Positions 1 through 64,000 of a stretch of 64,000 bases of DNA are shown here, piece by piece. The position numbers and the translations under genes are program-made. Under the pieces are notes generated by a model, which had not been told where the DNA came from, made no database searches, and was given only the letters and a program-made list of their open reading frames with translations. How positions within the stretch are numbered: the first letter of the stretch is position 1; each line of letters begins with the position of its first letter. Origin of the DNA: Terriglobia bacterium (GTDB lineage Bacteria; Acidobacteriota; Terriglobia; 20CM-2-55-15); the NCBI GenBank assembly GCA_963664115.2, contig CAXWPJ010000001.1, forward strand, positions 1 to 64,000. The letters run 5' to 3'.

Positions 1-1
1 T

Positions 2-114
2 GGCTTTCTGCTCACCAATACGAAAGGCAGAGGGGAAATCCTTTGCAGCGACCCGAACATGGATGACCCCCACGTTGCCCGATATGTCTCGCGGAACCGG
101 GAGTTCTTATCTAG
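2..114 (+). CDS. 3' end of an unidentified CDS entering the window, interrupted in its last codons by IS copy 1
   Basis: Open frame GFLLTNTKGRGEILCSDPNMDDPHVARYVSRNREFLS runs up to the IS. Removing the IS and one TCTAG gives ...EFLSRLT-stop (taa just right of the IS). Confidence 0.45.
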
Positions 115-1962
115 TCCCAAAACAAGCGCATAACCAGTCCGCCGAGGCCCAGTTCGCGCCGATAGAATTCGAGGCATAGAATCCCGTTCCCGGATGGCCT
201 GTTCCAGGTATCGAGTTTCTGTTGAATCTGTTTCAGTTCAGCCTCGCTGGTGTTGGACGGTTGACAGAAACCGGGACCTCGATCGCCCGGGCTCAGAGTC
301 ATGATCGGGTCAACATCGCAGAGGCTGACGCAACACATCCACCCCGCGGAACAAGACCGGCAACCACCGGTTCCAGGCCAGGATCCGGAACAGAATGCGC
401 CGCCCGGTGCGCACGAGTTGGCACGGCACAAGCATGAAAGCGTTCAAGAAGGTTTTGAACTCCATGCGCAGCACGGTTTGCTTCTCAGCCTGATATTTTT
501 GGCCCCAACGTCCGGTTTCGGGAAGCAGCAATGCAAACCACGCTTTCAGTGTCCAGGCCAGTGACGCGATCACCATGTAGGCCCAGTTGCTGGTCTGATC
601 TCCGACCGGCATCCGCAACGCCTGAACGCCGTTCTTCAACTGCTCAATGAGATTCTCCTGATTGCACCGTTGATTGGCACGCATCACAATCTGGTCGGCC
701 GGATCCGAACGGTTGGTAATGTAGAAGAAGTACCGGATGTCGTCAAACAACACCTGCTCTCCTTTGGCCACCGACAGATTCTTCCGCACCACGACGACAC
801 GGTAGTCCCGATCGCAGGCTCCGGGTCGATACCGAAACTCGGCCACATCCTCACCCTGCAAGCGGATATTGTCGAAACCGCGCTGCCGAACGATCTCTTC
901 CTTCACGTTGTCGGGACGTTGGCGCGGTTCGGTCGCCACGTCGTATTTCGCGGGCCGTTCCAGGCGCTTCCACTGGCGCGGCTCCAGTTCATCGGCCCGG
1001 GCCTTCAGGTTCGCCATCGCGTCAATCCCGAATATGAAACCCACCTGCTGGTCGTCCCATCCGTCCAGATGCCGGGTCTGGCTGAAGTCCGTGTCCCCGC
1101 GCAGCAGGATCTGGCGAAACCCCGCATGCCGGCACAATGCGATGGCTTGGTCGAACCGGACCGCGGCTCCTTCATGCGACGGCCGGTTGCCGCTACGATT
1201 GACCAGATACAGCGGTTCGGCGGTGTTGGCCAGCGAGATCATCAGCGGGTGATATCCCCACGTCCCGTCGTAGGCCACGTCCATCCCTTGCTTGCATTCC
1301 CCCGTGGTTTCGGCCAGTGTCCCGTCCGCGTCCAACACCGCTTCTTCGAAAAACGCCGCCGGTTGCTGTCGCCAGACTCCGAGCCGGACTTGATTGGTTG
1401 CCTCCATCAGACACTCCACGTCGTCGGCCTCGAATCTCCGGCAGAAGTCTCCCGCCGTCGTCGGATCCGGAATCCGTTGCGCTCCCAGCGCATCCAGATA
1501 CACCGCATCGTTGCGCCGCAGTTCGATGTCTTCCAGGCACGTTCCTCCGCTCAAGGCGTTGTAGGCGATGTTCAGCACGTGATCCGACTCGTGATACGGC
1601 AGGTGCCGCTTCAACACATGCACGCCCTTGTCGATGGCTTCGATCAGCCCGGTCCGCCGCGCCACCAGTTGCATCGTCCCGATACCACCAACCGATGTGC
1701 CCCGCGTCCGCTCTCCCATCTCGTACTGAATGTTGCTCGCCGAAAACATCGGCTCTACCTGATCCGTCCAATGCCGGTCCCCAAGCCGACGTTCGATTCG
1801 CCGCTTGCGGTTCCTCATGTTCTTGCGCGTATAATCGTTCATCTGAAATGCCTCCTTTTCCGAAGAATCTGTTCAAGGTTTTTTTCGCACGGAGACGGGG
1901 CATTTCGGGTACTTCCGCTCTTATTGCACTATCATTTCCTCGTCAATCACGCTTGTTCAGGG
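115..1962 (-). mobile_element. IS1380-family insertion sequence, copy 1 (1848 bp, apparently intact)
   Basis: Near-identical to 42147-44032 in inverted orientation. Imperfect terminal IRs CCCTGAACAAGCG / CCCAAAACAAGCG. Direct repeat TCTAG at 110-114 and 1963-1967. Single large transposase ORF. Confidence 0.92.
310..1842 (-). CDS. IS1380-family DDE transposase (510 aa)
   Basis: Motifs LDADGT, GYHPL, LLRGDTDF, RCNQENLIEQLK and SNWAYMVIASLAW are typical of IS1380 (DDE_Tnp_1_4) transposases. Confidence 0.9.
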   Translation of the reverse strand: MNDYTRKNMRNRKRRIERRLGDRHWTDQVEPMFSASNIQYEMGERTRGTSVGGIGTMQLVARRTGLIEAIDKGVHVLKRHLPYHESDHVLNIAYNALSGGTCLEDIELRRNDAVYLDALGAQRIPDPTTAGDFCRRFEADDVECLMEATNQVRLGVWRQQPAAFFEEAVLDADGTLAETTGECKQGMDVAYDGTWGYHPLMISLANTAEPLYLVNRSGNRPSHEGAAVRFDQAIALCRHAGFRQILLRGDTDFSQTRHLDGWDDQQVGFIFGIDAMANLKARADELEPRQWKRLERPAKYDVATEPRQRPDNVKEEIVRQRGFDNIRLQGEDVAEFRYRPGACDRDYRVVVVRKNLSVAKGEQVLFDDIRYFFYITNRSDPADQIVMRANQRCNQENLIEQLKNGVQALRMPVGDQTSNWAYMVIASLAWTLKAWFALLLPETGRWGQKYQAEKQTVLRMEFKTFLNAFMLVPCQLVRTGRRILFRILAWNRWLPVLFRGVDVLRQPLRC

Positions 1963-2036
1963 TCTAGACTCACGTAAACGAAATGTACACGCTTGGGCTG
2001 TGTCGGGTTGCGGCATTCGTCAGCGGGTACCGATTC

Positions 2037-3044
2037 CTAAATTTCGTGCTGTCGGATGCAGGCCGCAAGGTGTTCGGGCGTCGGAAGGCCATTGGTCCCA
2101 CCCACGTCCTCCAACACTGGAACCGATGCGCGACACTCGTCGATGACGAATGGACACCGGGTGTGGAAAGTGCATCCAGAAGGAGGCGACACGGAGCTCG
2201 GCGTTTCACCTGCCAGCGGGGGCACTTCGTGCCGCTGACGTGGGTCTGGTACCGGTGCTGCCTCAATCAGGGCGCGTGTGTAGGGATGCCGAGGATTCTC
2301 GAAGATGGCTTCAACGGGCCCTTTCTCTACGATTCGACCCAGATACATGATCGCAATCGTATCGCTGATGTGTTCCACGACCGACAGATCGTGGCTGATG
2401 AAAACATATGCCAGGTTTCGATCTCGTTGAAGGTGAACCATCAGGTTTAAAACCTGGCTCTGAACCGAAACATCCAGTGCGGAAACGGGCTCGTCGGCAA
2501 TGATGAGTTTCGGGCCTAGCGCCAATGCTCGGGCAATCCCGATACGCTGTCTTTGCCCACCGGAGAACTCGTGCGGGTACCGCTCCACCATGTCCCCGGT
2601 GAGCCCCACAACTTCGAACAACTCGCGGACCTTCTGGATTTGCTCAGCCTTCGTTCCAATCTGGTGAACCAAGAGAGGCTCGCGGACAATCTCGCCCACC
2701 GTCATTCGCGGATTCAGGGAAGAATATGGATCCTGAAAGATCATTTGGATTTCGCGGCGGAGACGGAACAGTTCGGCACGGCCCGCGTGAGCCATGTCCT
2801 TCCCCTCAAAAAACACCGCACCCTCAGTCGGCTCCTCCAAACGCATCAGAGTCCGTCCGAGCGTCGACTTTCCGCAGCCGGATTCGCCGACCAACCCCAG
2901 GGTTTCGCCTTCATTGACGGAAAAACTGACTCCATCGACGGCCCGAACATTTCCGACCTTCCCTCCAAACACACCACCTCGGACGGGATAGTGCTTCTTC
3001 AATTGGTCTACAACGAGGATCGGTCGCTTGGAATTGCCTCTCAT
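2037..3044 (-). CDS. oppF: Oligopeptide ABC transporter ATP-binding protein (OppF-like)
   Basis: Walker [20 protein letters not shown]-terminal HPY and Cys motif. ATG at 3044 overlaps the oppD stop. Confidence 0.9.
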
Positions 3045-4030
3045 ACCTCGGCTCCCACTAACGGGAAGTGACAAGCCACCCCGTCGGGCCGAAAAGCGGG
3101 ATCTTCGACCGCGCATCGCCTCTGATCAGCCTCGCCGAGCTTGAGGCGGTGCCAGCACCGTTCGGCGAACCGGCACCCTTGGGGCCAATTGAGAGGTGAG
3201 GGTACAATGCCTTCGATCGTCGGCAACTCCGATTTTCTCGACATGCCCTTTCTCGGAATGCTCTGGAGCAACCCCTTCGTATAAGGATGTTTGCTCCGTA
3301 GAAATATCTCCTCGACATCACCCTGCTCGACCACGCGGCCCGCATACATGACGGCCACTTCGTCGCAGGTTTCCGCCACGACCCCCATGTTGTGAGTGAT
3401 GAAAAGAACCGCAGTCCCAGTACGACCCTGAAGGTCTTTAATCAGACGCAGGATCTGGGCCTGGATGGTCACGTCGAGCGCAGTCGTGGGCTCATCGGCA
3501 ATCAGCAGCTTCGGTTCGCAAAGAAGCGCCATCGCGATCATCACACGTTGCTTCATTCCGCCGGAAAGTTCGTGTGGGTAGGAGAGGAGACGCGACTCGG
3601 GATCCGCAATTCCAACGGTCCGAAGCATTTCGGCGGACCGAACGCTCGCTGCCGGGCGATCCAGTCCGAACCGCAAATTCAGGACCTCGTTCATCTGTCT
3701 TTCGACGGTAAAGACCGGATTCAGAGAGGTCATCGGATCCTGGAAGATCATCGAGATCTCTTTCCCCCGGATCTTCCTCAGCGCCTCCCCGTCCATCTGT
3801 AAAATATCCGCACCCGCGAAGCGGATCGCACCACCGAGTGTGCGTCCCGGAGGGCTCGGAACCAGCCTCAGAACAGAAGATGCCGTCACCGTCTTTCCGC
3901 AGCCGGACTCCCCGACAAGGCCGAGCGTGCGGCCCGCGTCGAGGTGGCAGGACACTCCGTCGACGGCGTGGACCAGCCCGTCTTCGGTATCGAAGCCGAC
4001 CCTCAGTTTATCGATTTCCAGTAGTGCCAA
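3041..4030 (-). CDS. oppD: Oligopeptide ABC transporter ATP-binding protein (OppD-like)
   Basis: [50 protein letters not shown]. Confidence 0.9.
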
Positions 4031-4088
4031 GGGAATCCTAGTCGAACCGGTGCTGGGTCCGCCTTCCGTTTGATATGGTCAGATCGGG

Positions 4089-6014
4089 TTAATCGAAGCG
4101 TTTCCGAATATCGTAATAATCCTTGTCCAGTTCGTCATCCAGCGGGAAAGCTTCTCCAGTGCGCATCGCCTCTTCCAACGCTGCCCTGCGATCAGGGTCG
4201 ATCCAGTAGACCATGTAATCGGTGATCTGTTCGGTTCTCTTCGGAAAGTAGAACTCCGGGAACTGCATATAGTCCCAGTAGACGATGCGGATGTAGGGCG
4301 CTGCCCAGAAGGGAATGTAGAACGCATCATCCTGGACAATCTCATCGATCCTGTGCATCGCATCCAGACGCGCCCCGAGGTCCAGATCCTCTTCGTAGAT
4401 CTCGATGAGTTCGTCGACCTCCGTCGTCGCGAATCCCCAGATATTGTTGTTGTTGGTCGTCGGCTTGAAGTCGCTGTGCAGGTACTGCCGCGGCGATGGA
4501 TAGAAGGCTGCCGTGCGGCCAGTGAGCGTCATTTCGTATTTCCGCTCCAGGCCGCGCTCGAAAGCCGTGCCAGGCTCCAGAAGACGCAGGCGCACGTCGA
4601 CGCCGGCACGGCGGTACTCCTGTTGCATTACGGTCAGGTGACGTTCCAGGCCTTTGCTTCCGTAAATTAGCGTGAAACTCGCCGGCTCTCCACGCTCGTT
4701 CACCAAGATGTCGTCGGTGTCGGAGCGCGTAAAGAGCAATCCCCGGACCACGTTCCTGATGTTCGAAAGCAAGTTGCCCACCTGGGTGCCCTCCGGACGG
4801 CGATACCCCGCCCGCTCCAGATGCTCCCGCGCTTTCACGGGATCGAATGAGTAGGATTCAAGGTCCGGATTGGCGTATTCGGTCCCCTCGAAGAAAGACA
4901 CCTGGCGAAAATATTCGTTGTACATGAGGTTCTGGTTCAGGCGTTCAAAATTGAACAGATACTGCATGGCCTTCCTAAAATCCTGATTCCGGAAAATTGG
5001 GGCCTCCAGGTTCATGTGCAAGCCATAGACACCCGACGGCACGTCCACGAAGACCCGGGCGCGGCGCAGCCAGCCGTTCCTCACAGCTTCGAAGGTATAG
5101 TCCTCGTTCCAGGTCCTTGCCGTGTTCTCCACGATCATGTCCAGATCGCCGAGGCGGAGGTAGTCGAGAGCTCGTTCGGGCTGGATCACCCGCAAGTGAA
5201 TCCTGTCGAAGTTGTACATGCCCTGAAAATAGTGCTTGTCCTCGCCCCACCAGTCCTCCAACCGCTGGAAGGAGACCGATTGGCCGCGAGCGACTTCAGA
5301 TATCACGTACGGTCCCACCGATATCTGATACTGGTTCGTCGTCCGATCCACCCAGTCCTCATCGAGGACCACGGCATGAGACGGCGTAGGCCACAGCCCG
5401 CCGTAGTCCGCCAACGGCCGCCAACTCGGCCGCGTCCCGACGACACGCAAGGTGTGGTCGTCGATCTTGTCAACCGATTCGTAGAACAGATCGGCATAGT
5501 TGTTGTAGAACGGGTCTACGATGTGATCGGACCGCATCATTTCTAAGGTAAAAACGTAGTCGTCCGCTGTAATGGGGGTGCCGTCGCTGAAGCGGGCATC
5601 TCGATCCAGGCGGAAAAAGATCGTCCGCTGGTCTTCCTGGATGGACCAGTTCGTGGCCATGAGCGGAATATATCGGTCCGTGACAGGGTGCTGGCCGATG
5701 AGCCCGAAGTTCATGGTGAAAGCCCGATTCCAGGAAGCAAAGGCATCATTGGAATTTGGCCCCATTAGTCGAAAAGTCAAAGGATAGCTGGGCATGAAGT
5801 AGTTGAACGTACCGCCGTGGATAGCGTCAGGTGACCCGATGGGAGGATCGTCCAGGTTGGTTTCCCATTCGATGCCGTCGGGAAGAACCACAACGTTCGT
5901 TGGAGCTTCGGATTGCGCAGGCGGAGGGTTCGTTCCGACCACAACGGCGGCAAACACGAATCCAGTTGTCAGAATCGCAACCAGGAATAGCGAAAGTGCA
6001 AAGACGTTCCTCAT
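4089..6014 (-). CDS. Peptide ABC transporter substrate-binding protein, family 5 (YejA-like)
   Basis: Signal peptide, ARFSDGTPITADD, GPY, YNFDRI; sits within the ABC operon. Confidence 0.88.
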   Translation of the reverse strand: MRNVFALSLFLVAILTTGFVFAAVVVGTNPPPAQSEAPTNVVVLPDGIEWETNLDDPPIGSPDAIHGGTFNYFMPSYPLTFRLMGPNSNDAFASWNRAFTMNFGLIGQHPVTDRYIPLMATNWSIQEDQRTIFFRLDRDARFSDGTPITADDYVFTLEMMRSDHIVDPFYNNYADLFYESVDKIDDHTLRVVGTRPSWRPLADYGGLWPTPSHAVVLDEDWVDRTTNQYQISVGPYVISEVARGQSVSFQRLEDWWGEDKHYFQGMYNFDRIHLRVIQPERALDYLRLGDLDMIVENTARTWNEDYTFEAVRNGWLRRARVFVDVPSGVYGLHMNLEAPIFRNQDFRKAMQYLFNFERLNQNLMYNEYFRQVSFFEGTEYANPDLESYSFDPVKAREHLERAGYRRPEGTQVGNLLSNIRNVVRGLLFTRSDTDDILVNERGEPASFTLIYGSKGLERHLTVMQQEYRRAGVDVRLRLLEPGTAFERGLERKYEMTLTGRTAAFYPSPRQYLHSDFKPTTNNNNIWGFATTEVDELIEIYEEDLDLGARLDAMHRIDEIVQDDAFYIPFWAAPYIRIVYWDYMQFPEFYFPKRTEQITDYMVYWIDPDRRAALEEAMRTGEAFPLDDELDKDYYDIRKRFD

Positions 6015-6034
6015 TATCTCAACCTCCGATCGCG

Positions 6035-7399
6035 TTACTCATATCGGGCGTACTGCTTCGGGTCGAATGCTTCACGGATCGATTCTCCGATGAATACGAC
6101 AAGCACCAGAGTTACTGTCAATGCCCCGAAAGGAGCAAAGGACAGCCACAGTTTATCCCGGTTTTCTAACTGAAGCGCCTGATCGATCAACTCACCCCAA
6201 CTCGGGGTAGGCGCTGGCAAGCCGTATCCCAGATAGTCCAATCCAGTCAAGGCAAAGATCGCTCCCACTACGGCAAAAGGGGTGAAGGTCACCAGCGGCG
6301 TCATGCAGTTCGGGAGCAGGTGGCGAAAGATGATCCGCGCGTGCGAAGCGCCGTAGGATCTGGCGGCCAGGCAGTACTCGCGGGTCTTCTCCCGATACAT
6401 CTCGGTCCGCATGAAGAATGTGATACCCACCCACTGAAAGAGGGCCAGGATCCCCAGCAACATCCAGAATGATGGCTGAAACAACACCGCCATGATGATC
6501 ACGACGTAGAGAAACGGAATGGAGATCAAGACTTCAAGCACGCGCTGACTTAGGATATCGAAGCGCCCACCGACATATCCCTGCAGGCTGCCCACCACTG
6601 TACCGATCAATTGAGAAAACAAAACGAGAAAGAGCGCAAAAAAAATGGATATGCGAAATCCGTAGAGCAGACGTGACGCGACGTCGCGTCCCTGGGAATC
6701 GGTTCCGAAATAGTGGCGCCTTCCGAGGTCCGGGGCGGTGGGCGGGACTTCTCCCAATCCTTCCAGAGACGGCATTGCCTCACTACGGACCAAACCGAGG
6801 AGGTTGCCGGTCGCCGATTGTTCCGGGTCCGACACCATGTCGCCGATTTCGCCGGAAGAAATGGCGTCGGCTAACTCATCCAGGCCGTCCCTGCGCGCAA
6901 GCCGTTCCGCGGTCTCGGCGCCGTCCGAATCCAAAGCGGACTGGATGTCGTTTAGGATTTCGTTGTACCAGAAGTCGCTGGTATACGGATCCCACGGAAT
7001 CGGTGGCATGATGACGAAGTTATTGCGGTTCGGGTAGCGTGCCTCCAGTGCCCTACGAGCTCCGGGATCGTCCTCCACCTGGGCCAATTCTCTTTCGTAG
7101 AGGAATCGTTCGGCCCGCCATTCACCCTGAAGCCGAAGATACTCTGTTTCCAGGTCCCCCGTTGCCCAGGCCGGAGGCGGCTCCTGGTCGAAGGTATCCA
7201 TGTCGAAGTATTCGAAGGTCGGCAGATAGAGACTCCCCTCATACCAGACAATCAGAGGCCGGCTCTCGGCAAGGTATGGAGCGAAGATCGACAGGACAGT
7301 CAGAAGGGTCAGTATGATTAGAGAATAGTAACCACGCTTGATGCGGCGAAACCGTTCAATGCGCTTGCGGGTGATGGGGTCGAGCTTGATCCACCTCAT
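6035..7399 (-). CDS. Peptide ABC transporter permease (YejE/OppC-like) with enlarged periplasmic loop
   Basis: RFRRIKRGYYSL, HYFGTDSQGRDV, LDYLGYGLP, PSWGEL, GESIREAFDP. Confidence 0.88.
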   Translation of the reverse strand: MRWIKLDPITRKRIERFRRIKRGYYSLIILTLLTVLSIFAPYLAESRPLIVWYEGSLYLPTFEYFDMDTFDQEPPPAWATGDLETEYLRLQGEWRAERFLYERELAQVEDDPGARRALEARYPNRNNFVIMPPIPWDPYTSDFWYNEILNDIQSALDSDGAETAERLARRDGLDELADAISSGEIGDMVSDPEQSATGNLLGLVRSEAMPSLEGLGEVPPTAPDLGRRHYFGTDSQGRDVASRLLYGFRISIFFALFLVLFSQLIGTVVGSLQGYVGGRFDILSQRVLEVLISIPFLYVVIIMAVLFQPSFWMLLGILALFQWVGITFFMRTEMYREKTREYCLAARSYGASHARIIFRHLLPNCMTPLVTFTPFAVVGAIFALTGLDYLGYGLPAPTPSWGELIDQALQLENRDKLWLSFAPFGALTVTLVLVVFIGESIREAFDPKQYARYE

Positions 7400-7405
7400 G
7401 CCGTG

Positions 7406-8455
7406 CTACTCAAACCTCACCCGAGGATCGACCCAGGCGACCGCAAGGTCCGACACCAGGTTCCCGACCATCAGCAAAACACTGGAGATCACTAGAAAGC
7501 CGAGAACGATTGGAAAGTCCCGGGCCTGGATGGCCTCAAAAGCCAGCAAAGCGACGCCCGGGATGTTGAACACACGCTCGATGAGGAAGCTTCCGGCCAG
7601 AAAAATGCTCAGGAGACTCCCAACGGTGGTCGCCATCGGGATCAGGGAATTCCTCAGCGCGTGGACGAAAATCGCGCTCCGCCAGCTCAATCCTTTCGCC
7701 AGTGCCGTCTTGACATAGTCCGCACTCATGTTCTCGATCAGGCTGTTCTTCATCAGCATCGTTGTGATTGCGAATGAGCCAGCCAGATATGCAATCAGCG
7801 GCAGAATCGAATGCCAGACAAGATCTAAAATCTGCGCCATCAACCCGAGCTCGGAGGCGCCTGCGGATTGAAAACCTCCGAGCGGAAAGATCTGGTACCG
7901 CACCGCCAGGAGGTTGCTCAATACGGCCCCCAGGGCAAATCCCGGGATTGCATAGCCGATGAAGATCAATGCTGAGGTCGTGTTGTCGATTCGGGTTCGA
8001 TGCTTGATAGCTTTTAAAATGCCCAGCGGGATGCAGAGGCCGTAGGTGAACAAAGCCGTTATGAGGCCATAGTAGATCGACACGGGAAGACGGTCCGCGA
8101 TTACACGAATGACGGGCTCATTGTATCGGAACGACTGTCCCAGATCGAGACGAATGGCATCGAAGAGCCATGTGGCATAGGCAACGGGGAGCGGCCGATC
8201 GAAACCGTAATACTCACGGAGCCGGTCCAACTGGTCCTCGGGAATGTCAAGCTGGAGGCGGGCGTTTCCGCCCACTGGAGCAATCTCGCCGGGACCGCCA
8301 CCACCGGCCAGAGCCATCCGCATCTGATCGATTTGGCCGCCTGGCACGAACTGGATCAGGACAAAAGTGGCCAAGGTGATTCCCAAAAACGTAGGAACCA
8401 TAAGCAAGAGTCGCCGTATCACGTAATCGCGTAGTGCTTCGCCGCGCGATCTCAT
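7406..8455 (-). CDS. Peptide ABC transporter permease (YejB/OppB-like)
   Basis: YVIRRLLLMVPT, QFVPGG, DYVKTALAKGL, HALRNSLIP, VDPRVRF. Confidence 0.9.
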   Translation of the reverse strand: MRSRGEALRDYVIRRLLLMVPTFLGITLATFVLIQFVPGGQIDQMRMALAGGGGPGEIAPVGGNARLQLDIPEDQLDRLREYYGFDRPLPVAYATWLFDAIRLDLGQSFRYNEPVIRVIADRLPVSIYYGLITALFTYGLCIPLGILKAIKHRTRIDNTTSALIFIGYAIPGFALGAVLSNLLAVRYQIFPLGGFQSAGASELGLMAQILDLVWHSILPLIAYLAGSFAITTMLMKNSLIENMSADYVKTALAKGLSWRSAIFVHALRNSLIPMATTVGSLLSIFLAGSFLIERVFNIPGVALLAFEAIQARDFPIVLGFLVISSVLLMVGNLVSDLAVAWVDPRVRFE

Positions 8456-8910
8456 AGCTGCTTACTCCTCAAAAAATAGACGAACAACTCGTCGACCAAT
8501 CGGAGTTCGATCAACCCGATCGATCATCATAATACGCGCTGCATGTCTCCCACAGGTAAACGCATTTTCTTGCCTTAGCAGTGCGGGCATTCTATCCCAG
8601 CATCGCAAGCCTCCCTGAACGGTTTGTAAGGGTGATCGTAGCCGAGAGAACCCGAATCCAGGGACCCCAAATCCACGGGTATCACCTAGCCAGTCACATC
8701 AAACAGGCCAACGGTACGATTTCGCTAGTCGGATCACATTGCAGCCTTTCTCATGATGTTGGCGTGGGAATGCCACGCTACAGCCCCCACGAGACATTGC
8801 TAGTGAAGAGCGTCGGATAAGCCACCCATTGCAAACGCATTCATTGCGTCGGGCCGATATCGAACTGCGTGCTAAAATTCACGGGCCCCTTCCCCTCGTT
8901 GGAGTTCACG

Positions 8911-9357
8911 ATGTCCAAAGAGAAGATCACTCTCGCCAGTATTTACGAAATACTGCAAACCCACACGGCTCGGTTCCAGGCCATAGACGCGCGGTTCGAC
9001 ACCATGGATTCCCGATTCGACGGTATGGATTCACGATTCGAATTGATGGAACAACGGCTGGGTTCGGTCGAGGGACTCCAATCGACGATGGCTGCGCGTC
9101 TCGTCTCGATCGAAGAACGGCTGGTGGACCATTCGACAATTTTGATGCCCCTCCGGGAAAGGGTCGAGGCTCTTTTTGGACTCGTGGAAAGCCTCGATGC
9201 CCGTGCAGGCCGAGTGGAGCAGGAATATGCGATGATTACGGCTGCGCTGCGGCGCTTGGAAGGAAAGTTCGACTCCCTGGAGGCAGAGCAATTGAGGAAA
9301 CGAATCGACGCTCTTGAAAACAGGGTGTCCGCCCTGGAATCGCCTCAGCCCGCCTGA
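8911..9357 (+). CDS. Hypothetical heptad-repeat coiled-coil protein (148 aa)
   Basis: GGAG RBS before ATG 8911. Heptads FQAIDAR/FDTMDSR/FDGMDSR/FELMEQR; ends RIDALENRVSALE. Confidence 0.7.
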   Translation: MSKEKITLASIYEILQTHTARFQAIDARFDTMDSRFDGMDSRFELMEQRLGSVEGLQSTMAARLVSIEERLVDHSTILMPLRERVEALFGLVESLDARAGRVEQEYAMITAALRRLEGKFDSLEAEQLRKRIDALENRVSALESPQPA

Positions 9358-9571
9358 AACTGCTCTCAGGAACCGCGATTCCGGAACTTGGATGTCAGAT
9401 TGCGCAATCGAATTCCAGGCTGGGCGAAAGGAATGGATACCTGCCACCGGGTCAAGAACACGCGGAATATATAGGATGGATTTGACTCGGATATTCTGCT
9501 AGAGTAATCGTTTGATTTCAGGCATTTACGAGCTAAATATCTTTCCCATAAATAGATAAAGGAGAGTTCAC

Positions 9572-10414
9572 ATGGCCAATGGCAGCGGGACCGGTCGGGT
9601 CACCGCACCGGGCGTCGCATTGTGCAGCCTGATTCTCGTCCTCATCGCCGTTTCGATCTGGCTTTTCGCAAGCGATCAATATTGGTTCACGCCTCTTGCT
9701 TCGGTCCATGGCGCCGCGGTGGACCAGGTCTTCGTAGCCGTCCTAATTGCGACAGGAATCGCTTTCATAGCGGTCCAGGGACTCCTGGCGTATTTCGTTT
9801 TGCGTTATGGGAGTAACGGCAATGACAGGGCGAGCTATTGGCACGACAATGCGAAGGTCGAAGCTGTCCTCATCGGGATCACGGCGCTTACTTTGACCGT
9901 TCTGGTATTCATGGGCCAGAGTGTCTGGGCGGACATCTATTTTTCTGAACCACCCGAGGACGCGTTGTTGATCGAAGTCACCGGGCAACAGTTCCAATGG
10001 GTCGTGCGTTATCCCGGTCCCGATGGCGAGTTCGGGCCGCTGGATGTGAGCTTGGTCAGCGACACCAATTATATCGGACTTGATCGCAGTGATCCGGCGG
10101 GCACGGATGACATCATGACGCTGAACCAGGTGCACATCGTCGTCGATCGGGCCGTGCGATTCCTCTTACGCTCGACGGACGTCATCCATGGTTTTAGTTT
10201 AGCGAACTTTCGCGTGAAGCAGGATGCCGTTCCCGGCATGACCATCGAAAACTGGTTCGTTCCGACCACGACTGGAGAGTTCGAAATCGCGTGCGCAGAA
10301 CTATGCGGGCTTGGGCACTACCGCATGAAAGGCGCGCTATTTGTTGATGAAACCGAAGCAGAGCTCCAGCAGTGGCTCGAGGAGCAACTTCCCTTCCAGA
10401 CCGCTGACGACTAG
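9572..10414 (+). CDS. coxB: Cytochrome c oxidase subunit II (CuA, no fused cytochrome c)
   Basis: GQQFQW, DVIHGF, CAELCGLGHYRM CuA ligands; AAGGAG RBS. Confidence 0.95.
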   Translation: MANGSGTGRVTAPGVALCSLILVLIAVSIWLFASDQYWFTPLASVHGAAVDQVFVAVLIATGIAFIAVQGLLAYFVLRYGSNGNDRASYWHDNAKVEAVLIGITALTLTVLVFMGQSVWADIYFSEPPEDALLIEVTGQQFQWVVRYPGPDGEFGPLDVSLVSDTNYIGLDRSDPAGTDDIMTLNQVHIVVDRAVRFLLRSTDVIHGFSLANFRVKQDAVPGMTIENWFVPTTTGEFEIACAELCGLGHYRMKGALFVDETEAELQQWLEEQLPFQTADD

Positions 10415-10426
10415 GGACTGATAACT

Positions 10427-12190
10427 ATGAGCACAGCTGTAGAACATACTCACCCGCAACTGGGTTTCATCCGAAAGTACGTTTTTAGTACTGACCATAA
10501 AGTCATCGCCATCCAATACATCATCACGGCCTCAGCCATGGCCGTAGTCGGTGGAATCCTTTCGATGCTGATGCGGTTGCAGTTGGCCTGGCCATCCGAG
10601 CAGTATCCAATCCTCGGTGATATCTTCCCCACCGGATTCGCGGGTGGCATAATGGCGCCGGAATTCTATCTCTCACTGGTCACGATGCACGGCACCATCA
10701 TGGTGTTCTTCCTGTTTACGGCAATCCTGACGGGCGGCTTTGGAAACTTCCTGATTCCCTTGCAGATCGGCGCGCGGGACATGGCTTTTCCGTTCTTGAA
10801 CGCGCTGTCGTACTGGACGTTTTTTGTGTCGTGTATTGTCATTCTGGGAGCCCTGTTCGTCGCCGGCGGTGCGCCGCTGGGCGGATGGACGGCCTACGCG
10901 CCCTTAAGTGCCCTGACCGAGGGCAACCCGGGGCAAGGCAATGGGATGACCCTCTGGATTGTGGCCATTGCCCTGTTTGCGGTGTCCGGATTGATGGGCG
11001 GTCTCAACTACGTCACAACCCTGCTGACCATGCGGACCAAGGGCATGTCCATGATGCGGCTGCCACTGACACAGTGGTCCATCTTTATTACATCGATTCT
11101 TGGAACGCTTGCTTTCCCGGTGCTTCTTGCCGCGGGCATTCTCCTCACGTTTGATCGATTGGGCGGCACGAGTTTCTTCGTTCCCGGCGGCTTGATCATG
11201 GGGCAACAGTTGGTCGACCACACCGGCGGAAACCCGCTGCTGTGGCAGCACCTGTTCTGGTTCTTCGGACACCCGGAAGTCTATATTGTTCTCCTGCCTG
11301 CGATGGGTATTGCATCGGACATCCTGTCGACCTTCGCCCGCAAACCCATATTCAGCTATCGGATGATGGTCTACTCCATGTCGGCCATCGCGTTTTTGAG
11401 CTTTGTTGTCTGGGGGCACCATATGTTCATGAGCGGCATGAGTCCGGTACTGGGTTCGCTGTTCACGCTGACGACTTTGCTGATCGCGATCCCCTCGGCA
11501 GTCAAAACATTTAACTGGCTCGGCACGCTTTGGGGGGCCCGCATACGATTCACGCCACCCATGCTCTACGCACTCGGGTTTTTGTCTGTCTTCGTGAGCG
11601 GCGGTCTGAGCGGCATCTTCCTGGGCACTTCGGCCGCCGACATCGCGATGCACGACACGTATTTCGTCGTGGGACATTTCCACATGGTGATGGCAATCGC
11701 GCCGTTATTCGCTGGTTTTGCGGGAATCCATTTCTGGTTCCCAAAAATGTTCGGGCGGATGATGAACGATACGGTGGGGAAGATCCACTTCTGGATCAGC
11801 TTCATCGGCGTCAACTGCGTCTTCTTCCCGATGCATGCACTGGGAGTCGTCGGACATCTGCGCAGGATTTACGATCCTCTGCAGTACGACTTCTTGCAAC
11901 CCGTCCAGGGTATGAACCAGTTCATCACCATTTCGGCGTTCATCCTCGGCACGTCGCAGCTCTTGTTCCTCGGAAACTTCCTCATCAGCATCTGGGCAGG
12001 ACGGAAAGCCGAGAAGAATCCGTGGAATGCGACGACTCTGGAATGGACGTTGGCCTCGCCTCCGGGACATGGAAACTTCCCGGGCGAGTTGCCAACAGTT
12101 CATCGTTGGGCCTTTGATTTCAGCATGCCGGGTGCCAAGAAAGACTTTGTCATGCAGACAGAAGCGCCCGAAGAAGTCGAAATGAGTTGA
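10427..12190 (+). CDS. coxA: Cytochrome c oxidase subunit I (heme-copper oxidase, A1 type)
   Basis: STDHK, TMHGTIM, WFFGHPEVY, VWGHHM, HDTYFVVGHFH. Confidence 0.97.
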   Translation: MSTAVEHTHPQLGFIRKYVFSTDHKVIAIQYIITASAMAVVGGILSMLMRLQLAWPSEQYPILGDIFPTGFAGGIMAPEFYLSLVTMHGTIMVFFLFTAILTGGFGNFLIPLQIGARDMAFPFLNALSYWTFFVSCIVILGALFVAGGAPLGGWTAYAPLSALTEGNPGQGNGMTLWIVAIALFAVSGLMGGLNYVTTLLTMRTKGMSMMRLPLTQWSIFITSILGTLAFPVLLAAGILLTFDRLGGTSFFVPGGLIMGQQLVDHTGGNPLLWQHLFWFFGHPEVYIVLLPAMGIASDILSTFARKPIFSYRMMVYSMSAIAFLSFVVWGHHMFMSGMSPVLGSLFTLTTLLIAIPSAVKTFNWLGTLWGARIRFTPPMLYALGFLSVFVSGGLSGIFLGTSAADIAMHDTYFVVGHFHMVMAIAPLFAGFAGIHFWFPKMFGRMMNDTVGKIHFWISFIGVNCVFFPMHALGVVGHLRRIYDPLQYDFLQPVQGMNQFITISAFILGTSQLLFLGNFLISIWAGRKAEKNPWNATTLEWTLASPPGHGNFPGELPTVHRWAFDFSMPGAKKDFVMQTEAPEEVEMS

Positions 12191-12230
12191 GTGCGGTGAC
12201 CGACTCTAGTCATTGAGAAATTGGTATCGG

Positions 12231-12899
12231 ATGTCAGTCGTAACTGAAGAAATCAAGGGAATTGACGGACTGGAGGATAGTCTCGACACCGGAGGGCCTC
12301 CACCACCGGCGTTACCTGACGGGAATGCGGGGGACGGAAATTCCGGCGAGCCTTTTTCCCGTTTTCCAGTTTCAAAGGGTCAGCTGGGACTCTGGTTGGC
12401 GCTGACTGCTATAGCGATGCTGTTCGCCGGCTTGTCGAGCGCCTATATCGTCATGCGGGGCGCTCCATCATGGCAGAACGTGGCTCTGCCTGGGGCACTG
12501 TGGGTCAATACTTTCGTTCTTCTGGCCAGCAGCGTCACGATAGAGTGGGCGCGGCGCCGGGTGCAGGTTGACCGGATGGGCCCGACGAAGTTCTGGATGG
12601 GAGCCACTGCGGGGCTGGGCCTTGTTTTCCTCATAGGACAGGTCGTCGCCTGGAGACAACTCGTCAGTGTGGGTGTGTACCTACCGACAACACTGCACAG
12701 TTCTTTTTTATATATTTTGACGGGCGCACATGCGCTCCACATACTCGGTGGCCTAACGGCGCTCGGGTATGTCCTGATCCAAACATTGAAAAATCGGTAC
12801 ACGGCATCGAACCATGAACCTATCGCCTTGTGCGCGATGTACTGGCATTTTATGGATGGCCTCTGGGTCTACCTTTTCCTTTTGTTGATTCTGGCTTGA
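12231..12899 (+). CDS. Cytochrome c oxidase subunit III-like protein (first paralog)
   Basis: LTGAHALHILGG, YWHFMDGLW; several TM helices. Confidence 0.9.
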   Translation: MSVVTEEIKGIDGLEDSLDTGGPPPPALPDGNAGDGNSGEPFSRFPVSKGQLGLWLALTAIAMLFAGLSSAYIVMRGAPSWQNVALPGALWVNTFVLLASSVTIEWARRRVQVDRMGPTKFWMGATAGLGLVFLIGQVVAWRQLVSVGVYLPTTLHSSFLYILTGAHALHILGGLTALGYVLIQTLKNRYTASNHEPIALCAMYWHFMDGLWVYLFLLLILA

Positions 12900-12913
12900 T
12901 TTAAGGAGTCTTG

Positions 12914-13534
12914 ATGGAAGCAGCCGTAGCCGAACAAGAACGAATCCTGGCTTCAGATTGGGGCGGTGGCAAGAACCCGTTTGGGACGACTTGGGGCAAG
13001 TTCATGATGTGGATTTTCATCGTCTCCGACGCGTTGACCTTCGTCGGGTTCATCGTCGCATATGGATTCATGCGGGCTTCCAGCCCGGAATGGCCCGACC
13101 AGGCTGAAATCTTCGACATGCGGCTGATCACCTTCATGACCTTCGCGCTAATATCCTCCAGCGCCGTCATGGCCATGGCCGTGGGTGCCGCGCAACAAGG
13201 AAAGCAGAAAGAAGCCGTTCGATTTCTCGTGATGACAATCGTGGGTGGAACGATTTTCCTGGGATCGCAGGTCTTCGAGTGGGCGCACTTCATCGGAGAA
13301 GGAGCGCGGCTCAACTCCAACCCCTGGGGCGTGCCTCAGTTCAGCGCGAGCTTCTTTGTGATGACAGGATTTCACGGTTTTCACGTACTGACCGGGCTGA
13401 TTTTACTGGCGTACACGGCGCTCCGCGCGCAAGCCGGACACTATTCGGGCGACCGGGTTGAGATCGCCGGTTTATACTGGCACTTTATAGACGTTGTTTG
13501 GGTTTTCATTTTCGCGTTTTTCTATCTGCTGTAG
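12914..13534 (+). CDS. Cytochrome c oxidase subunit III-like protein (second paralog)
   Basis: MWIFIVSD, TGFHGFHV, YWHFIDVVW; AAGGAG RBS. Confidence 0.92.
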   Translation: MEAAVAEQERILASDWGGGKNPFGTTWGKFMMWIFIVSDALTFVGFIVAYGFMRASSPEWPDQAEIFDMRLITFMTFALISSSAVMAMAVGAAQQGKQKEAVRFLVMTIVGGTIFLGSQVFEWAHFIGEGARLNSNPWGVPQFSASFFVMTGFHGFHVLTGLILLAYTALRAQAGHYSGDRVEIAGLYWHFIDVVWVFIFAFFYLL

Positions 13535-13553
13535 GCGGCCTAGGAGGAACTGG

Positions 13554-13862
13554 ATGACAGAAGAAATTCATCCCGCGGGTTACCGGACTTATTACGTTAC
13601 CTGGGGCTGGCTCCTGGTGTTGACGCTGCTGGCGCTGGGCATTGGCTATGTCGACATGCCAGGAGGCATCAAAGCGCTGCTACTTGTCGGAACGACTCTG
13701 GCCAAAGTGGTTATCATTGCGGCAATCTTCATGCACCTGCGGTTCGAAAAGATGAACCTGGTTTTGATCACTTTCTGTCCCTTGGTGCTGGCGCTGATCC
13801 TCTTTTTCTTTATAGCCCCGGATGCCGCCGACTCGGTCAACCGAGTATTAACGCTGCGATAG
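13554..13862 (+). CDS. Cytochrome c oxidase subunit IV family (CtaF-like)
   Basis: AKVVIIAAIFMHLRFE motif; AGGAGG RBS. Confidence 0.85.
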   Translation: MTEEIHPAGYRTYYVTWGWLLVLTLLALGIGYVDMPGGIKALLLVGTTLAKVVIIAAIFMHLRFEKMNLVLITFCPLVLALILFFFIAPDAADSVNRVLTLR

Positions 13863-13878
13863 TTTTGAGGTAAGACAT

Positions 13879-14115
13879 ATGGAAATCGTCAAGAAACTTA
13901 TGGGCCCGCTAGCCGTTATCGCCGTGATGCTCACCCTGGAATCAACCGGGTGGAGCCAATGCGCCATGTGCCGAACGGCACTTGAAAGCTCTGTCGAAGG
14001 ACAGCAGATGGCCGAAGGATTCCGTCAGGGCATCCTCTTTTTGCTGGTCGCGCCTTATGCCATCGTCGGCGGGATTTCCTATGCGATCGTGAAAGCGCAT
14101 AGGAGAAAGAAGTAG
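13879..14115 (+). CDS. Small cox-operon membrane protein with CAMC (CxxC) motif
   Basis: Signal/TM helix, SQCAMCRTALE, second TM helix, basic tail; GAGG RBS. Confidence 0.75.
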   Translation: MEIVKKLMGPLAVIAVMLTLESTGWSQCAMCRTALESSVEGQQMAEGFRQGILFLLVAPYAIVGGISYAIVKAHRRKK

Positions 14116-14129
14116 CCAATCTAAGCGGG

Positions 14130-14300
14130 CCACGGATTTGACGGACTAAGACCTGTTCGTCTGAGGCCTCCCAAACCCAACCATCGCCTCCGGATTTATA
14201 TATTGGACGCGGAACTCACGGATTCTGCGTCCATTTTTGCAGCAAAAATAATCCATTTAATTCGCGTAAGCCGCGGCAGGTCTGAATCTGTGCAATCCGA
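14130..14300. repeat. Degenerate 9/10-bp periodic palindromic repeat (CACGGATT type)
   Basis: ccacggatttgacggact ... aatctgtgcaatccg, plus internal hairpin ggacgcggaa...ttctgcgtcc. Lies between convergent genes. Confidence 0.5.
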
Positions 14301-14301
14301 G

Positions 14302-15165
14302 TTACAGGAACTGCAATCCATGGATGATGGAAACGACGATCGCGAGCGCCGTAACGCCAACGCATACCAGGGCTCCGATCGTGTGGTCGAGGCGTTCCGG
14401 CATCAGAGGATCGAGCCAGGCCGCTAAACCATAGCCTCCGAGAAAGCCTCCGAGGTGCGCCATGTTGTCAACGTTTGGCAGGATAAAACCCATAACGACA
14501 ATATAGATCAGCCATGGCCGCAGTTGCTGTGAAATCGCACTGCTCCCGCTGCGGCGAGCATAGTACATCGCTGCCCCGATGAGACCCAGAAGGGAGGCTG
14601 AAGCCCCGACAGTCAAGCTGGCGCCGCTCAGAAAGGGAATGGGAAAAGGAAACACATACCCAACAGTGGACGTCAAGAGGAAGCCAGAGGCACCCGCAAC
14701 GACGTAGATGATGACCATCCGGCTCAGACCATAGAACTCAATAATGGCAGGCCCCACCATACGCACGGCATACATGTTGAACAGGATGTGTAAAAGACCA
14801 CCGTGGAGCCATGTCGCGGTCAGAATCGTCCACCAACGATCGAATTGAAAGATCGGCAGCGCCCCGCTCGCCCCCAGCAAAAACAGGCCAGAAGTACTCG
14901 GGGACAGGAATCCCATTATGCCGCCCATTCGTATGCCGCCATAGTCGACCAGGAGCGAAGTCGCATACATGGCTGCACAAACTATCGTGATGAACTGAAT
15001 GAACGATTCGTCCAAGTTGCCGCGTCCAAGCTTGGCAAGCAAGGGCCCGAATCCCCACAGGCCGGGATTGCGGCGGCCGCAGGTCAAACACTCGTCGTCA
15101 TTGACACCAACCAAGTTTCGGCACGACGGGCAGATAACGGAGCCCTCTATTTTACGGCCTAACAT
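14302..15165 (-). CDS. Rhomboid intramembrane serine protease with N-terminal Cys4 zinc-ribbon
   Basis: CPSC...CLTC, WWTILTATWLHGGLLHILFN, GASAS, DNMAHLGG. Confidence 0.9.
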   Translation of the reverse strand: MLGRKIEGSVICPSCRNLVGVNDDECLTCGRRNPGLWGFGPLLAKLGRGNLDESFIQFITIVCAAMYATSLLVDYGGIRMGGIMGFLSPSTSGLFLLGASGALPIFQFDRWWTILTATWLHGGLLHILFNMYAVRMVGPAIIEFYGLSRMVIIYVVAGASGFLLTSTVGYVFPFPIPFLSGASLTVGASASLLGLIGAAMYYARRSGSSAISQQLRPWLIYIVVMGFILPNVDNMAHLGGFLGGYGLAAWLDPLMPERLDHTIGALVCVGVTALAIVVSIIHGLQFL

Positions 15166-15242
15166 TCGGGTTGAGTATACCGGAATTCGAAGAGTTAACC
15201 ACAGAGGCGCAAAGTCCAAGAGGAAGAGCCGGCAAGAGGTTT

Positions 15243-15400
15243 TTACCGCAAAGGCGCAAAGACGCAAAGGCAGAAGTATGACCTGCATACATTGAGTCCA
15301 AACACAGCTGTTTCGGTTGGCAACACGGCGGAGGGAACCACCATAAAGCTTCAGTAAGACGAACTCTACGCAGCCTAAAACCTTTGCGCCTTTGCGGTAA
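15243..15400. repeat. 9-bp periodic inverted repeat (CGCAAAG type)
   Basis: Perfect 19-bp IR ttaccgcaaaggcgcaaag (15243-15261) / ctttgcgcctttgcggtaa (15382-15400). Confidence 0.85.
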
Positions 15401-15406
15401 GAATTT

Positions 15407-16747
15407 CTAGTCGATGTGTTCGAAGATGTCGGGGTCGGGTGAGGCGAAAAAGTGGTCGTGGAGGAGGCGGATCGCGGTGTCGGCATGCTCGTCCCTGACG
15501 ACAAAGCTGATGTTGATTTCCGAAGCACCCTGGGAAATCATTCGGATGTTGATGCCCGAAACGCAGGCGAAGGTCTGCGCCGCGATCCCGGGGCGATCTT
15601 TGAGATTTGTACCCACCATGCATACCAACGCCAGATCCCGCTCAACCTCAACTTTCCCCAACGAGGCGAGTTCCTCGACGACAGATTCCAGGTCGCTGCT
15701 ATCGTCCGTTGTCAGCGACACAGATACCTCGGATGTGGTCACGACGTCGATGCTGATCCGGTGCTTATCGAATACTTCGAACAAGGCCCGCAAGAAGCCG
15801 TGTGCCATCAGCATTCGAGACGATGTAACGGTTACGGCCACAATTCCTCGTTTCGATGCAAACGACTTCACCATCGATTTTCCGGCAGGAGCGTCTGAGC
15901 TAATGACGGTGCCCGGCCCCTCTGGCCTTCGGGAATTCAGAACTCGGACCGGAATTGCTTGCTCTATGGCTGGCAGGACAGTCGATGGATGGAGGACCTT
16001 GGCACCGAAGTACGCCAACTCGGAGGCCTCCGCGAACGAGATGTGCCGGATCGTCAAGGCATCTGCCACGACGCGGGGATCCGCCGTCATCATCCCGTCA
16101 ACGTCTGTCCAGATCTCCACTTCATCGGCTCCGAGGCAACTCGCAAATAACGTCGCGGTGTAATCCGAGCCACCGCGCCCAAGCGTCGACGTCTCTCCGG
16201 ACCGGGTCGAAGCCACGTATCCACCCATAACTACGGCGTGGCCCACCTGAATCAACGGTCGCAGAATCGCTTCGGCGGCCTTGGCAGTGTCATCCCGAAT
16301 AGGGTTCGCGCGCCCGAAAGTATCATCCGTGATCATGCACTTCCGAGCATCAACATGAGTGGTAGGCGCGAGCGCTGCAAGACGATGGGCGAATATCTGT
16401 GACGAGAGTATTTCCCCATACGACGCGATCCGATCTTCCATTTGAGGACTCAAGCTCCTGGCTTCGGAAACCCCCCGGAGAGCTTCATTCAATCCGTTCA
16501 TGTCAGTTTCCAGAGACGACATCAACCCGACGTGAAGCGCACGCAACCTTTCAAAGATCTCCATCGACTCGCTGAATGCGCCTTGCCCGGCCAGCCGGGC
16601 AGCCTCCAGCAATCCACTGGTCACCCCTGAAAGCGCGCTGACAACCACAAGGGGAGCTCGGTCCAATCGGGATTGAACGATCCGGCACGCGCGGTCCAGT
16701 GCTTGGGCATCCTTGACGGAAGTCCCGCCAAATTTCATCACGATCAT
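15407..16747 (-). CDS. lysC: Aspartate kinase (LysC type, two ACT domains)
   Basis: VMKFGGTSV, TLGRGGSDYTA, IWTDVDG, GAKVLHP, TSEVSVS, ISQGASE. Confidence 0.95.
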   Translation of the reverse strand: MIVMKFGGTSVKDAQALDRACRIVQSRLDRAPLVVVSALSGVTSGLLEAARLAGQGAFSESMEIFERLRALHVGLMSSLETDMNGLNEALRGVSEARSLSPQMEDRIASYGEILSSQIFAHRLAALAPTTHVDARKCMITDDTFGRANPIRDDTAKAAEAILRPLIQVGHAVVMGGYVASTRSGETSTLGRGGSDYTATLFASCLGADEVEIWTDVDGMMTADPRVVADALTIRHISFAEASELAYFGAKVLHPSTVLPAIEQAIPVRVLNSRRPEGPGTVISSDAPAGKSMVKSFASKRGIVAVTVTSSRMLMAHGFLRALFEVFDKHRISIDVVTTSEVSVSLTTDDSSDLESVVEELASLGKVEVERDLALVCMVGTNLKDRPGIAAQTFACVSGINIRMISQGASEINISFVVRDEHADTAIRLLHDHFFASPDPDIFEHID

Positions 16748-16811
16748 TTTAGGAAGATACCACTTAGGAAATTCGGAACTGCTATCTTATTGATGAACAG
16801 ACCGTTAGTGA

Positions 16812-17046
16812 CTCGAATCAGAAATTCAGTGCTTAACGGTTTCGTTCCCACCCGATCCGATCATCTATTTACTCTAAACGCCTCGGCTACCGCCTCGTTG
16901 TTCACCCGCAGCGAGGAACGCTGCGGGTCTTACAGGGCATGCACCAAGGTCCCAATTGTCCCCAAAAAACCCCGTCATCATTGATGATGACGGGGGGCGC
17001 CGGTCGTTCGGTCAGGAGGACCGAATGAACGACCGAGCGCTATCTT
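16812..17046. ncRNA. Candidate structured RNA / dispersed element, copy 1 (homologous to 60088-60321)
   Basis: Colinear similarity to copy 2 over ~235 nt; three hairpins with compensatory substitutions. Strand unresolved. Confidence 0.6.
16964..16995 (-). terminator. Rho-independent terminator-like hairpin downstream of gltD (also hairpin 2 of the two-copy element)
   Basis: Stem ccccgtcatca/tgatgacgggg followed by a U6 tract on the minus strand. Confidence 0.6.
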
Positions 17047-17087
17047 CTATGGGTAATCGACGTCACCACAGGCCAGTAGCTCGAATG

Positions 17088-18536
17088 CTAAAAATTTAGA
17101 GACGGTATTTCTGTGGAACCCATCAGGTACGTGTCGATCCCTCGAGCCGCTTCCCTGCCTTCGTGAATGGCCCATACGATGAGCGACTGGCCTCGAGCCA
17201 TGTCTCCAGCCGCAAAGACCCCGTCGATATTCGTCATCTTGTTGGTGTCTGCGATCACATTGCCACGGGCATCGAGATCGATACCCAACTGGCTCAACAT
17301 GCCGTCCTTCTCGGGCCCGAGGAATCCCATCGCCAAGAGAACGAGATCCACTTCGATTTCGAACTCCGAGTCGGACAGTTCTTCGATGTTGAAGCGCCCG
17401 TCGGCGCTTTTCTCAATGCTGACCTTCACACCGTGAAGTTTTTCAACACGGCCATTGCTTCCTGTGAAGCGTTTCGTGGAAACGTTAAACTCCCGGCCAC
17501 CGCCTTCCTCGTGCGCCGACGACGTACGGAAAATGTTGGGCCACCTTGGCCACGGATTGTCCTCGGCGCGCAAGTCCGGTGGGCGATCCAGCAGTTCGAG
17601 TTGATGGATCGCGGTCGCACCCTGGCGGTGAGCCGTACCCAGACAGTCCGCCCCGGTATCGCCACCCCCGATGATGACAACACGCTTGCCACTGGCCGAG
17701 ATGAAATCGCTTTCCACGATGACATCGCCTTCACAGCGTTTGTTCTGCATCGGCAGATACTCCATCGCGAAATGGATACCATCCAGTTCCCGGCCCGGCA
17801 CCGCAAGGTTTCGGGGGGCTGTCGCACCTCCGGCCAGTACGATCGCGTCGTAATCGTGACGGAGTGTGTCGGTCCCGATATTGACGCCGACGTTGGCGTT
17901 AGTCTGAAACACGACACCTTCTTCTTCCATCAGACGCAACCTGCGGTCGACTATGCGTTTCTCCATCTTGAACTCGGGAATACCGTATCGGAGCAAACCG
18001 CCGATGCGATCGTCCCGTTCCAGAACGGTTACGCTGTGGCCGGCCCGGTTCAACAGATCCGCCGCGGCCAGACCTGCGGGCCCCGATCCGACGACGGCCA
18101 CTTTCTTACCCGTACGTTCGCTGGGCGGCTCCGCTACGATCCAACCCTCATCAAAGGCACGCTCAATAATCGTGACTTCGATCTGTTTGATCGTGACCGA
18201 ATCATCGTTGATTCCGAGAACACAGGATCCCTCGCAGGGGGCCGGACACAACCGCCCGGTGAACTCGGGAAAGTTGTTCGTAGCGGACAGTCTCGCGATC
18301 GCCTCACGCCAATGGTCGCGGTAGACCAGATCGTTCCAGTCGGGAATAATGTTGCCCAGCGGGCATCCCTCGTGGCAGAAGGGAATACCGCAGTCCATGC
18401 AGCGGGCAGCCTGCTTGCGAAGTTCCTTCTCGGGAAAATCGCGATAGACCTCGCTCCAGTCCCTCAGTCGTTCCACAACCGGGCGGCGATCCGGTACAAC
18501 GCGGGCGATCTCCAGGAAACCGCTTGGATCAGCCAT
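17088..18536 (-). CDS. gltD: Glutamate synthase small subunit
   Basis: [53 protein letters not shown]. Confidence 0.97.
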
Positions 18537-21500
18537 GCCGCACCACTTGCATCGAGTCGCCGGGGCTCCCCTTCTGTTCGTCGAGCACACGACGATAGTC
18601 CAAAGGCATAACCTTGACGAACTTCATGCGATTCTCTTCCCAGGCGTCGAGGACATCTCTGGCATAGTCACTATCGGTATAGTTCACGTGGCGTTCGATC
18701 AGATACCGGACAAAACTCTCCTCTGCCGGGCCTTCGAAGTGCTCCAGATCGACCATCTCCAGGTTACATCGAGCCCCAAAGTCGCCTTCCCGATCCAGAA
18801 CGTAAGCGATACCACCGCTCATTCCAGCCGCAAAGTTGCGGCCACTCGGTCCCAGGACAACCACCCGGCCACCGGTCATATATTCGCATCCGTGGTCCCC
18901 GACGCCCTCAACCACGGTAATAGCCCCGCTATTACGCACACAGAATCGCTCTCCCGCCAGACCGCGGATGAAGACCTCGCCACCCGTCGCGCCGTATAAG
19001 ACAACATTACCGACGATCACGTTTTCTTCAGGGACAAAGCGAGCTTTCTTTGATGGAAACACAATCACCCGGCCGCCTGACAATCCCTTGGCCAGATAAT
19101 CGTTGGCATCGCCCTCCAGCGTCAGAGTCATGCCCGCAGGCAGGAATGCTGCAAAGCTCTGCCCCGCCGAGCCTTTGAAATGGATCCCGATCGTGTCTTC
19201 AGGCAGGCCGTCCCCGCCGTGGGCCCGAGTCACCTCGCTTCCGAGAATCGTTCCCGTCGTCCGGTCCGAATGGCGAATGGGCAGCCGGATTTCCACCGGG
19301 CGCTTATGCTGCAAGGCCTCATGGGCCAGTTCGATCAGTTTTCGATCGAGCACGTCGTCGATACCGTGATCCTGCTCCTTAAGCTTCCGCGTTCCGACAT
19401 TCGATGGGACTTCCGGAGCCACCAGGAGTGCGCTCAGATCCAGTTTTTTACCCTTCCAGTGGTCGATCGCACTATCGGTGTGCAATCGATCCATCCGACC
19501 CACCATTGCGTCAACCGTGCGAAAGCCCAACTGTGCCATCAACTCCCGAACTTCCTCGGCAACGAACCGGAAGTAATTTACAACGTGTGCGGCATCGCCG
19601 TCGAACTTGGCACGCAAACGGGGATCTTGCGTCGCGATTCCGACGGGACAGGTATTGAGGTGACACACGCGCATCATGATGCATCCCGATACGACGAGGG
19701 CAGCGGTCGCGATTCCAAACTCTTCGGCACCCAGTAGCGCGGCCACAACCACGTCCCGGCCGGTCTTCATCTGCCCGTCGGTCTGCACGGTGATGCGGCT
19801 CCTGAGGTCGTTGGCTACAAGCACCTGATGCGTTTCAGCCAAGCCCATCTCCCACGGAATTCCAGCATGCTTGAGACTGGTCAACGGTGACGCGCCGGTC
19901 CCCCCGCTATCGCCTGAGATCAACACAACGTCGGAATGGGCTTTCGCGACTCCCGCAGCAACGGTCCCGACACCGACTTCGGACACCAGCTTGACACTGA
20001 TGCGCGCACGCGGGTTTGCGTTCTTCAAGTCGAAGATCAGTTGTGCCAGGTCCTCAATCGAGTAGATGTCGTGGTGCGGCGGGGGCGATATCAGGCCAAC
20101 ACCGGGTGTGGAGTGCCGGACACGTGCAATGTTCTTGTCCACCTTGTATCCGGGAAGTTGCCCACCTTCTCCCGGCTTTGCACCCTGGGCCATCTTGATC
20201 TGTAGTTCCCGTGCACTGACGAGATACTCACTGGTAACTCCGAACCTTCCGGACGCCACCTGCTTGATCGCGCTACTACGGGAGTCGCCGTTGGCGTCGG
20301 GGATGTAGCGGGCCGGATCCTCTCCGCCTTCACCGGTGTTGCTCTTGGCCCCGATGCGGTTCATCGCGATCGCCAGGGTTTCATGGGCCTCTTTACTGAT
20401 CGATCCGAACGACATCGCACCCGTTGCAAATCGGGTCACGATCGATTCCACGGGCTCGACCTCGTCCAACGACAACGGCGTATCGGCAAACTTGAAATCG
20501 AGCAATCCCCGAAGAGTGCAGAGCTTCTGCTCAGTTGCGTTTGCGGCAACGCTAAACTTTTTGAACGCCTTGTAGTTGTTGGTACGCGTCGAATATTGGA
20601 GCAGGTGTATCGTTTCGGGATTGTACATGTGGTACTCACCCTCGCGGCGCCACTGGTACTGCCCACCCCATTCGAGGACTGCGGCTCGAACGGGACGGTC
20701 GGGAAAGGCGCGGCTATGGTGCACCAGAATTTCTTCGGCTATTTCATTCAGTCCAATGCCCTCGATGCGCGACGGTGTCCACGTAAAATACCGGTCGACG
20801 AAAGCATGGTTGAGACCGATCGCTTCAAAGATCTGCGCGCCTCTGTAGCTCTGGAGCGTCGAGATGCCCATCTTCGACATCACTTTGACGATTCCCTTCT
20901 TGACCGCCTTCATGTAGTGATTCACGGCCTCTTGAGGGGAAATATCGATCAGTTTCTGCCGGACCATTTCGTCCAGCGTTTCAAACGCCAGGTACGGATT
21001 GACCGCTGTTGCCCCGTATCCCATAAGAAGACAGTAGTGGTGGACCTCTCGTGCTTCACCCGTTTCCACGACAATCGCGGTCCGTGTCCGCCTTCCTTCG
21101 CGTACAAGGTGGTGGTGCACGCCAGCCGTCGCCAACAAACTGGGTATCGGCGCCTGATCCCGATCGACGCCACGGTCGGAAAGAACCAGAATGTTGACGC
21201 CGTCATCAACTGCCTGGATCGCTGCGCTACACAGCGCTTCCAGTTCGCGTGCGAGACCCTGACCCCGATCGCGGGCCGCGAACAGCATCGACAAGGTTCG
21301 GGTTTTATAGCCGTCCAATTGAATGTTCTGCAGTTTTCGAAACTCGGCATTGTCCAAAATCGGTGAAAGAATCCGGATCTGCTTCGCACTTTCCGGCTCC
21401 GGACCCACAAGGTTTCTCTCGGCACCGATATAGCTGATCGTAGAAGTAACCAACTCCTCGCGGATCGCATCCAACGGAGGATTGGTGACCTGAGCGAACA

Positions 21501-23076
21501 GTTGCTTGAAGTAACTGAACAGGCTTGGAGCACTGTCAGAGAGAACCGCCAACGGCGTATCGTTGCCCATGGAACCGAGCTCTTCGCCCCCTTTGACCGC
21601 CATGGGCGCCATGAGTATTCGCAGGTCTTCATGCGTGTACCCGAAGATCTGCTGCCGGCGAATAACCGTTGCATGCTCTGGCTCGGCCACCTCCGCCCCA
21701 TCGGGCACGTCGGCCAGCCCGACCATGTGGGCATCGAGCCATTCCTGGTATGGCTGGTCGGTAGCCATTGCGTGCTTCAACTCACTGTCATCGATAATGC
21801 GTCCCTGTTGGGTATCGATCAGGAACATCTTTCCGGGTTCGAGACGCCCTTTGCGCTCCACCTGCTCGGGAGGGATCTCCAGCACGCCGACTTCAGACGC
21901 CATCACAACCATGCCGTCGGTGGTGACGCAATACCTCGATGGACGCAAGCCGTTTCTGTCGAGCACCGCACCGATGACCGTTCCATCGGTAAACGCGATT
22001 GAAGCCGGGCCGTCCCAAGCCTCCATCAGGCAGGCGTGGTACTCGTAAAACGCTTTCTTCTCTTCGCTCATGCTCTCGTGGCCATCCCACGCCTCGGGAA
22101 TGAGCATCATGACGGCATGGGGCAGCGAGCGGCCGCACAACATGAGCATCTCGAGCGCGTTGTCGATGATCGCGGAATCGCTACCGTCTTCAATGAGAAC
22201 GGGAAACAAGTCGGGCAGGTCGTCACCAAAAAGCTCAGAACGGAACAGTCCTTCGCGTGCGCGCATCCAGTTGATATTTCCGCGCAAAGTGTTGATTTCC
22301 CCGTTATGGGCAAGGTAGCGGAACGGGTGGGCTAGCGGCCAGCTGGGAAATGTGTTCGTACTGAAGCGTTGATGAACCAGCGCGAGCGCGGACGCCATCT
22401 GAGGATCCTGTAGGTCGGAAAAGTAAACCTCGATCTGCTCCGCAGAGAGCATGCCCTTATAGACAATAGTGCGTGAAGAGAGGCTGGCAACATAGAAGGC
22501 ATCCCGTCTCGGGATAGACGATTCACGGACCGCTCGTTCCGCGCGTTTGCGAAGCAGGAGAAGCTTTCGTTCGAAGTCGGACGCATCGGTTTCCGCACCA
22601 CGGCCGACAAACACCTGGCGGATTCTGGGTTCGGCTGAACGTGCACCCTCGCCGATCGGAGAATTGTCGGTAGGAACATCCCGCCAACCCAGCAAGGTTT
22701 GACCGGTTCGATAAACTGCCTCTTCAACGAGCGCCTGGATCTTTTGCGCTTCGCTGGCCTGGGGAGGCAGGAACACCATCCCCACTCCATATTCGCCGGG
22801 AGCGGGCAAGCGCATGTTATCTTTCTGGAATTCCTGTTTGAAAAACGCGTGGGGAATCTGCAGCAAGATACCGGCGCCATCTCCAGTGTTAGCCTCGGCA
22901 CCCTTGGCACCGCGGTGCCGCAAATTCATCAGGATTTCAAGTCCCTGTCGAATGATGCGGTTCGACGCCTTCCCTTCGATATCGACGACAAAACCCACAC
23001 CACAGCTGTCGTGTTCGAATCGAGGGTCGTAGAGTCCGCCCTTTGTTGATTTTGCTTTAGGCTTCAAGTGCGACAA
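18529..23076 (-). CDS. gltB: Glutamate synthase large subunit
   Basis: HDSCGVGF Ntn cysteine, [45 protein letters not shown]. Confidence 0.98.
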
Positions 23077-23257
23077 TTCTCCTGACCACTTCTCGAATCC
23101 ATTGCCATTTTAAGGAATACCGTCCCTCTGGGACGCCAGAAAAGCTATCCCTGCTGGAGTCTTACGACGAAAACCGGGGGCAAATCCGAGTCTGGGTATC
23201 GCTAGACTTTAAGCTTTTTAAGAAAATAAGTCATCCGCAAAAACAAAATTACTTTGC

Positions 23258-23272
23258 ATAAGTAAATCTTAT
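23258..23272. promoter_or_regulatory. Putative LysR binding site (T-N11-A dyad)
   Basis: ATAAG-taaat-CTTAT dyad 16 bp upstream of the LysR start, in the divergent gltB/LysR promoter region. Confidence 0.65.
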
Positions 23273-23288
23273 ACTATAGCTTCTGATT

Positions 23289-24197
23289 ATGCACATGGAG
23301 ACCCTCTACCTTTATTGCGATGTCATCCGCTCGAACAGCTTCTCGCTCGGAGCGGCTGCAAACCACGTCTCACAGTCGGCTGCAAGCCAATCCGTCCGCC
23401 AGCTGGAGCAGGAATTAGGTGTCCGCTTGATCGACCGAACCAAGCGCCCTTTTTACGTGACCCGGGAAGGCAATGTCTTCTTTGATGCGTGCCAGGAAAT
23501 TGTCGAGTGCCTGGAAAAAGCCAAGGCCGATATCAACACGCATAAGACTCGGATCGAAGGCACGGTTCGCGTAGCCGTAATCTATTCGGTCGGCCTTCAG
23601 GACATGGGATGGTACACGCAAAACTTTTCGACCCAATACCCGAAGGCCCGCATACGGCTCGCCTATCTTCACCCGGACGAAGTCGTCGAAGCCATCGTCT
23701 CGGACGCGGCCAATCTGGGCATTCTCTCGTTTCCGGGTTCGAATCGGTCTCTCACAATCATTCCATGGCATACCGAGCCGATGGTATTCGTATGCTCAAG
23801 CACCCATCCCCTCGCCAAGGCCAAGCGTGTCAGCGCTGCGGACGTGGCCAAGCAGAAATTCGTCGCTTTCGATAAGACACTTTCGATTCGAAAGGCCGTC
23901 GACCGAGCGTTGCGACGCGAGGGTCAGAAAGTTGAGATCACGATGCAGTTCGACAATATCGAGACCATCAAAGAAGCCATCACCACGCAGTCGGGTGTCA
24001 GCATCCTTCCCCGCCCGAGTGTCAGACGCGAAGTTGAAGAAGGCGTACTAGTCACGGTGCCGTTGGACATGCCTGAACTGAGCCGTCCGGTCGGCATTGT
24101 TCATCGCCGGCATAGACAACTGGGACCCACAACTCTGGCTCTCATGGAATTTCTCCAGAAATATCGTCCGGGGGATCGGGTTGGTTCGCCTGGATGA
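23289..24197 (+). CDS. LysR-family transcriptional regulator, divergent from gltBD (GltC-like context)
   Basis: HTH SFSLGAAANHVSQSAASQSVRQLEQELGVRLIDR plus substrate-binding domain. Confidence 0.92.
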   Translation: MHMETLYLYCDVIRSNSFSLGAAANHVSQSAASQSVRQLEQELGVRLIDRTKRPFYVTREGNVFFDACQEIVECLEKAKADINTHKTRIEGTVRVAVIYSVGLQDMGWYTQNFSTQYPKARIRLAYLHPDEVVEAIVSDAANLGILSFPGSNRSLTIIPWHTEPMVFVCSSTHPLAKAKRVSAADVAKQKFVAFDKTLSIRKAVDRALRREGQKVEITMQFDNIETIKEAITTQSGVSILPRPSVRREVEEGVLVTVPLDMPELSRPVGIVHRRHRQLGPTTLALMEFLQKYRPGDRVGSPG

Positions 24198-24240
24198 GAC
24201 GGGGGGGAGTTAACAGTTGTCAGACCCGCACTTGGCACTT

Positions 24241-25167
24241 CTACGAAATACTCACGGGCGCAGGCATAAAGCAGAGCACAAACATTGCCAACGCGATCCA
24301 TCCCAGCGTCACGTGCCGTGACTCCAGAGGGAGGGAATCGTCCAGGGTCGGAGGATGTCGCGTCCCCAAAATGGCCAGCAGGAAAATCCAGACAAACCAT
24401 CCCGGCCAATAGAACACCCCGAGCGGAATAAGGGCAAAGACAAAGGCCTGGGAGATGCGCTTGTGATGGCGTCCAAACAAAGCGTAAGCGATGTGTCCTC
24501 CATCGAGTTGCCCGACGGGAATAAGATTCAAAGCCGTGACGAGCAGACCGACCCATGCGGCCATGCCGATCGGATGGAGATAAAGTTCCATCCCGGGCGG
24601 TGGCACCGCTCCCATGGCATACGCAAAAATCTTGAAGATCAGCGGTTCCCCGAGCATGAGAAACGAGCCGTCCGGATCAGCTTCCATATACCGTGATTGG
24701 GTCAGGGCGATAGCCAGCGTGGGAAGCGCCAGAACGAATCCCGCGATCGGTCCGGCGATCCCGACATCCAGCAACGCTGCGCGATGGTGTATGGGCGAGC
24801 GAATGCGAATGAAGGCACCAAAAGTGCCGATCAGTGTCGGTGCCGGAATGAAATATGGAAGGGATGCCGAAATCCCGTAGTAGCGGCAGGTCAGATAGTG
24901 ACCCATTTCGTGGGCCAACAGGATCAACATGAGAGGCGCGCTGAACGGCAGGCCCGTCAAGAGTAAATTGGGCTGTTCCAGAATGGCCTGAAAAATACCG
25001 CCCGATTCGGAGGACAGGTTCTGGTCGAAAGACGCCATCAGCGTCGTGCCCACAACCAGGGTGGTGAAAACAGTCGCGACGAACAGGGCAACGTTCACCC
25101 ATGGAAATGGCGACCGCGCGGGAGTGGCAAAACTCGGCCCCAATCCATCGAAAACGTGGTTGTCCAT
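24241..25167 (-). CDS. Site-2 protease (M50) family membrane metalloprotease
   Basis: AHEMGH, IAGPIAG, NLIPVGQLDGGH. Confidence 0.92.
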   Translation of the reverse strand: MDNHVFDGLGPSFATPARSPFPWVNVALFVATVFTTLVVGTTLMASFDQNLSSESGGIFQAILEQPNLLLTGLPFSAPLMLILLAHEMGHYLTCRYYGISASLPYFIPAPTLIGTFGAFIRIRSPIHHRAALLDVGIAGPIAGFVLALPTLAIALTQSRYMEADPDGSFLMLGEPLIFKIFAYAMGAVPPPGMELYLHPIGMAAWVGLLVTALNLIPVGQLDGGHIAYALFGRHHKRISQAFVFALIPLGVFYWPGWFVWIFLLAILGTRHPPTLDDSLPLESRHVTLGWIALAMFVLCFMPAPVSIS

Positions 25168-25227
25168 GAAACTACGCGACCCAGGCTTTATCTTGAACGC
25201 CGGACCTCGTATGCCGGAGACCGGGCA

Positions 25228-25494
25228 CTACAATGACTGCAGGTCTTTCCCAGGCTTGAATCTAACGGCCTTTCCCGGGGGAATGCTAACTTCAGATCCA
25301 GTGCGAGGATTGCGCCCGATGCCCGTCTTCCGCGGCTTAACGGAAAAGACGCCAAAGCCCCGGAGTTCAATGCGATCGTCACGCTTCAACGCCTGTTTCA
25401 TTGAACCAAAAATGGTGTCCACCGCTTGCTCGGCTTTGGTCTTGCTGACACCAGTGCGGGCGACGATCTGATTGACAAGGTCGACCTTGATCAC
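25228..25494 (-). CDS. HU/IHF family DNA-binding protein
   Basis: IELRGFGVF, GRNPRTG, VRFKPGKDL; GGAGG RBS. Confidence 0.93.
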   Translation of the reverse strand: MIKVDLVNQIVARTGVSKTKAEQAVDTIFGSMKQALKRDDRIELRGFGVFSVKPRKTGIGRNPRTGSEVSIPPGKAVRFKPGKDLQSL

Positions 25495-25574
25495 AGCAAA
25501 CCTCCATTGATTTGAGCTATCTCGTTTGAAACCATATTCTTACATCTTTTACCACTCAAAGGGGGCCTGAGGCA

Positions 25575-26150
25575 ATGGCTATTAAGCCGGATTCCTGGAT
25601 ACGACGTAAATGCGAGCAGGACAACATGATCGAACCCTTCAGCGCCGAGCAGGTCGCTTCAGGCAAAATCTCTTACGGGCTATCGTCCTACGGCTATGAT
25701 TTGCGACTCGCCAACGAGTTCAAGATATTCACCCCGCCCGAAGGTGGACTGATTGACCCGAAAGCGATTCCACCCGAATATTACCGCGACCATCAAGGCC
25801 CCCACTGCGATATCCCTCCTAATACCTATATCTTAGGTCGGACCCTGGAATATCTCCGTATTCCTCGGGACGTACTGACACTGTGTCTGGGTAAGTCCAC
25901 CTACGCCCGCGCCGGGGTGTTGATCAACGTGACGCCATTCGAACCCGAGTGGGAAGGATATCCGACAATTTCCATCGCCAACACGACCCCGTCAACGGTC
26001 CGCGTCTATGCGCACGAGGGACTCTGCCAACTTCTTTTTTTTCAGTCGGATGAATCCTGTGAGGTCTCTTACCAGGATCGTAAGGGTAAGTATCAGGCGC
26101 AGAAAAAGATCGAATTCGCTAAAACGGACACGCCTCCACCGAAACGATAA
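25575..26150 (+). CDS. dcd: dCTP deaminase
   Basis: [40 protein letters not shown]. Confidence 0.95.
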
Positions 26151-26165
26151 ATTTGGCAAAACGTC

Positions 26166-26276
26166 TTTCAACACGAAGACACGAAGGCAACGAAGCAAGA
26201 GAGGTCTCTAAGAAATCAGAAACTTCGTTTCCTTCGTGTCTTCGTGTTGAAAAGAATCTTTGCGCCTTTGCGGTGA
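26166..26276. repeat. 9-bp periodic inverted repeat (CACGAAG type) plus orphan CGCAAAG-type half-site
   Basis: 30-bp IR with 1 mismatch (26166-26195 / 26223-26252), followed by ctttgcgcctttgcggtga (26258-26276). Confidence 0.85.
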
Positions 26277-26302
26277 GATCCCTTCTTCCCGCTCGCCAGG
26301 TG

Positions 26303-26644
26303 TCATTCCTCTTTCGGCGCGTTCCGGCACGCCTCACATTGGCAGAGTCGCCGCAGATATTCGAAGCTGTAAATCCCGGTTCGGTGTCCGTCGCTCCAAA
26401 GGATCTGAATGGCGTAGTGGCCTACGAGTTCAATATTGCTGAACTTGAGTTCATCGGAGATGTGCATGGGAAGAATCAATCGTTCGCCGGTATCTTCGTC
26501 CTGGCAGGAGGCGCAAGGGCAGAGGCCCCTCAAGAGCGGGCCGATGTAATGACTCTCGTGACCATCGTCCCAGACGATCATCAACTCCTGGTCGCTGACC
26601 TTCTTGATCCTGACCGGATCGGTAGACCCGGCCCCTTTTTGCAT
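26303..26644 (-). CDS. DUF971 / GBBH-like N-terminal domain protein
   Basis: WDDGHES, LRGLCPCASC, VGHYAIQILWSDGHRTGIYSFEYLR; directly follows mrp. Confidence 0.88.
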   Translation of the reverse strand: MQKGAGSTDPVRIKKVSDQELMIVWDDGHESHYIGPLLRGLCPCASCQDEDTGERLILPMHISDELKFSNIELVGHYAIQILWSDGHRTGIYSFEYLRRLCQCEACRNAPKEE

Positions 26645-27745
26645 CTACTCGACCTCCAGAACCGGAGCCTTGTAGGTCTGAATGCTGACCTGGGCGGCCA
26701 CCTGCTCGGCAATCTGGGTGAGGACGACGCTGCTGGCGGCATCGGGATGGGAAACGACAATGGGTTCGCCCAGATCCGATTGTGTCCGAATTGGCAAATC
26801 GAGGGGAACGGCCCCGAGAAAGGGAATCTCCATTTCCTCGGCTGCTCGACGGGCGCCGTCTTCACCAAAGATGTGATCCTTGGCATCGCAATGCCCGCAA
26901 ATCCAGTACGACATGTTCTCGATGATTCCAAGTATAGGAATCTTGGTCTGCTGGAACATTCGGAGCGTCTTCATTGAAATCTGCAGGCCAACATCCTGAG
27001 GCGTCGACACAATGACGGCTCCGGTAACCGGGACCGACTGGGACAAGGTAAGGTGGACATCACCGGTTCCAGGGGGCAAATCGATAAACAGGTAATCCAG
27101 TTCACCCCATTCCACGTCGAACAGACATTGCTGGAACGCTTTGTGGGCCATGGGACCGCGCCAGATCAAGGGTTGATCGGGAGACTTGACCAGTAAACCC
27201 ATGGACATGAACTTGAGTCCTGCCGACTCCTTGGGAATTATCTTACCCTTGACGTGGTCGGGCTCGCCCCAGGTGCCCAGCATGATGGGCATCGAAGGAC
27301 CGTAGATATCGCCGTCCAAAAGTCCGACTCGAGCTCCGGTCTGCGCCAGCGCCGCTGCAAGGTTCACGGCGATAGTGGACTTTCCGACACCGCCTTTCCC
27401 ACTGCCGACGGCAACGATGTTGCGCACTTTCGATAGCGTACCCTTACCGGTTGATGGAGAAGAACGCACCTCGGCCGTCATGTTCACCTTCACTGCACCC
27501 ACCCCGGGGAGAGCCTGGACCAAACTGGTCGCCTGGTCACACATGAGGTCTTTCACGGGGCAGGCCGGAGTGGTCAGGTTGATGTCGAAAGTGACCGAGT
27601 CGCCATCGATTTTGAGGTTTCGTACGAAACCGAGCGAAACGATATCTTTGTTGAGGTCCGGATCCACGACTTTGCGCAATGCGCCCAGTATCTGTTCTTC
27701 CTGTGGCCGAGACTCCGGACTGTCTTCTCTGTTCTGACCCGTCAT
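26645..27745 (-). CDS. apbC: Mrp/ApbC Fe-S cluster carrier ATPase
   Basis: N-terminal FeS assembly domain LTTPACP, SGKGGVGKST, DLPPGTGD, ENMS..CGHC. Confidence 0.93.
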   Translation of the reverse strand: MTGQNREDSPESRPQEEQILGALRKVVDPDLNKDIVSLGFVRNLKIDGDSVTFDINLTTPACPVKDLMCDQATSLVQALPGVGAVKVNMTAEVRSSPSTGKGTLSKVRNIVAVGSGKGGVGKSTIAVNLAAALAQTGARVGLLDGDIYGPSMPIMLGTWGEPDHVKGKIIPKESAGLKFMSMGLLVKSPDQPLIWRGPMAHKAFQQCLFDVEWGELDYLFIDLPPGTGDVHLTLSQSVPVTGAVIVSTPQDVGLQISMKTLRMFQQTKIPILGIIENMSYWICGHCDAKDHIFGEDGARRAAEEMEIPFLGAVPLDLPIRTQSDLGEPIVVSHPDAASSVVLTQIAEQVAAQVSIQTYKAPVLEVE

Positions 27746-27763
27746 ATGTCCCCCTCTCTAAAA

Positions 27764-27837
27764 AAGGGGACGTACACTTCAGAAATCAAACCGGTCCACG
27801 AACGCGACTTCCTGAATTCTTAAGTGTACGTCCCCTT
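27764..27837. repeat. Short IR-bounded element (AAGGGGACG-ACACTT family), copy 1
   Basis: Perfect 16-bp IR aaggggacgtacactt / aagtgtacgtcccctt with a 42-bp spacer. Confidence 0.85.
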
Positions 27838-27855
27838 AATAATTGTAACCCAAAG

Positions 27856-28959
27856 CTATGCCCGGACCGCGTTGAACTTCGCGACGATATCGTTTGAAAA
27901 CCCTGCAAACACGGGTTCAGTCGCCAGCCGGACACCAAAACGGTCTTCGACCGACGATTGTACATTTCCGGCAAACCGCAATACGTCTTCGGCCGTGGCC
28001 CCGCCTCTGTTAATGACGGCCAGCGCATGCTTTTTAGACAGACCGACGGAACCATCCGACGCCCCTTTGTGATAGCCCGCACCCTCAATCAGCCACGCCG
28101 CCGGCACTTTAGTGAGTCCGCCCGTGGACTTGTAATGGGGCATGTCCTCCCCTGCGGCAAGGATTCCCGTTTTGTGCGCCAACGCTGCAACCCCGGCGTA
28201 AGTTGCTTCGTCCAGAACCGGATTCTTAAAGAAGGACCCGGCGCTCGCGAAGTCGGGATCGCCCTCCACCCGAAGCATCGCCTTACCGGCTCGAATCTTT
28301 CGGACGGCATCCCGGACTTCGGCGAGACCCGGATCCGTATGCCCGTCGAAGTATCGTTTGAGATCGGGATAGTCTGTCTTCGGGCGACCCTTGCTCTTCA
28401 AGTTGTAGTCAACAGCCAGAACGATGTGCCGGCCCCGCGCCGTCGTATTGAAGACACTGCTTCGGTAACTGAAATCGCAATCCGCCCGGGACAGTTCTCG
28501 AACAATCCCTTCATGACGGTCGTATACGCGCACACAGGCAATGACCTCGGAGACTTCCTGTCCGTACGCGCCAACGTTCTGGATCGGTGTTGCTCCGGCC
28601 CAACCGGGTATCCCGCTCAGACACTCGATACCGAACAGGCCCCGCTCCACCGACTGCGCCACCACTTCATCCCAATCGACGCCCGAACCGGCACGCACCA
28701 ACACACCTTCTCTGGTCTCTGTCAGGTCCAAACCACCGATACGCACCTGCAGCACGAGCCCCGGAAAGCCTTCGTCTGACACGAGCAGGTTGCTGCCGCC
28801 ACCGAGAATCATAAGGGGCAGTGTACTGATTTCTGCGAACTCGATCGCATCCAGGACATCGTCTTCCCCACGCGCTTCGACGAAGTAACGAGCAGGGCCT
28901 CCGATCCCCAGGGTTGTCAATGGAGATAGAGGTATGTTTTCCTGAATCAAGCTTTTCAT
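27856..28959 (-). CDS. murB: UDP-N-acetylmuramate dehydrogenase
   Basis: LGGGSNLL, SGIPG...PIQNVGAYG, FSYRSSVF, SAGSFFKNP, KHALAVIN. Start taken at ATG 28959. Confidence 0.95.
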   Translation of the reverse strand: MKSLIQENIPLSPLTTLGIGGPARYFVEARGEDDVLDAIEFAEISTLPLMILGGGSNLLVSDEGFPGLVLQVRIGGLDLTETREGVLVRAGSGVDWDEVVAQSVERGLFGIECLSGIPGWAGATPIQNVGAYGQEVSEVIACVRVYDRHEGIVRELSRADCDFSYRSSVFNTTARGRHIVLAVDYNLKSKGRPKTDYPDLKRYFDGHTDPGLAEVRDAVRKIRAGKAMLRVEGDPDFASAGSFFKNPVLDEATYAGVAALAHKTGILAAGEDMPHYKSTGGLTKVPAAWLIEGAGYHKGASDGSVGLSKKHALAVINRGGATAEDVLRFAGNVQSSVEDRFGVRLATEPVFAGFSNDIVAKFNAVRA

Positions 28960-29046
28960 TCTTTTATTGCGGCCTTTGAACGTTTCTAAGTGTAGCAGTC
29001 CGTGTTTGGAAAATTCATCCGCGCCCGCGGCTGTACCAGCTGAAGA

Positions 29047-30444
29047 ATGAGCCTGCAACTCACTCTGCTGATCGCGTACCTGATCGGAATCATCGTCTTC
29101 GGACTCGTCGTATCCCGCACGGTCCGGCACGCCTCAGATTTTCTCGTAGCGGGCCGGAACCTCGGGCCCGGCCTGATCTTCGCGACCTTCCTCGCGGCCA
29201 ATATCGGAGCGGGTTCAACCGTCGGGGCAGCGGGTATCGGGTATGAGCTGAGCCTGTCTGCCTGGTGGTGGGTGGGCTGCGCAGGCATCGGGTCGCTCAT
29301 CCTGGCCAACTTTGTCGGGCCCGCCATCTGGCGGATCGCGAAGCAGCACGATCTGCACACGATGGGCGACTTCCTGGACCTTCGCTACAACCGGGCTGTT
29401 CGGGGGGTCGTCGCCTCCCTGCTCTGGGTCGGCACACTAGCCATACTCGCAGTACAGCTGATCGCGATCTCTCGCATTCTCGAGATCGTTGTGGGATGGC
29501 CGAAGTGGCAGGGATGCGTGGTCGGCGGTATCGTCGTGATGGCGTACTTCACGGCTGGAGGTCTCTCGACGGCAGCTCGCGTCAACGCTGTCCAGTTGGT
29601 GTTCATGCTCGTAGGGTTTCTGGTGGCCATTCCTTTCGCGCTGGAAGCAAGCGGGGGATGGGCGGCTCTTGGAGAGACCCTGTCCTCGAACCGGGATCCG
29701 TCCTATTCGAGTATGACCGGCGTGGGACCGCGCGGCATACTGGCATACATCGTGTTGTTGGTCCCCGCGTTCATCGTATCTCCGGGCCTGATTCAGAAAC
29801 TCTACGGAGCACGCGACGAGCGGGCTGTACGAATCGGCATCAATCTGAACGCAATCGGTCTGGGGCTGTTCGCTTTCGTTCCCGTCTTCTTTGGCATGGT
29901 CGCGTACGCGAACTTCCCTGCCCTCGCTGATCCGGAGCTGGCCCTTCCGCAGGTCATGGTCGAGTTACTGCCCTCAGGCGTGGGCGCACTGGCCCTGGCG
30001 GCCATCCTGTCGGCCGAACTCAGCTCATCGGACGCTATTCTGTTCATGCTATCGACATCACTCAGCGTCGATCTTTACAAGAGGTTTCTGAAGCCCGATG
30101 CCAGCGAGCGGCGGCTGTTGCAGGTCAGCCGTGGGGCGGCAGTGGCCGGCGGCCTGCTGGCGGTCGCACTGGCGATAGCCCTGCCTTCGATTATTCAGGG
30201 ACTGACGATCTTTTACGGACTGTTGGGCGTCGCGCTGTTCGTTCCGACGCTCGCCGGTCTATATTCGAAGGTTCCCAAGGCAGGGACGGCTCTCTGGACG
30301 GTCATCGGCTCCGTCTCAATCACCGTGGTCGTATATCTGTGGACCGATGGCACGGGTATGGGCATTTTGACTCCGTATGCGATCGGAATCATTTGTGCGA
30401 TAGCATTAACCCTGGCCCGATGGAATCATGACCGAAAAACGTAG
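29047..30444 (+). CDS. Sodium:solute symporter (SSS) family transporter
   Basis: DFLVAGRNLG, many TM helices, AAILSAELSSSD, DLYKRF. Confidence 0.92.
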   Translation: MSLQLTLLIAYLIGIIVFGLVVSRTVRHASDFLVAGRNLGPGLIFATFLAANIGAGSTVGAAGIGYELSLSAWWWVGCAGIGSLILANFVGPAIWRIAKQHDLHTMGDFLDLRYNRAVRGVVASLLWVGTLAILAVQLIAISRILEIVVGWPKWQGCVVGGIVVMAYFTAGGLSTAARVNAVQLVFMLVGFLVAIPFALEASGGWAALGETLSSNRDPSYSSMTGVGPRGILAYIVLLVPAFIVSPGLIQKLYGARDERAVRIGINLNAIGLGLFAFVPVFFGMVAYANFPALADPELALPQVMVELLPSGVGALALAAILSAELSSSDAILFMLSTSLSVDLYKRFLKPDASERRLLQVSRGAAVAGGLLAVALAIALPSIIQGLTIFYGLLGVALFVPTLAGLYSKVPKAGTALWTVIGSVSITVVVYLWTDGTGMGILTPYAIGIICAIALTLARWNHDRKT

Positions 30445-30471
30445 AGGCCATCTTAAAACCATCTGAGATAA

Positions 30472-31524
30472 ATGACGGATCGCAGAATATTCGGAAAGAC
30501 ATTGGTGGGCGGGGCGGCGTACTTAATACATCCGGCCCTCCAGAACAACACTCAAAATAGGAACAGCCTCACTGACGTCCAGGGCATCCGTGTGGGTCAC
30601 TTCACGTCATCGGAGAGACCCACCGGCTGCACGGTCATCCTGACCGAGGCCGGAGCCGTAGCCGGCGTCGACGTCCGGGGGTCTGCCCCGGGGACCCGTG
30701 AAACCGACCTGCTCAGTCCCGTCAACACCGTACAGGAAATTCACGCTGTTTTGCTTTCCGGTGGCAGCGCTTTCGGTCTCGATGCGGCGACGGGTGTGGT
30801 CCGGTACTTGCGCGAGCGCGGGGTGGGTTACCCGACACGGGCAGCAAACGTTCCGATCGTACCCGCAGCCATACTTTACGACCTCAACCTTGGTGACGCC
30901 TCGATCTGGCCGGATGCCGCGGCCGGCTATGTCGCGGCCTCGGAGGCCACTTCCAATCCAGTCGCCGAAGGCAACGTGGGCGCCGGAGCCGGAGCGACGG
31001 TCGGAAAAACAGCGGGTCTTAGTCAAGCGATGAAAGGCGGCCTCGGATCCTTCAGCTACAGAATCGGTGACCTCGTCGTTGGCGCCATCGTCGCCGTCAA
31101 CTGCGTCGGCAACGTGATCGATCCAGCCACCGGCGAGATCATCGCAGGGGCGCGGAGCGAAGACGGTCCCGGCTTTATCGACACACGGCAGTTGATCCTT
31201 GCGAGGCAGGACTCCCTGGCTACTGTCGGGGAAAACACGACGATCGCCGTGGTCGCAACGAACGCAAGGTTCACGAAAACTGAAATGACAAAGGTCGCAC
31301 AGATGGCCCAGGATGCCCTGGCACGAACAATCTATCCGGCACATACGCCCGCAGACGGGGACACCGTATTTGCCCTGTCGATGGGAACCTCGGAAGCCAC
31401 CACAAATCCAGGCACCGTGGGCGCGCTCGCCGCGGAAGTTCTGGCCGCAGCCATACTCCGCGCAGTCAAGGAAGCAAGCTCCATCCCCGGTTTCCCGGCC
31501 TACCGCGACTTTCTATCCCCTTAA
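30472..31524 (+). CDS. P1 (DmpA/S58) family peptidase
   Basis: LTDVQGIRVGH, GSAPGTRETDLL, GNVGAGAGA, ENTTIAVVATNA, HTPADGDTVFA. Confidence 0.9.
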   Translation: MTDRRIFGKTLVGGAAYLIHPALQNNTQNRNSLTDVQGIRVGHFTSSERPTGCTVILTEAGAVAGVDVRGSAPGTRETDLLSPVNTVQEIHAVLLSGGSAFGLDAATGVVRYLRERGVGYPTRAANVPIVPAAILYDLNLGDASIWPDAAAGYVAASEATSNPVAEGNVGAGAGATVGKTAGLSQAMKGGLGSFSYRIGDLVVGAIVAVNCVGNVIDPATGEIIAGARSEDGPGFIDTRQLILARQDSLATVGENTTIAVVATNARFTKTEMTKVAQMAQDALARTIYPAHTPADGDTVFALSMGTSEATTNPGTVGALAAEVLAAAILRAVKEASSIPGFPAYRDFLSP

Positions 31525-31841
31525 ACACTGCCCTGCCAGCTTGCTGGCGAGTGTAAGCGAACCAGCCACCTGAGAACTCCCGTTAAACGTAAGATTCATC
31601 TCGACATTCTTTGCAGGAAAATTCCGACTCCAAGGTTCAGGCGTGGCGGGCATTTCGGCATGTGAGTCGCAAAGTCTCAATTACGTCGCTCAACTCCCCG
31701 GAAATCCATGGTTTTCTGAAGGGACGAGATTTTTGAGAAGGACGGCTTTCGACGGAGCTGACAGACAGTGCGACTGCATCGATTCGTAAGCCTGTCCGTC
31801 ACACTTCTGTAACAAATCGCCGATCAGACGATCCGCCGCGT

Positions 31842-32990
31842 CTAGTCTGGATTGTATAGTTCGGCAGGGGCAGGTCTGCGGAACCGCGCAGCATCAATCG
31901 GGACGTTCGGCTGTATCTCGCTCAACTCCGCAGTGGACTGTCCGTCCGTCCAGGTCACGGTCCAGCGAAAGGGCATCAAGACCCCGGCGACCTCGCGATA
32001 ATCCTCGTAGTCAATCTGCGTGGGAACCGTGCCGACCGCGGTTTCGGAATAGCGCACCAATCGCACCAACAGGCCCGACTCGTCATCGAAGTACAGATTC
32101 ACCGGAGCCTGTCCGGGGTTTGTCCCCTGAACGACTTGAACTTGTCGATCCTCGATGAAGGTCGAGAAGCCGACCCGCCACTGACTGAAGGCTTGTTGGA
32201 TCTCAGATGGAAAAGACAGCACCGCCTCCGTTCTGGCGCCGTCCAGATTCCCTCCCGTCAACTGTATCAAGGGCACCGGTTTGTCCCCCGATGCGATCCA
32301 ACCTTCGCGCCCATCGAAGGTTCTGACGCTGGGCCCGAAGAACGCATCAACGATCGTCGCACGCCGATCCGGAACTTGTGCAAACACTTCCACGGGATAC
32401 GGCACATGTTCGGTTTCGTATCCACTATAAATTCCTTTGGCGACGAAGCTGGTAATGTTGGACAGGAGATCGGCGCCGCCAAGCGCGTCGATATACTTGT
32501 CAAAAACTTGATCGGCGTTCGGCATCCCAGGAATGGCCTGTGCGGGGAAGAAGATTTCATGAGGATCTGATGGAGGCAGCGTGTACTGGATTCCCAGGTC
32601 GGGTATGACCTGGGGGCGCGGGTTGCCGCGATGGCAGCTATAACAGGTGACGAAGGGCAGTCCTCCGAAGTTGTCCCTGTTGATCTGGTTTACCATCTCC
32701 GTCATCGCCCGTGCCGTCCGCTTCAAGGGCGTTTCTTCGGCAAAGTTTTCCCAACCGCTGAGGCCTTCCAAGCCGTGGCAACTCACGCAACCTAAACTCA
32801 AAGAGGCCGAGTACATCCCCATCGTGTCCATGAATTCGTCCACGGGAATATCGCCGAGAACGGGAACGTTCAAGAACACGTCTCTCGCCAGCTGTGGTTG
32901 CTGTTGGGGTTCTGCCGCCGATACGACGCACGCACACGCAAGAGCCATGACGAGTGCGGGCAGAAGCCGTCGCCATCGTAACTGCTTCAC
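31842..32990 (-). CDS. Secreted diheme c-type cytochrome (reaction-centre cytochrome-like domain) fused to a LolA-like beta domain
   Basis: Signal peptide; CVSCH and CYSCHRG heme motifs with intervening KRTARAM; C-terminal LYFDDESGLLVR, DYREVAGVLMPF, NVPIDAARF. Confidence 0.8.
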   Translation of the reverse strand: MKQLRWRRLLPALVMALACACVVSAAEPQQQPQLARDVFLNVPVLGDIPVDEFMDTMGMYSASLSLGCVSCHGLEGLSGWENFAEETPLKRTARAMTEMVNQINRDNFGGLPFVTCYSCHRGNPRPQVIPDLGIQYTLPPSDPHEIFFPAQAIPGMPNADQVFDKYIDALGGADLLSNITSFVAKGIYSGYETEHVPYPVEVFAQVPDRRATIVDAFFGPSVRTFDGREGWIASGDKPVPLIQLTGGNLDGARTEAVLSFPSEIQQAFSQWRVGFSTFIEDRQVQVVQGTNPGQAPVNLYFDDESGLLVRLVRYSETAVGTVPTQIDYEDYREVAGVLMPFRWTVTWTDGQSTAELSEIQPNVPIDAARFRRPAPAELYNPD

Positions 32991-33281
32991 TTTGTCTCCT
33001 TAATCTTTGTGTTGAATCTTCAGGGTCTGATGATAGATCCAGGTCGTGCCGAACGGTCCGTAGGGCGGGAGGGAACGACGAGGCGGGCATCGTTCCCGTT
33101 CCCCAACGCAAGTCCGTAAGCTGTCACAACCAAACGGCAAGCGGACAAAGCCACGCGCACGCCCGAGCTACAGAATCGAATTCGGCAAGATCGCTTGCCG
33201 ACGGTCCCATGCATGCCTCGGCCGCCGCTTTCGCCGCGACCATGGAGGGGACCGTCGAACGAAGGCCGTCGACGGATGCGA

Positions 33282-33698
33282 CTATTGAGATACCACTACT
33301 CCAGTGCGCGCCGCACCGGAGGAGAAATTGACTACCGTCCCGTCGGGCCGGGTGACGTTTCCAGCCAACAGGGCCTTCGCACCTTCCTGACGCGAAGGGT
33401 TGCCTGAAACCTTTACCTTCATGCCAGCGGGGAGAGTGTCTTGCCTCCAACCTCCACGGATCATTCCAGTAGCGTGGCCGCCACCGCTGATCCTCCACAC
33501 GGTCGTCTCACCATTCGGTTCTGTCACTTCAAGAACCAACTCTGGATGGGGGTTGACCATCTTGACTTCCAAAACAACGCCTTCGATCTCAACCTCACGA
33601 TCCGTGAACCAGAAATTTACGGCCGAGTGGTGTGCCTCGGCTACAACACTCAAGGTCAAGAACAAGCCAATAGATACAACTGTCATAAACAACCGCAT
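33282..33698 (-). CDS. DUF6152-like secreted protein
   Basis: Signal peptide ending AEA|HHS, VEIEGVV..VNPH, GMKVKVSG; GGAGG RBS before ATG 33698. Confidence 0.75.
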   Translation of the reverse strand: MRLFMTVVSIGLFLTLSVVAEAHHSAVNFWFTDREVEIEGVVLEVKMVNPHPELVLEVTEPNGETTVWRISGGGHATGMIRGGWRQDTLPAGMKVKVSGNPSRQEGAKALLAGNVTRPDGTVVNFSSGAARTGVVVSQ

Positions 33699-33770
33699 AC
33701 GTGCATCCTCCGTCCGCCGGTTGAACCGGCTAGTCAAACTGGCTGGAATAATGCTCACTTTGAGCCATGG

Positions 33771-34646
33771 CTACTGCCTCAACCTCTCCAGCTCGTTTGC
33801 ATACTCCGCATCATCCGCATACCTTTGAGGTATCGTATCGTACAAGTGGTTCAGGCCGACCTCGGGATCGCAATTCCATTCGCCGACGAAGTCCGTATCG
33901 GTCTTTATATACGGATTCGTCCATGTCACCGGCTCATTCAGGAATGTAGGATCCTCTACCGTCATTTCAATCTCCAGTTCCCCTGGGCCAACCGCCCTGT
34001 AACGTTCGGTCAACTTTTTTCTGAACGAGGTTGCCATATGGATGTGGTCGTCCCACCCATCTGGATCAAATACGAAATTTGTGGTTTCGACAACAAATTC
34101 ATCTCCTTCCATGCGGCCGATAGAGTGGCCATGCTGAAAGGTCTGTTCAGCGGGCGGGTGAGGCCGTCCATCAACCCAAATACTCCGCACCCAATTCGAT
34201 TGCTCGAAGTGTTGCAGTACGACATCCGACCTGGCGGTTAGATTCCACAAATACGGCTCCGAAAGCAGGATCTGAATGCCTTCCGCGACACAGGTCCACT
34301 TACCTGATATTGGTTCGTCAACAAACTCAAGCCAAGCATGTGCTCTTCCGTTCATCACCGATTCCACTTGCTCCACGGGATACTGGCAGGTTCCCTGCGG
34401 ATTGCCATAAGCGCCTGTTGTGGAGCCGCAAGAGAAACCGGTGAACGATCTCGTATACTGCCACATGCCTATGAAGTCTCGGTTAAAGTTAAAAACCGTT
34501 GGAGTTTCCGGGAAGCCGGAAGGCGTTGGATTCTGAGCGGCCAAATCCGCCGGCCCGACGCCGCTTACGATCATCAGAAACGCGAGACTCACTGCCACGT
34601 TTTGTGCCCTCAACCAGCGCAATCCGGCTTCCTTGAGGTAGTACAT
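33771..34646 (-). CDS. Secreted hypothetical beta-rich protein (type commonly found beside DUF6152)
   Basis: DFIGMW, IWVDGRPHP, GHSIGRMEGDEFVVETTNF, LTERYR, TVEDP, EWNC; AAGGAG RBS. Confidence 0.75.
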   Translation of the reverse strand: MYYLKEAGLRWLRAQNVAVSLAFLMIVSGVGPADLAAQNPTPSGFPETPTVFNFNRDFIGMWQYTRSFTGFSCGSTTGAYGNPQGTCQYPVEQVESVMNGRAHAWLEFVDEPISGKWTCVAEGIQILLSEPYLWNLTARSDVVLQHFEQSNWVRSIWVDGRPHPPAEQTFQHGHSIGRMEGDEFVVETTNFVFDPDGWDDHIHMATSFRKKLTERYRAVGPGELEIEMTVEDPTFLNEPVTWTNPYIKTDTDFVGEWNCDPEVGLNHLYDTIPQRYADDAEYANELERLRQ

Positions 34647-35057
34647 GTTCACGCTCCTTTGCAAATTTTTAGACAAGAATCTATTGCGGCACTTAGTGCG
34701 CTTTTGTTTTAGTTAAAACACCCTATTATGTGCGGAAACTCAGTGTCAACTGGATTTTTAATACTGTCAACCTGGGACTATCGCTGCCAGCCTTGCGGAA
34801 TGAAATTCACACGATCTCTCTATTACGGGCACAAACAACCACGCGAATTCTTCAGTCATGCCCGCGTCTAACAGTCATGCCTTCAGTAAACGCATGACAC
34901 CAATCGGCACGCGAACGATCGGGCGCCCATGTGTCTCCTTCCGGCACGTCCTTCTTCTCCCCGCATCGCTCTTGCGTCTCGCTGCAGTCGATTTCCAGAG
35001 ACTGAAGGGGTAGAATACGCGTCTCAGGACATCCGCAAACAGAGCAGGAGGGATTGG

Positions 35058-35909
35058 ATGCGCACTAAAATTTTAGTTATATCGCTGGCCGCGATTGTGG
35101 GCGTTGCCCTCGCTGCTGTAACGGCAGCAACGCAACAGCCGGAACAACCGCCGGTAGAGATCAGTGAAGTGGCCGATGGCCTGTACATCGTCACAGGGCC
35201 GGGGGGCAACGTTGGCGTACGCGTCACATCGGAAGGTGTCGTCGTCATCGATGACAAGTTCGAGGACAACTACGACGACATCGTTGCCAGCATCGCGAGC
35301 GTCACAGACCAGCCGATCCGCTATGTTTTCAATACGCACCATCATGGGGATCACACCGGCAGCAACGTACAATTCGCAGCGCTCGCGCCGATCTTGGCAC
35401 ACGAGAACGTGCGCACGAACATCCTTAGAAACGATCAACCTGGAGCGCCATCCATTGTCTATACAGACCAGACGGCCGTCTACCTGGGCGATGCGACTGT
35501 CGAAGCCCTCTATATGGGCCGCGGACACACCGATGGTGACTCCGTCATCTATTTCCCGGACTTGAGGGTCGTCCACATGGGTGATCTGTCTTTCGGTGGG
35601 GGCACACCCTACATCGACTTCGGCAACGGTGGAAGCGCCCTCGAGTTGATGCGCACTTACGACAATATTCTCGAACTGGATTTCGACACAGCTATTCCCG
35701 GTCACGGTAACGTGATGACGAAGGCCGACGTCGCAGTTTTTCGGGACGCGTTCCAGGATCTTCTCGACACCGGCCGGCAGCTCATATCGGATGGCGTTTC
35801 CGAGGACGACTTAGCCGCGCGCCTGGCTCAGGTATACCCGGAATTGAGTTACGAAACCGGATTCCCGGCCCAGAGCATACCGGGGATTTACGCGGAACTT
35901 TCAGAGTAG
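35058..35909 (+). CDS. Secreted MBL-fold metallo-hydrolase (cyclase-like)
   Basis: Signal peptide, NTHHHGDHTG, GHTDGD, HMGDL, IPGHG. Confidence 0.88.
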   Translation: MRTKILVISLAAIVGVALAAVTAATQQPEQPPVEISEVADGLYIVTGPGGNVGVRVTSEGVVVIDDKFEDNYDDIVASIASVTDQPIRYVFNTHHHGDHTGSNVQFAALAPILAHENVRTNILRNDQPGAPSIVYTDQTAVYLGDATVEALYMGRGHTDGDSVIYFPDLRVVHMGDLSFGGGTPYIDFGNGGSALELMRTYDNILELDFDTAIPGHGNVMTKADVAVFRDAFQDLLDTGRQLISDGVSEDDLAARLAQVYPELSYETGFPAQSIPGIYAELSE

Positions 35910-35946
35910 TCTTTGCCCGGACCATAGTTCGTGAGCGGCGTCCTGA

Positions 35947-36247
35947 TTAGTGACCTGTACCACCCAAATCGGGACCAGCGCCGATGGGTCTTGCTGGCGA
36001 GATCGAGGCGCGAGACGGAAGTCGATGTTTTTGCATCGAGGACGGCTCGTAACGAAGATATCGTCGGCAACCCCCATCGGCCCAAAGGGTTCGGGCAAAA
36101 CGGCATTGCCTTCGTTGTCGTCAGCTCCTCGGAATGCAGAAACATTTCCTCGTCGCTGTGACGTCGAGTCGTCGCCAAGTCGTCTCCTGGAATCCAGCGC
36201 CGTTTGGCCCGAACGCTGGTCCCGATTTGGGTGGTACAGGCCACTAA
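35947..36247. mobile_element. MITE-like non-autonomous element (~300 bp)
   Basis: 34-bp terminal IR with 1 mismatch (35947-35980 / 36214-36247), TA at both outer ends, no transposase ORF. Confidence 0.75.
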
Positions 36248-36324
36248 CTCATTGATGGGCTCAATAATGGGCGTAATGGACGCCGCACCCTTCCCTCCCC
36301 GATCCACATGTCTATACATGGCAA

Positions 36325-37491
36325 ATGCGTTTTTCCGAACTGACTACCCAATTCCCTGATTCTACGAATCGGCTCTACGCTCGGCTTGGGCAGTTGAAAT
36401 CCGAGGGCTTCGATCACGTCGATCTCATCGGAAGTCAATTCAGCGACACCGGAACCGTTTTTCCCAGAGAAATACTCGACGGAATTCTTACCAAAGCTTC
36501 CAGGCAGGCTCAGACCTATCGCCCCGATTCTCTCGGTCAACGTGTGGCACGTAATGCGATTGCAGCACACTACGAAAACCGGACGGTATCTCCCGAACGC
36601 ATCCTGCTCACTCCCGGAACCAGCATCGCGTACTGGTACGCGTTCAAGCTCCTGTGTGAACCGGGAGAGAATGTTCTCTGTCCCGTTCCCGCCTATCCGC
36701 TCTTCGATTACATCGCACGTCTCGCTGGAGTTGAGATCTCACACTACCGCCTCGACGAAGATCGCGGCTGGGAGATCGACCTGGAACACCTCGAAGATCA
36801 AATTACCGCTCAGACGCGCGCTATCGTTCTGATCTCACCACACAACCCCACGGGTATGGTGGCTGACCGGGATCAGATCGAGAGCCTTGCCGGGATCGCG
36901 GGTCGCCACCAACTCCCGATCATCTCGGATGAGGTCTTCTGGAATTTCACGTTCGGGGGCGACCCGGTTCCGCGACCTTTGGACACAGAAGCACCGCTGG
37001 TATTCACCCTGAACGGCTTTTCGAAGATGTATGCCCTGCCCGGACTCAAACTGGGGTGGATGGCAGTCTCCGGTGAAGACGCTCTGGTTCGAAAGTCCAT
37101 GACGACACTGGAGCTGATCGCAGACACGTTTCTCCCCATCAACGAAATCGTCCAGTTTTCAGTCCCGGGTATTTTCGATCAGGGGACGGCGTTCCTGAAA
37201 GGTTACAAACAGACGGTTCTGATGTGCCGGAACACAATGCTTGAAATTCTGGGGTCAGCTGTTCCGGTTCCACCCCTCGGCGGGTTTTACGTGGTGGTTC
37301 CTTTTGACAGAGACAAATGTCACGCGGAAGAAGAAGATCTCGCGATCACGATGTTGGAGAAAGACCACGTCCTCGTCCATCCCGGATACTTCTATGACAT
37401 CGAAGGTCATCACCTCGTGTTTTCGTTTCTTCACGACACAACTATTTTGAAAGATGTTCTTCCGCGGATTCGGAAGCGTATCGGGGTTTGA
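36325..37491 (+). CDS. PLP-dependent aminotransferase class I/II
   Basis: PAYPLF, SPHNPTG, ISDEVF, NGFSKMYALPGLKLGW, LVHPGYFYD. Confidence 0.92.
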   Translation: MRFSELTTQFPDSTNRLYARLGQLKSEGFDHVDLIGSQFSDTGTVFPREILDGILTKASRQAQTYRPDSLGQRVARNAIAAHYENRTVSPERILLTPGTSIAYWYAFKLLCEPGENVLCPVPAYPLFDYIARLAGVEISHYRLDEDRGWEIDLEHLEDQITAQTRAIVLISPHNPTGMVADRDQIESLAGIAGRHQLPIISDEVFWNFTFGGDPVPRPLDTEAPLVFTLNGFSKMYALPGLKLGWMAVSGEDALVRKSMTTLELIADTFLPINEIVQFSVPGIFDQGTAFLKGYKQTVLMCRNTMLEILGSAVPVPPLGGFYVVVPFDRDKCHAEEEDLAITMLEKDHVLVHPGYFYDIEGHHLVFSFLHDTTILKDVLPRIRKRIGV

Positions 37492-37500
37492 GTGAAAAGC

Positions 37501-40023
37501 TCAGACGTCCGCCTGGCGGAGCACTTCGAGCGGCTTCTGGTTGAGGACACGGAAGCTGGCCGCCCATCCGGTAATCACGGCGAGCAAGGCTGTCAGCCCC
37601 GTCGCGACAACGAGGGGCAATCCGTTAAATGTATAGGTTCCGTCCATCAACTGCTGGATCACGATTGCTGTAAACCCGGCCGCCAGCAGGCTTCCGATCA
37701 AACCCGCCGCCAGTCCCAGGACGAGGAACTCGATGGAGAAGACGCCAACGATCCTGCGGCGCGTGGCACCGACAGTCTTTAAGATCGCAACCTCGCGAAT
37801 CCGTCGATAGCGCGTTCCCGCGATGCTGGACGCGAGGATGATCAGTCCACCCAGAATGGCAAAGGCGGCGACAAACCGCACCGTGAGGCTGATACGGCCC
37901 ACCATTTCCTGAACGATTTCCAGGATGTCGGCAGCGTTGACGACTGTTACGGATGGATAGCTGGCAAAAACAGCCCGCTGCAAAGCTCCGACCTTGTCGG
38001 ACTCCACCCGCAGGGCCCCGTAGTAGATTCCGGGAAATTCATCCAGGGTGCCCGGCGTCAGAATGAACTGATTGTTTGCTCCAACTCGCGTACCGTCAGT
38101 CCGACGGACGTTCGCGACGCGAGCAGACTGTGTGGTTCCACCGATGTTCCACTCCACAGTATCGCCAGGCGACAGGCGAAGGATACCTGCGGCGTTCTCT
38201 TCCACCGACACCCATCCCGGCTCGGCCCCGGACTCCCACCACTCGCCTTCGAGGATTTCCGTGGCCTCAGGTTGATCGAGCGACCACGTCAGTGAAAACT
38301 GGACTCGGAGGTAGCGCCGTTCACCCTCGACCAGGTTCATCTCTTCGATGGGAACTCCATTAACAGCATGCAGCATACCCGACACTGCCGGCGCGGCCGG
38401 CGGCGCTTCGATCACGCCCTCCTGCGTTTCGAGAAGGGCCCACAGGCCGTCCTTTTCCCGATCCGTGATGTTGATCATATAGACGTTGGGCATGTCGGGG
38501 GGCGCGCTGGTCAGGAGTTGCTCGACCAGGGATGTCTGCAGCAGATGGATCGAAAGCGTGAACATGACACCAATACCGAGAGCGACCAGCACGGCAACCA
38601 TGTGTGTCCCGGGCCGGTATAGGTTGGCGATGCCGTGCCGGAGTCCGGGATGCCAGTTCGTCGAATACCGGTCCAGAACGCGCCGGATCACAACCATCAA
38701 GCCTTTTCCGACGGCCCCCAGCAGGAGGACGCTGACGACCAAGCCTCCCGCAAAAATGGACCCGGCCCTGAAGGAAGAACCGATCCATACGGCCATCACC
38801 CACAATCCAATCGCAATCACGGCAATCGCACCATAGGGACGCCAGTCCCGTCGCGGGGCGATGTCTTCGATCATGTCCCTCCTGAAAATCTGGGCAGGCC
38901 GTATGTCTGCAATCGACAGCAGCGGTGGGAGGGTAAACAGAAGTGCGGTCAGCAGGCCGGCAAGCACGCCCTGGATGACGGGTGCAGCCGAAAAGACCAG
39001 ATGGACATCGACATCGAAATAATCCGCCAGAAATTGCGGAAAAACCCACTGCGCCCCGAATCCAAGCACAACACCAATGATGCTGCCGGTCACACCCAAC
39101 AAGGCCGCCTGGACAAGGTATATCCGCATTATCTGGCGCGACTTGCCGCCCAAACATTTGATCATCGCGATCGAATCCATCTTCTGGCGCAGGTGGCCCT
39201 CGATCGATGTTGCCACCCCGATTCCGCCGACAATCAACGCAATCAGACTCACCAGGCTCAAGAACGTTGTGGCGCGTCTCAATCCCCGCGATAGCGTGCG
39301 ATTCTCTTCGGTAAAATCGGAGATGCGGGCGCGGCGCCCGAATACAGCTTGGATTTCGGCTCGGGTGCGGTCCAGGTCCGTCCCTTCCGGCAACCGGAGC
39401 AGTAGCCGTCGAGTCGCCCGGCTGCCGCGTACGTTGAGTCCTGCCAGCTCGTACCCGTTGTGTGTCATCAGAACACGGGGCCCCAGCGTAAAGCCGGTGG
39501 TCATCCGGTCCGGCTCTCTGATGGCGACCGCGGCAATGCGAAATTCGCCGGCACTCACCTGGACCGTATCTCCTACCTCAACGCCCAGACGCAACAACAG
39601 ATCAGCAGAAACGATTACGGCATCGTCGTCCATGTCAGGTTCTGGAGGATCCAACTCGATCGCGCCGTAGTAGGGATAGACAGACAGGTCGGCTGCTTTG
39701 ATGGAACTGAGCAACGGTTGCGGCTGGACCTCGGAAGAGGACATCGAAACCGTCTCGGTCACCGGGGTATAGTCGATGCCACGCTCCCGAAGTCCATCCA
39801 GGAAAGCCAGTTCCTCTTCGGTCGGATCGACTGAAAGCCGTATCACGAGGTCAGCGCCCATGAGTGTCCGGGCCTCCGCGAGCAAGGTATATCGGACGGA
39901 CTCGTTGAACCCTTTGACGCCACTCAAAGCCGCCACACCCATAGCGATTGAGAGAACCACGAAGACGAAGCGTCCTTTGGAGGCGCGTGCTTCACGCCAA
40001 GCCATTCTCAAGGCAAATTTCAT
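37501..40023 (-). CDS. FtsX-like ABC transporter permease (YbbP-like)
   Basis: MKFALRMAWREAR, two FtsX repeats (IAMIKCLGG; EVAILKTVGA), PNVYMINI. Confidence 0.9.
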   Translation of the reverse strand: MKFALRMAWREARASKGRFVFVVLSIAMGVAALSGVKGFNESVRYTLLAEARTLMGADLVIRLSVDPTEEELAFLDGLRERGIDYTPVTETVSMSSSEVQPQPLLSSIKAADLSVYPYYGAIELDPPEPDMDDDAVIVSADLLLRLGVEVGDTVQVSAGEFRIAAVAIREPDRMTTGFTLGPRVLMTHNGYELAGLNVRGSRATRRLLLRLPEGTDLDRTRAEIQAVFGRRARISDFTEENRTLSRGLRRATTFLSLVSLIALIVGGIGVATSIEGHLRQKMDSIAMIKCLGGKSRQIMRIYLVQAALLGVTGSIIGVVLGFGAQWVFPQFLADYFDVDVHLVFSAAPVIQGVLAGLLTALLFTLPPLLSIADIRPAQIFRRDMIEDIAPRRDWRPYGAIAVIAIGLWVMAVWIGSSFRAGSIFAGGLVVSVLLLGAVGKGLMVVIRRVLDRYSTNWHPGLRHGIANLYRPGTHMVAVLVALGIGVMFTLSIHLLQTSLVEQLLTSAPPDMPNVYMINITDREKDGLWALLETQEGVIEAPPAAPAVSGMLHAVNGVPIEEMNLVEGERRYLRVQFSLTWSLDQPEATEILEGEWWESGAEPGWVSVEENAAGILRLSPGDTVEWNIGGTTQSARVANVRRTDGTRVGANNQFILTPGTLDEFPGIYYGALRVESDKVGALQRAVFASYPSVTVVNAADILEIVQEMVGRISLTVRFVAAFAILGGLIILASSIAGTRYRRIREVAILKTVGATRRRIVGVFSIEFLVLGLAAGLIGSLLAAGFTAIVIQQLMDGTYTFNGLPLVVATGLTALLAVITGWAASFRVLNQKPLEVLRQADV

Positions 40024-40027
40024 CTTT

Positions 40028-40255
40028 TTAGCGTCGGGCCCACCGGCCCCCTCAATATTCGACCTATCGAGTACACTCACCCTCCTCTTTGCCTGCTCTG
40101 AGGGAGCTCCACCGCCGGTCCGGTCCCCCCACGCCCGTTAGCGTCGGGCCCACCGGCCCCCTCAATATTCGACCTATCGAGTACACTCACCCTCCTCTTT
40201 GCCTGCTCTGAGGGAGCTCCACCGCCGGTCCGGCCCCCCCACGCCCGTTAGCGTC
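40028..40255. repeat. Tandem direct repeat, 2 x 110 bp plus 8 bp
   Basis: 40028-40137 and 40138-40247 are identical except one base (cggtcc / cggccc); ttagcgtc follows. Confidence 0.95.
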
Positions 40256-40295
40256 AGTCTCACCGGATCATCAGACATGCTTTCAAAAACCTTTA

Positions 40296-40375
40296 AACAC
40301 GAAGGCCACGAAGGGAAACGAAGTAACTTCGGTCATAGAAAATACAAATCGAAATATCTTCGTTTTCTTCGTGTT
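40296..40375. repeat. Periodic inverted repeat (CACGAAG type), degenerate
   Basis: aacacgaaggccacgaagggaaacgaag ... cttcgttttcttcgtgtt; same family as 26166-26252. Confidence 0.7.
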
Positions 40376-40390
40376 AAAAATCCCTAATCC

Positions 40391-41080
40391 CTAGCGGTCA
40401 CTCGCAGCCATCTCGTCGTGAACAATCTGGCCGTCAAGCATTTGGATCCGGCGGTCTGCATGGGAGGCCAGTTCCTGATCGTGCGTCACAAGAACCAGGG
40501 TCGTTCCGCGCTCCTGGTTCAATTTGAGAAGGAGTTCCAGAACATGTTTTCCGTTGGTGCTATCAAGATTGCCTGTCGGTTCATCAGCCAGCAGAACGGC
40601 GGGCTCCATCATGAAGGCACGGGCAATGGCCACCCGTTGTTGTTCGCCTCCTGAGAGTTGTGCCGGGTAGTGGTCCTCCCGGTCCAACAGTCCAACCCCG
40701 TCGAGCAATTCCCTCGCGCGGCCCCGCGCACCGTTGGCACCCTTGCCGGTCATCTCTGAGGGCAGGAGAACGTTTTCCATAGCCGTCAATGTGGGCATCA
40801 AGTGATAGGCCTGGAACACGAAACCCATCTTGCGCCCCCGGATCGTCGCCAGTTCGTCCTCACCGAGTTCAGTGATTTCTATCCCGTCAACCAAGACTGA
40901 ACCCGACGTCGGCCAATCCAGACCCGCCAACATCCCCAACAGCGTGGTCTTGCCACTGCCGGACGGACCCATAAACGCGACGACCTGCGCCGCAGGCACT
41001 TCAAAGCTGATGTCTCTGAGAATCTCGACGCGGTGGGTCGACGTTTCGATAGTCTTGACGAGATTTTTGACGACGATCAT
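40391..41080 (-). CDS. ABC transporter ATP-binding protein (YbbA/LolD-like)
   Basis: GPSGSGKT, GFVFQ, LSGGEQQRVAIAR, ADEPTGNLD, VTHD. Confidence 0.93.
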   Translation of the reverse strand: MIVVKNLVKTIETSTHRVEILRDISFEVPAAQVVAFMGPSGSGKTTLLGMLAGLDWPTSGSVLVDGIEITELGEDELATIRGRKMGFVFQAYHLMPTLTAMENVLLPSEMTGKGANGARGRARELLDGVGLLDREDHYPAQLSGGEQQRVAIARAFMMEPAVLLADEPTGNLDSTNGKHVLELLLKLNQERGTTLVLVTHDQELASHADRRIQMLDGQIVHDEMAASDR

Positions 41081-41082
41081 GT

Positions 41083-41264
41083 TTACACGGATTGCACGGA
41101 TCAATGCGCGGGTTACGCGGATTGAATCCGGGTAATCAACCCCAATCCGCTAAATCTGCGTTTCAGTATCGTACACTATCCCTTCGGAGCGGAAGACCGC
41201 CGATCGGAAGTTGAGAGTTAATAGTCATGAGGTCAAAGCCCCCTTCTCTCAACTCTTAACTATT
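41083..41264. repeat. Two periodic palindromic repeats: CACGGATT type (41083-41165) and 7-bp GTTGAGA type (41209-41264)
   Basis: acacggattgcacggat..acgcggatt / aatccggg..aatccgct..aatctgcgt, and agttgagagttaatagt / ctctcaactcttaactatt. Confidence 0.6.
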
Positions 41265-41292
41265 ATCTAATCACGTATCTAATTACGCCCCT

Positions 41293-41994
41293 ATGAGCCC
41301 TGGGCCAAAACACCTGTTGATGCTGACAATGACGCTCAGCCTCGCAGCATCGGCAGGCGCATGCAACACCCAACCGGATAGTGGTCCGCAAACGGAATCG
41401 CAGGTGCCGGATACCTCCGAACCCGAGGTCAACAACTCGGATCTGCCCATCATTTTAGCGTTCGGCGACAGCCTGACCTTTGGGAGTGGTGTGGATCGCG
41501 AGTTTTCCTATCCTTCGCAGTTGCAGGACGAACTGGACAGTCTCGGACACGCTTACCGTGTCGTTAACGGTGGAATCAGCGGAGACACGACCAGTGGCGG
41601 TGTCGCCCGCCTGAACATGGCCCTGGAGCTCCAACCTGAAATCGTAATCCTAGAACTTGGAGGCAACGATGGCCTGAGAGGCATTCCCGTGGAAGTGGCG
41701 AGAGACAACCTCCGCACGATGATCGCCGCATTCAACGAAATAGGATCGCGGGTGATATTGGCGGGGATGACCCTCCCGCTGAACTACGGGCCCGACTATA
41801 TCCGGGACTTCGAGGCGATATACGTCGAACTGGCAGAAGAATTCGATGTCGTCCGCATCCCGTTCTTTCTTGAAGGGTTGGTCGAAGAGTACGAAAGGTA
41901 CATGCAGTCTGACGGAATACATCCGACAGGCGAAGGCTACACAATCGTTGTCGCGACCGTAATGAATACGATCGAACCATACCTAACAAATTAG
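41293..41994 (+). CDS. tesA: Arylesterase / acyl-CoA thioesterase I (GDSL/SGNH), probable lipoprotein
   Basis: FGDSLT, NGGISGDTT, ELGGNDGLRG, DGIHP; lipobox-like AGAC; divergent from ybbAP-like genes as in the known tesA-ybbAP arrangement. Confidence 0.9.
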   Translation: MSPGPKHLLMLTMTLSLAASAGACNTQPDSGPQTESQVPDTSEPEVNNSDLPIILAFGDSLTFGSGVDREFSYPSQLQDELDSLGHAYRVVNGGISGDTTSGGVARLNMALELQPEIVILELGGNDGLRGIPVEVARDNLRTMIAAFNEIGSRVILAGMTLPLNYGPDYIRDFEAIYVELAEEFDVVRIPFFLEGLVEEYERYMQSDGIHPTGEGYTIVVATVMNTIEPYLTN

Positions 41995-42075
41995 CGATCG
42001 ACCCCAAGGGAAGGCTGCCGGCTCTCGGCTTAAAACTGTGTTCCGGTGTAATATTCGAACCGTGAGGTGGAGTTT

Positions 42076-42146
42076 TTGGACGACGAAAAACAAAACAAGG
42101 CCGCCTTTTATGACCTGGATGGCGCGCTGCTTTCGTGCAACCTAGT
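42076..42146 (+). pseudogene. 5' fragment of a probable HAD-superfamily (IB-like) hydrolase cut by IS copy 2
   Basis: GAGGTGGAG RBS, then TTG start: MDDEKQNKAAFYDLDGALLSCNL(V), resembling HAD motif I (AAFFDxDGTL). Confidence 0.6.
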
Positions 42147-44032
42147 CCCTGAACAAGCGTGATTGACGAGGAAATGATAGTGCAATAAGAGCGGAAGTAC
42201 CCGAAATGCCCCCTCTCCGTGCGAAAAAAACCTTGAACAGATTCTTCGGAAAAGGAGGCATTTCAGATGAACGATTATACGCGCAAGAACATGAGGAACC
42301 GCAAGCGGCGAATCGAACGTCGGCTTGGGGACCGGCATTGGACGGATCAGGTAGAGCCGATGTTTTCGGCGAGCAACATTCAGTACGAGATGGGAGAGCG
42401 GACGCGGGGCAAAACATTCAGTACGAGATGGGAGAGCGGACGCGGGGCACATCGGTTGGTGGTATCGGGACGATGCAACTGGTGGCGCGGCGGACCGGGC
42501 TGATCGAAGCCATCGACAAGGGCGTGCATGTGTTGAAGCGGCACCTGCCGTATCACGAGTCGGATCACGTGCTGAACATCGCCTACAACGCCTTGAGCGG
42601 AGGAACGTGCCTGGAAGACATCGAACTGCGGCGCAACGATGCGGTGTATCTGGATGCGCTGGGAGCGCAACGGATTCCGGATCCGACGACGGCGGGAGAC
42701 TTCTGCCGGAGATTCGAGGCCGACGACGTGGAGTGTCTGATGGAGGCAACCAATCAAGTCCGGCTCGGAGTCTGGCGACAGCAACCGGCGGCGTTTTTCG
42801 AAGAAGCGGTGTTGGACGCGGACGGGACACTGGCCGAAACCACGGGGGAATGCAAGCAAGGGATGGACGTGGCCTACGACGGGACGTGGGGATATCACCC
42901 GCTGATGATCTCGCTGGCCAACACCGCCGAACCGCTGTATCTGGTCAATCGTAGCGGCAACCGGCCGTCGCATGAAGGAGCCGCGGTCCGGTTCGACCAA
43001 GCCATCGCATTGTGCCGGCATGCGGGGTTTCGCCAGATCCTGCTGCGCGGGGACACGGACTTCAGCCAGACCCGGCATCTGGACGGATGGGACGACCAGC
43101 AGGTGGGTTTCATATTCGGGATTGACGCGATGGCGAACCTGAAGGCCCGGGCCGATGAACTGGAGCCGCGCCAGTGGAAGCGCCTGGAACGGCCCGCGAA
43201 ATACGACGTGGCGACCGAACCGCGCCAACGTCCCGACAACGTGAAGGAAGAGATCGTTCGGCAGCGCGGTTTCGACAATATCCGCTTGCAGGGTGAGGAT
43301 GTGGCCGAGTTTCGGTATCGACCCGGAGCCTGCGATCGGGACTACCGTGTCGTCGTGGTGCGGAAGAATCTGTCGGTGGCCAAAGGAGAGCAGGTGTTGT
43401 TTGACGACATCCGGTACTTCTTCTACATTACCAACCGTTCGGATCCGGCCGACCAGATTGTGATGCGTGCCAATCAACGGTGCAATCAGGAGAATCTCAT
43501 TGAGCAGTTGAAGAACGGCGTTCAGGCGTTGCGGATGCCGGTCGGAGATCAGACCAGCAACTGGGCCTACATGGTGATCGCGTCACTGGCCTGGACACTG
43601 AAAGCGTGGTTTGCATTGCTGCTTCCCGAAACCGGACGTTGGGGCCAAAAATATCAGGCTGAGAAGCAAACCGTGCTGCGCATGGAGTTCAAAACCTTCT
43701 TGAACGCTTTCATGCTTGTGCCGTGCCAACTCGTGCGCACCGGGCGGCGCATTCTGTTCCGGATCCTGGCCTGGAACCGGTGGTTGCCGGTCTTGTTCCG
43801 CGGGGTGGATGTGTTGCGTCAGCCTCTGCGATGTTGACCCGATCATGACTCTGAGCCCGGGCGATCGAGGTCCCGGTTTCTGTCAACCGTCCAACACCAG
43901 CGAGGCTGAACTGAAACAGATTCAACAGAAACTCGATACCTGGAACAGGCCATCCGGGAACGGGATTCTATGCCTCGAATTCTATCGGCGCGAACTGGGC
44001 CTCGGCGGACTGGTTATGCGCTTGTTTTGGGA
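42147..44032 (+). mobile_element. IS1380-family insertion sequence, copy 2 (1886 bp)
   Basis: Inverted near-identical copy of 115-1962 with a 38-bp internal insertion. Flanks CTAGT (42142-42146) and CTAGA (44033-44037). Confidence 0.92.
42267..43837 (+). pseudogene. IS1380-family transposase, frameshifted
   Basis: 37-bp tandem duplication plus 1 nt (42375-42411, 42413-42449) shifts the frame after about 48 codons; the native start frame stops at 42503. Confidence 0.85.
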
Positions 44033-44899
44033 CTAGACTTCGTTAAGAGCGGCAATAAGATTCAGATCGTAGGGGATGAGGCCCTGGATTTCGCGAGTAT
44101 CTCCGACACACCTGCCAGGCGGCCCCTGAGCGCGGGAATCATCAGTCCTTCAGAAGAAGAAGCGATACCCATGATAGAACGCATCATCAGAGGGGTCGCG
44201 GGAGAGGCCAGGCAGGGAGGGGAACTTTTGTACTTTTCAGTCCCGGGTGAGCCACTCGATGCCGAAGTGAACCTGGCTTACCACGAGAAAACTATCACCG
44301 GAATACTGCGCAAGTTGGGATATCACCCGAAACCGATCAATGAAGGGCTGGCCGTGATTTTTTCCGAACTCGCTGACGAGCAATTTACGGGAATAGGCAT
44401 GTCTTTCGGTGGTGGTATGGTCAATGTGTGTTTTGCGTTCCGCTCGATACCTCTTTTGACTTTCGCGCTTGCCCGCGGAGGCGACTGGATCGACCGAAAG
44501 GCCGCAATTGCCGTAGGCGACAATGCGAGCAGGGTGTGCGCGATCAAGGAATCGAAACTCGATTTGAGCGAGCGTGAAGGCGATTCCGCAGTCCTCAACG
44601 CTTTGTCCATTGCTTACGACGAGTTCATTGGATATGTGGCGGAGAACATGAACCGCGAAGTGTCCAGAATGATGAGCATTCCCCAGCATGCAACGGGGGC
44701 CATCCCGATCGTCCTTTCCGGGGGGACCGCCAGTCCGAAGGGATTTGCTGAGCGCTTCAAGAAGGCATTGCGCTCGCTCGATTTCCCTTTAGATCTTGCA
44801 AACGTGAAAACTGCGAAAAACCCGTTTGAGAGCGTTGCCAATGGTGCTCTGACCGCTTCTCAAGTTGAAGTGAGTGTGCCCGAACAAGAGGCATCCTGA
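44033..44899 (+). pseudogene. 5'-truncated actin-like ATPase of the volactin/Mad28 type
   Basis: IVGDEALDFA, RRPLSAGIISP, FSVPGEP, YHEK, PINEGLAVIFSEL, FTGIGMSFGGGMVNVC, RGGDWID, IKE, PIVLSGGT, VANGAL. The N-terminal phosphate-1 (DxGT) motif is missing at the IS junction. Confidence 0.75.
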
Positions 44900-44921
44900 A
44901 AAGGGCGGATGGGCGTTCTTT

Positions 44922-45359
44922 TCAGGACTTAGGCCGCCATTCCCTTTTCGATGCGCGAGGTTTTTCAATAGGATTCTCAGCCGCGTCTTGATCAATCATG
45001 TTGCTGTTGCCTTCGAGCTTTCCACCCTCTTCGATTACCAGCGCCGGTGATTGAATGTCACCCAGAATGTTCCCGCCAGCGTGAATGATTATGCGGAGAG
45101 TGGTCTTGACGGTGCCGTAAACAGATCCATAGACCTCGAGTTCTCCCACTCTGATGTCCGCTTGGATTCGTGCGTGTTTTCCCACGATCAACTGGTCCGC
45201 TCCTGAAATCAAGCCGCTGAATTGCCCATCTAGCCTTAGCGTTCCGGAACACTCGATCTCGCCTGTAACAGAAATACCTTCGTCGAGAAATCCATTGATT
45301 TCCTTCGATGAAAATTTGGTTCGCAATTTCATCATGTTCTGTTTCTGCATCTGGGCCAC
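44922..45359 (-). CDS. Bactofilin (polymer-forming cytoskeletal protein, CcmA family)
   Basis: FLDEGISVTGEI..SGTLRLDG..G.I, VYGSVYGTV, ILGDIQSPALVIEEGGKLEGNSNM. Exact start uncertain. Confidence 0.9.
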   Translation of the reverse strand: MAQMQKQNMMKLRTKFSSKEINGFLDEGISVTGEIECSGTLRLDGQFSGLISGADQLIVGKHARIQADIRVGELEVYGSVYGTVKTTLRIIIHAGGNILGDIQSPALVIEEGGKLEGNSNMIDQDAAENPIEKPRASKREWRPKS

Positions 45360-45444
45360 CCGAAGAACCTAAATACTCTGCTTTTGTTCAGTGGCCGTCA
45401 AGACGGTTGTGCTGACATAGCAGTATTAGCCTGGGGTGCCGCTG

Positions 45445-45621
45445 CTACAGCGGAAAGGGGAACATCAACCAGCTGACAACAACGGCAACGCCCAGAAAAG
45501 ACAGAAAAACGAAGACACCATAGCGCAGCTGTTCTCGTGGTTGTGTTTTGTTGATCAGAGAAAAAACGACGGAAACGATCGCTGCGAATACGAATAACGA
45601 GCTGAAGTGGGACATCGTCAT
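45445..45621 (-). CDS. Small two-TM membrane protein (58 aa), absent from the ORF track
   Basis: MTMSHFSSLFVFAAIVSVVFSLINKTQPREQLRYGVFVFLSFLGVAVVVSWLMFPFPL; ATGA overlap with the upstream stop. Confidence 0.75.
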   Translation of the reverse strand: MTMSHFSSLFVFAAIVSVVFSLINKTQPREQLRYGVFVFLSFLGVAVVVSWLMFPFPL

Positions 45622-46058
45622 GGTTTTCGCCCCTGGGCAATGTCGAAGGCGTCGAGCACGATGAGGTAGTTCAGGAGCCCCGACACCCAGAGATATGTGC
45701 TCCCGTAGTCGTAGCTGGGGTTGGCCAGAAATCCGACGCCCAGACCCAGTTGTTGAGCGACGAGGTAGGGTATGCCGACGCCGACGTTGGCTACAAAAGC
45801 AAATATGTGCAAGGGTTGTTCGGGCGCGACATCATAAAGACGTCCCTGCATCGCCAGGCCTAGGCTAAACATCGTCAGAACCGATACTGTGAATGCAATG
45901 GCTCTTCCCCACCGGCCCAGAAACAGATGCGAAGCCCCCGGGAAAAACCATCCCGTCGCACATATCCCCAGGCTTGCGGCCATGCTCATGGGTTTGCCGG
46001 GTTTCGGCGGAGGCGTTGTTTCCGGGGCAGGTTCCGGTTGCTGCGATTCTTTGGACAT
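45618..46058 (-). CDS. DUF6677-like membrane protein
   Basis: GWFFPGASHLFLGRWGR, YDYGSTYLWVSGLLNYLIVLDAFD. Confidence 0.75.
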   Translation of the reverse strand: MSKESQQPEPAPETTPPPKPGKPMSMAASLGICATGWFFPGASHLFLGRWGRAIAFTVSVLTMFSLGLAMQGRLYDVAPEQPLHIFAFVANVGVGIPYLVAQQLGLGVGFLANPSYDYGSTYLWVSGLLNYLIVLDAFDIAQGRKP

Positions 46059-46061
46059 TGA

Positions 46062-46340
46062 TCAGGGACTGGGTTTTTTCAGAAGGTCCGAGAGTCTCCC
46101 CTCGGCCTGGCCGGCGTTCAAGCCTATAATTTCGAATTTTTTGTGTCTACTCTTTTCTCCGGAACGAAGGTGTACGGCCGAGCGCGACACCCCGAAAACA
46201 TTAGCCAGATACAGTATCGCAGCTTTGTTGGCTTTGCCGTCCCGCGCGGGCGCGTTCACTTTCAGTACGAGAGCGCCCTCTCTGCGTCCTGAGAACGCTG
46301 TCCTTGAGGCGTTGGGAATGACCCGGATGTCGAGCCTCAT
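46062..46340 (-). CDS. DUF167 / YggU family protein
   Basis: VIPNASR, APARDGKAN, SGEKSRHK; follows yggS. Confidence 0.88.
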   Translation of the reverse strand: MRLDIRVIPNASRTAFSGRREGALVLKVNAPARDGKANKAAILYLANVFGVSRSAVHLRSGEKSRHKKFEIIGLNAGQAEGRLSDLLKKPSP

Positions 46341-46996
46341 CCCCGATCTCCAAACAGCGCGGTACCCACCCGTACCATCGTTGCGCCCTCTTCGATCGCA
46401 ACTTCGAAGTCATGACTCATCCCCATCGATAACTCAGCAAGAGCGAATTCATCAGCCCTCTGCCGCAGTCTGCGAAAGTAGGGACGGAGGTCTTCGGCTG
46501 TTTCGATAAATGGAGGGATCGTCATCAAGCCTCTCAGGTCCAGGTTCTCCGAGGCCTGGACGACATCAACCAATCGCGGTAAATCGGATTCGAGCACCCC
46601 GGTCTTGGAGACCTCGTCTTCCAATTTGACCTGAATCAGAACACTCAATCGCCCGGGAGCGAGGGCGTCCAGGCGTTGGGCGAGCGCAACGCTGTCCACG
46701 GACTGAATACAGGAGAACAACCCGACCGCCTTTTTAGCCTTGTTGGCCTGGAGATGACCGATGAGATGCGCATGGACTTCGGGTCTTTGGAGCAATGGAA
46801 TCTTTTCTTCAGCCTCCTGAATCCGGTTTTCGCCGATTTCGCTGAGCCCGCTTTCAATGGCTTCCCGAACACGTTCGATATCGATCCTCTTCGTGACACC
46901 GACGAGGCGGATGGACGCGGGATCCCGGTCCACACGGAGGGCCGCTTTCCCGATGCGCTCGAGTATGCGCTGGTAATTTTCACCGATACGACTCAT
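46337..46996 (-). CDS. yggS: PLP homeostasis protein YggS/PROSC
   Basis: LVGVTK, GENRIQE, HLIGHLQANK, GLMTIPP, LSMGMSHD, VRVGTALFG. Start taken at ATG 46996. Confidence 0.93.
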   Translation of the reverse strand: MSRIGENYQRILERIGKAALRVDRDPASIRLVGVTKRIDIERVREAIESGLSEIGENRIQEAEEKIPLLQRPEVHAHLIGHLQANKAKKAVGLFSCIQSVDSVALAQRLDALAPGRLSVLIQVKLEDEVSKTGVLESDLPRLVDVVQASENLDLRGLMTIPPFIETAEDLRPYFRRLRQRADEFALAELSMGMSHDFEVAIEEGATMVRVGTALFGDRG

Positions 46997-46999
46997 GTG

Positions 47000-47174
47000 G
47001 CTTTCTTGCCTGTAGCGGATGACTCCGGACCGGTGACACTGGACATCGGCTTGGCCGAGGGCTCGAGACTGATTTTCCTTCTCCGGATGGGTCTCACTGT
47101 CGAACAATTCCTTTACAAAAGAGCCGCCGTCGACGGGTTCAAATCGAACCCAACATGCACGGACGCAAGCTAAC
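47000..47174 (-). ncRNA. Candidate 6S-RNA-like structured RNA
   Basis: ~175 nt whose ends pair (CUUGC/GCAAG), inner GGCUC/GAGCC and GAGAC/GUCUC stems, and a UUGAACC motif. Not tested against a covariance model. Confidence 0.35.
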
Positions 47175-47208
47175 TTTCTTACCATATTTAGTGCATAATT
47201 GCCTACTC

Positions 47209-48399
47209 ATGCAGCGCTTGATCATCATTCATTACAGTGAATTGGGGCTTAAAAAGGGCAACCGGGATTACTTCGAGAAACGCTTATGCCGGAATATCGA
47301 CACGATACTGGCCGGGTGCGCAGTCGATAAGGTCCGAAGAATTTCAGGCAGGCTTCTCCTCAATCTTCAGGGCGATTCTGCCCTTGACGAGATCAAGCAC
47401 CGACTGGGATTGGTCTTTGGTATCGCTTACTTTGGGGAAGGCTGGATGGTGGACTGGGAGATCGAAACCCTGTCCGATTCCGTCTGGGATCTGGTCGAAG
47501 ACCGTCAGTTTGATTCCTTTCGAATCGATACTCGAAGACCGGACAAGCGCTTCCCGTTGAACTCGATGGAGGTGAACCGGCGGGTTGGCGGATACGTTCA
47601 GGAACGCTCGGGCGCCCGTGTGGACCTGAATGCGGCCGAACTGGTCTGCCGGATCGAGTTGGTCGAAGGCCGTGCGTTGATCTCGGCCGAACGGATCAAC
47701 GGTCTTAGAGGTTTGCCCTCTCACACGGGCGGCAGAGTTGCCGTCCTTCTCTCGGGAGGCATCGATTCTCCCGTAGCGGCCTGGAAGATCATGCGGCGGG
47801 GTTGTGGCGCATTCTTTATCCATTTCCATAGCTTTCCGCACACGAACAAAGAGTCCCAGGAGAAGGCCAAACAAGTTGCGGGCGTTCTGGCTGCGCATCA
47901 GCGCCGGTCGCGTATTTGCCTGGTGCCTTTCGCAGACATTCAACGAAAAATAATGGTCGAGACGCCGCTCGAAACACGCGTCATTCTGTATCGGCGTTAT
48001 ATGTTTCGGCTTGCCGAAATACTGGCGAAACGGGAAAAAGCCCGTGTGCTCGTTACCGGCGACAGCCTCGGACAGGTGGCCTCTCAAACCCTGGAAAATA
48101 TCGATGTCATCAGCCGCGCCATCTCGATGCCGGTGTTGCGTCCCCTGGTCGGCAACGATAAAGAAGAAATCATCTCGATTGCGCGCCGGATCGGCACCTA
48201 CGAGATTTCCATCCTGCCGGATCAGGACTGCTGTTCCCTCTTCGTGCCCAAGCACCCGGAGACGCGGGCAAACCTCAAGCGGATTGAGCACATCGAACAC
48301 AATCTGGATCTTTCCGTAGAAATCGAGGCCGCGCTGCGGTCAGCGGAGGTTCTGGTACAATACCCGGCCTATGAAACCGGGGCTGTTCGTCAGCTTTGA
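47209..48399 (+). CDS. thiI: tRNA 4-thiouridine synthase ThiI (THUMP domain, no rhodanese domain)
   Basis: HYSELGLKKGNR, LLSGGIDSPVA, TGDSLGQVASQT, DCC..FVPKHP. Confidence 0.95.
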   Translation: MQRLIIIHYSELGLKKGNRDYFEKRLCRNIDTILAGCAVDKVRRISGRLLLNLQGDSALDEIKHRLGLVFGIAYFGEGWMVDWEIETLSDSVWDLVEDRQFDSFRIDTRRPDKRFPLNSMEVNRRVGGYVQERSGARVDLNAAELVCRIELVEGRALISAERINGLRGLPSHTGGRVAVLLSGGIDSPVAAWKIMRRGCGAFFIHFHSFPHTNKESQEKAKQVAGVLAAHQRRSRICLVPFADIQRKIMVETPLETRVILYRRYMFRLAEILAKREKARVLVTGDSLGQVASQTLENIDVISRAISMPVLRPLVGNDKEEIISIARRIGTYEISILPDQDCCSLFVPKHPETRANLKRIEHIEHNLDLSVEIEAALRSAEVLVQYPAYETGAVRQL

Positions 48400-49003
48400 A
48401 GGCATCGAAGGTTGTGGCAAAACCACACAGATTTCACGACTCTCGGCTGAGCTCAATCGGAGGGGAGTCGCCCACACCCTTACCCGTGAACCCGGTGGAA
48501 CGGCTGTCGGTGAGGGTATCCGGCGGATACTCCTCAACTCGGAGACAATCCATCTGACACCCGCATCCGAACTCCTGCTCTTCTACGCCTCGCGCAGCCA
48601 GAACATCGAAGAAAAGATCCGTCCCGCACTCGATCGCGGTGAGGTCGTGATTTGCGACCGTTTTTTCGACGCCTCGCTCGCGTACCAGGGCTATGGACGG
48701 GGATTGCCTCTGGACTTCATCGACGGCATGACCGGCCTCGTGTGTGGGGGGAGTACACCGGAAATCACGATTCTGCTCGACATTGATACCAAGACCGGCC
48801 TGAACCGGGCGCGAGAGCGAAACAGGACGCAGGCGGCAGACGAAGGCCGGTTCGAGGCTGAGGAACTGAAGTTCTACGAGCGGGTCCGGCATGGCTATCT
48901 GGAGCTTGCCGCCCGCAGCCCTGAACGAATCAAAGTTGTCCCGGCTCTCGGAACCATCGATGAAGTCCAGTCCGCGATTCGTCGTGTGTTGAGGTTGGAC
49001 TGA
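48371..49003 (+). CDS. tmk: Thymidylate kinase
   Basis: FEGIEGCGKTTQ, TREPGG, CDRFFDASLAYQGYGR. Confidence 0.95.
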   Translation: MKPGLFVSFEGIEGCGKTTQISRLSAELNRRGVAHTLTREPGGTAVGEGIRRILLNSETIHLTPASELLLFYASRSQNIEEKIRPALDRGEVVICDRFFDASLAYQGYGRGLPLDFIDGMTGLVCGGSTPEITILLDIDTKTGLNRARERNRTQAADEGRFEAEELKFYERVRHGYLELAARSPERIKVVPALGTIDEVQSAIRRVLRLD

Positions 49004-49004
49004 C

Positions 49005-50012
49005 ATGAGTTTCGCTGATCCTTTTTTGGGAAATGTCCGCGTCATTGCCCAGTTGGAGGCCAAACTACGGAGAGGCCGGTTGCCTCACGCTTTGATCTTC
49101 ACGGGTCCGGAAGGCGTGGGCAAGCGCACGTGCGCGCTTCGGATCGCCAAAACACTTCAATGTGAGAAACACGAATCCCCGCCGTGTGGCGCCTGTGCTC
49201 AATGCCGGAAAATCGAACGGGGCCATCACGCCGACGTCAGCACACTCACTCTCGAAGGGGATGCAAGTCAGATCAAGATCGAACAGATACGTAAACTGCG
49301 GTCCACGCTGGAGTTTGAACCGCTGGAGGGCGTCGCCAAGGTCTATTTGATTGATCCTGCTGAACGCATGACAGAGGCTGCGTCCAATGCCCTGTTGAAA
49401 GCTCTCGAGGAGCCCCCGGCGGCGACGTACTTCTTCCTGATCACGGCGAATTCCCAGGAGTTGAAGGCAACCATCCGGTCGCGGAGTCAGACCTATCATT
49501 TTTCTCCTGTGCCACTGGAAGATATCCGGAAGGCCGGCATTGCCGACGAGCGGGTCGTCCGGTGGTCTCAGGGGAGCATCGGTCGTGCCATGCGGACAGA
49601 CGCCGAAGAGTTGCTGTCGGAACGCGAGATGCTGCTGGAATTTTTGGAAACGGTGATGACAGCCCGGGACGAAGCGCTCGCCGGCCTGCTCGCTGCGAGT
49701 GCCGAACTCGCGCGTTCTAAGGAAGACTATCGTGACCGGATTCGAATCCTTGGAGTCCTTGTTTCGGACCTGATGTTTCTTGAAGTTGGACTCGATCACC
49801 GGCTTGTCAATGTCGACATCCGTGAGCGTTTGGAGAACCTTCGAAACAGCGTGTCTATGGAACGCATTGTCCAGATTGGGGACTGTCTGAAGTTCATCGA
49901 AGTGAACCTGAAATATCATGTCCACCGGCAGATGATGGCCGATAGACTGGCCCTCACTTTGAACCCATCAACCGCCGAATTACTGCATGACAAACCCTGG
50001 GAATATCGATAA
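49005..50012 (+). CDS. holB: DNA polymerase III delta-prime subunit
   Basis: HALIFTGPEGVGK, C..PCGACAQC, ASNALLKALEEP, TIRSRS; follows tmk. Confidence 0.9.
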   Translation: MSFADPFLGNVRVIAQLEAKLRRGRLPHALIFTGPEGVGKRTCALRIAKTLQCEKHESPPCGACAQCRKIERGHHADVSTLTLEGDASQIKIEQIRKLRSTLEFEPLEGVAKVYLIDPAERMTEAASNALLKALEEPPAATYFFLITANSQELKATIRSRSQTYHFSPVPLEDIRKAGIADERVVRWSQGSIGRAMRTDAEELLSEREMLLEFLETVMTARDEALAGLLAASAELARSKEDYRDRIRILGVLVSDLMFLEVGLDHRLVNVDIRERLENLRNSVSMERIVQIGDCLKFIEVNLKYHVHRQMMADRLALTLNPSTAELLHDKPWEYR

Positions 50013-50220
50013 AATGTGTTCAATAGGGTGAACGACATTCCGTAGGTGATTGGGAATCTGATTCCAAAAACTTTCCTTGTTTGACGGCCCGAGTCTAAAT
50101 TACTCCGAGCGGCAGGATACGCCTGCCGGAGCGGGACCGGAGGGATCGGAAAACCGAAATAACTGCGGGTAAACCAGTCCCCGGCCCTTCATAGAACACT
50201 AGAGCTTAGCGAGGAACGCG

Positions 50221-50523
50221 ATGTCCAATCGGAAATTGATCCGTCCCAGCCTGTCAGAAGTGAAAGATCAGATGACGGTCCGGCAAGTGAGGCGAAAACA
50301 GGCTCCCGGCGACCAGACGAACGCCGAAAATTTTTATTACGTCAAACAGATGCAGAATCGGACACCCATGGTCCTGGTCTTAAAGGATGGCGAGCAGATT
50401 CACGGTGTCATCGAGTGGTACGACAAGGATTCCCTCAAAGTAAACCGCGCGTCGGAACCCAATCTTCTGATTCTCAAGCACAATATCAAATACATTTACA
50501 AAGCTGGCGAAGGCGGCGACTGA
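50221..50523 (+). CDS. Hfq-like (Sm-fold) RNA chaperone with N-terminal extension
   Basis: Sm1-like [18 protein letters not shown] and Sm2-like [10 protein letters not shown]; GAGG RBS. Confidence 0.75.
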
Positions 50524-50559
50524 ACGCTCGAAGCTCTTGATTCAGGACTGCAATACCAG

Positions 50560-51531
50560 ATGAAAATCGGGATCACCGCCGGAGATCCAGCGGGTATCGG
50601 TCTGGAAATTATCCTGAAGGGCATCCCCTCTTTCCTGTCCCGTGCTGCATGGGTGCTTTTCGGCGAAACCGCTGACTTCGAGGCCAACCTTCACCGATTC
50701 GCCCCCGATCTGCCATGGTCCCCGATTACCGATCTGGAAAGCGTTCAAACCGGGCGTCTCGGGTTTTCGTCGATCGGGAATGGCCCTGCAGTCCCCTGGG
50801 GGCAGGGTACGACCGAGACGGGTCGCCGCGCGCTTGCTGCGCTGGAAGCCGGGGGCCAGGGAGCCCGATCGGGAGAACTGGCCGCGCTGGTGACGGCGCC
50901 ACTCAGCAAAGAACTCGTTGGACCTGGATTTTCGGGACAGACAGGCTTTCTCAGAGCGCATTCGGGCTCCGCACGTGCCGCGATGGCGTTTTTCACCCGA
51001 AGTTTTAAAGTCGTTCTGGCGACCACGCATCTTTCCCTTCGCGACGCAGTTTCATCGCTTTCGCGATCCTCTTACGTTGATCTCATCGGACTGATCGATT
51101 CAGAATTTCAGCGCTACGGATACGATCGCCCCCGGATCGCTGTTGCCGCGGTAAACCCGCATGCCGGCGAAGGAGGAATGTTCGGAACCGAGGATGACCT
51201 CATACTGAAACCTGCTGTCCTGGAATGTGGGGCAGGCGGGATCCGGGTTTCGGGACCCTACCCTGCGGACAGTGTGTATCAGCGGGCTCATGCAGGGGAA
51301 TTCGACATCGTCCTGGCTCCCTATCACGACCAGGGATTGATACCGGTGAAATTGATCGCTCCCCGCTCTGCCGCCAACGTCACGCTCGGTCTGCCCTATG
51401 TCCGTACCTCGCCCGACCACGGCACCGCGTTCGCGATTGCAGGGCTGGGCACGGCGGAAACCGGAGGAATGGAAACAGCCTTCGAATGGGCCCTCGAACT
51501 CGCCAGCCGACTAGAGGGCACGAAGACGTGA
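50560..51531 (+). CDS. pdxA: 4-hydroxythreonine-4-phosphate dehydrogenase PdxA family
   Basis: GDPAGIGLE, TAPLSK, NPHAGEGG, YHDQGLIP, RTSPDHGTA. Confidence 0.92.
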   Translation: MKIGITAGDPAGIGLEIILKGIPSFLSRAAWVLFGETADFEANLHRFAPDLPWSPITDLESVQTGRLGFSSIGNGPAVPWGQGTTETGRRALAALEAGGQGARSGELAALVTAPLSKELVGPGFSGQTGFLRAHSGSARAAMAFFTRSFKVVLATTHLSLRDAVSSLSRSSYVDLIGLIDSEFQRYGYDRPRIAVAAVNPHAGEGGMFGTEDDLILKPAVLECGAGGIRVSGPYPADSVYQRAHAGEFDIVLAPYHDQGLIPVKLIAPRSAANVTLGLPYVRTSPDHGTAFAIAGLGTAETGGMETAFEWALELASRLEGTKT

Positions 51532-51543
51532 TACGGAAGAGGA

Positions 51544-51618
51544 CTAAAGGGGACGGACACTTGATGCGACATTGTAGCCTTACGAGTATATTTCGGCTGA
51601 AGTGTCCGTCCCCTTTAG
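51544..51618. repeat. Short IR-bounded element (AAGGGGACG-ACACTT family), copy 2
   Basis: Perfect 19-bp IR ctaaaggggacggacactt / aagtgtccgtcccctttag with a 37-bp spacer. Confidence 0.85.
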
Positions 51619-51627
51619 GCCTCTTCC

Positions 51628-52065
51628 TTATGTCCGACAGAGGGCGCAGAGACCGTAGATTTGTAATTTGTGGTCGAGAACTTTAAAGCCAAGTCGGGCC
51701 GATGCTTCATTTTGAATTTTTTCGATCTCGGCGTTGAGGAACTCGATCGATGTGCCGCAGGCCGTGCAGACCAGGTGGTCATGATGCGTGTGGTTATACA
51801 GATGTTCGTAGCGGGTCAGTCCATCCGCCAGGTCGATCTCTCTCGCCAGCCCGGCCTGGATCAGCAGCTTCATCGTTCGGTACACGGTTGTGTATCCGAT
51901 TTTTGAATCCTCACCGCGGACCTTGCGGTAAATGTCTTCGACGCTGCGGTGGCCCTCGCCGGCCAGAAAGGTTTCGAGGATGATCTTACGGTGGGCGGTC
52001 TGCTTCAGCTTCTTTGCCGCCAAATATTCCTTAAAGACCTGCATTTCGGGCGAGATCTTTTTCAT
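51628..52065 (-). CDS. Fur-family transcriptional regulator
   Basis: TTVYRTMKLL, HHDHLVCTACG, YGLCALC. Confidence 0.92.
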   Translation of the reverse strand: MKKISPEMQVFKEYLAAKKLKQTAHRKIILETFLAGEGHRSVEDIYRKVRGEDSKIGYTTVYRTMKLLIQAGLAREIDLADGLTRYEHLYNHTHHDHLVCTACGTSIEFLNAEIEKIQNEASARLGFKVLDHKLQIYGLCALCRT

Positions 52066-52070
52066 AAGGA

Positions 52071-53462
52071 TCAGGTCGGGGGTTGTGAGGGAGGGATCAG
52101 TTTGACGACGTCGTTGTAGATGACGAAAACGATCAGCGTCAACAGGAAAACGAAGCTGACCTGGACAATGCGTTCCTTTGTAGCCAGGCTTAAATCGTGT
52201 CGCGAGATGCCTTCGATGAGGAGCAGGAACATGACGCCGCCATCCAGTATCGGTATGGGCAGAAGGTTGATAACGCCCAGGTTGAGACTGATCAAGGCCA
52301 TGAAACGGACCAGTGGTGCAAGACCTGCCTGCAAGGCTTGGCCCGAATAATTCACGATTCCGATGGGACCATCCAGCGAGCGCATGGACGTCTCTCTGCG
52401 TACCAGTCGTCCGAGTATTTCGAAGATGAGCAGAGCGTCGCCGGTGTTGGTCTGGACCGATCGCACGATCGAATCCACAAAACCAAGTTTGATCATGGTA
52501 GTGGGGAGCGTCGGGTACATGATCCCGATCATCCGTTGGCCATCCGCATTGGCTACCGGAATTATTTCCAGATCCACACGCTGGGCTTCACAGGTGTCTT
52601 CTGCGTTTGTATCCGTTGAAACAGAGGAGACAGAGTCGAGGCTGCATCGCGAAACGGTAACGGGAAGGACTTCGCCTTCGCTGGCTTGAATGATTTCGTT
52701 GATCGAGCGGTTGGATCTCAGGAGATCAATATTGTCGACCGCTATGATCTCATCGCCGGGGAGCAAGCCCCCGCGTTGGGCGGGCGAATCCGCACCCGAA
52801 TACCCCTCAACGACGATGCGATTTCGTGGGAACATGCCCGAGTAGCCTGTTTCGTTGCGGGGCTGGCGTTCCGGTATGAGTATGATGGTGAGGCGCTCGC
52901 CATCGCGATCCAGGGTGGCCGGGATCTCTCTTTCCGGGCTCAGGATGACGTTGGTTTCGACCGCTTGCCATGTGGGGTTCAGTTCCCCGTCGAATTCGAC
53001 GATCAGATCACCGGGCCGGATGCCTGCGGTTTCGGCCGGAGATCCTTCTTCCACAATGTCGACCCGTGCCTCGCCTTCCAGGAATTCCGGTACTTCCGTC
53101 CCGTACATGTACAGTCCAGCGAGTAGAACCACCGCCAGGACGCCGTTCATTGCCGGGCCCGCAAAGGCAATCAGAAATCGTTGCCATTTGGGTTTCGACA
53201 TGAACTCATCAGGATCCCCTGTGACTTCGTCTCCCGGGTTTTCCCCCGACATCTTGACGTACCCGCCCAGGGGGAGGATGCTCAGCCGGTAGTCGGTGTC
53301 CCCGTACCGGAATCCGAACAGTCGTGGGCCAAAGCCGACGGAAAAGGTTTCCACGCGGACGCGGAAGAGCTTTGCCACCAAAAAATGGCCGCCCTCATGG
53401 ATGACTATGATCACTCCAAGGACGATCATGGCCCCAACAATACTGGATAATAGCGTCGCCAT
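52071..53462 (-). CDS. rseP: RIP metalloprotease RseP (two PDZ domains)
   Basis: HEGGH, FSVGFGP, PLGGYVKM, AGPAMN, NLLPIPILDGG; follows dxr. Confidence 0.95.
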   Translation of the reverse strand: MATLLSSIVGAMIVLGVIIVIHEGGHFLVAKLFRVRVETFSVGFGPRLFGFRYGDTDYRLSILPLGGYVKMSGENPGDEVTGDPDEFMSKPKWQRFLIAFAGPAMNGVLAVVLLAGLYMYGTEVPEFLEGEARVDIVEEGSPAETAGIRPGDLIVEFDGELNPTWQAVETNVILSPEREIPATLDRDGERLTIILIPERQPRNETGYSGMFPRNRIVVEGYSGADSPAQRGGLLPGDEIIAVDNIDLLRSNRSINEIIQASEGEVLPVTVSRCSLDSVSSVSTDTNAEDTCEAQRVDLEIIPVANADGQRMIGIMYPTLPTTMIKLGFVDSIVRSVQTNTGDALLIFEILGRLVRRETSMRSLDGPIGIVNYSGQALQAGLAPLVRFMALISLNLGVINLLPIPILDGGVMFLLLIEGISRHDLSLATKERIVQVSFVFLLTLIVFVIYNDVVKLIPPSQPPT

Positions 53463-53552
53463 CGTTATCTGTCTCTATACCTTAGCCGAGTTTGAATAAT
53501 TCTAACATGGAAGCCCTTCCCCACCGTTACTGGCAGGTCTCTGTCAGCGATT

Positions 53553-54734
53553 CTAAGGTAGTTCGGGGGGCTGGTTTCGGGTCGTTATCCCCCGGGCGTA
53601 GTCGCGGGCCCAACCGTCCGCAGCGAGCACCTGCGCCACCGTATCGGCTGGTCCTGGCTCGTGAGCATCGAGGACCGTCTCAATGACCACAGTCAGGTCG
53701 CTGAACCTGATGCGGTGTTCGAGGAATGCTTCGACTGCAATCTCGTCTGCGGCGTTGAGGACCGCAGGTGCCGTACCACCGATCTCGATTGCTCTGTACG
53801 CCATCGAGAGTGCCGGGAATTTTGCCCGGTCCGGTTCTTGAAATTCGAGAGCGGGAAGCGCGGCCCAGTCCAGCGATGGGACAGGCGACACCTTTCGTTC
53901 TGGATACGTGAGTGCGTATTGGATCGGTCCCCGCATATCGGCTACGCCGAGCTGAGCCACAATCGAACCATCGACAAACTCGACCATGGAATGGATGACA
54001 GACTGGGGGTGGATCACGACATCGACCGACGAGGCCTGGATGTCGAATAGCCAGCGGGCTTCGATAATCTCAAAACCCTTGTTCATCAACGTCGCTGAGT
54101 CCACCGTAATACGAGGTCCCATCTTCCAGGTCGGATGCTGGAGAGCCTCTTCCGGGGTCACATTCGGGAACTCGGCAATGGGTCGGTTCAAGAACGGCCC
54201 ACCCGAGGCGGTCAGGATCAGGCGGCGCACTTCCGGTCTCCGGCCCGCGCGCAGACACTGGGCGATTGCGTTGTGTTCGCTATCGACCGGTAGAATGGTT
54301 CCTCCGTTTGCGTCTGCCGTTTTTCGCAGCAGCTCGCCAGCAATGACCATCGCTTCTTTGTTTGCAAGCGCAACTGGTTTTCCCGACTGCAGGGCGGCGT
54401 ATGTCGGTTCCAATCCAGCGGCACCTACTGCGGCGGAAACGACGATATCCACGTCGGGGGAAGCGGCAAGTGAGCGGAGCCCTTCCGCGCCGTCCAGCAC
54501 CTCGGGAACCTCGACATCGAGCGCCGCACACTCTTTACGAAAGGATTCCACCTGTGAGGAGTCGGCCACAGCCACGGTGTGTGGCCGATAGCGGGCCGCC
54601 TGTTCGGCCAGAACACTCACAGACCGCCGTGCAGCCAGGCCGACGACCTTGAGTTCGTCCCCCAGGTTATCGACGACGTTCAGAGTGTTGCGGCCGACCG
54701 ACCCGGTCGATCCGATTATGGCGATGCGTTTCAT
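53553..54734 (-). CDS. dxr: 1-deoxy-D-xylulose-5-phosphate reductoisomerase
   Basis: GSTGSVG, LANKE, PVDSEH, TASGGPF, DSATLMNKG. Confidence 0.97.
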   Translation of the reverse strand: MKRIAIIGSTGSVGRNTLNVVDNLGDELKVVGLAARRSVSVLAEQAARYRPHTVAVADSSQVESFRKECAALDVEVPEVLDGAEGLRSLAASPDVDIVVSAAVGAAGLEPTYAALQSGKPVALANKEAMVIAGELLRKTADANGGTILPVDSEHNAIAQCLRAGRRPEVRRLILTASGGPFLNRPIAEFPNVTPEEALQHPTWKMGPRITVDSATLMNKGFEIIEARWLFDIQASSVDVVIHPQSVIHSMVEFVDGSIVAQLGVADMRGPIQYALTYPERKVSPVPSLDWAALPALEFQEPDRAKFPALSMAYRAIEIGGTAPAVLNAADEIAVEAFLEHRIRFSDLTVVIETVLDAHEPGPADTVAQVLAADGWARDYARGITTRNQPPELP

Positions 54735-54757
54735 TTACTCATCTGTTCATTGGGACT

Positions 54758-55534
54758 TCACCCCAGCAGCAGCAGTAGATAAAATACGGGAGCAGCGAAG
54801 AGCAGGCTGTCCACGCGATCCAGGACGCCGCCATGCCCTGGCAAGCGATTTGATGAATCCTTCACACCCACACTGCGTTTGAGTGCCGACTCATACAGAT
54901 CACCGGCTTGTCCGGCGAGTGCCGTAATTAATGATATGAGAGCCAGCCAGAAGTACGATGTGCCCACCAACATTCCACCGAGTCCGACGCCTGCCACCAG
55001 ACTCGCAGCCAACCCGGCAACGGCTCCTTCGACCGTCTTGCCCGGACTGATTCGGGGCGCTAAACGATGGTGTCCCCACCGGCGGCCGATGTAGTAGGCG
55101 GCGGAGTCTCCGGCCCAGATTATTCCCAGAACCACGAAGACCGCAAAGCGCGGCAAGAGGATAAGAAATCCAAGGAGCAGGCAGGTATAGAACAGACCTC
55201 GAAGGCCGTTCGCGAAATGCCGCAGAGCCGGGCCCGGGGAATGCGAAGCGAGTGCCGTGATCATCAAGAGGAGCGCAGCCATCACGAACATCCCGAGCGT
55301 CGACACGGGAGGGCCGAGAAAAGAGAGCGTGAGCCCAGCTCCAACAGGAATAAACCAGTGGCCCGGACGGCTCGTCTCCGGCTTCGAATTCTTCGATGTG
55401 CCCAGATCAAGGAATTCATCCAGCGCCAGTACGCCCACCAGCGCGACGAGTGAAGCGAAGACCCAGTCCGATCCCCAGTACGTCACGCCGAGCACGACAG
55501 GGATCCCCGCCGCGGCGGTCAGGACACGATTCAT
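54758..55534 (-). CDS. cdsA: Phosphatidate cytidylyltransferase
   Basis: ISPGKTVEG, GDLYESALKR..GVKDS..LPGHGGVLDRVDS; ATG overlaps the uppS stop. Confidence 0.93.
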   Translation of the reverse strand: MNRVLTAAAGIPVVLGVTYWGSDWVFASLVALVGVLALDEFLDLGTSKNSKPETSRPGHWFIPVGAGLTLSFLGPPVSTLGMFVMAALLLMITALASHSPGPALRHFANGLRGLFYTCLLLGFLILLPRFAVFVVLGIIWAGDSAAYYIGRRWGHHRLAPRISPGKTVEGAVAGLAASLVAGVGLGGMLVGTSYFWLALISLITALAGQAGDLYESALKRSVGVKDSSNRLPGHGGVLDRVDSLLFAAPVFYLLLLLG

Positions 55535-56310
55535 CGTGAGATGGGAATGCCGACGCCACCGGCGCGTTCTGCTAATCCGCCATATCGGCGTTCGCGTTTC
55601 TGAAATGCAATAACGGCCTCGTATAAATGCTGCCGTCGAAAATCGGGCCAGAGCGTATCTGTGATCCAAATTTCCGAATAAGCGATCTGCCAGAGAAGAA
55701 AATTGCTGATACGAAGTTCTCCGCTAGTTCGGATCAGCAGGTCCGGATCGGGGAGGTCTGCTGTGTAGAGTCTGCGGACCAGATCTTCTTCTTTGATGCC
55801 GTCGAGCAAAGCCGGGTTTTGCTTGGCCTGGGCCAGAATCGTATTTACGGCGCGAATTATCTCTGCGCGGCCGCTGTAGTTGAGCGCGACGTTAAATCGA
55901 AGCCCTGTATTCGACCGCGTTCGGTCGACGGCATTGTCCAACTCCCGCTGAATCGCTGGGCCCAACTCGTCCGTATCACCCAGGGTGTTGAAGCGGATGT
56001 TGTTGCGATCGATGTTGTCGAGTTCCTTGTCGAGATACTCACGCAGGAGGCGCATCAGCGTTTCGACTTCCCGTTTCGGACGCTTCCAGTTTTCTGTGGA
56101 GAAGGCGTACAGGGTGAGTGCCCCAATTCCAAGTTCCGCGGAAGCCTCGAGAACATCGCGCACGGACTCGATTCCGGCGTGATGCCCGGCTACACGGGGG
56201 AGGCTGCGCCCCTTGGCCCACCGTCCATTCCCGTCCATGATAATTGCGATGTGAACAGGCAAGGCCTTGGGATCGATCAATTGGATCAGGTCTTGCCCGG
56301 GATTAGACAT
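55531..56310 (-). CDS. uppS: Undecaprenyl diphosphate synthase
   Basis: IMDGNGRWA, YAFSTENWKRP, IRTSGELRISNFLLWQ, RERRYGG. Confidence 0.97.
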   Translation of the reverse strand: MSNPGQDLIQLIDPKALPVHIAIIMDGNGRWAKGRSLPRVAGHHAGIESVRDVLEASAELGIGALTLYAFSTENWKRPKREVETLMRLLREYLDKELDNIDRNNIRFNTLGDTDELGPAIQRELDNAVDRTRSNTGLRFNVALNYSGRAEIIRAVNTILAQAKQNPALLDGIKEEDLVRRLYTADLPDPDLLIRTSGELRISNFLLWQIAYSEIWITDTLWPDFRRQHLYEAVIAFQKRERRYGGLAERAGGVGIPISR

Positions 56311-56402
56311 AAGAAAGGCTATGTTACCACTTCATCCCGTTAGCGCTGTAAGGGCCTGTCAGAGGTCAGGTGTGAAATTCGGAAGGCGATCGTCGGGCAG
56401 CG

Positions 56403-57137
56403 TCAATACTCGACAGACACTAAATGGAGGCCTTTGGCGGGAACAGTCGGGCCTGCGCGTTGCCTGTCTCTGGCTTCAAAAATACCCGGAATTTCTTCCG
56501 GATTCAATTTGCCCCGGCCGACTTCGATCAGTGTTCCCACGATCGTTCGGACCATGTATTGCAGAAAACCGTTCGCGCGTATCCGGAAAACCCATTCTTC
56601 ACTGCTCCTCTCCCATTGTGCTTCGTAGACCTCCCGTGTGTGACTCTTCTTGGAGGTGGCCGCGGCAGAAAAGGATGTGAATTCATGTCGCCCCGGAAAA
56701 TAACGGGTGGCCTGATCAACGGTGTCCGGATCGAGATGTTGCCAAATCGAATGCACGTACCGGGAATGGAATGGGGAGACCACCGTCGATCGCCAGACAT
56801 GATACTCGTAGGTTTTGGCACGAGCGGATGCCCGCGCGTGAAAATCAAGAGGCATCTCCTCAACGGATGTGACCCGGATCTCGGGAGGTAACAACGCGTT
56901 CACACTACGATGGAAAGCATCGGTGTCGATGGCCTTTTCAGTCAGAAAGTGTGCGACCTGCCCCTGCGCATGTACGCCCGCATCGGTGCGTCCTGAGCCG
57001 TGGGTTGTGATTTCATGATCCAGAATGTTTCCGATCGCTCTCTCCAACTCGCCTTGAAGCGTCCGGACACCGGGTTGGAGCTGCCATCCATGAAAGGATG
57101 TGCCGTCGTAGGAAAGGGTTAACTTGAGGTTTCGCAT
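56403..57137 (-). CDS. truA: tRNA pseudouridine(38-40) synthase
   Basis: YDGTSFHGWQ, GRTDAGVHA, FHAR, GFLQYMVRTIVG. Confidence 0.96.
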   Translation of the reverse strand: MRNLKLTLSYDGTSFHGWQLQPGVRTLQGELERAIGNILDHEITTHGSGRTDAGVHAQGQVAHFLTEKAIDTDAFHRSVNALLPPEIRVTSVEEMPLDFHARASARAKTYEYHVWRSTVVSPFHSRYVHSIWQHLDPDTVDQATRYFPGRHEFTSFSAAATSKKSHTREVYEAQWERSSEEWVFRIRANGFLQYMVRTIVGTLIEVGRGKLNPEEIPGIFEARDRQRAGPTVPAKGLHLVSVEY

Positions 57138-57230
57138 GTGAAAGAAGCGACGCACTATAGCATAACTCGTGACGCTCCTTTTCCCGAGCGCCCGTAGGGA
57201 GACACTCCGCTTCTTCGGTATACTGCGGTC

Positions 57231-58067
57231 GTGGATCTGGCCATCGCACTGTTGTTCGGACTCTGTGTCGGGAGCTTCCTCAACGTCTGTATCGCCCGCA
57301 TTCCATTGGACATCTCCGTGGTCAGCCCGCGTTCCCGCTGCCCGAAATGTGAAACGCTGATTGCCGGGTACGACAATGTCCCTCTGCTGAGTTACGTGAT
57401 CCTCGGTGGGCGGTGTCGGAGTTGCCGGACTTCAATCTCGCTCCGATACCCCGGGGTGGAGGGTTTGACCGCCATCATCAGTGTGTTGCTCGCCAACCAG
57501 TACGGCCTGAGTGTGTCATGGGCCGTTTATCTTGTTTTTTCGTCTTCAATAATCGTTCTCGTACTGATCGATCTGGACCACCGCATTCTCCCTGACGTAA
57601 TCACCTTGAACGGAATATGGATCGGGATATTGATCAGCCTCTATCTCGCGTCTCCCAGCCCGTTTGCCGCAACCCTTTACGCTTTCGCGGGCATTGGGGT
57701 GTCCAATCCATATGTCCTTGCGCTCACGGCGAGTCTGGCAGGTGCAGGCTTTGGTGGGGGGCTGCTCTGGTTTGTCAGGGGAGCTTTTTTCAGGGTCCGT
57801 GGAATAGAGGGCATGGGGCTCGGAGACGTCAAGATGATGGCGATGGTCGGCGCGTTCCTAGGCTTACCGCTCACATTGCTGACCATTCTCCTGGGATCGA
57901 TTCTGGGTTCCATCATAGGACTCGCCGTAATTCGGGCTTTTGGCAAAGGGCGCCACTACGAACTCCCTTTCGGCACCTTCCTCGGTGGAGGTGCAATCGT
58001 GGCGGTGCTCTATGGCAACGATCTCATTCGCTTATATTTAAAAAATTTCTTCCCTCCAGCTTCCTAG
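57231..58067 (+). CDS. pilD: Prepilin peptidase / N-methyltransferase
   Basis: GSFLNVCIAR, SRCPKC...GRCRSC, IDLDHRILPD, GMGLGDVK, PFGTFL. Confidence 0.95.
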   Translation: MDLAIALLFGLCVGSFLNVCIARIPLDISVVSPRSRCPKCETLIAGYDNVPLLSYVILGGRCRSCRTSISLRYPGVEGLTAIISVLLANQYGLSVSWAVYLVFSSSIIVLVLIDLDHRILPDVITLNGIWIGILISLYLASPSPFAATLYAFAGIGVSNPYVLALTASLAGAGFGGGLLWFVRGAFFRVRGIEGMGLGDVKMMAMVGAFLGLPLTLLTILLGSILGSIIGLAVIRAFGKGRHYELPFGTFLGGGAIVAVLYGNDLIRLYLKNFFPPAS

Positions 58068-58162
58068 GGTTAGCCGTTTCGGGCTGCTTGGATAGGACCG
58101 GGTGTGGGAGGCAGCCCCTATTTCGCTTGCCCTTTCGACGCCATTGACGTTTCATTTGAAGT

Positions 58163-58177
58163 TGGCACCAGCACTGT
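58163..58177 (+). promoter_or_regulatory. Possible sigma-54 promoter (imperfect)
   Basis: TGGCAC-N5-CTGT upstream of the minor pilins. The -24 box matches; the -12 box deviates from TTGC. Confidence 0.2.
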
Positions 58178-58214
58178 CCCTAAGACATACTTCAACAAGG
58201 ACTGAAACTTTAGA

Positions 58215-58676
58215 ATGGAGCCACAGGTGCGAACATCGGGTTGCGGCAGTCAAAAGGGCATGAGCATGTTCGAGCTCTTGATCGTATTGTCGATCATTAT
58301 GGTGATTATGGCGATGGCCCTGCCGCAAATGTTCAGCGTTCGGGAAGACTATCGATTGACAGCCGTGGCGACCGAACTTGTGGGTTATGCATCGAACGCG
58401 CGGATCCTGGCGATTACAGAAAACTCAGATTTCCGGGTGACCGTCATCGATTCCGATACCTACGCCATCCAGGAAGACATCAGCGGCACCTGGACAACGG
58501 ACGCCAGTTACGACCTGCCGAGCGGTTTCAGCATTGCTCCGGCAAATGCCAACGAGACAGCCGAATTTCATTCGCGCGGGAACGCGACACCGGTGACAAC
58601 GTTTACGATCACGAATCCCAACAACAATACACGCGATGTGGTTGTCTCATTGTCGGGACGCGTCAATGCGCAATAA
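58215..58676 (+). CDS. Minor pilin / pseudopilin (FimT/GspH-like)
   Basis: Class III signal QKG|MSMFELLIV, ARILAI, EFHSRG, VSLSGRV. Confidence 0.85.
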   Translation: MEPQVRTSGCGSQKGMSMFELLIVLSIIMVIMAMALPQMFSVREDYRLTAVATELVGYASNARILAITENSDFRVTVIDSDTYAIQEDISGTWTTDASYDLPSGFSIAPANANETAEFHSRGNATPVTTFTITNPNNNTRDVVVSLSGRVNAQ

Positions 58677-59124
58677 TTATAAGGATCGCGTGGAGCGCGG
58701 CTTCACCCTGATCGAAACCCTGGTCGCGACGGGCATTCTGGTTTCGGGTTTGGTGGCGGTTGCATATCTGTTCACCTTCTCGATTCGGACGAACATGATG
58801 ACGGAACAACAGACTTCGGCCACGCTGTTGCTCTCCAACAAAATGGAAGAGTTGAGAGGCACGTCATTTTCCAGCCTGACCGTAGGCGGTGGACTCGACG
58901 CCAGCAGTCCGACGACGAGTTACTGGGATTACGTTTCGATCAGTACCAGTGGCGCGATCACCTCTGACACGAGTACCACGGATGCCACCTACCTCCGGCT
59001 CTGGCAAGTCGCGGGAACGAATACAAAAGTGGTTTCCGTCGTTGTTTATACGCAGAACGCCCGCATCGGCATGCAGCAGATGGAGTTGGCCCGTGCCAGC
59101 ACGGAGGTCACCTCGGGTTTCTGA
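58666..59124 (+). CDS. Minor pilin (PilV-like)
   Basis: ERG|FTLIETLVA, NKMEELR. Confidence 0.85.
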   Translation: MRNNYKDRVERGFTLIETLVATGILVSGLVAVAYLFTFSIRTNMMTEQQTSATLLLSNKMEELRGTSFSSLTVGGGLDASSPTTSYWDYVSISTSGAITSDTSTTDATYLRLWQVAGTNTKVVSVVVYTQNARIGMQQMELARASTEVTSGF

Positions 59125-60011
59125 TGGAACGCAGACACAAGAAAAAGCAGTCCGGCTTCTCGCTGGTTGAACTTATGTTGGCGATGTCGATCACGCTTGG
59201 CATCGGAATCATCGTCTTCCAGATGTTTCTTCAGAACGAGGGCGTGTTTCAGGACCAGACCATGGTCATGGAGATGCAGCAGAGTGTCCGGGCCGTGGCG
59301 TCGATGATCGCTGACGAAGCCCGGCTTGCCGGCCAGGGTGTTCCGGTGTACAGCGCGGCACAGGACACGACGACAGTCGAGGCGGCCCAGGTGTTTCTGG
59401 ATGGGACCGATTCTGATGACCTTCGATTCCGTGCCGGAATCCGAAACGCGGCCACGACCGTCACGACCCCGCTTGTCTATAGCGGGACGACAACGGTCAC
59501 GGTCGCTGATGTGAGCGGCATCAATGCCATTGTTGGCACAGACGCCGATTATTTTGTATATCTGTGGGGGCCCACAGGCAACACGTGGACTTGGCTACGC
59601 GGGGAGGTCTCCAACATCAGCACCGGATCCAACCAGCTCGACGTTGCGTTGAGCCAGAATAGTGGGCAGGGCGCAACTTTTTCGAGTGCCCCTCGTCTGG
59701 CTCTGGAGGAAGGCATATCCTATCGGCTCAACAGCGGGTCTGTGATGCGAGGGACGACGACCGATTTCAGCAACCTGACCGCACCCACGTTTTCCGAACA
59801 GACGATAGGCACCAACTTTACGGCTTTGACCTTCACCTACTATGACGCAGCGGGCGCCACCGTCTCGCCTACGACGCTGGCTCTTCGATCCACGATCCGC
59901 CGGGTCGATCTCGTCGTCGGAGCACAAACTTCGGGGACCCTTTCCGGTGGCTCGGTTGATAATTTCGCGATCACGCTGTCTGTCTATCCCCGCAATCTTG
60001 CCGTTAACTGA
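59124..60011 (+). CDS. Minor pilin (PilW-like)
   Basis: QSG|FSLVELMLA, EMQQSVR...EARLAG, LTFTYYD, IRRVDL, YPRNL. Confidence 0.85.
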   Translation: MERRHKKKQSGFSLVELMLAMSITLGIGIIVFQMFLQNEGVFQDQTMVMEMQQSVRAVASMIADEARLAGQGVPVYSAAQDTTTVEAAQVFLDGTDSDDLRFRAGIRNAATTVTTPLVYSGTTTVTVADVSGINAIVGTDADYFVYLWGPTGNTWTWLRGEVSNISTGSNQLDVALSQNSGQGATFSSAPRLALEEGISYRLNSGSVMRGTTTDFSNLTAPTFSEQTIGTNFTALTFTYYDAAGATVSPTTLALRSTIRRVDLVVGAQTSGTLSGGSVDNFAITLSVYPRNLAVN

Positions 60012-60087
60012 CAACTTCGGGCGGAACCCTGCATTTCAGGTACTGCGGTCATAGCTTTCCCAGAGTGAAATCCGTCTTCCTAAATTT

Positions 60088-60321
60088 CTTGAGTCAGAAG
60101 TTTGCCGCTTAACAGGATGTCCTAGTCCGATCTGATCGTCTTCTTACTCTGCCGCCTCGGCTGCCGCCTCGTTGTCCACCCGCACCGTCGGAACGGTGCG
60201 GGTCTTTTCAGGGCATGCCTCAACCTTTCGCCGATCCCAAATAAGCCTCGCAATCAGGATGATTGCGAGGGTCGCCGGTCGTTCGGACAGGATGTCCGTT
60301 TTAACGGCCGAGCGAAATCTT
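60088..60321. ncRNA. Candidate structured RNA / dispersed element, copy 2 (homologous to 16812-17046)
   Basis: Same three hairpins as copy 1 with compensatory changes. Loops CGGA, AGGAT, AGGAT on the + strand. Confidence 0.6.
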
Positions 60322-60382
60322 GTCCCTTCGGCGAACCGGTCGGATGACGTAGTGTGCCGGACCCGACTTCAACCACGATCTG

Positions 60383-61111
60383 CTATGACCCACCCTGCTT
60401 TGTGCCCCAGTGCAGCGCTGCGACGCCGCCCGTAAGGTTCCGGTATTGGACTCTTTCGAAACCGACGGACGTGATTATGGCGGCGAGCTCACTTTGGGAT
60501 GGAAAGCGGCCGACGGAATCGGGTAGGTACTGGTAGGGCCCCTCGGCTCCAGATATCCAGGCGCCAAGACGGGGCAGGATGTGGCTGAAGTAGAACGCGA
60601 ATACTGATCGAAACACCGGCAACACCGGTCGCGAGAATTCCAGTATGACGCAGCTCCCTCCGGGTTCAAGGACGCGATGCATTTCCTTGAGTCCCTGCTC
60701 GATGACCTCCACATTACGCAGACCGAATGCGATGGTTACGAAACGGAAGGTGCCCTCACGAAACGGAAGCGCCATCGCATCCGCATCGCTGAGTTTGCTG
60801 GTCGACTGGTTCGGGCCCGATCCGAGCTTTTCCTGTGCGTGGAGCAGCATCGGATGACAGAAGTCCGCCCCTACGACCTGGAGGCCAAGCCGACGCTGGA
60901 GTTCAAGCATCAGATCGCCGGTGCCTGTGCAGAGGTCGAGGCACATGTCGTCCGGGGAGGGTTCCATCGAGCGTATCAGGCGGACCGTGCGCCGCCGCCA
61001 GGATCGGTCGATCTGAAACGAAAGCAGCCGGTTCAGCAGATCGTAGCGACCGGCGATCGCTGCGAACATTCTCTGGACATCGGGCCCGGGTGGAGCCCGG
61101 TATGCGTTCAT
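60383..61111 (-). CDS. ubiE: UbiE/MenG quinone C-methyltransferase
   Basis: MFAAIAGRYDLLNRLLS, LDLCTGTGD, IAFGLRNV, YQYLPDSV. Confidence 0.92.
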   Translation of the reverse strand: MNAYRAPPGPDVQRMFAAIAGRYDLLNRLLSFQIDRSWRRRTVRLIRSMEPSPDDMCLDLCTGTGDLMLELQRRLGLQVVGADFCHPMLLHAQEKLGSGPNQSTSKLSDADAMALPFREGTFRFVTIAFGLRNVEVIEQGLKEMHRVLEPGGSCVILEFSRPVLPVFRSVFAFYFSHILPRLGAWISGAEGPYQYLPDSVGRFPSQSELAAIITSVGFERVQYRNLTGGVAALHWGTKQGGS

Positions 61112-62175
61112 TGGGACACGCTCCGGATAACTGTAGCGACGAGCTTCGGAGAGATACCCGCCTCTACGTCCACCTTGCCGACCCGGCGCGGCAGTACGAA
61201 ATGAATGCTTCCGTCACGAATTTTCTTGTCATGTCGCATCGACTTCATCATTTCCTTCACGGGCAGATCCGCGATTGAAGGCAAGGTGCCGATCGACTGG
61301 ATCGCCGTGACTATCCTGGACGCTTCGTTCCCGCTGATGCGTCGCAGCTGTTGGGCAATCCTCGTCGCTGCGATCATGCCGTGCCCGACAGCCTCGCCGT
61401 GCTTGATTCCGCGGTAGTGTGATGCGGCTTCGATTGCATGACCCAGCGTGTGTCCAAAGTTTAAAATTCGGCGCAACCCGTTTTCTTTTTCATCGATCCC
61501 TACGACATCGGCTTTGATTCGCAGGCACCGGTAGACCAGGTCCTCCAGAACCCGCGGTTCTTTCCGAAGGATTGCCGGAAGGCGGCGTTCGAAGTGATCA
61601 AAAAGATTCCGGTCGCGGATCACACCGTACTTGAGAGCTTCCCAGAGACCGCTCCGATAATCCCGTTCCGGGAGTGAAGCGAGCAGCCCCGGATCGGCGA
61701 TGACCAAGGGTGGCTGATGGAAGCACCCGATGAGGTTCTTGCCTGCTGCATGGTTGACGCCTGTCTTTCCTCCCACGCTGGAATCGACCTGGGCCAGAAG
61801 GGTCGTGGGTACCTGGACAACCGCGATACCTCTCAAGTAGATGGAAGCCGCAAATCCTGCGACGTCACCCACGACTCCTCCGCCGAGCGCTATAACAGTG
61901 GATTGCCGGGTCAAGCCCAGTTCGAGCATGGCATCGATCAAGCGGCTTACCGTTCGGAGTGTCTTGGCACGTTCCCCATCAGAAATCGTCACAATCGGGT
62001 TTCGACCCAATGGCCGCTTTCCGACGTGGCTGAGCACCTTCTTCTGGGATACAACCATGAAGGGCGGCCCGAGGCCAGCGTCCGCGAGGTGCTCCATTAT
62101 GTTCTCGTATGCACCGGTGCTCACAAGAATCCGGGACTGTGATGCTTTAAGCTTCAAAGTTATTTTCTTCATCAC
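61108..62175 (-). CDS. aroB: 3-dehydroquinate synthase
   Basis: GGGVVGD, PTTLLAQVDSSVGGKTG, LNFGHTLGHAIE, HGEAV, DKK. Confidence 0.96.
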   Translation of the reverse strand: MMKKITLKLKASQSRILVSTGAYENIMEHLADAGLGPPFMVVSQKKVLSHVGKRPLGRNPIVTISDGERAKTLRTVSRLIDAMLELGLTRQSTVIALGGGVVGDVAGFAASIYLRGIAVVQVPTTLLAQVDSSVGGKTGVNHAAGKNLIGCFHQPPLVIADPGLLASLPERDYRSGLWEALKYGVIRDRNLFDHFERRLPAILRKEPRVLEDLVYRCLRIKADVVGIDEKENGLRRILNFGHTLGHAIEAASHYRGIKHGEAVGHGMIAATRIAQQLRRISGNEASRIVTAIQSIGTLPSIADLPVKEMMKSMRHDKKIRDGSIHFVLPRRVGKVDVEAGISPKLVATVIRSVSQ

Positions 62176-62182
62176 ATAAACG

Positions 62183-62211
62183 AAACGGGCGGCCTATTGG
62201 GCCGCCCGTTT
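62183..62211 (-). terminator. Rho-independent terminator-like hairpin after the S41 protease gene
   Basis: aaacgggcggcc-tattg-ggccgcccgttt, with short A/T runs on both sides. Confidence 0.7.
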
Positions 62212-62239
62212 ATAGACAAAAAGGTCCGGAACTGATCGA

Positions 62240-63832
62240 TTACCTGCGTTGAGCTATTTCACCGCGTGCTCTTGCGGCCAGATTTCCGGCCTCAGGTAAG
62301 AGTTCCAATGCGGCCAGGATTTGCTCATCTCCCTCCAGGAGAACCCGGGTGGCCTCCGCCACTCCAAAACGGCTGTAGAAGATTTCGTATTTGATCTTCA
62401 GCGCAACGTAGTCTTGATTTTCGGCGACAGCAGCGTCGGTGATCTCAATATCTCTTTCCCGGATGTGTGCGATGAAGTCGGCTATCATTTCATCGGACAC
62501 CTCGAAGGACAGATCGACGACGGGGTTGTCTTGAAGGAAATCCTGGGCATAGGTATAGAAGACGAAACGTTTGTCCATCACATCCTGGGACTCGTTTAAC
62601 TCGCCCATCGAAACCAGTTCATCGGGAGTGATGCCGCCCCCGCCATACACAATCCGTCCCAGGTCCGAGTACTTGATGTCGTCTTCGGAGGGAGCGGGTG
62701 GTGTGCCGCGCTGGTTGTAGTAGTCGAATTCGGAAATCGTCGAGTAGTCCCGTTGAATCAAACGCCCGCTGGGCGTATACCACTTTTGTGTCGTCAGTGC
62801 GAGGCCGGCTCGTTTGTTCAGTGGAAAGACGGACTGCACCAATCCTTTGCCAAAACTTGTTTCACCGACAATGAGGCCTCTGTCGTGATCTTGAATCGCC
62901 CCGGCTACTATTTCCGATGCACTGGCACTTTGGTGGTTGATGACGACTACGAGCGGGTACAGGTTGTCGTCGTTGTCACGCTTAGACGCGTAGGGACGAT
63001 TGGATCCGCTCGTCCGTCCTCGAGTTTCGACGATAGTTTGATCTTTCTGGAGAAACGTTTCCGAAACATCAATGGCCTGTTGCAGGAGCCCACCCGGATT
63101 CCCGCGAAGGTCAAAAATGAGCCCATTGAGGTCGGCGTCGCGCAGGTCTCTGAGCGCCGCTCGGAGCTCGCTGCCGGTGGACTCTGCAAAGCTTTCGAGT
63201 TTGATGTAGCCGATACCGTCGCGAATGTGAAACGCGCTACTGATCGTAAACCTGGCGATTTCGTCGCGGACAATCGTGATTTCCAGGGGTTCGTCCACGC
63301 CCGGTCTCGCGATCGTCACGTCCACGGGTGTTCCCCGGGGTCCCTTCAATTTGCCAACAACTGAATTCAGATCAGACCCTTCGGTGGCCTCTCCATTCAC
63401 ATGGCTGATCACATCACCGACCCGCAAGCCGACCTTTTCAGCGGGTGCGCCGGGGAATGGCGGCGAAACGACCGTGACCTTGCCGAAGCGGCTGCTCACA
63501 GTGATTCCCAGACCAAAGTAACGTCCCTGCTGATCTTCTCTGAGCCGTGTAAAATCGTCAGGCGTAAAGAACTTCGAATGCGGATCCAGCGTCCGCAGCA
63601 TGCCGTCGATTGCCCCGTAGACGGCGGTCTCCGGGTTTACCTCCGTCGCGTGATTCTCTTCAACCAGGCTCAGCAAGGTTGTAAATGTCTTGAGAGCGTC
63701 ATCCAGTTCTTCCTCGACTTCTTCAACTCTCACCCGGGCTTCGAGTTGCGTACCGTAAAGACTTCCGAACAGCGCAATGGCACATAGAATGGCGGTCCAG
63801 AAAAGTATTGTCCGGGATGATCGTAGCTTCAT
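62240..63832 (-). CDS. S41 family C-terminal processing protease (CtpA/Prc-like)
   Basis: GMLRTLDPHS, PDZ domain, DLRGNPGG, SASASEIVAG, SFGKGLVQ, YTPSGRLIQ, GGITPD. Confidence 0.94.
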   Translation of the reverse strand: MKLRSSRTILFWTAILCAIALFGSLYGTQLEARVRVEEVEEELDDALKTFTTLLSLVEENHATEVNPETAVYGAIDGMLRTLDPHSKFFTPDDFTRLREDQQGRYFGLGITVSSRFGKVTVVSPPFPGAPAEKVGLRVGDVISHVNGEATEGSDLNSVVGKLKGPRGTPVDVTIARPGVDEPLEITIVRDEIARFTISSAFHIRDGIGYIKLESFAESTGSELRAALRDLRDADLNGLIFDLRGNPGGLLQQAIDVSETFLQKDQTIVETRGRTSGSNRPYASKRDNDDNLYPLVVVINHQSASASEIVAGAIQDHDRGLIVGETSFGKGLVQSVFPLNKRAGLALTTQKWYTPSGRLIQRDYSTISEFDYYNQRGTPPAPSEDDIKYSDLGRIVYGGGGITPDELVSMGELNESQDVMDKRFVFYTYAQDFLQDNPVVDLSFEVSDEMIADFIAHIRERDIEITDAAVAENQDYVALKIKYEIFYSRFGVAEATRVLLEGDEQILAALELLPEAGNLAARARGEIAQRR

Positions 63833-64000
63833 GTGAACCCCTTTCGAAACGAGTGTGTCGATTATAACAAAAGGACTCGGACAAATTCGAGGAACAAATC
63901 CTTTGTTTTGTGAGGATCACGGAATGCGATCCCCCGTTTGTTGAAGGAACTTTAATTTGACGCCATTTCACGCCTGCCGCTATGATGAATTGAACTTTTG

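Follow-up and report, generated by a model that had tools for sequence, protein, structure and literature searches.

A repeat family of IS630-type MITE character combines decaying ends with a conserved three-hairpin interior in a Terriglobia bacterium

Within the window, the 64,000-nt stretch of contig CAXWPJ010000001.1 that was analysed, the intergenic region between lysC and gltD and the one between a prepilin-type gene and ubiE are 76% identical over 197 nt (blastn, E 1.5e-30). Alignment and blastn thereby bear out the first-pass annotation, which had taken the two regions for colinear homologues in the same orientation and had named these flanking genes. Copy 1 lies on the plus strand at 16805–17069 (ends approximate) between gltD and lysC, both of which are on the minus strand; it matches the family model over 16801–17057 with 196.8 bits (nhmmer) and has an orthologous copy in the congeneric genome G002 (locus L176). 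Its decayed left terminal inverted repeat (TIR, 16805–16827) aligns to the consensus TIR and precedes the P0 motif (16878–16896), which on the minus strand reads, by its sequence, as the DNA mini-hairpin GCGNNAGC. Three plus-strand hairpins follow: H1 (16904–16928), with a 10-bp stem and an AGGAA loop; H2 (16970–16995), which has lost GGA from its loop and on the minus strand is trailed by six T after the stem, resembling a terminator for read-through from gltD; and H3 (16998–17039), a long stem with an internal loop and an AGGAG terminal loop. The shortened remnant of the right TIR (17053–17069, limits approximate) was placed by alignment to the G002 ortholog. Copy 2, also on the plus strand, occupies 60080–60352 (ends approximate) between the convergent prepilin-type gene and ubiE and matches the model over 60082–60323 with 221.1 bits. 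It comprises a decayed left TIR (60080–60104) that aligns to the consensus TIR, a P0 motif recognised in the sequence (60152–60170), H1 with a TCGGAA loop (60178–60203), H2 with an AGGAT loop and a terminator-like minus strand (60246–60270), H3 with an AGGAT loop (60273–60314), and a decayed right TIR whose reverse complement aligns to the TIR consensus (60332–60352, limits approximate). The syntenic site of copy 2 in L013 holds no match, though other sequence occupies that site.

The five compensatory changes reported between the copies are present, one in H1 (16904–16928 versus 60178–60203), three in H2 (16970–16995 versus 60246–60270) and one in the inner stem of H3, as is the replacement of T-A by T.G in the outer stem of H3. 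On either strand, the folds of both copies are better than those of shuffled sequences (z −4.5/−6.1 and −3.4/−3.1). Across 22 aligned sequences the proportion of cells that pair is 98.2%, and both partners change in 11 of 38 pairs, a result reached by 0 of 500 shuffles, a control that related sequences can beat; RNAalifold on the gapped 173-row alignment returned almost no structure and its result was left unused. Within individual copies, 61% of cells pair in the TIR arms and 90–95% in the internal stems. G-U pairs over the core stems number 114 on the plus and 114 on the minus strand, so that neither strand is favoured, with H2 leaning toward plus and inner H3 toward minus. The earlier proposal of selection on secondary structure thus stands as far as the preservation of pairing goes, but preserved pairing need not mean selection on RNA, because the absence of a G-U strand preference, the occurrence of inverted loops and the movement of alleles between copies point to processes at the DNA level. 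The consensus has stops in all six frames and no small conserved ORF, as had been stated for the two copies; its longest open stretch is ~90 codons, and matched lengths are not constrained to multiples of three. Nor was a known RNA family recognised: the window gave no Rfam match at the gathering score, the best E values around the two copies were 0.51–0.77, and five further loci gave only a tRNA.

The description of the element as present twice holds for the window and fails for the genome, in which an iterated profile gave 78 nhmmer hits at E<=0.01, 58 of them at E<1e-10. By blastn the element occurs in 4 of 4 congeneric genomes (G001–G004; the present genome is G000) and in none of 26 other relatives. 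The host itself is an acidobacterium by its AroB, whose closest relatives carry the labels Terriglobia or Acidobacteria (81% and 60–61%). When one mismatch was allowed, a 13-base pattern from the core matched 161 times in G002 (control 9), 49 in G001 (18), 44 in G003 (9) and 31 in G004 (12); the G002 matches fall 102 on the reverse and 59 on the forward strand, with no matching switch at the inferred replichore boundary. We took 90 pattern loci of G002 and 30 each of G001, G003 and G004, plus eight blastn loci, and obtained a working alignment of 234 distinct rows, 173 of which cover >60% of the model (G000 44, G001 20, G002 80, G003 13, G004 16). Because the relatives' copies were chosen by the 13-mer, it was excluded from the main paired and unpaired core figures for orthologs and from the core figures for truncated and long copies given below; it is still inside the allele-sharing and outer-decay core figures. 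A sequence-only model found matches in 12 of 34 other genomes of the taxonomic family, and multiple copies outside the genus in G044 (71), G045 (54) and G046 (12) (of 72 candidates scored). What is shared outside the genus is a P0-H1 module of ~75 bases, often in inverted pairs or tandem arrays, which in genus g3 occurs 89 and 45 times. Among 81 pattern loci on metagenome contigs, 26 scored at E<=0.001, comprising full-length and partial relatives, and about two thirds of the 81 were unrelated sequence. The P0-H1 pattern was found in 0 of 400 other genomes of the phylum and the H3 pattern in 0 stretches of a genome-contig collection in which near relatives may be absent; no viral locus exceeded 22 bits among 120 pattern matches, the TIR pattern occurred in 0 viral contigs, and whole-element blastn against plasmids and phages returned only short chance-level pieces, one of which is an IS630 end. 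At L571, L580 and L578 (G045 and G044, genus g3), the P0-H1 module is in some cases enclosed by other inverted ends flanked by CTAG, so that repeats of more than one type seem to carry it.

The consensus of the 173 long copies is ~285 bp in length and has perfect 24-bp TIRs ending in CTAG. These agree at 23/24 and 22/24 positions with the two ends of an annotated IS630 in the Pseudomonas sp. MPC6 plasmid NZ_CP034782.1, which likewise has CTAG at both ends but belongs to another phylum and encodes a 361-aa transposase, and at 22/24 and 19/24 positions with an unannotated IS630 in the Paraburkholderia plasmid NZ_AP023182.1. A 46-base query from an intact end falls on annotated IS630 transposase genes in plasmids; of the plasmid records matched by short queries, 5 of 18 and 1 of 3 have the match on an annotated IS630 gene. 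The filled site at L141 has CTAG at both ends and the syntenic empty site in G000 has one CTAG, a configuration in which 2-bp and 4-bp duplications cannot be distinguished; this was the one clean filled/empty pair among 12 aligned, several others being compatible, and at L117 and L138 G000 keeps one end, the element having been lost by deletion. G001 and G002 contain young pairs of non-orthologous copies that are almost identical (outer identity as high as 0.96 and 0.93); G000 has none, its highest value being 0.71. From the copy number, the presence in congeners, the 24-bp TIRs, the match to IS630 ends and the CTAG filled/empty site we conclude that the element, as judged from these sequence features, belongs to the IS630-type MITEs. 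Of the two origins that the first-pass annotation had left open, a structure-bearing mobile element was thus the right one, in view of the IS630 ends, the CTAG pair and the 58 strong hits, and a paralogous sRNA family is not supported as the origin. The absence of terminal inverted repeats and target duplication noted earlier is true of the two decayed window copies only, the family having both; searching individual copies for paired TIRs gave no useful information. The first-pass annotation had named target duplications at dozens of copies, together with the lack of a transcript, as the picture that would speak for a MITE or REP rather than an RNA, and this is largely what we found, the transcript part being a weak test for RNA: run X20 placed one 52-base piece on the element with 4 differences (it may derive from a paralog) and gave almost no exact cover of the 8-kb region, and run X24 gave nothing on the element in contig-level data that hardly cover the organism.

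The search for IS630 elements with matching ends covered 49 loci from 81 matches in the four relatives, plus the types present in G000, which carries 33 IS630 copies; no locus so inspected in the genus has ends that match, the best agreeing at 17/24 positions. Since no examined resident IS630 has matching ends, the mobilising enzyme is one that we infer. Of the 33 IS630 copies in G000, 5 are located at an end of this MITE (C2:407397, C7:77209, C9:547818, C9:830987 and C10:180380). MITE CTAG sites make up ~38 of 1516 non-coding CTAGs in G000, and the IS630 excess there has p about 0.001; MITE ends look like IS630 hot spots. At C9:900506-900626 of the same genome lies a copy with its whole core deleted between two short GAACG repeats, both ends being left. 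Other short repeats of ~250–330 bp recur in the flank alignments (G000 C6:177197-177498, C9:900651-900921 and C10:503957-504284), and G000 therefore has further MITE-like families.

An IS91-like origin was considered and rejected. In G017 the single match lies upstream of an integrase followed by a putative IS91-type transposase, and a second copy of that element lacks the match; because it is the only matching site among 31 integrase loci, the match is a chance neighbour. An integrase-plus-transposase element, probably IS91-like, is present at G017 C1 and G001 C41 (L600–L602, L625 and L626) in at least 19 near-identical copies in each genome.

The element shows the marks, as tested here, of an IS630-type MITE, of which RUP and Correia are examples (PMC2229807, PMC10969869, PMC3184786, PMC11602168). 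Like RUP of Streptococcus pneumoniae, Correia/NEMIS and ERIC as PMC2229807 describes them, the present element is non-coding, falls in the range of ~100–300 bp, combines IS630 TIRs and TA termini with stable folds, and is found in dozens to >100 intergenic copies (PMC2229807); unlike them it has an unrelated interior, in which three internal hairpins are conserved rather than one long end-to-end stem. It resembles bcr1 of the Bacillus cereus group as a dispersed repeat in which compensatory changes keep a multi-hairpin fold (PMC3184786), and differs in its target, TA/CTAG rather than 5-bp direct repeats, and in being known here from DNA, where bcr1 has known transcription. CGTC-type REPs, REPINs and BIME-like arrays share with it a tagged GC-rich hairpin like H1 and, in g3, the inverted dimers and arrays; unlike REPs, the MITE unit is much longer, has IS630 ends in this genus, and carries C-G rather than T-A as the second stem pair. 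No description of this family was found in the literature as searched, supplements lying outside that scope, and the MITE catalogue of PMC11602168 could contain it. The family is new and its kind, the IS630-type MITE, is known; the inverted pattern of conservation, with allele exchange, is a variant feature. As a MITE family it is ordinary, and it is this pattern, with neutral ends and an interior at ~90% in every copy, that deserves attention.

Across 16 orthologous pairs of G000 and G002, 214/361 positions (59%) are identical in the TIRs and 503/834 (60%) in the linkers, compared with 747/853 (88%) in the paired core and 359/439 (82%) in the unpaired core; the flanking genes in the same comparison are identical at 1914/2843 fourfold sites (67%) and at 93.5% of codon positions 1 and 2. 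Base composition is no explanation, G/C positions giving 0.63 in the TIRs versus 0.87–0.90 in the core (G000 copies). The identity of the core to the consensus does not follow outer decay, staying at ~0.905 in each class (rho 0.08, n=106), and truncated G000 copies have a core value of 0.85 (n=19) versus 0.87 in long ones (n=44), a comparison biased by detection. In two runs with a close relative, 78 bases over the left end have diverged and the lysC side differs at 5 of 272 positions. The unpaired motifs are 95–97% conserved in G000.

How the core is kept uniform was judged from the distribution of alleles. The orthologs are genuine, since derived states are shared in their outer parts (0.163 versus 0.103 in permuted pairs, p=0.005). 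A signal of orthology persists in the core stems as well (p=0.007), which speaks against a purely passive account; the H1-H2 linker has none (p=0.43), but does show sharing among G000 paralogs. Alleles typical of G000, among them compensatory pairs of H1 and H2 with both partners changed, occur in copies of G000 for which the G002 ortholog has the ancestral base. At least one loop or insertion module differs in 13 of 17 orthologous pairs of long copies (rough regex typing; one via an untyped module). The independence of core identity from end decay, together with genome-specific alleles in old loci, indicates gene conversion as the probable cause of the sharing, and ectopic conversion, which needs homology on both sides, would spare the edges. 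Loops are also inverted in place, in H2 of 4 of the 173 copies and in a few H1; these inversions demonstrate that the DNA is rearranged through the hairpin arms, a process by which compensatory pairs can likewise arise. Conversion tracts should homogenise the H1-H2 linker, yet paralog identity is 0.59 in the linker versus 0.87 in H2, the linker being as variable as the ends, and selection on motifs is therefore probably also acting. Hairpin self-repair, for its part, cannot explain the conservation of unpaired motifs. Another genus and other repeat layouts contain the P0-H1 module almost without change, which suggests a recognised function, and some selection on motifs is likely.

In G000, by rough gene calls, 31 of 57 copies lie between convergent genes, a position that accounts for 223 of 1366 gaps in the background (p=6e-11); for 45 of the 57, a gene ends on the right-hand side of the copy. 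Over 156 of the 173 copies, the sense strand at co-directional sites is the minus strand in 54 cases and the plus strand in 15 (p=2.6e-6), a bias contributed mostly by G002 (35 versus 6) and not significant in G000 alone. We infer a modest polar effect on read-through that would filter surviving insertions. A stronger claim is that each copy is a selected bidirectional intrinsic terminator, with H1 and its T-tract acting on the plus strand and H2 and its T-tract on the minus strand, and that this alone preserves the core. The strong enrichment between convergent genes fits such a role, as do the minus-strand terminator score of H2 in both window copies, the presence of >=5 T in the 8 bases after H1 in 64% of G000 copies, and the gain of T in the minus-strand tail of H2 as the TIRs decay (rho −0.31, p=0.003). 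The tails, however, ignore the direction of the neighbouring gene (4.05 versus 3.96 T after H1, p=0.87; 2.5 versus 2.6 after H2), a strong H1 tail is found in only 10–25% of copies in the other four genomes, and a terminator needs no conserved loops, P0 or H3. Since the strength of the T-tracts after H1 or H2 is unrelated to gene direction, termination is a weak part of any cis effect, and termination as the sole keeper of the core is very unlikely.

A further reading is based on CsrA, namely that the MITE carries a domesticated CsrA-binding RNA whose plus-strand GGA loops make the copies a dispersed CsrA sponge or marks on host mRNAs. A(N)GGAX on a stem is the Csr/Rsm motif bound by CsrA/RsmE, with lower affinity when N is missing (PMC4005645), and a GGA loop is present in H1 of 127/173 copies, in H2 of 143/173 and in the short H3 of 112/117. 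In the six-base H1 loop the first two positions are conserved at 60–64% and the GGA at 80–84% (n=121), and a divergent metagenome copy (L390) alters the H3 stem and keeps AGGAT; copy 1, on the other side, lost GGA in H2. The best Rfam score for copy 2 is to Bacillaceae-1 RNA (RF01690), at 19.2 bits against a cut-off of 35 (E 0.51). That RNA and the CsrB/RsmZ-type sRNAs are among the nearest known systems, the shared feature being hairpins with AUCCU loops on one strand and AGGAU on the other, with the strand uncertain; the reverse complement of RF01690 has been proposed to bind CsrA (PMC4333381; PMC2864571 only lists the motif); the MITE differs in having its hairpins inside transposon ends. 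The Rfam CsrB, CsrC and Rsm models gave no match in the window, in either copy or in five further loci. The genome has two csrA genes, and csrA is present in 16 of 18 genomes of the family, but many family genomes with csrA lack the element. The same strand data that suggest a polar effect count against the loops as RNA, since the minus strand, which lacks the GGA loops, is the one more often read from neighbours; moreover, GGA retention is independent of a gene reading into the plus strand (p=0.12 and 0.80), neither window copy has a sigma-70 promoter within it, and G-U pairs show no strand bias. We regard a CsrA-binding role as unlikely. Less probable still is its fullest form, in which the MITE took a module of three GGA loops to the ends of dozens of genes and the whole family was domesticated by the host as a dispersed, conversion-synchronised CsrA sponge; the module would then predate the MITE and have moved with different repeat layouts in a sister genus. 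Acidobacteriota would on this view have a Csr system built by a transposon. If the GGA loops do bind CsrA, a network of regulatory RNA would have come from a transposon; none of the papers listed for CsrA with transposable elements deals with such a case, judged by title or the start of the abstract. One of the two csrA loci, L011 (G000 C9:34610) and L012 (C9:507406), adjoins fliW-like and flagellin-like genes and one is stand-alone; most family genomes searched also have two csrA.

The P0 motif can be read differently, with the core as a REP/BIME-type single-stranded-DNA signal, or as a site for priming or for loading a protein. On this reading the core is older than the MITE, a host or HUH-type protein recognises it, and it came to lie within IS630 ends by capture. 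As DNA, GCGN(N)AGC forms a mini-hairpin of unusual stability that occurs at phage priming sites and at the N4 promoter, its RNA form being much less stable (PMC13037366). The minus strand of P0 reads GCGN(N)AGC in 127 of 173 copies, with N variable and the third pair dispensable, and an RNA GNRA loop fits in only 18 of the 173; the mini-hairpin may, however, simply be inherited from the founder. H1, with its TGTC/CGTC tag, 10-bp stem and 5–6-base loop, is loosely like CGTC-type REPs (PMC3733652), and the inverted pairs and tandem arrays of the P0-H1 module in g3 agree with such an origin; the inverted dimers with a spacer belong to this g3 module, not to the element in the present genome. Against a link to RAYTs, which we rejected, the module flanks 0 of 17 Y1-transposase loci from five genomes. 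Nor is there an orientation bias relative to the replication strand in G002 (42 versus 38, with noisy arm assignment) or in G000. A 13-base word held in common with ColE1, which we take to lie near a primosome assembly site, was likewise set aside: it is a single word, the comparison was chosen after the fact, and 7 of 500 shuffles do as well. An attC-like reading was dropped, resting on a half-site motif seen by eye. Taken together, we consider a captured single-stranded-DNA signal improbable. A separate repeat family of metagenome contigs, with further GNA-loop hairpins, shares the P0 motif (L352, L359, L361, L369, L375, L378, L386, L387, L398, L402, L405, L414 and L417). The motif also matches, possibly by chance, a repeated sequence at L353, L368, L376, L396, L407, L410, L413, L423 and L427, which we take to be the reverse strand of a group II intron domain.

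The account that we favour is that of an IS630-type MITE with decaying ends whose interior is kept by conversion and self-repair and which has a weak effect in cis. An IS630 transposase acting in trans likely spreads the ~285-bp non-coding element into CTAG sites near gene ends; after insertion the ends decay, and the interior with its three hairpins probably stays uniform through conversion among the copies and self-repair of hairpins. Of this account, the ends, the target, presence and absence between genomes, the contrast of ends and core and the alleles shared across loci were observed, and the enzyme, conversion as the cause of the sharing, self-repair and the cis effect are deduced from them. 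A weak cis effect on read-through, through pausing, termination or 3-prime protection, may then let copies survive mainly at gene ends and in one orientation. As a whole we hold this account to be probable, with moderate confidence. The family would provide a clear example from nature in which gene conversion could be measured among short repeats dispersed in bacterial genomes, and it cautions that paralogous repeats can covary with no functional RNA behind them.
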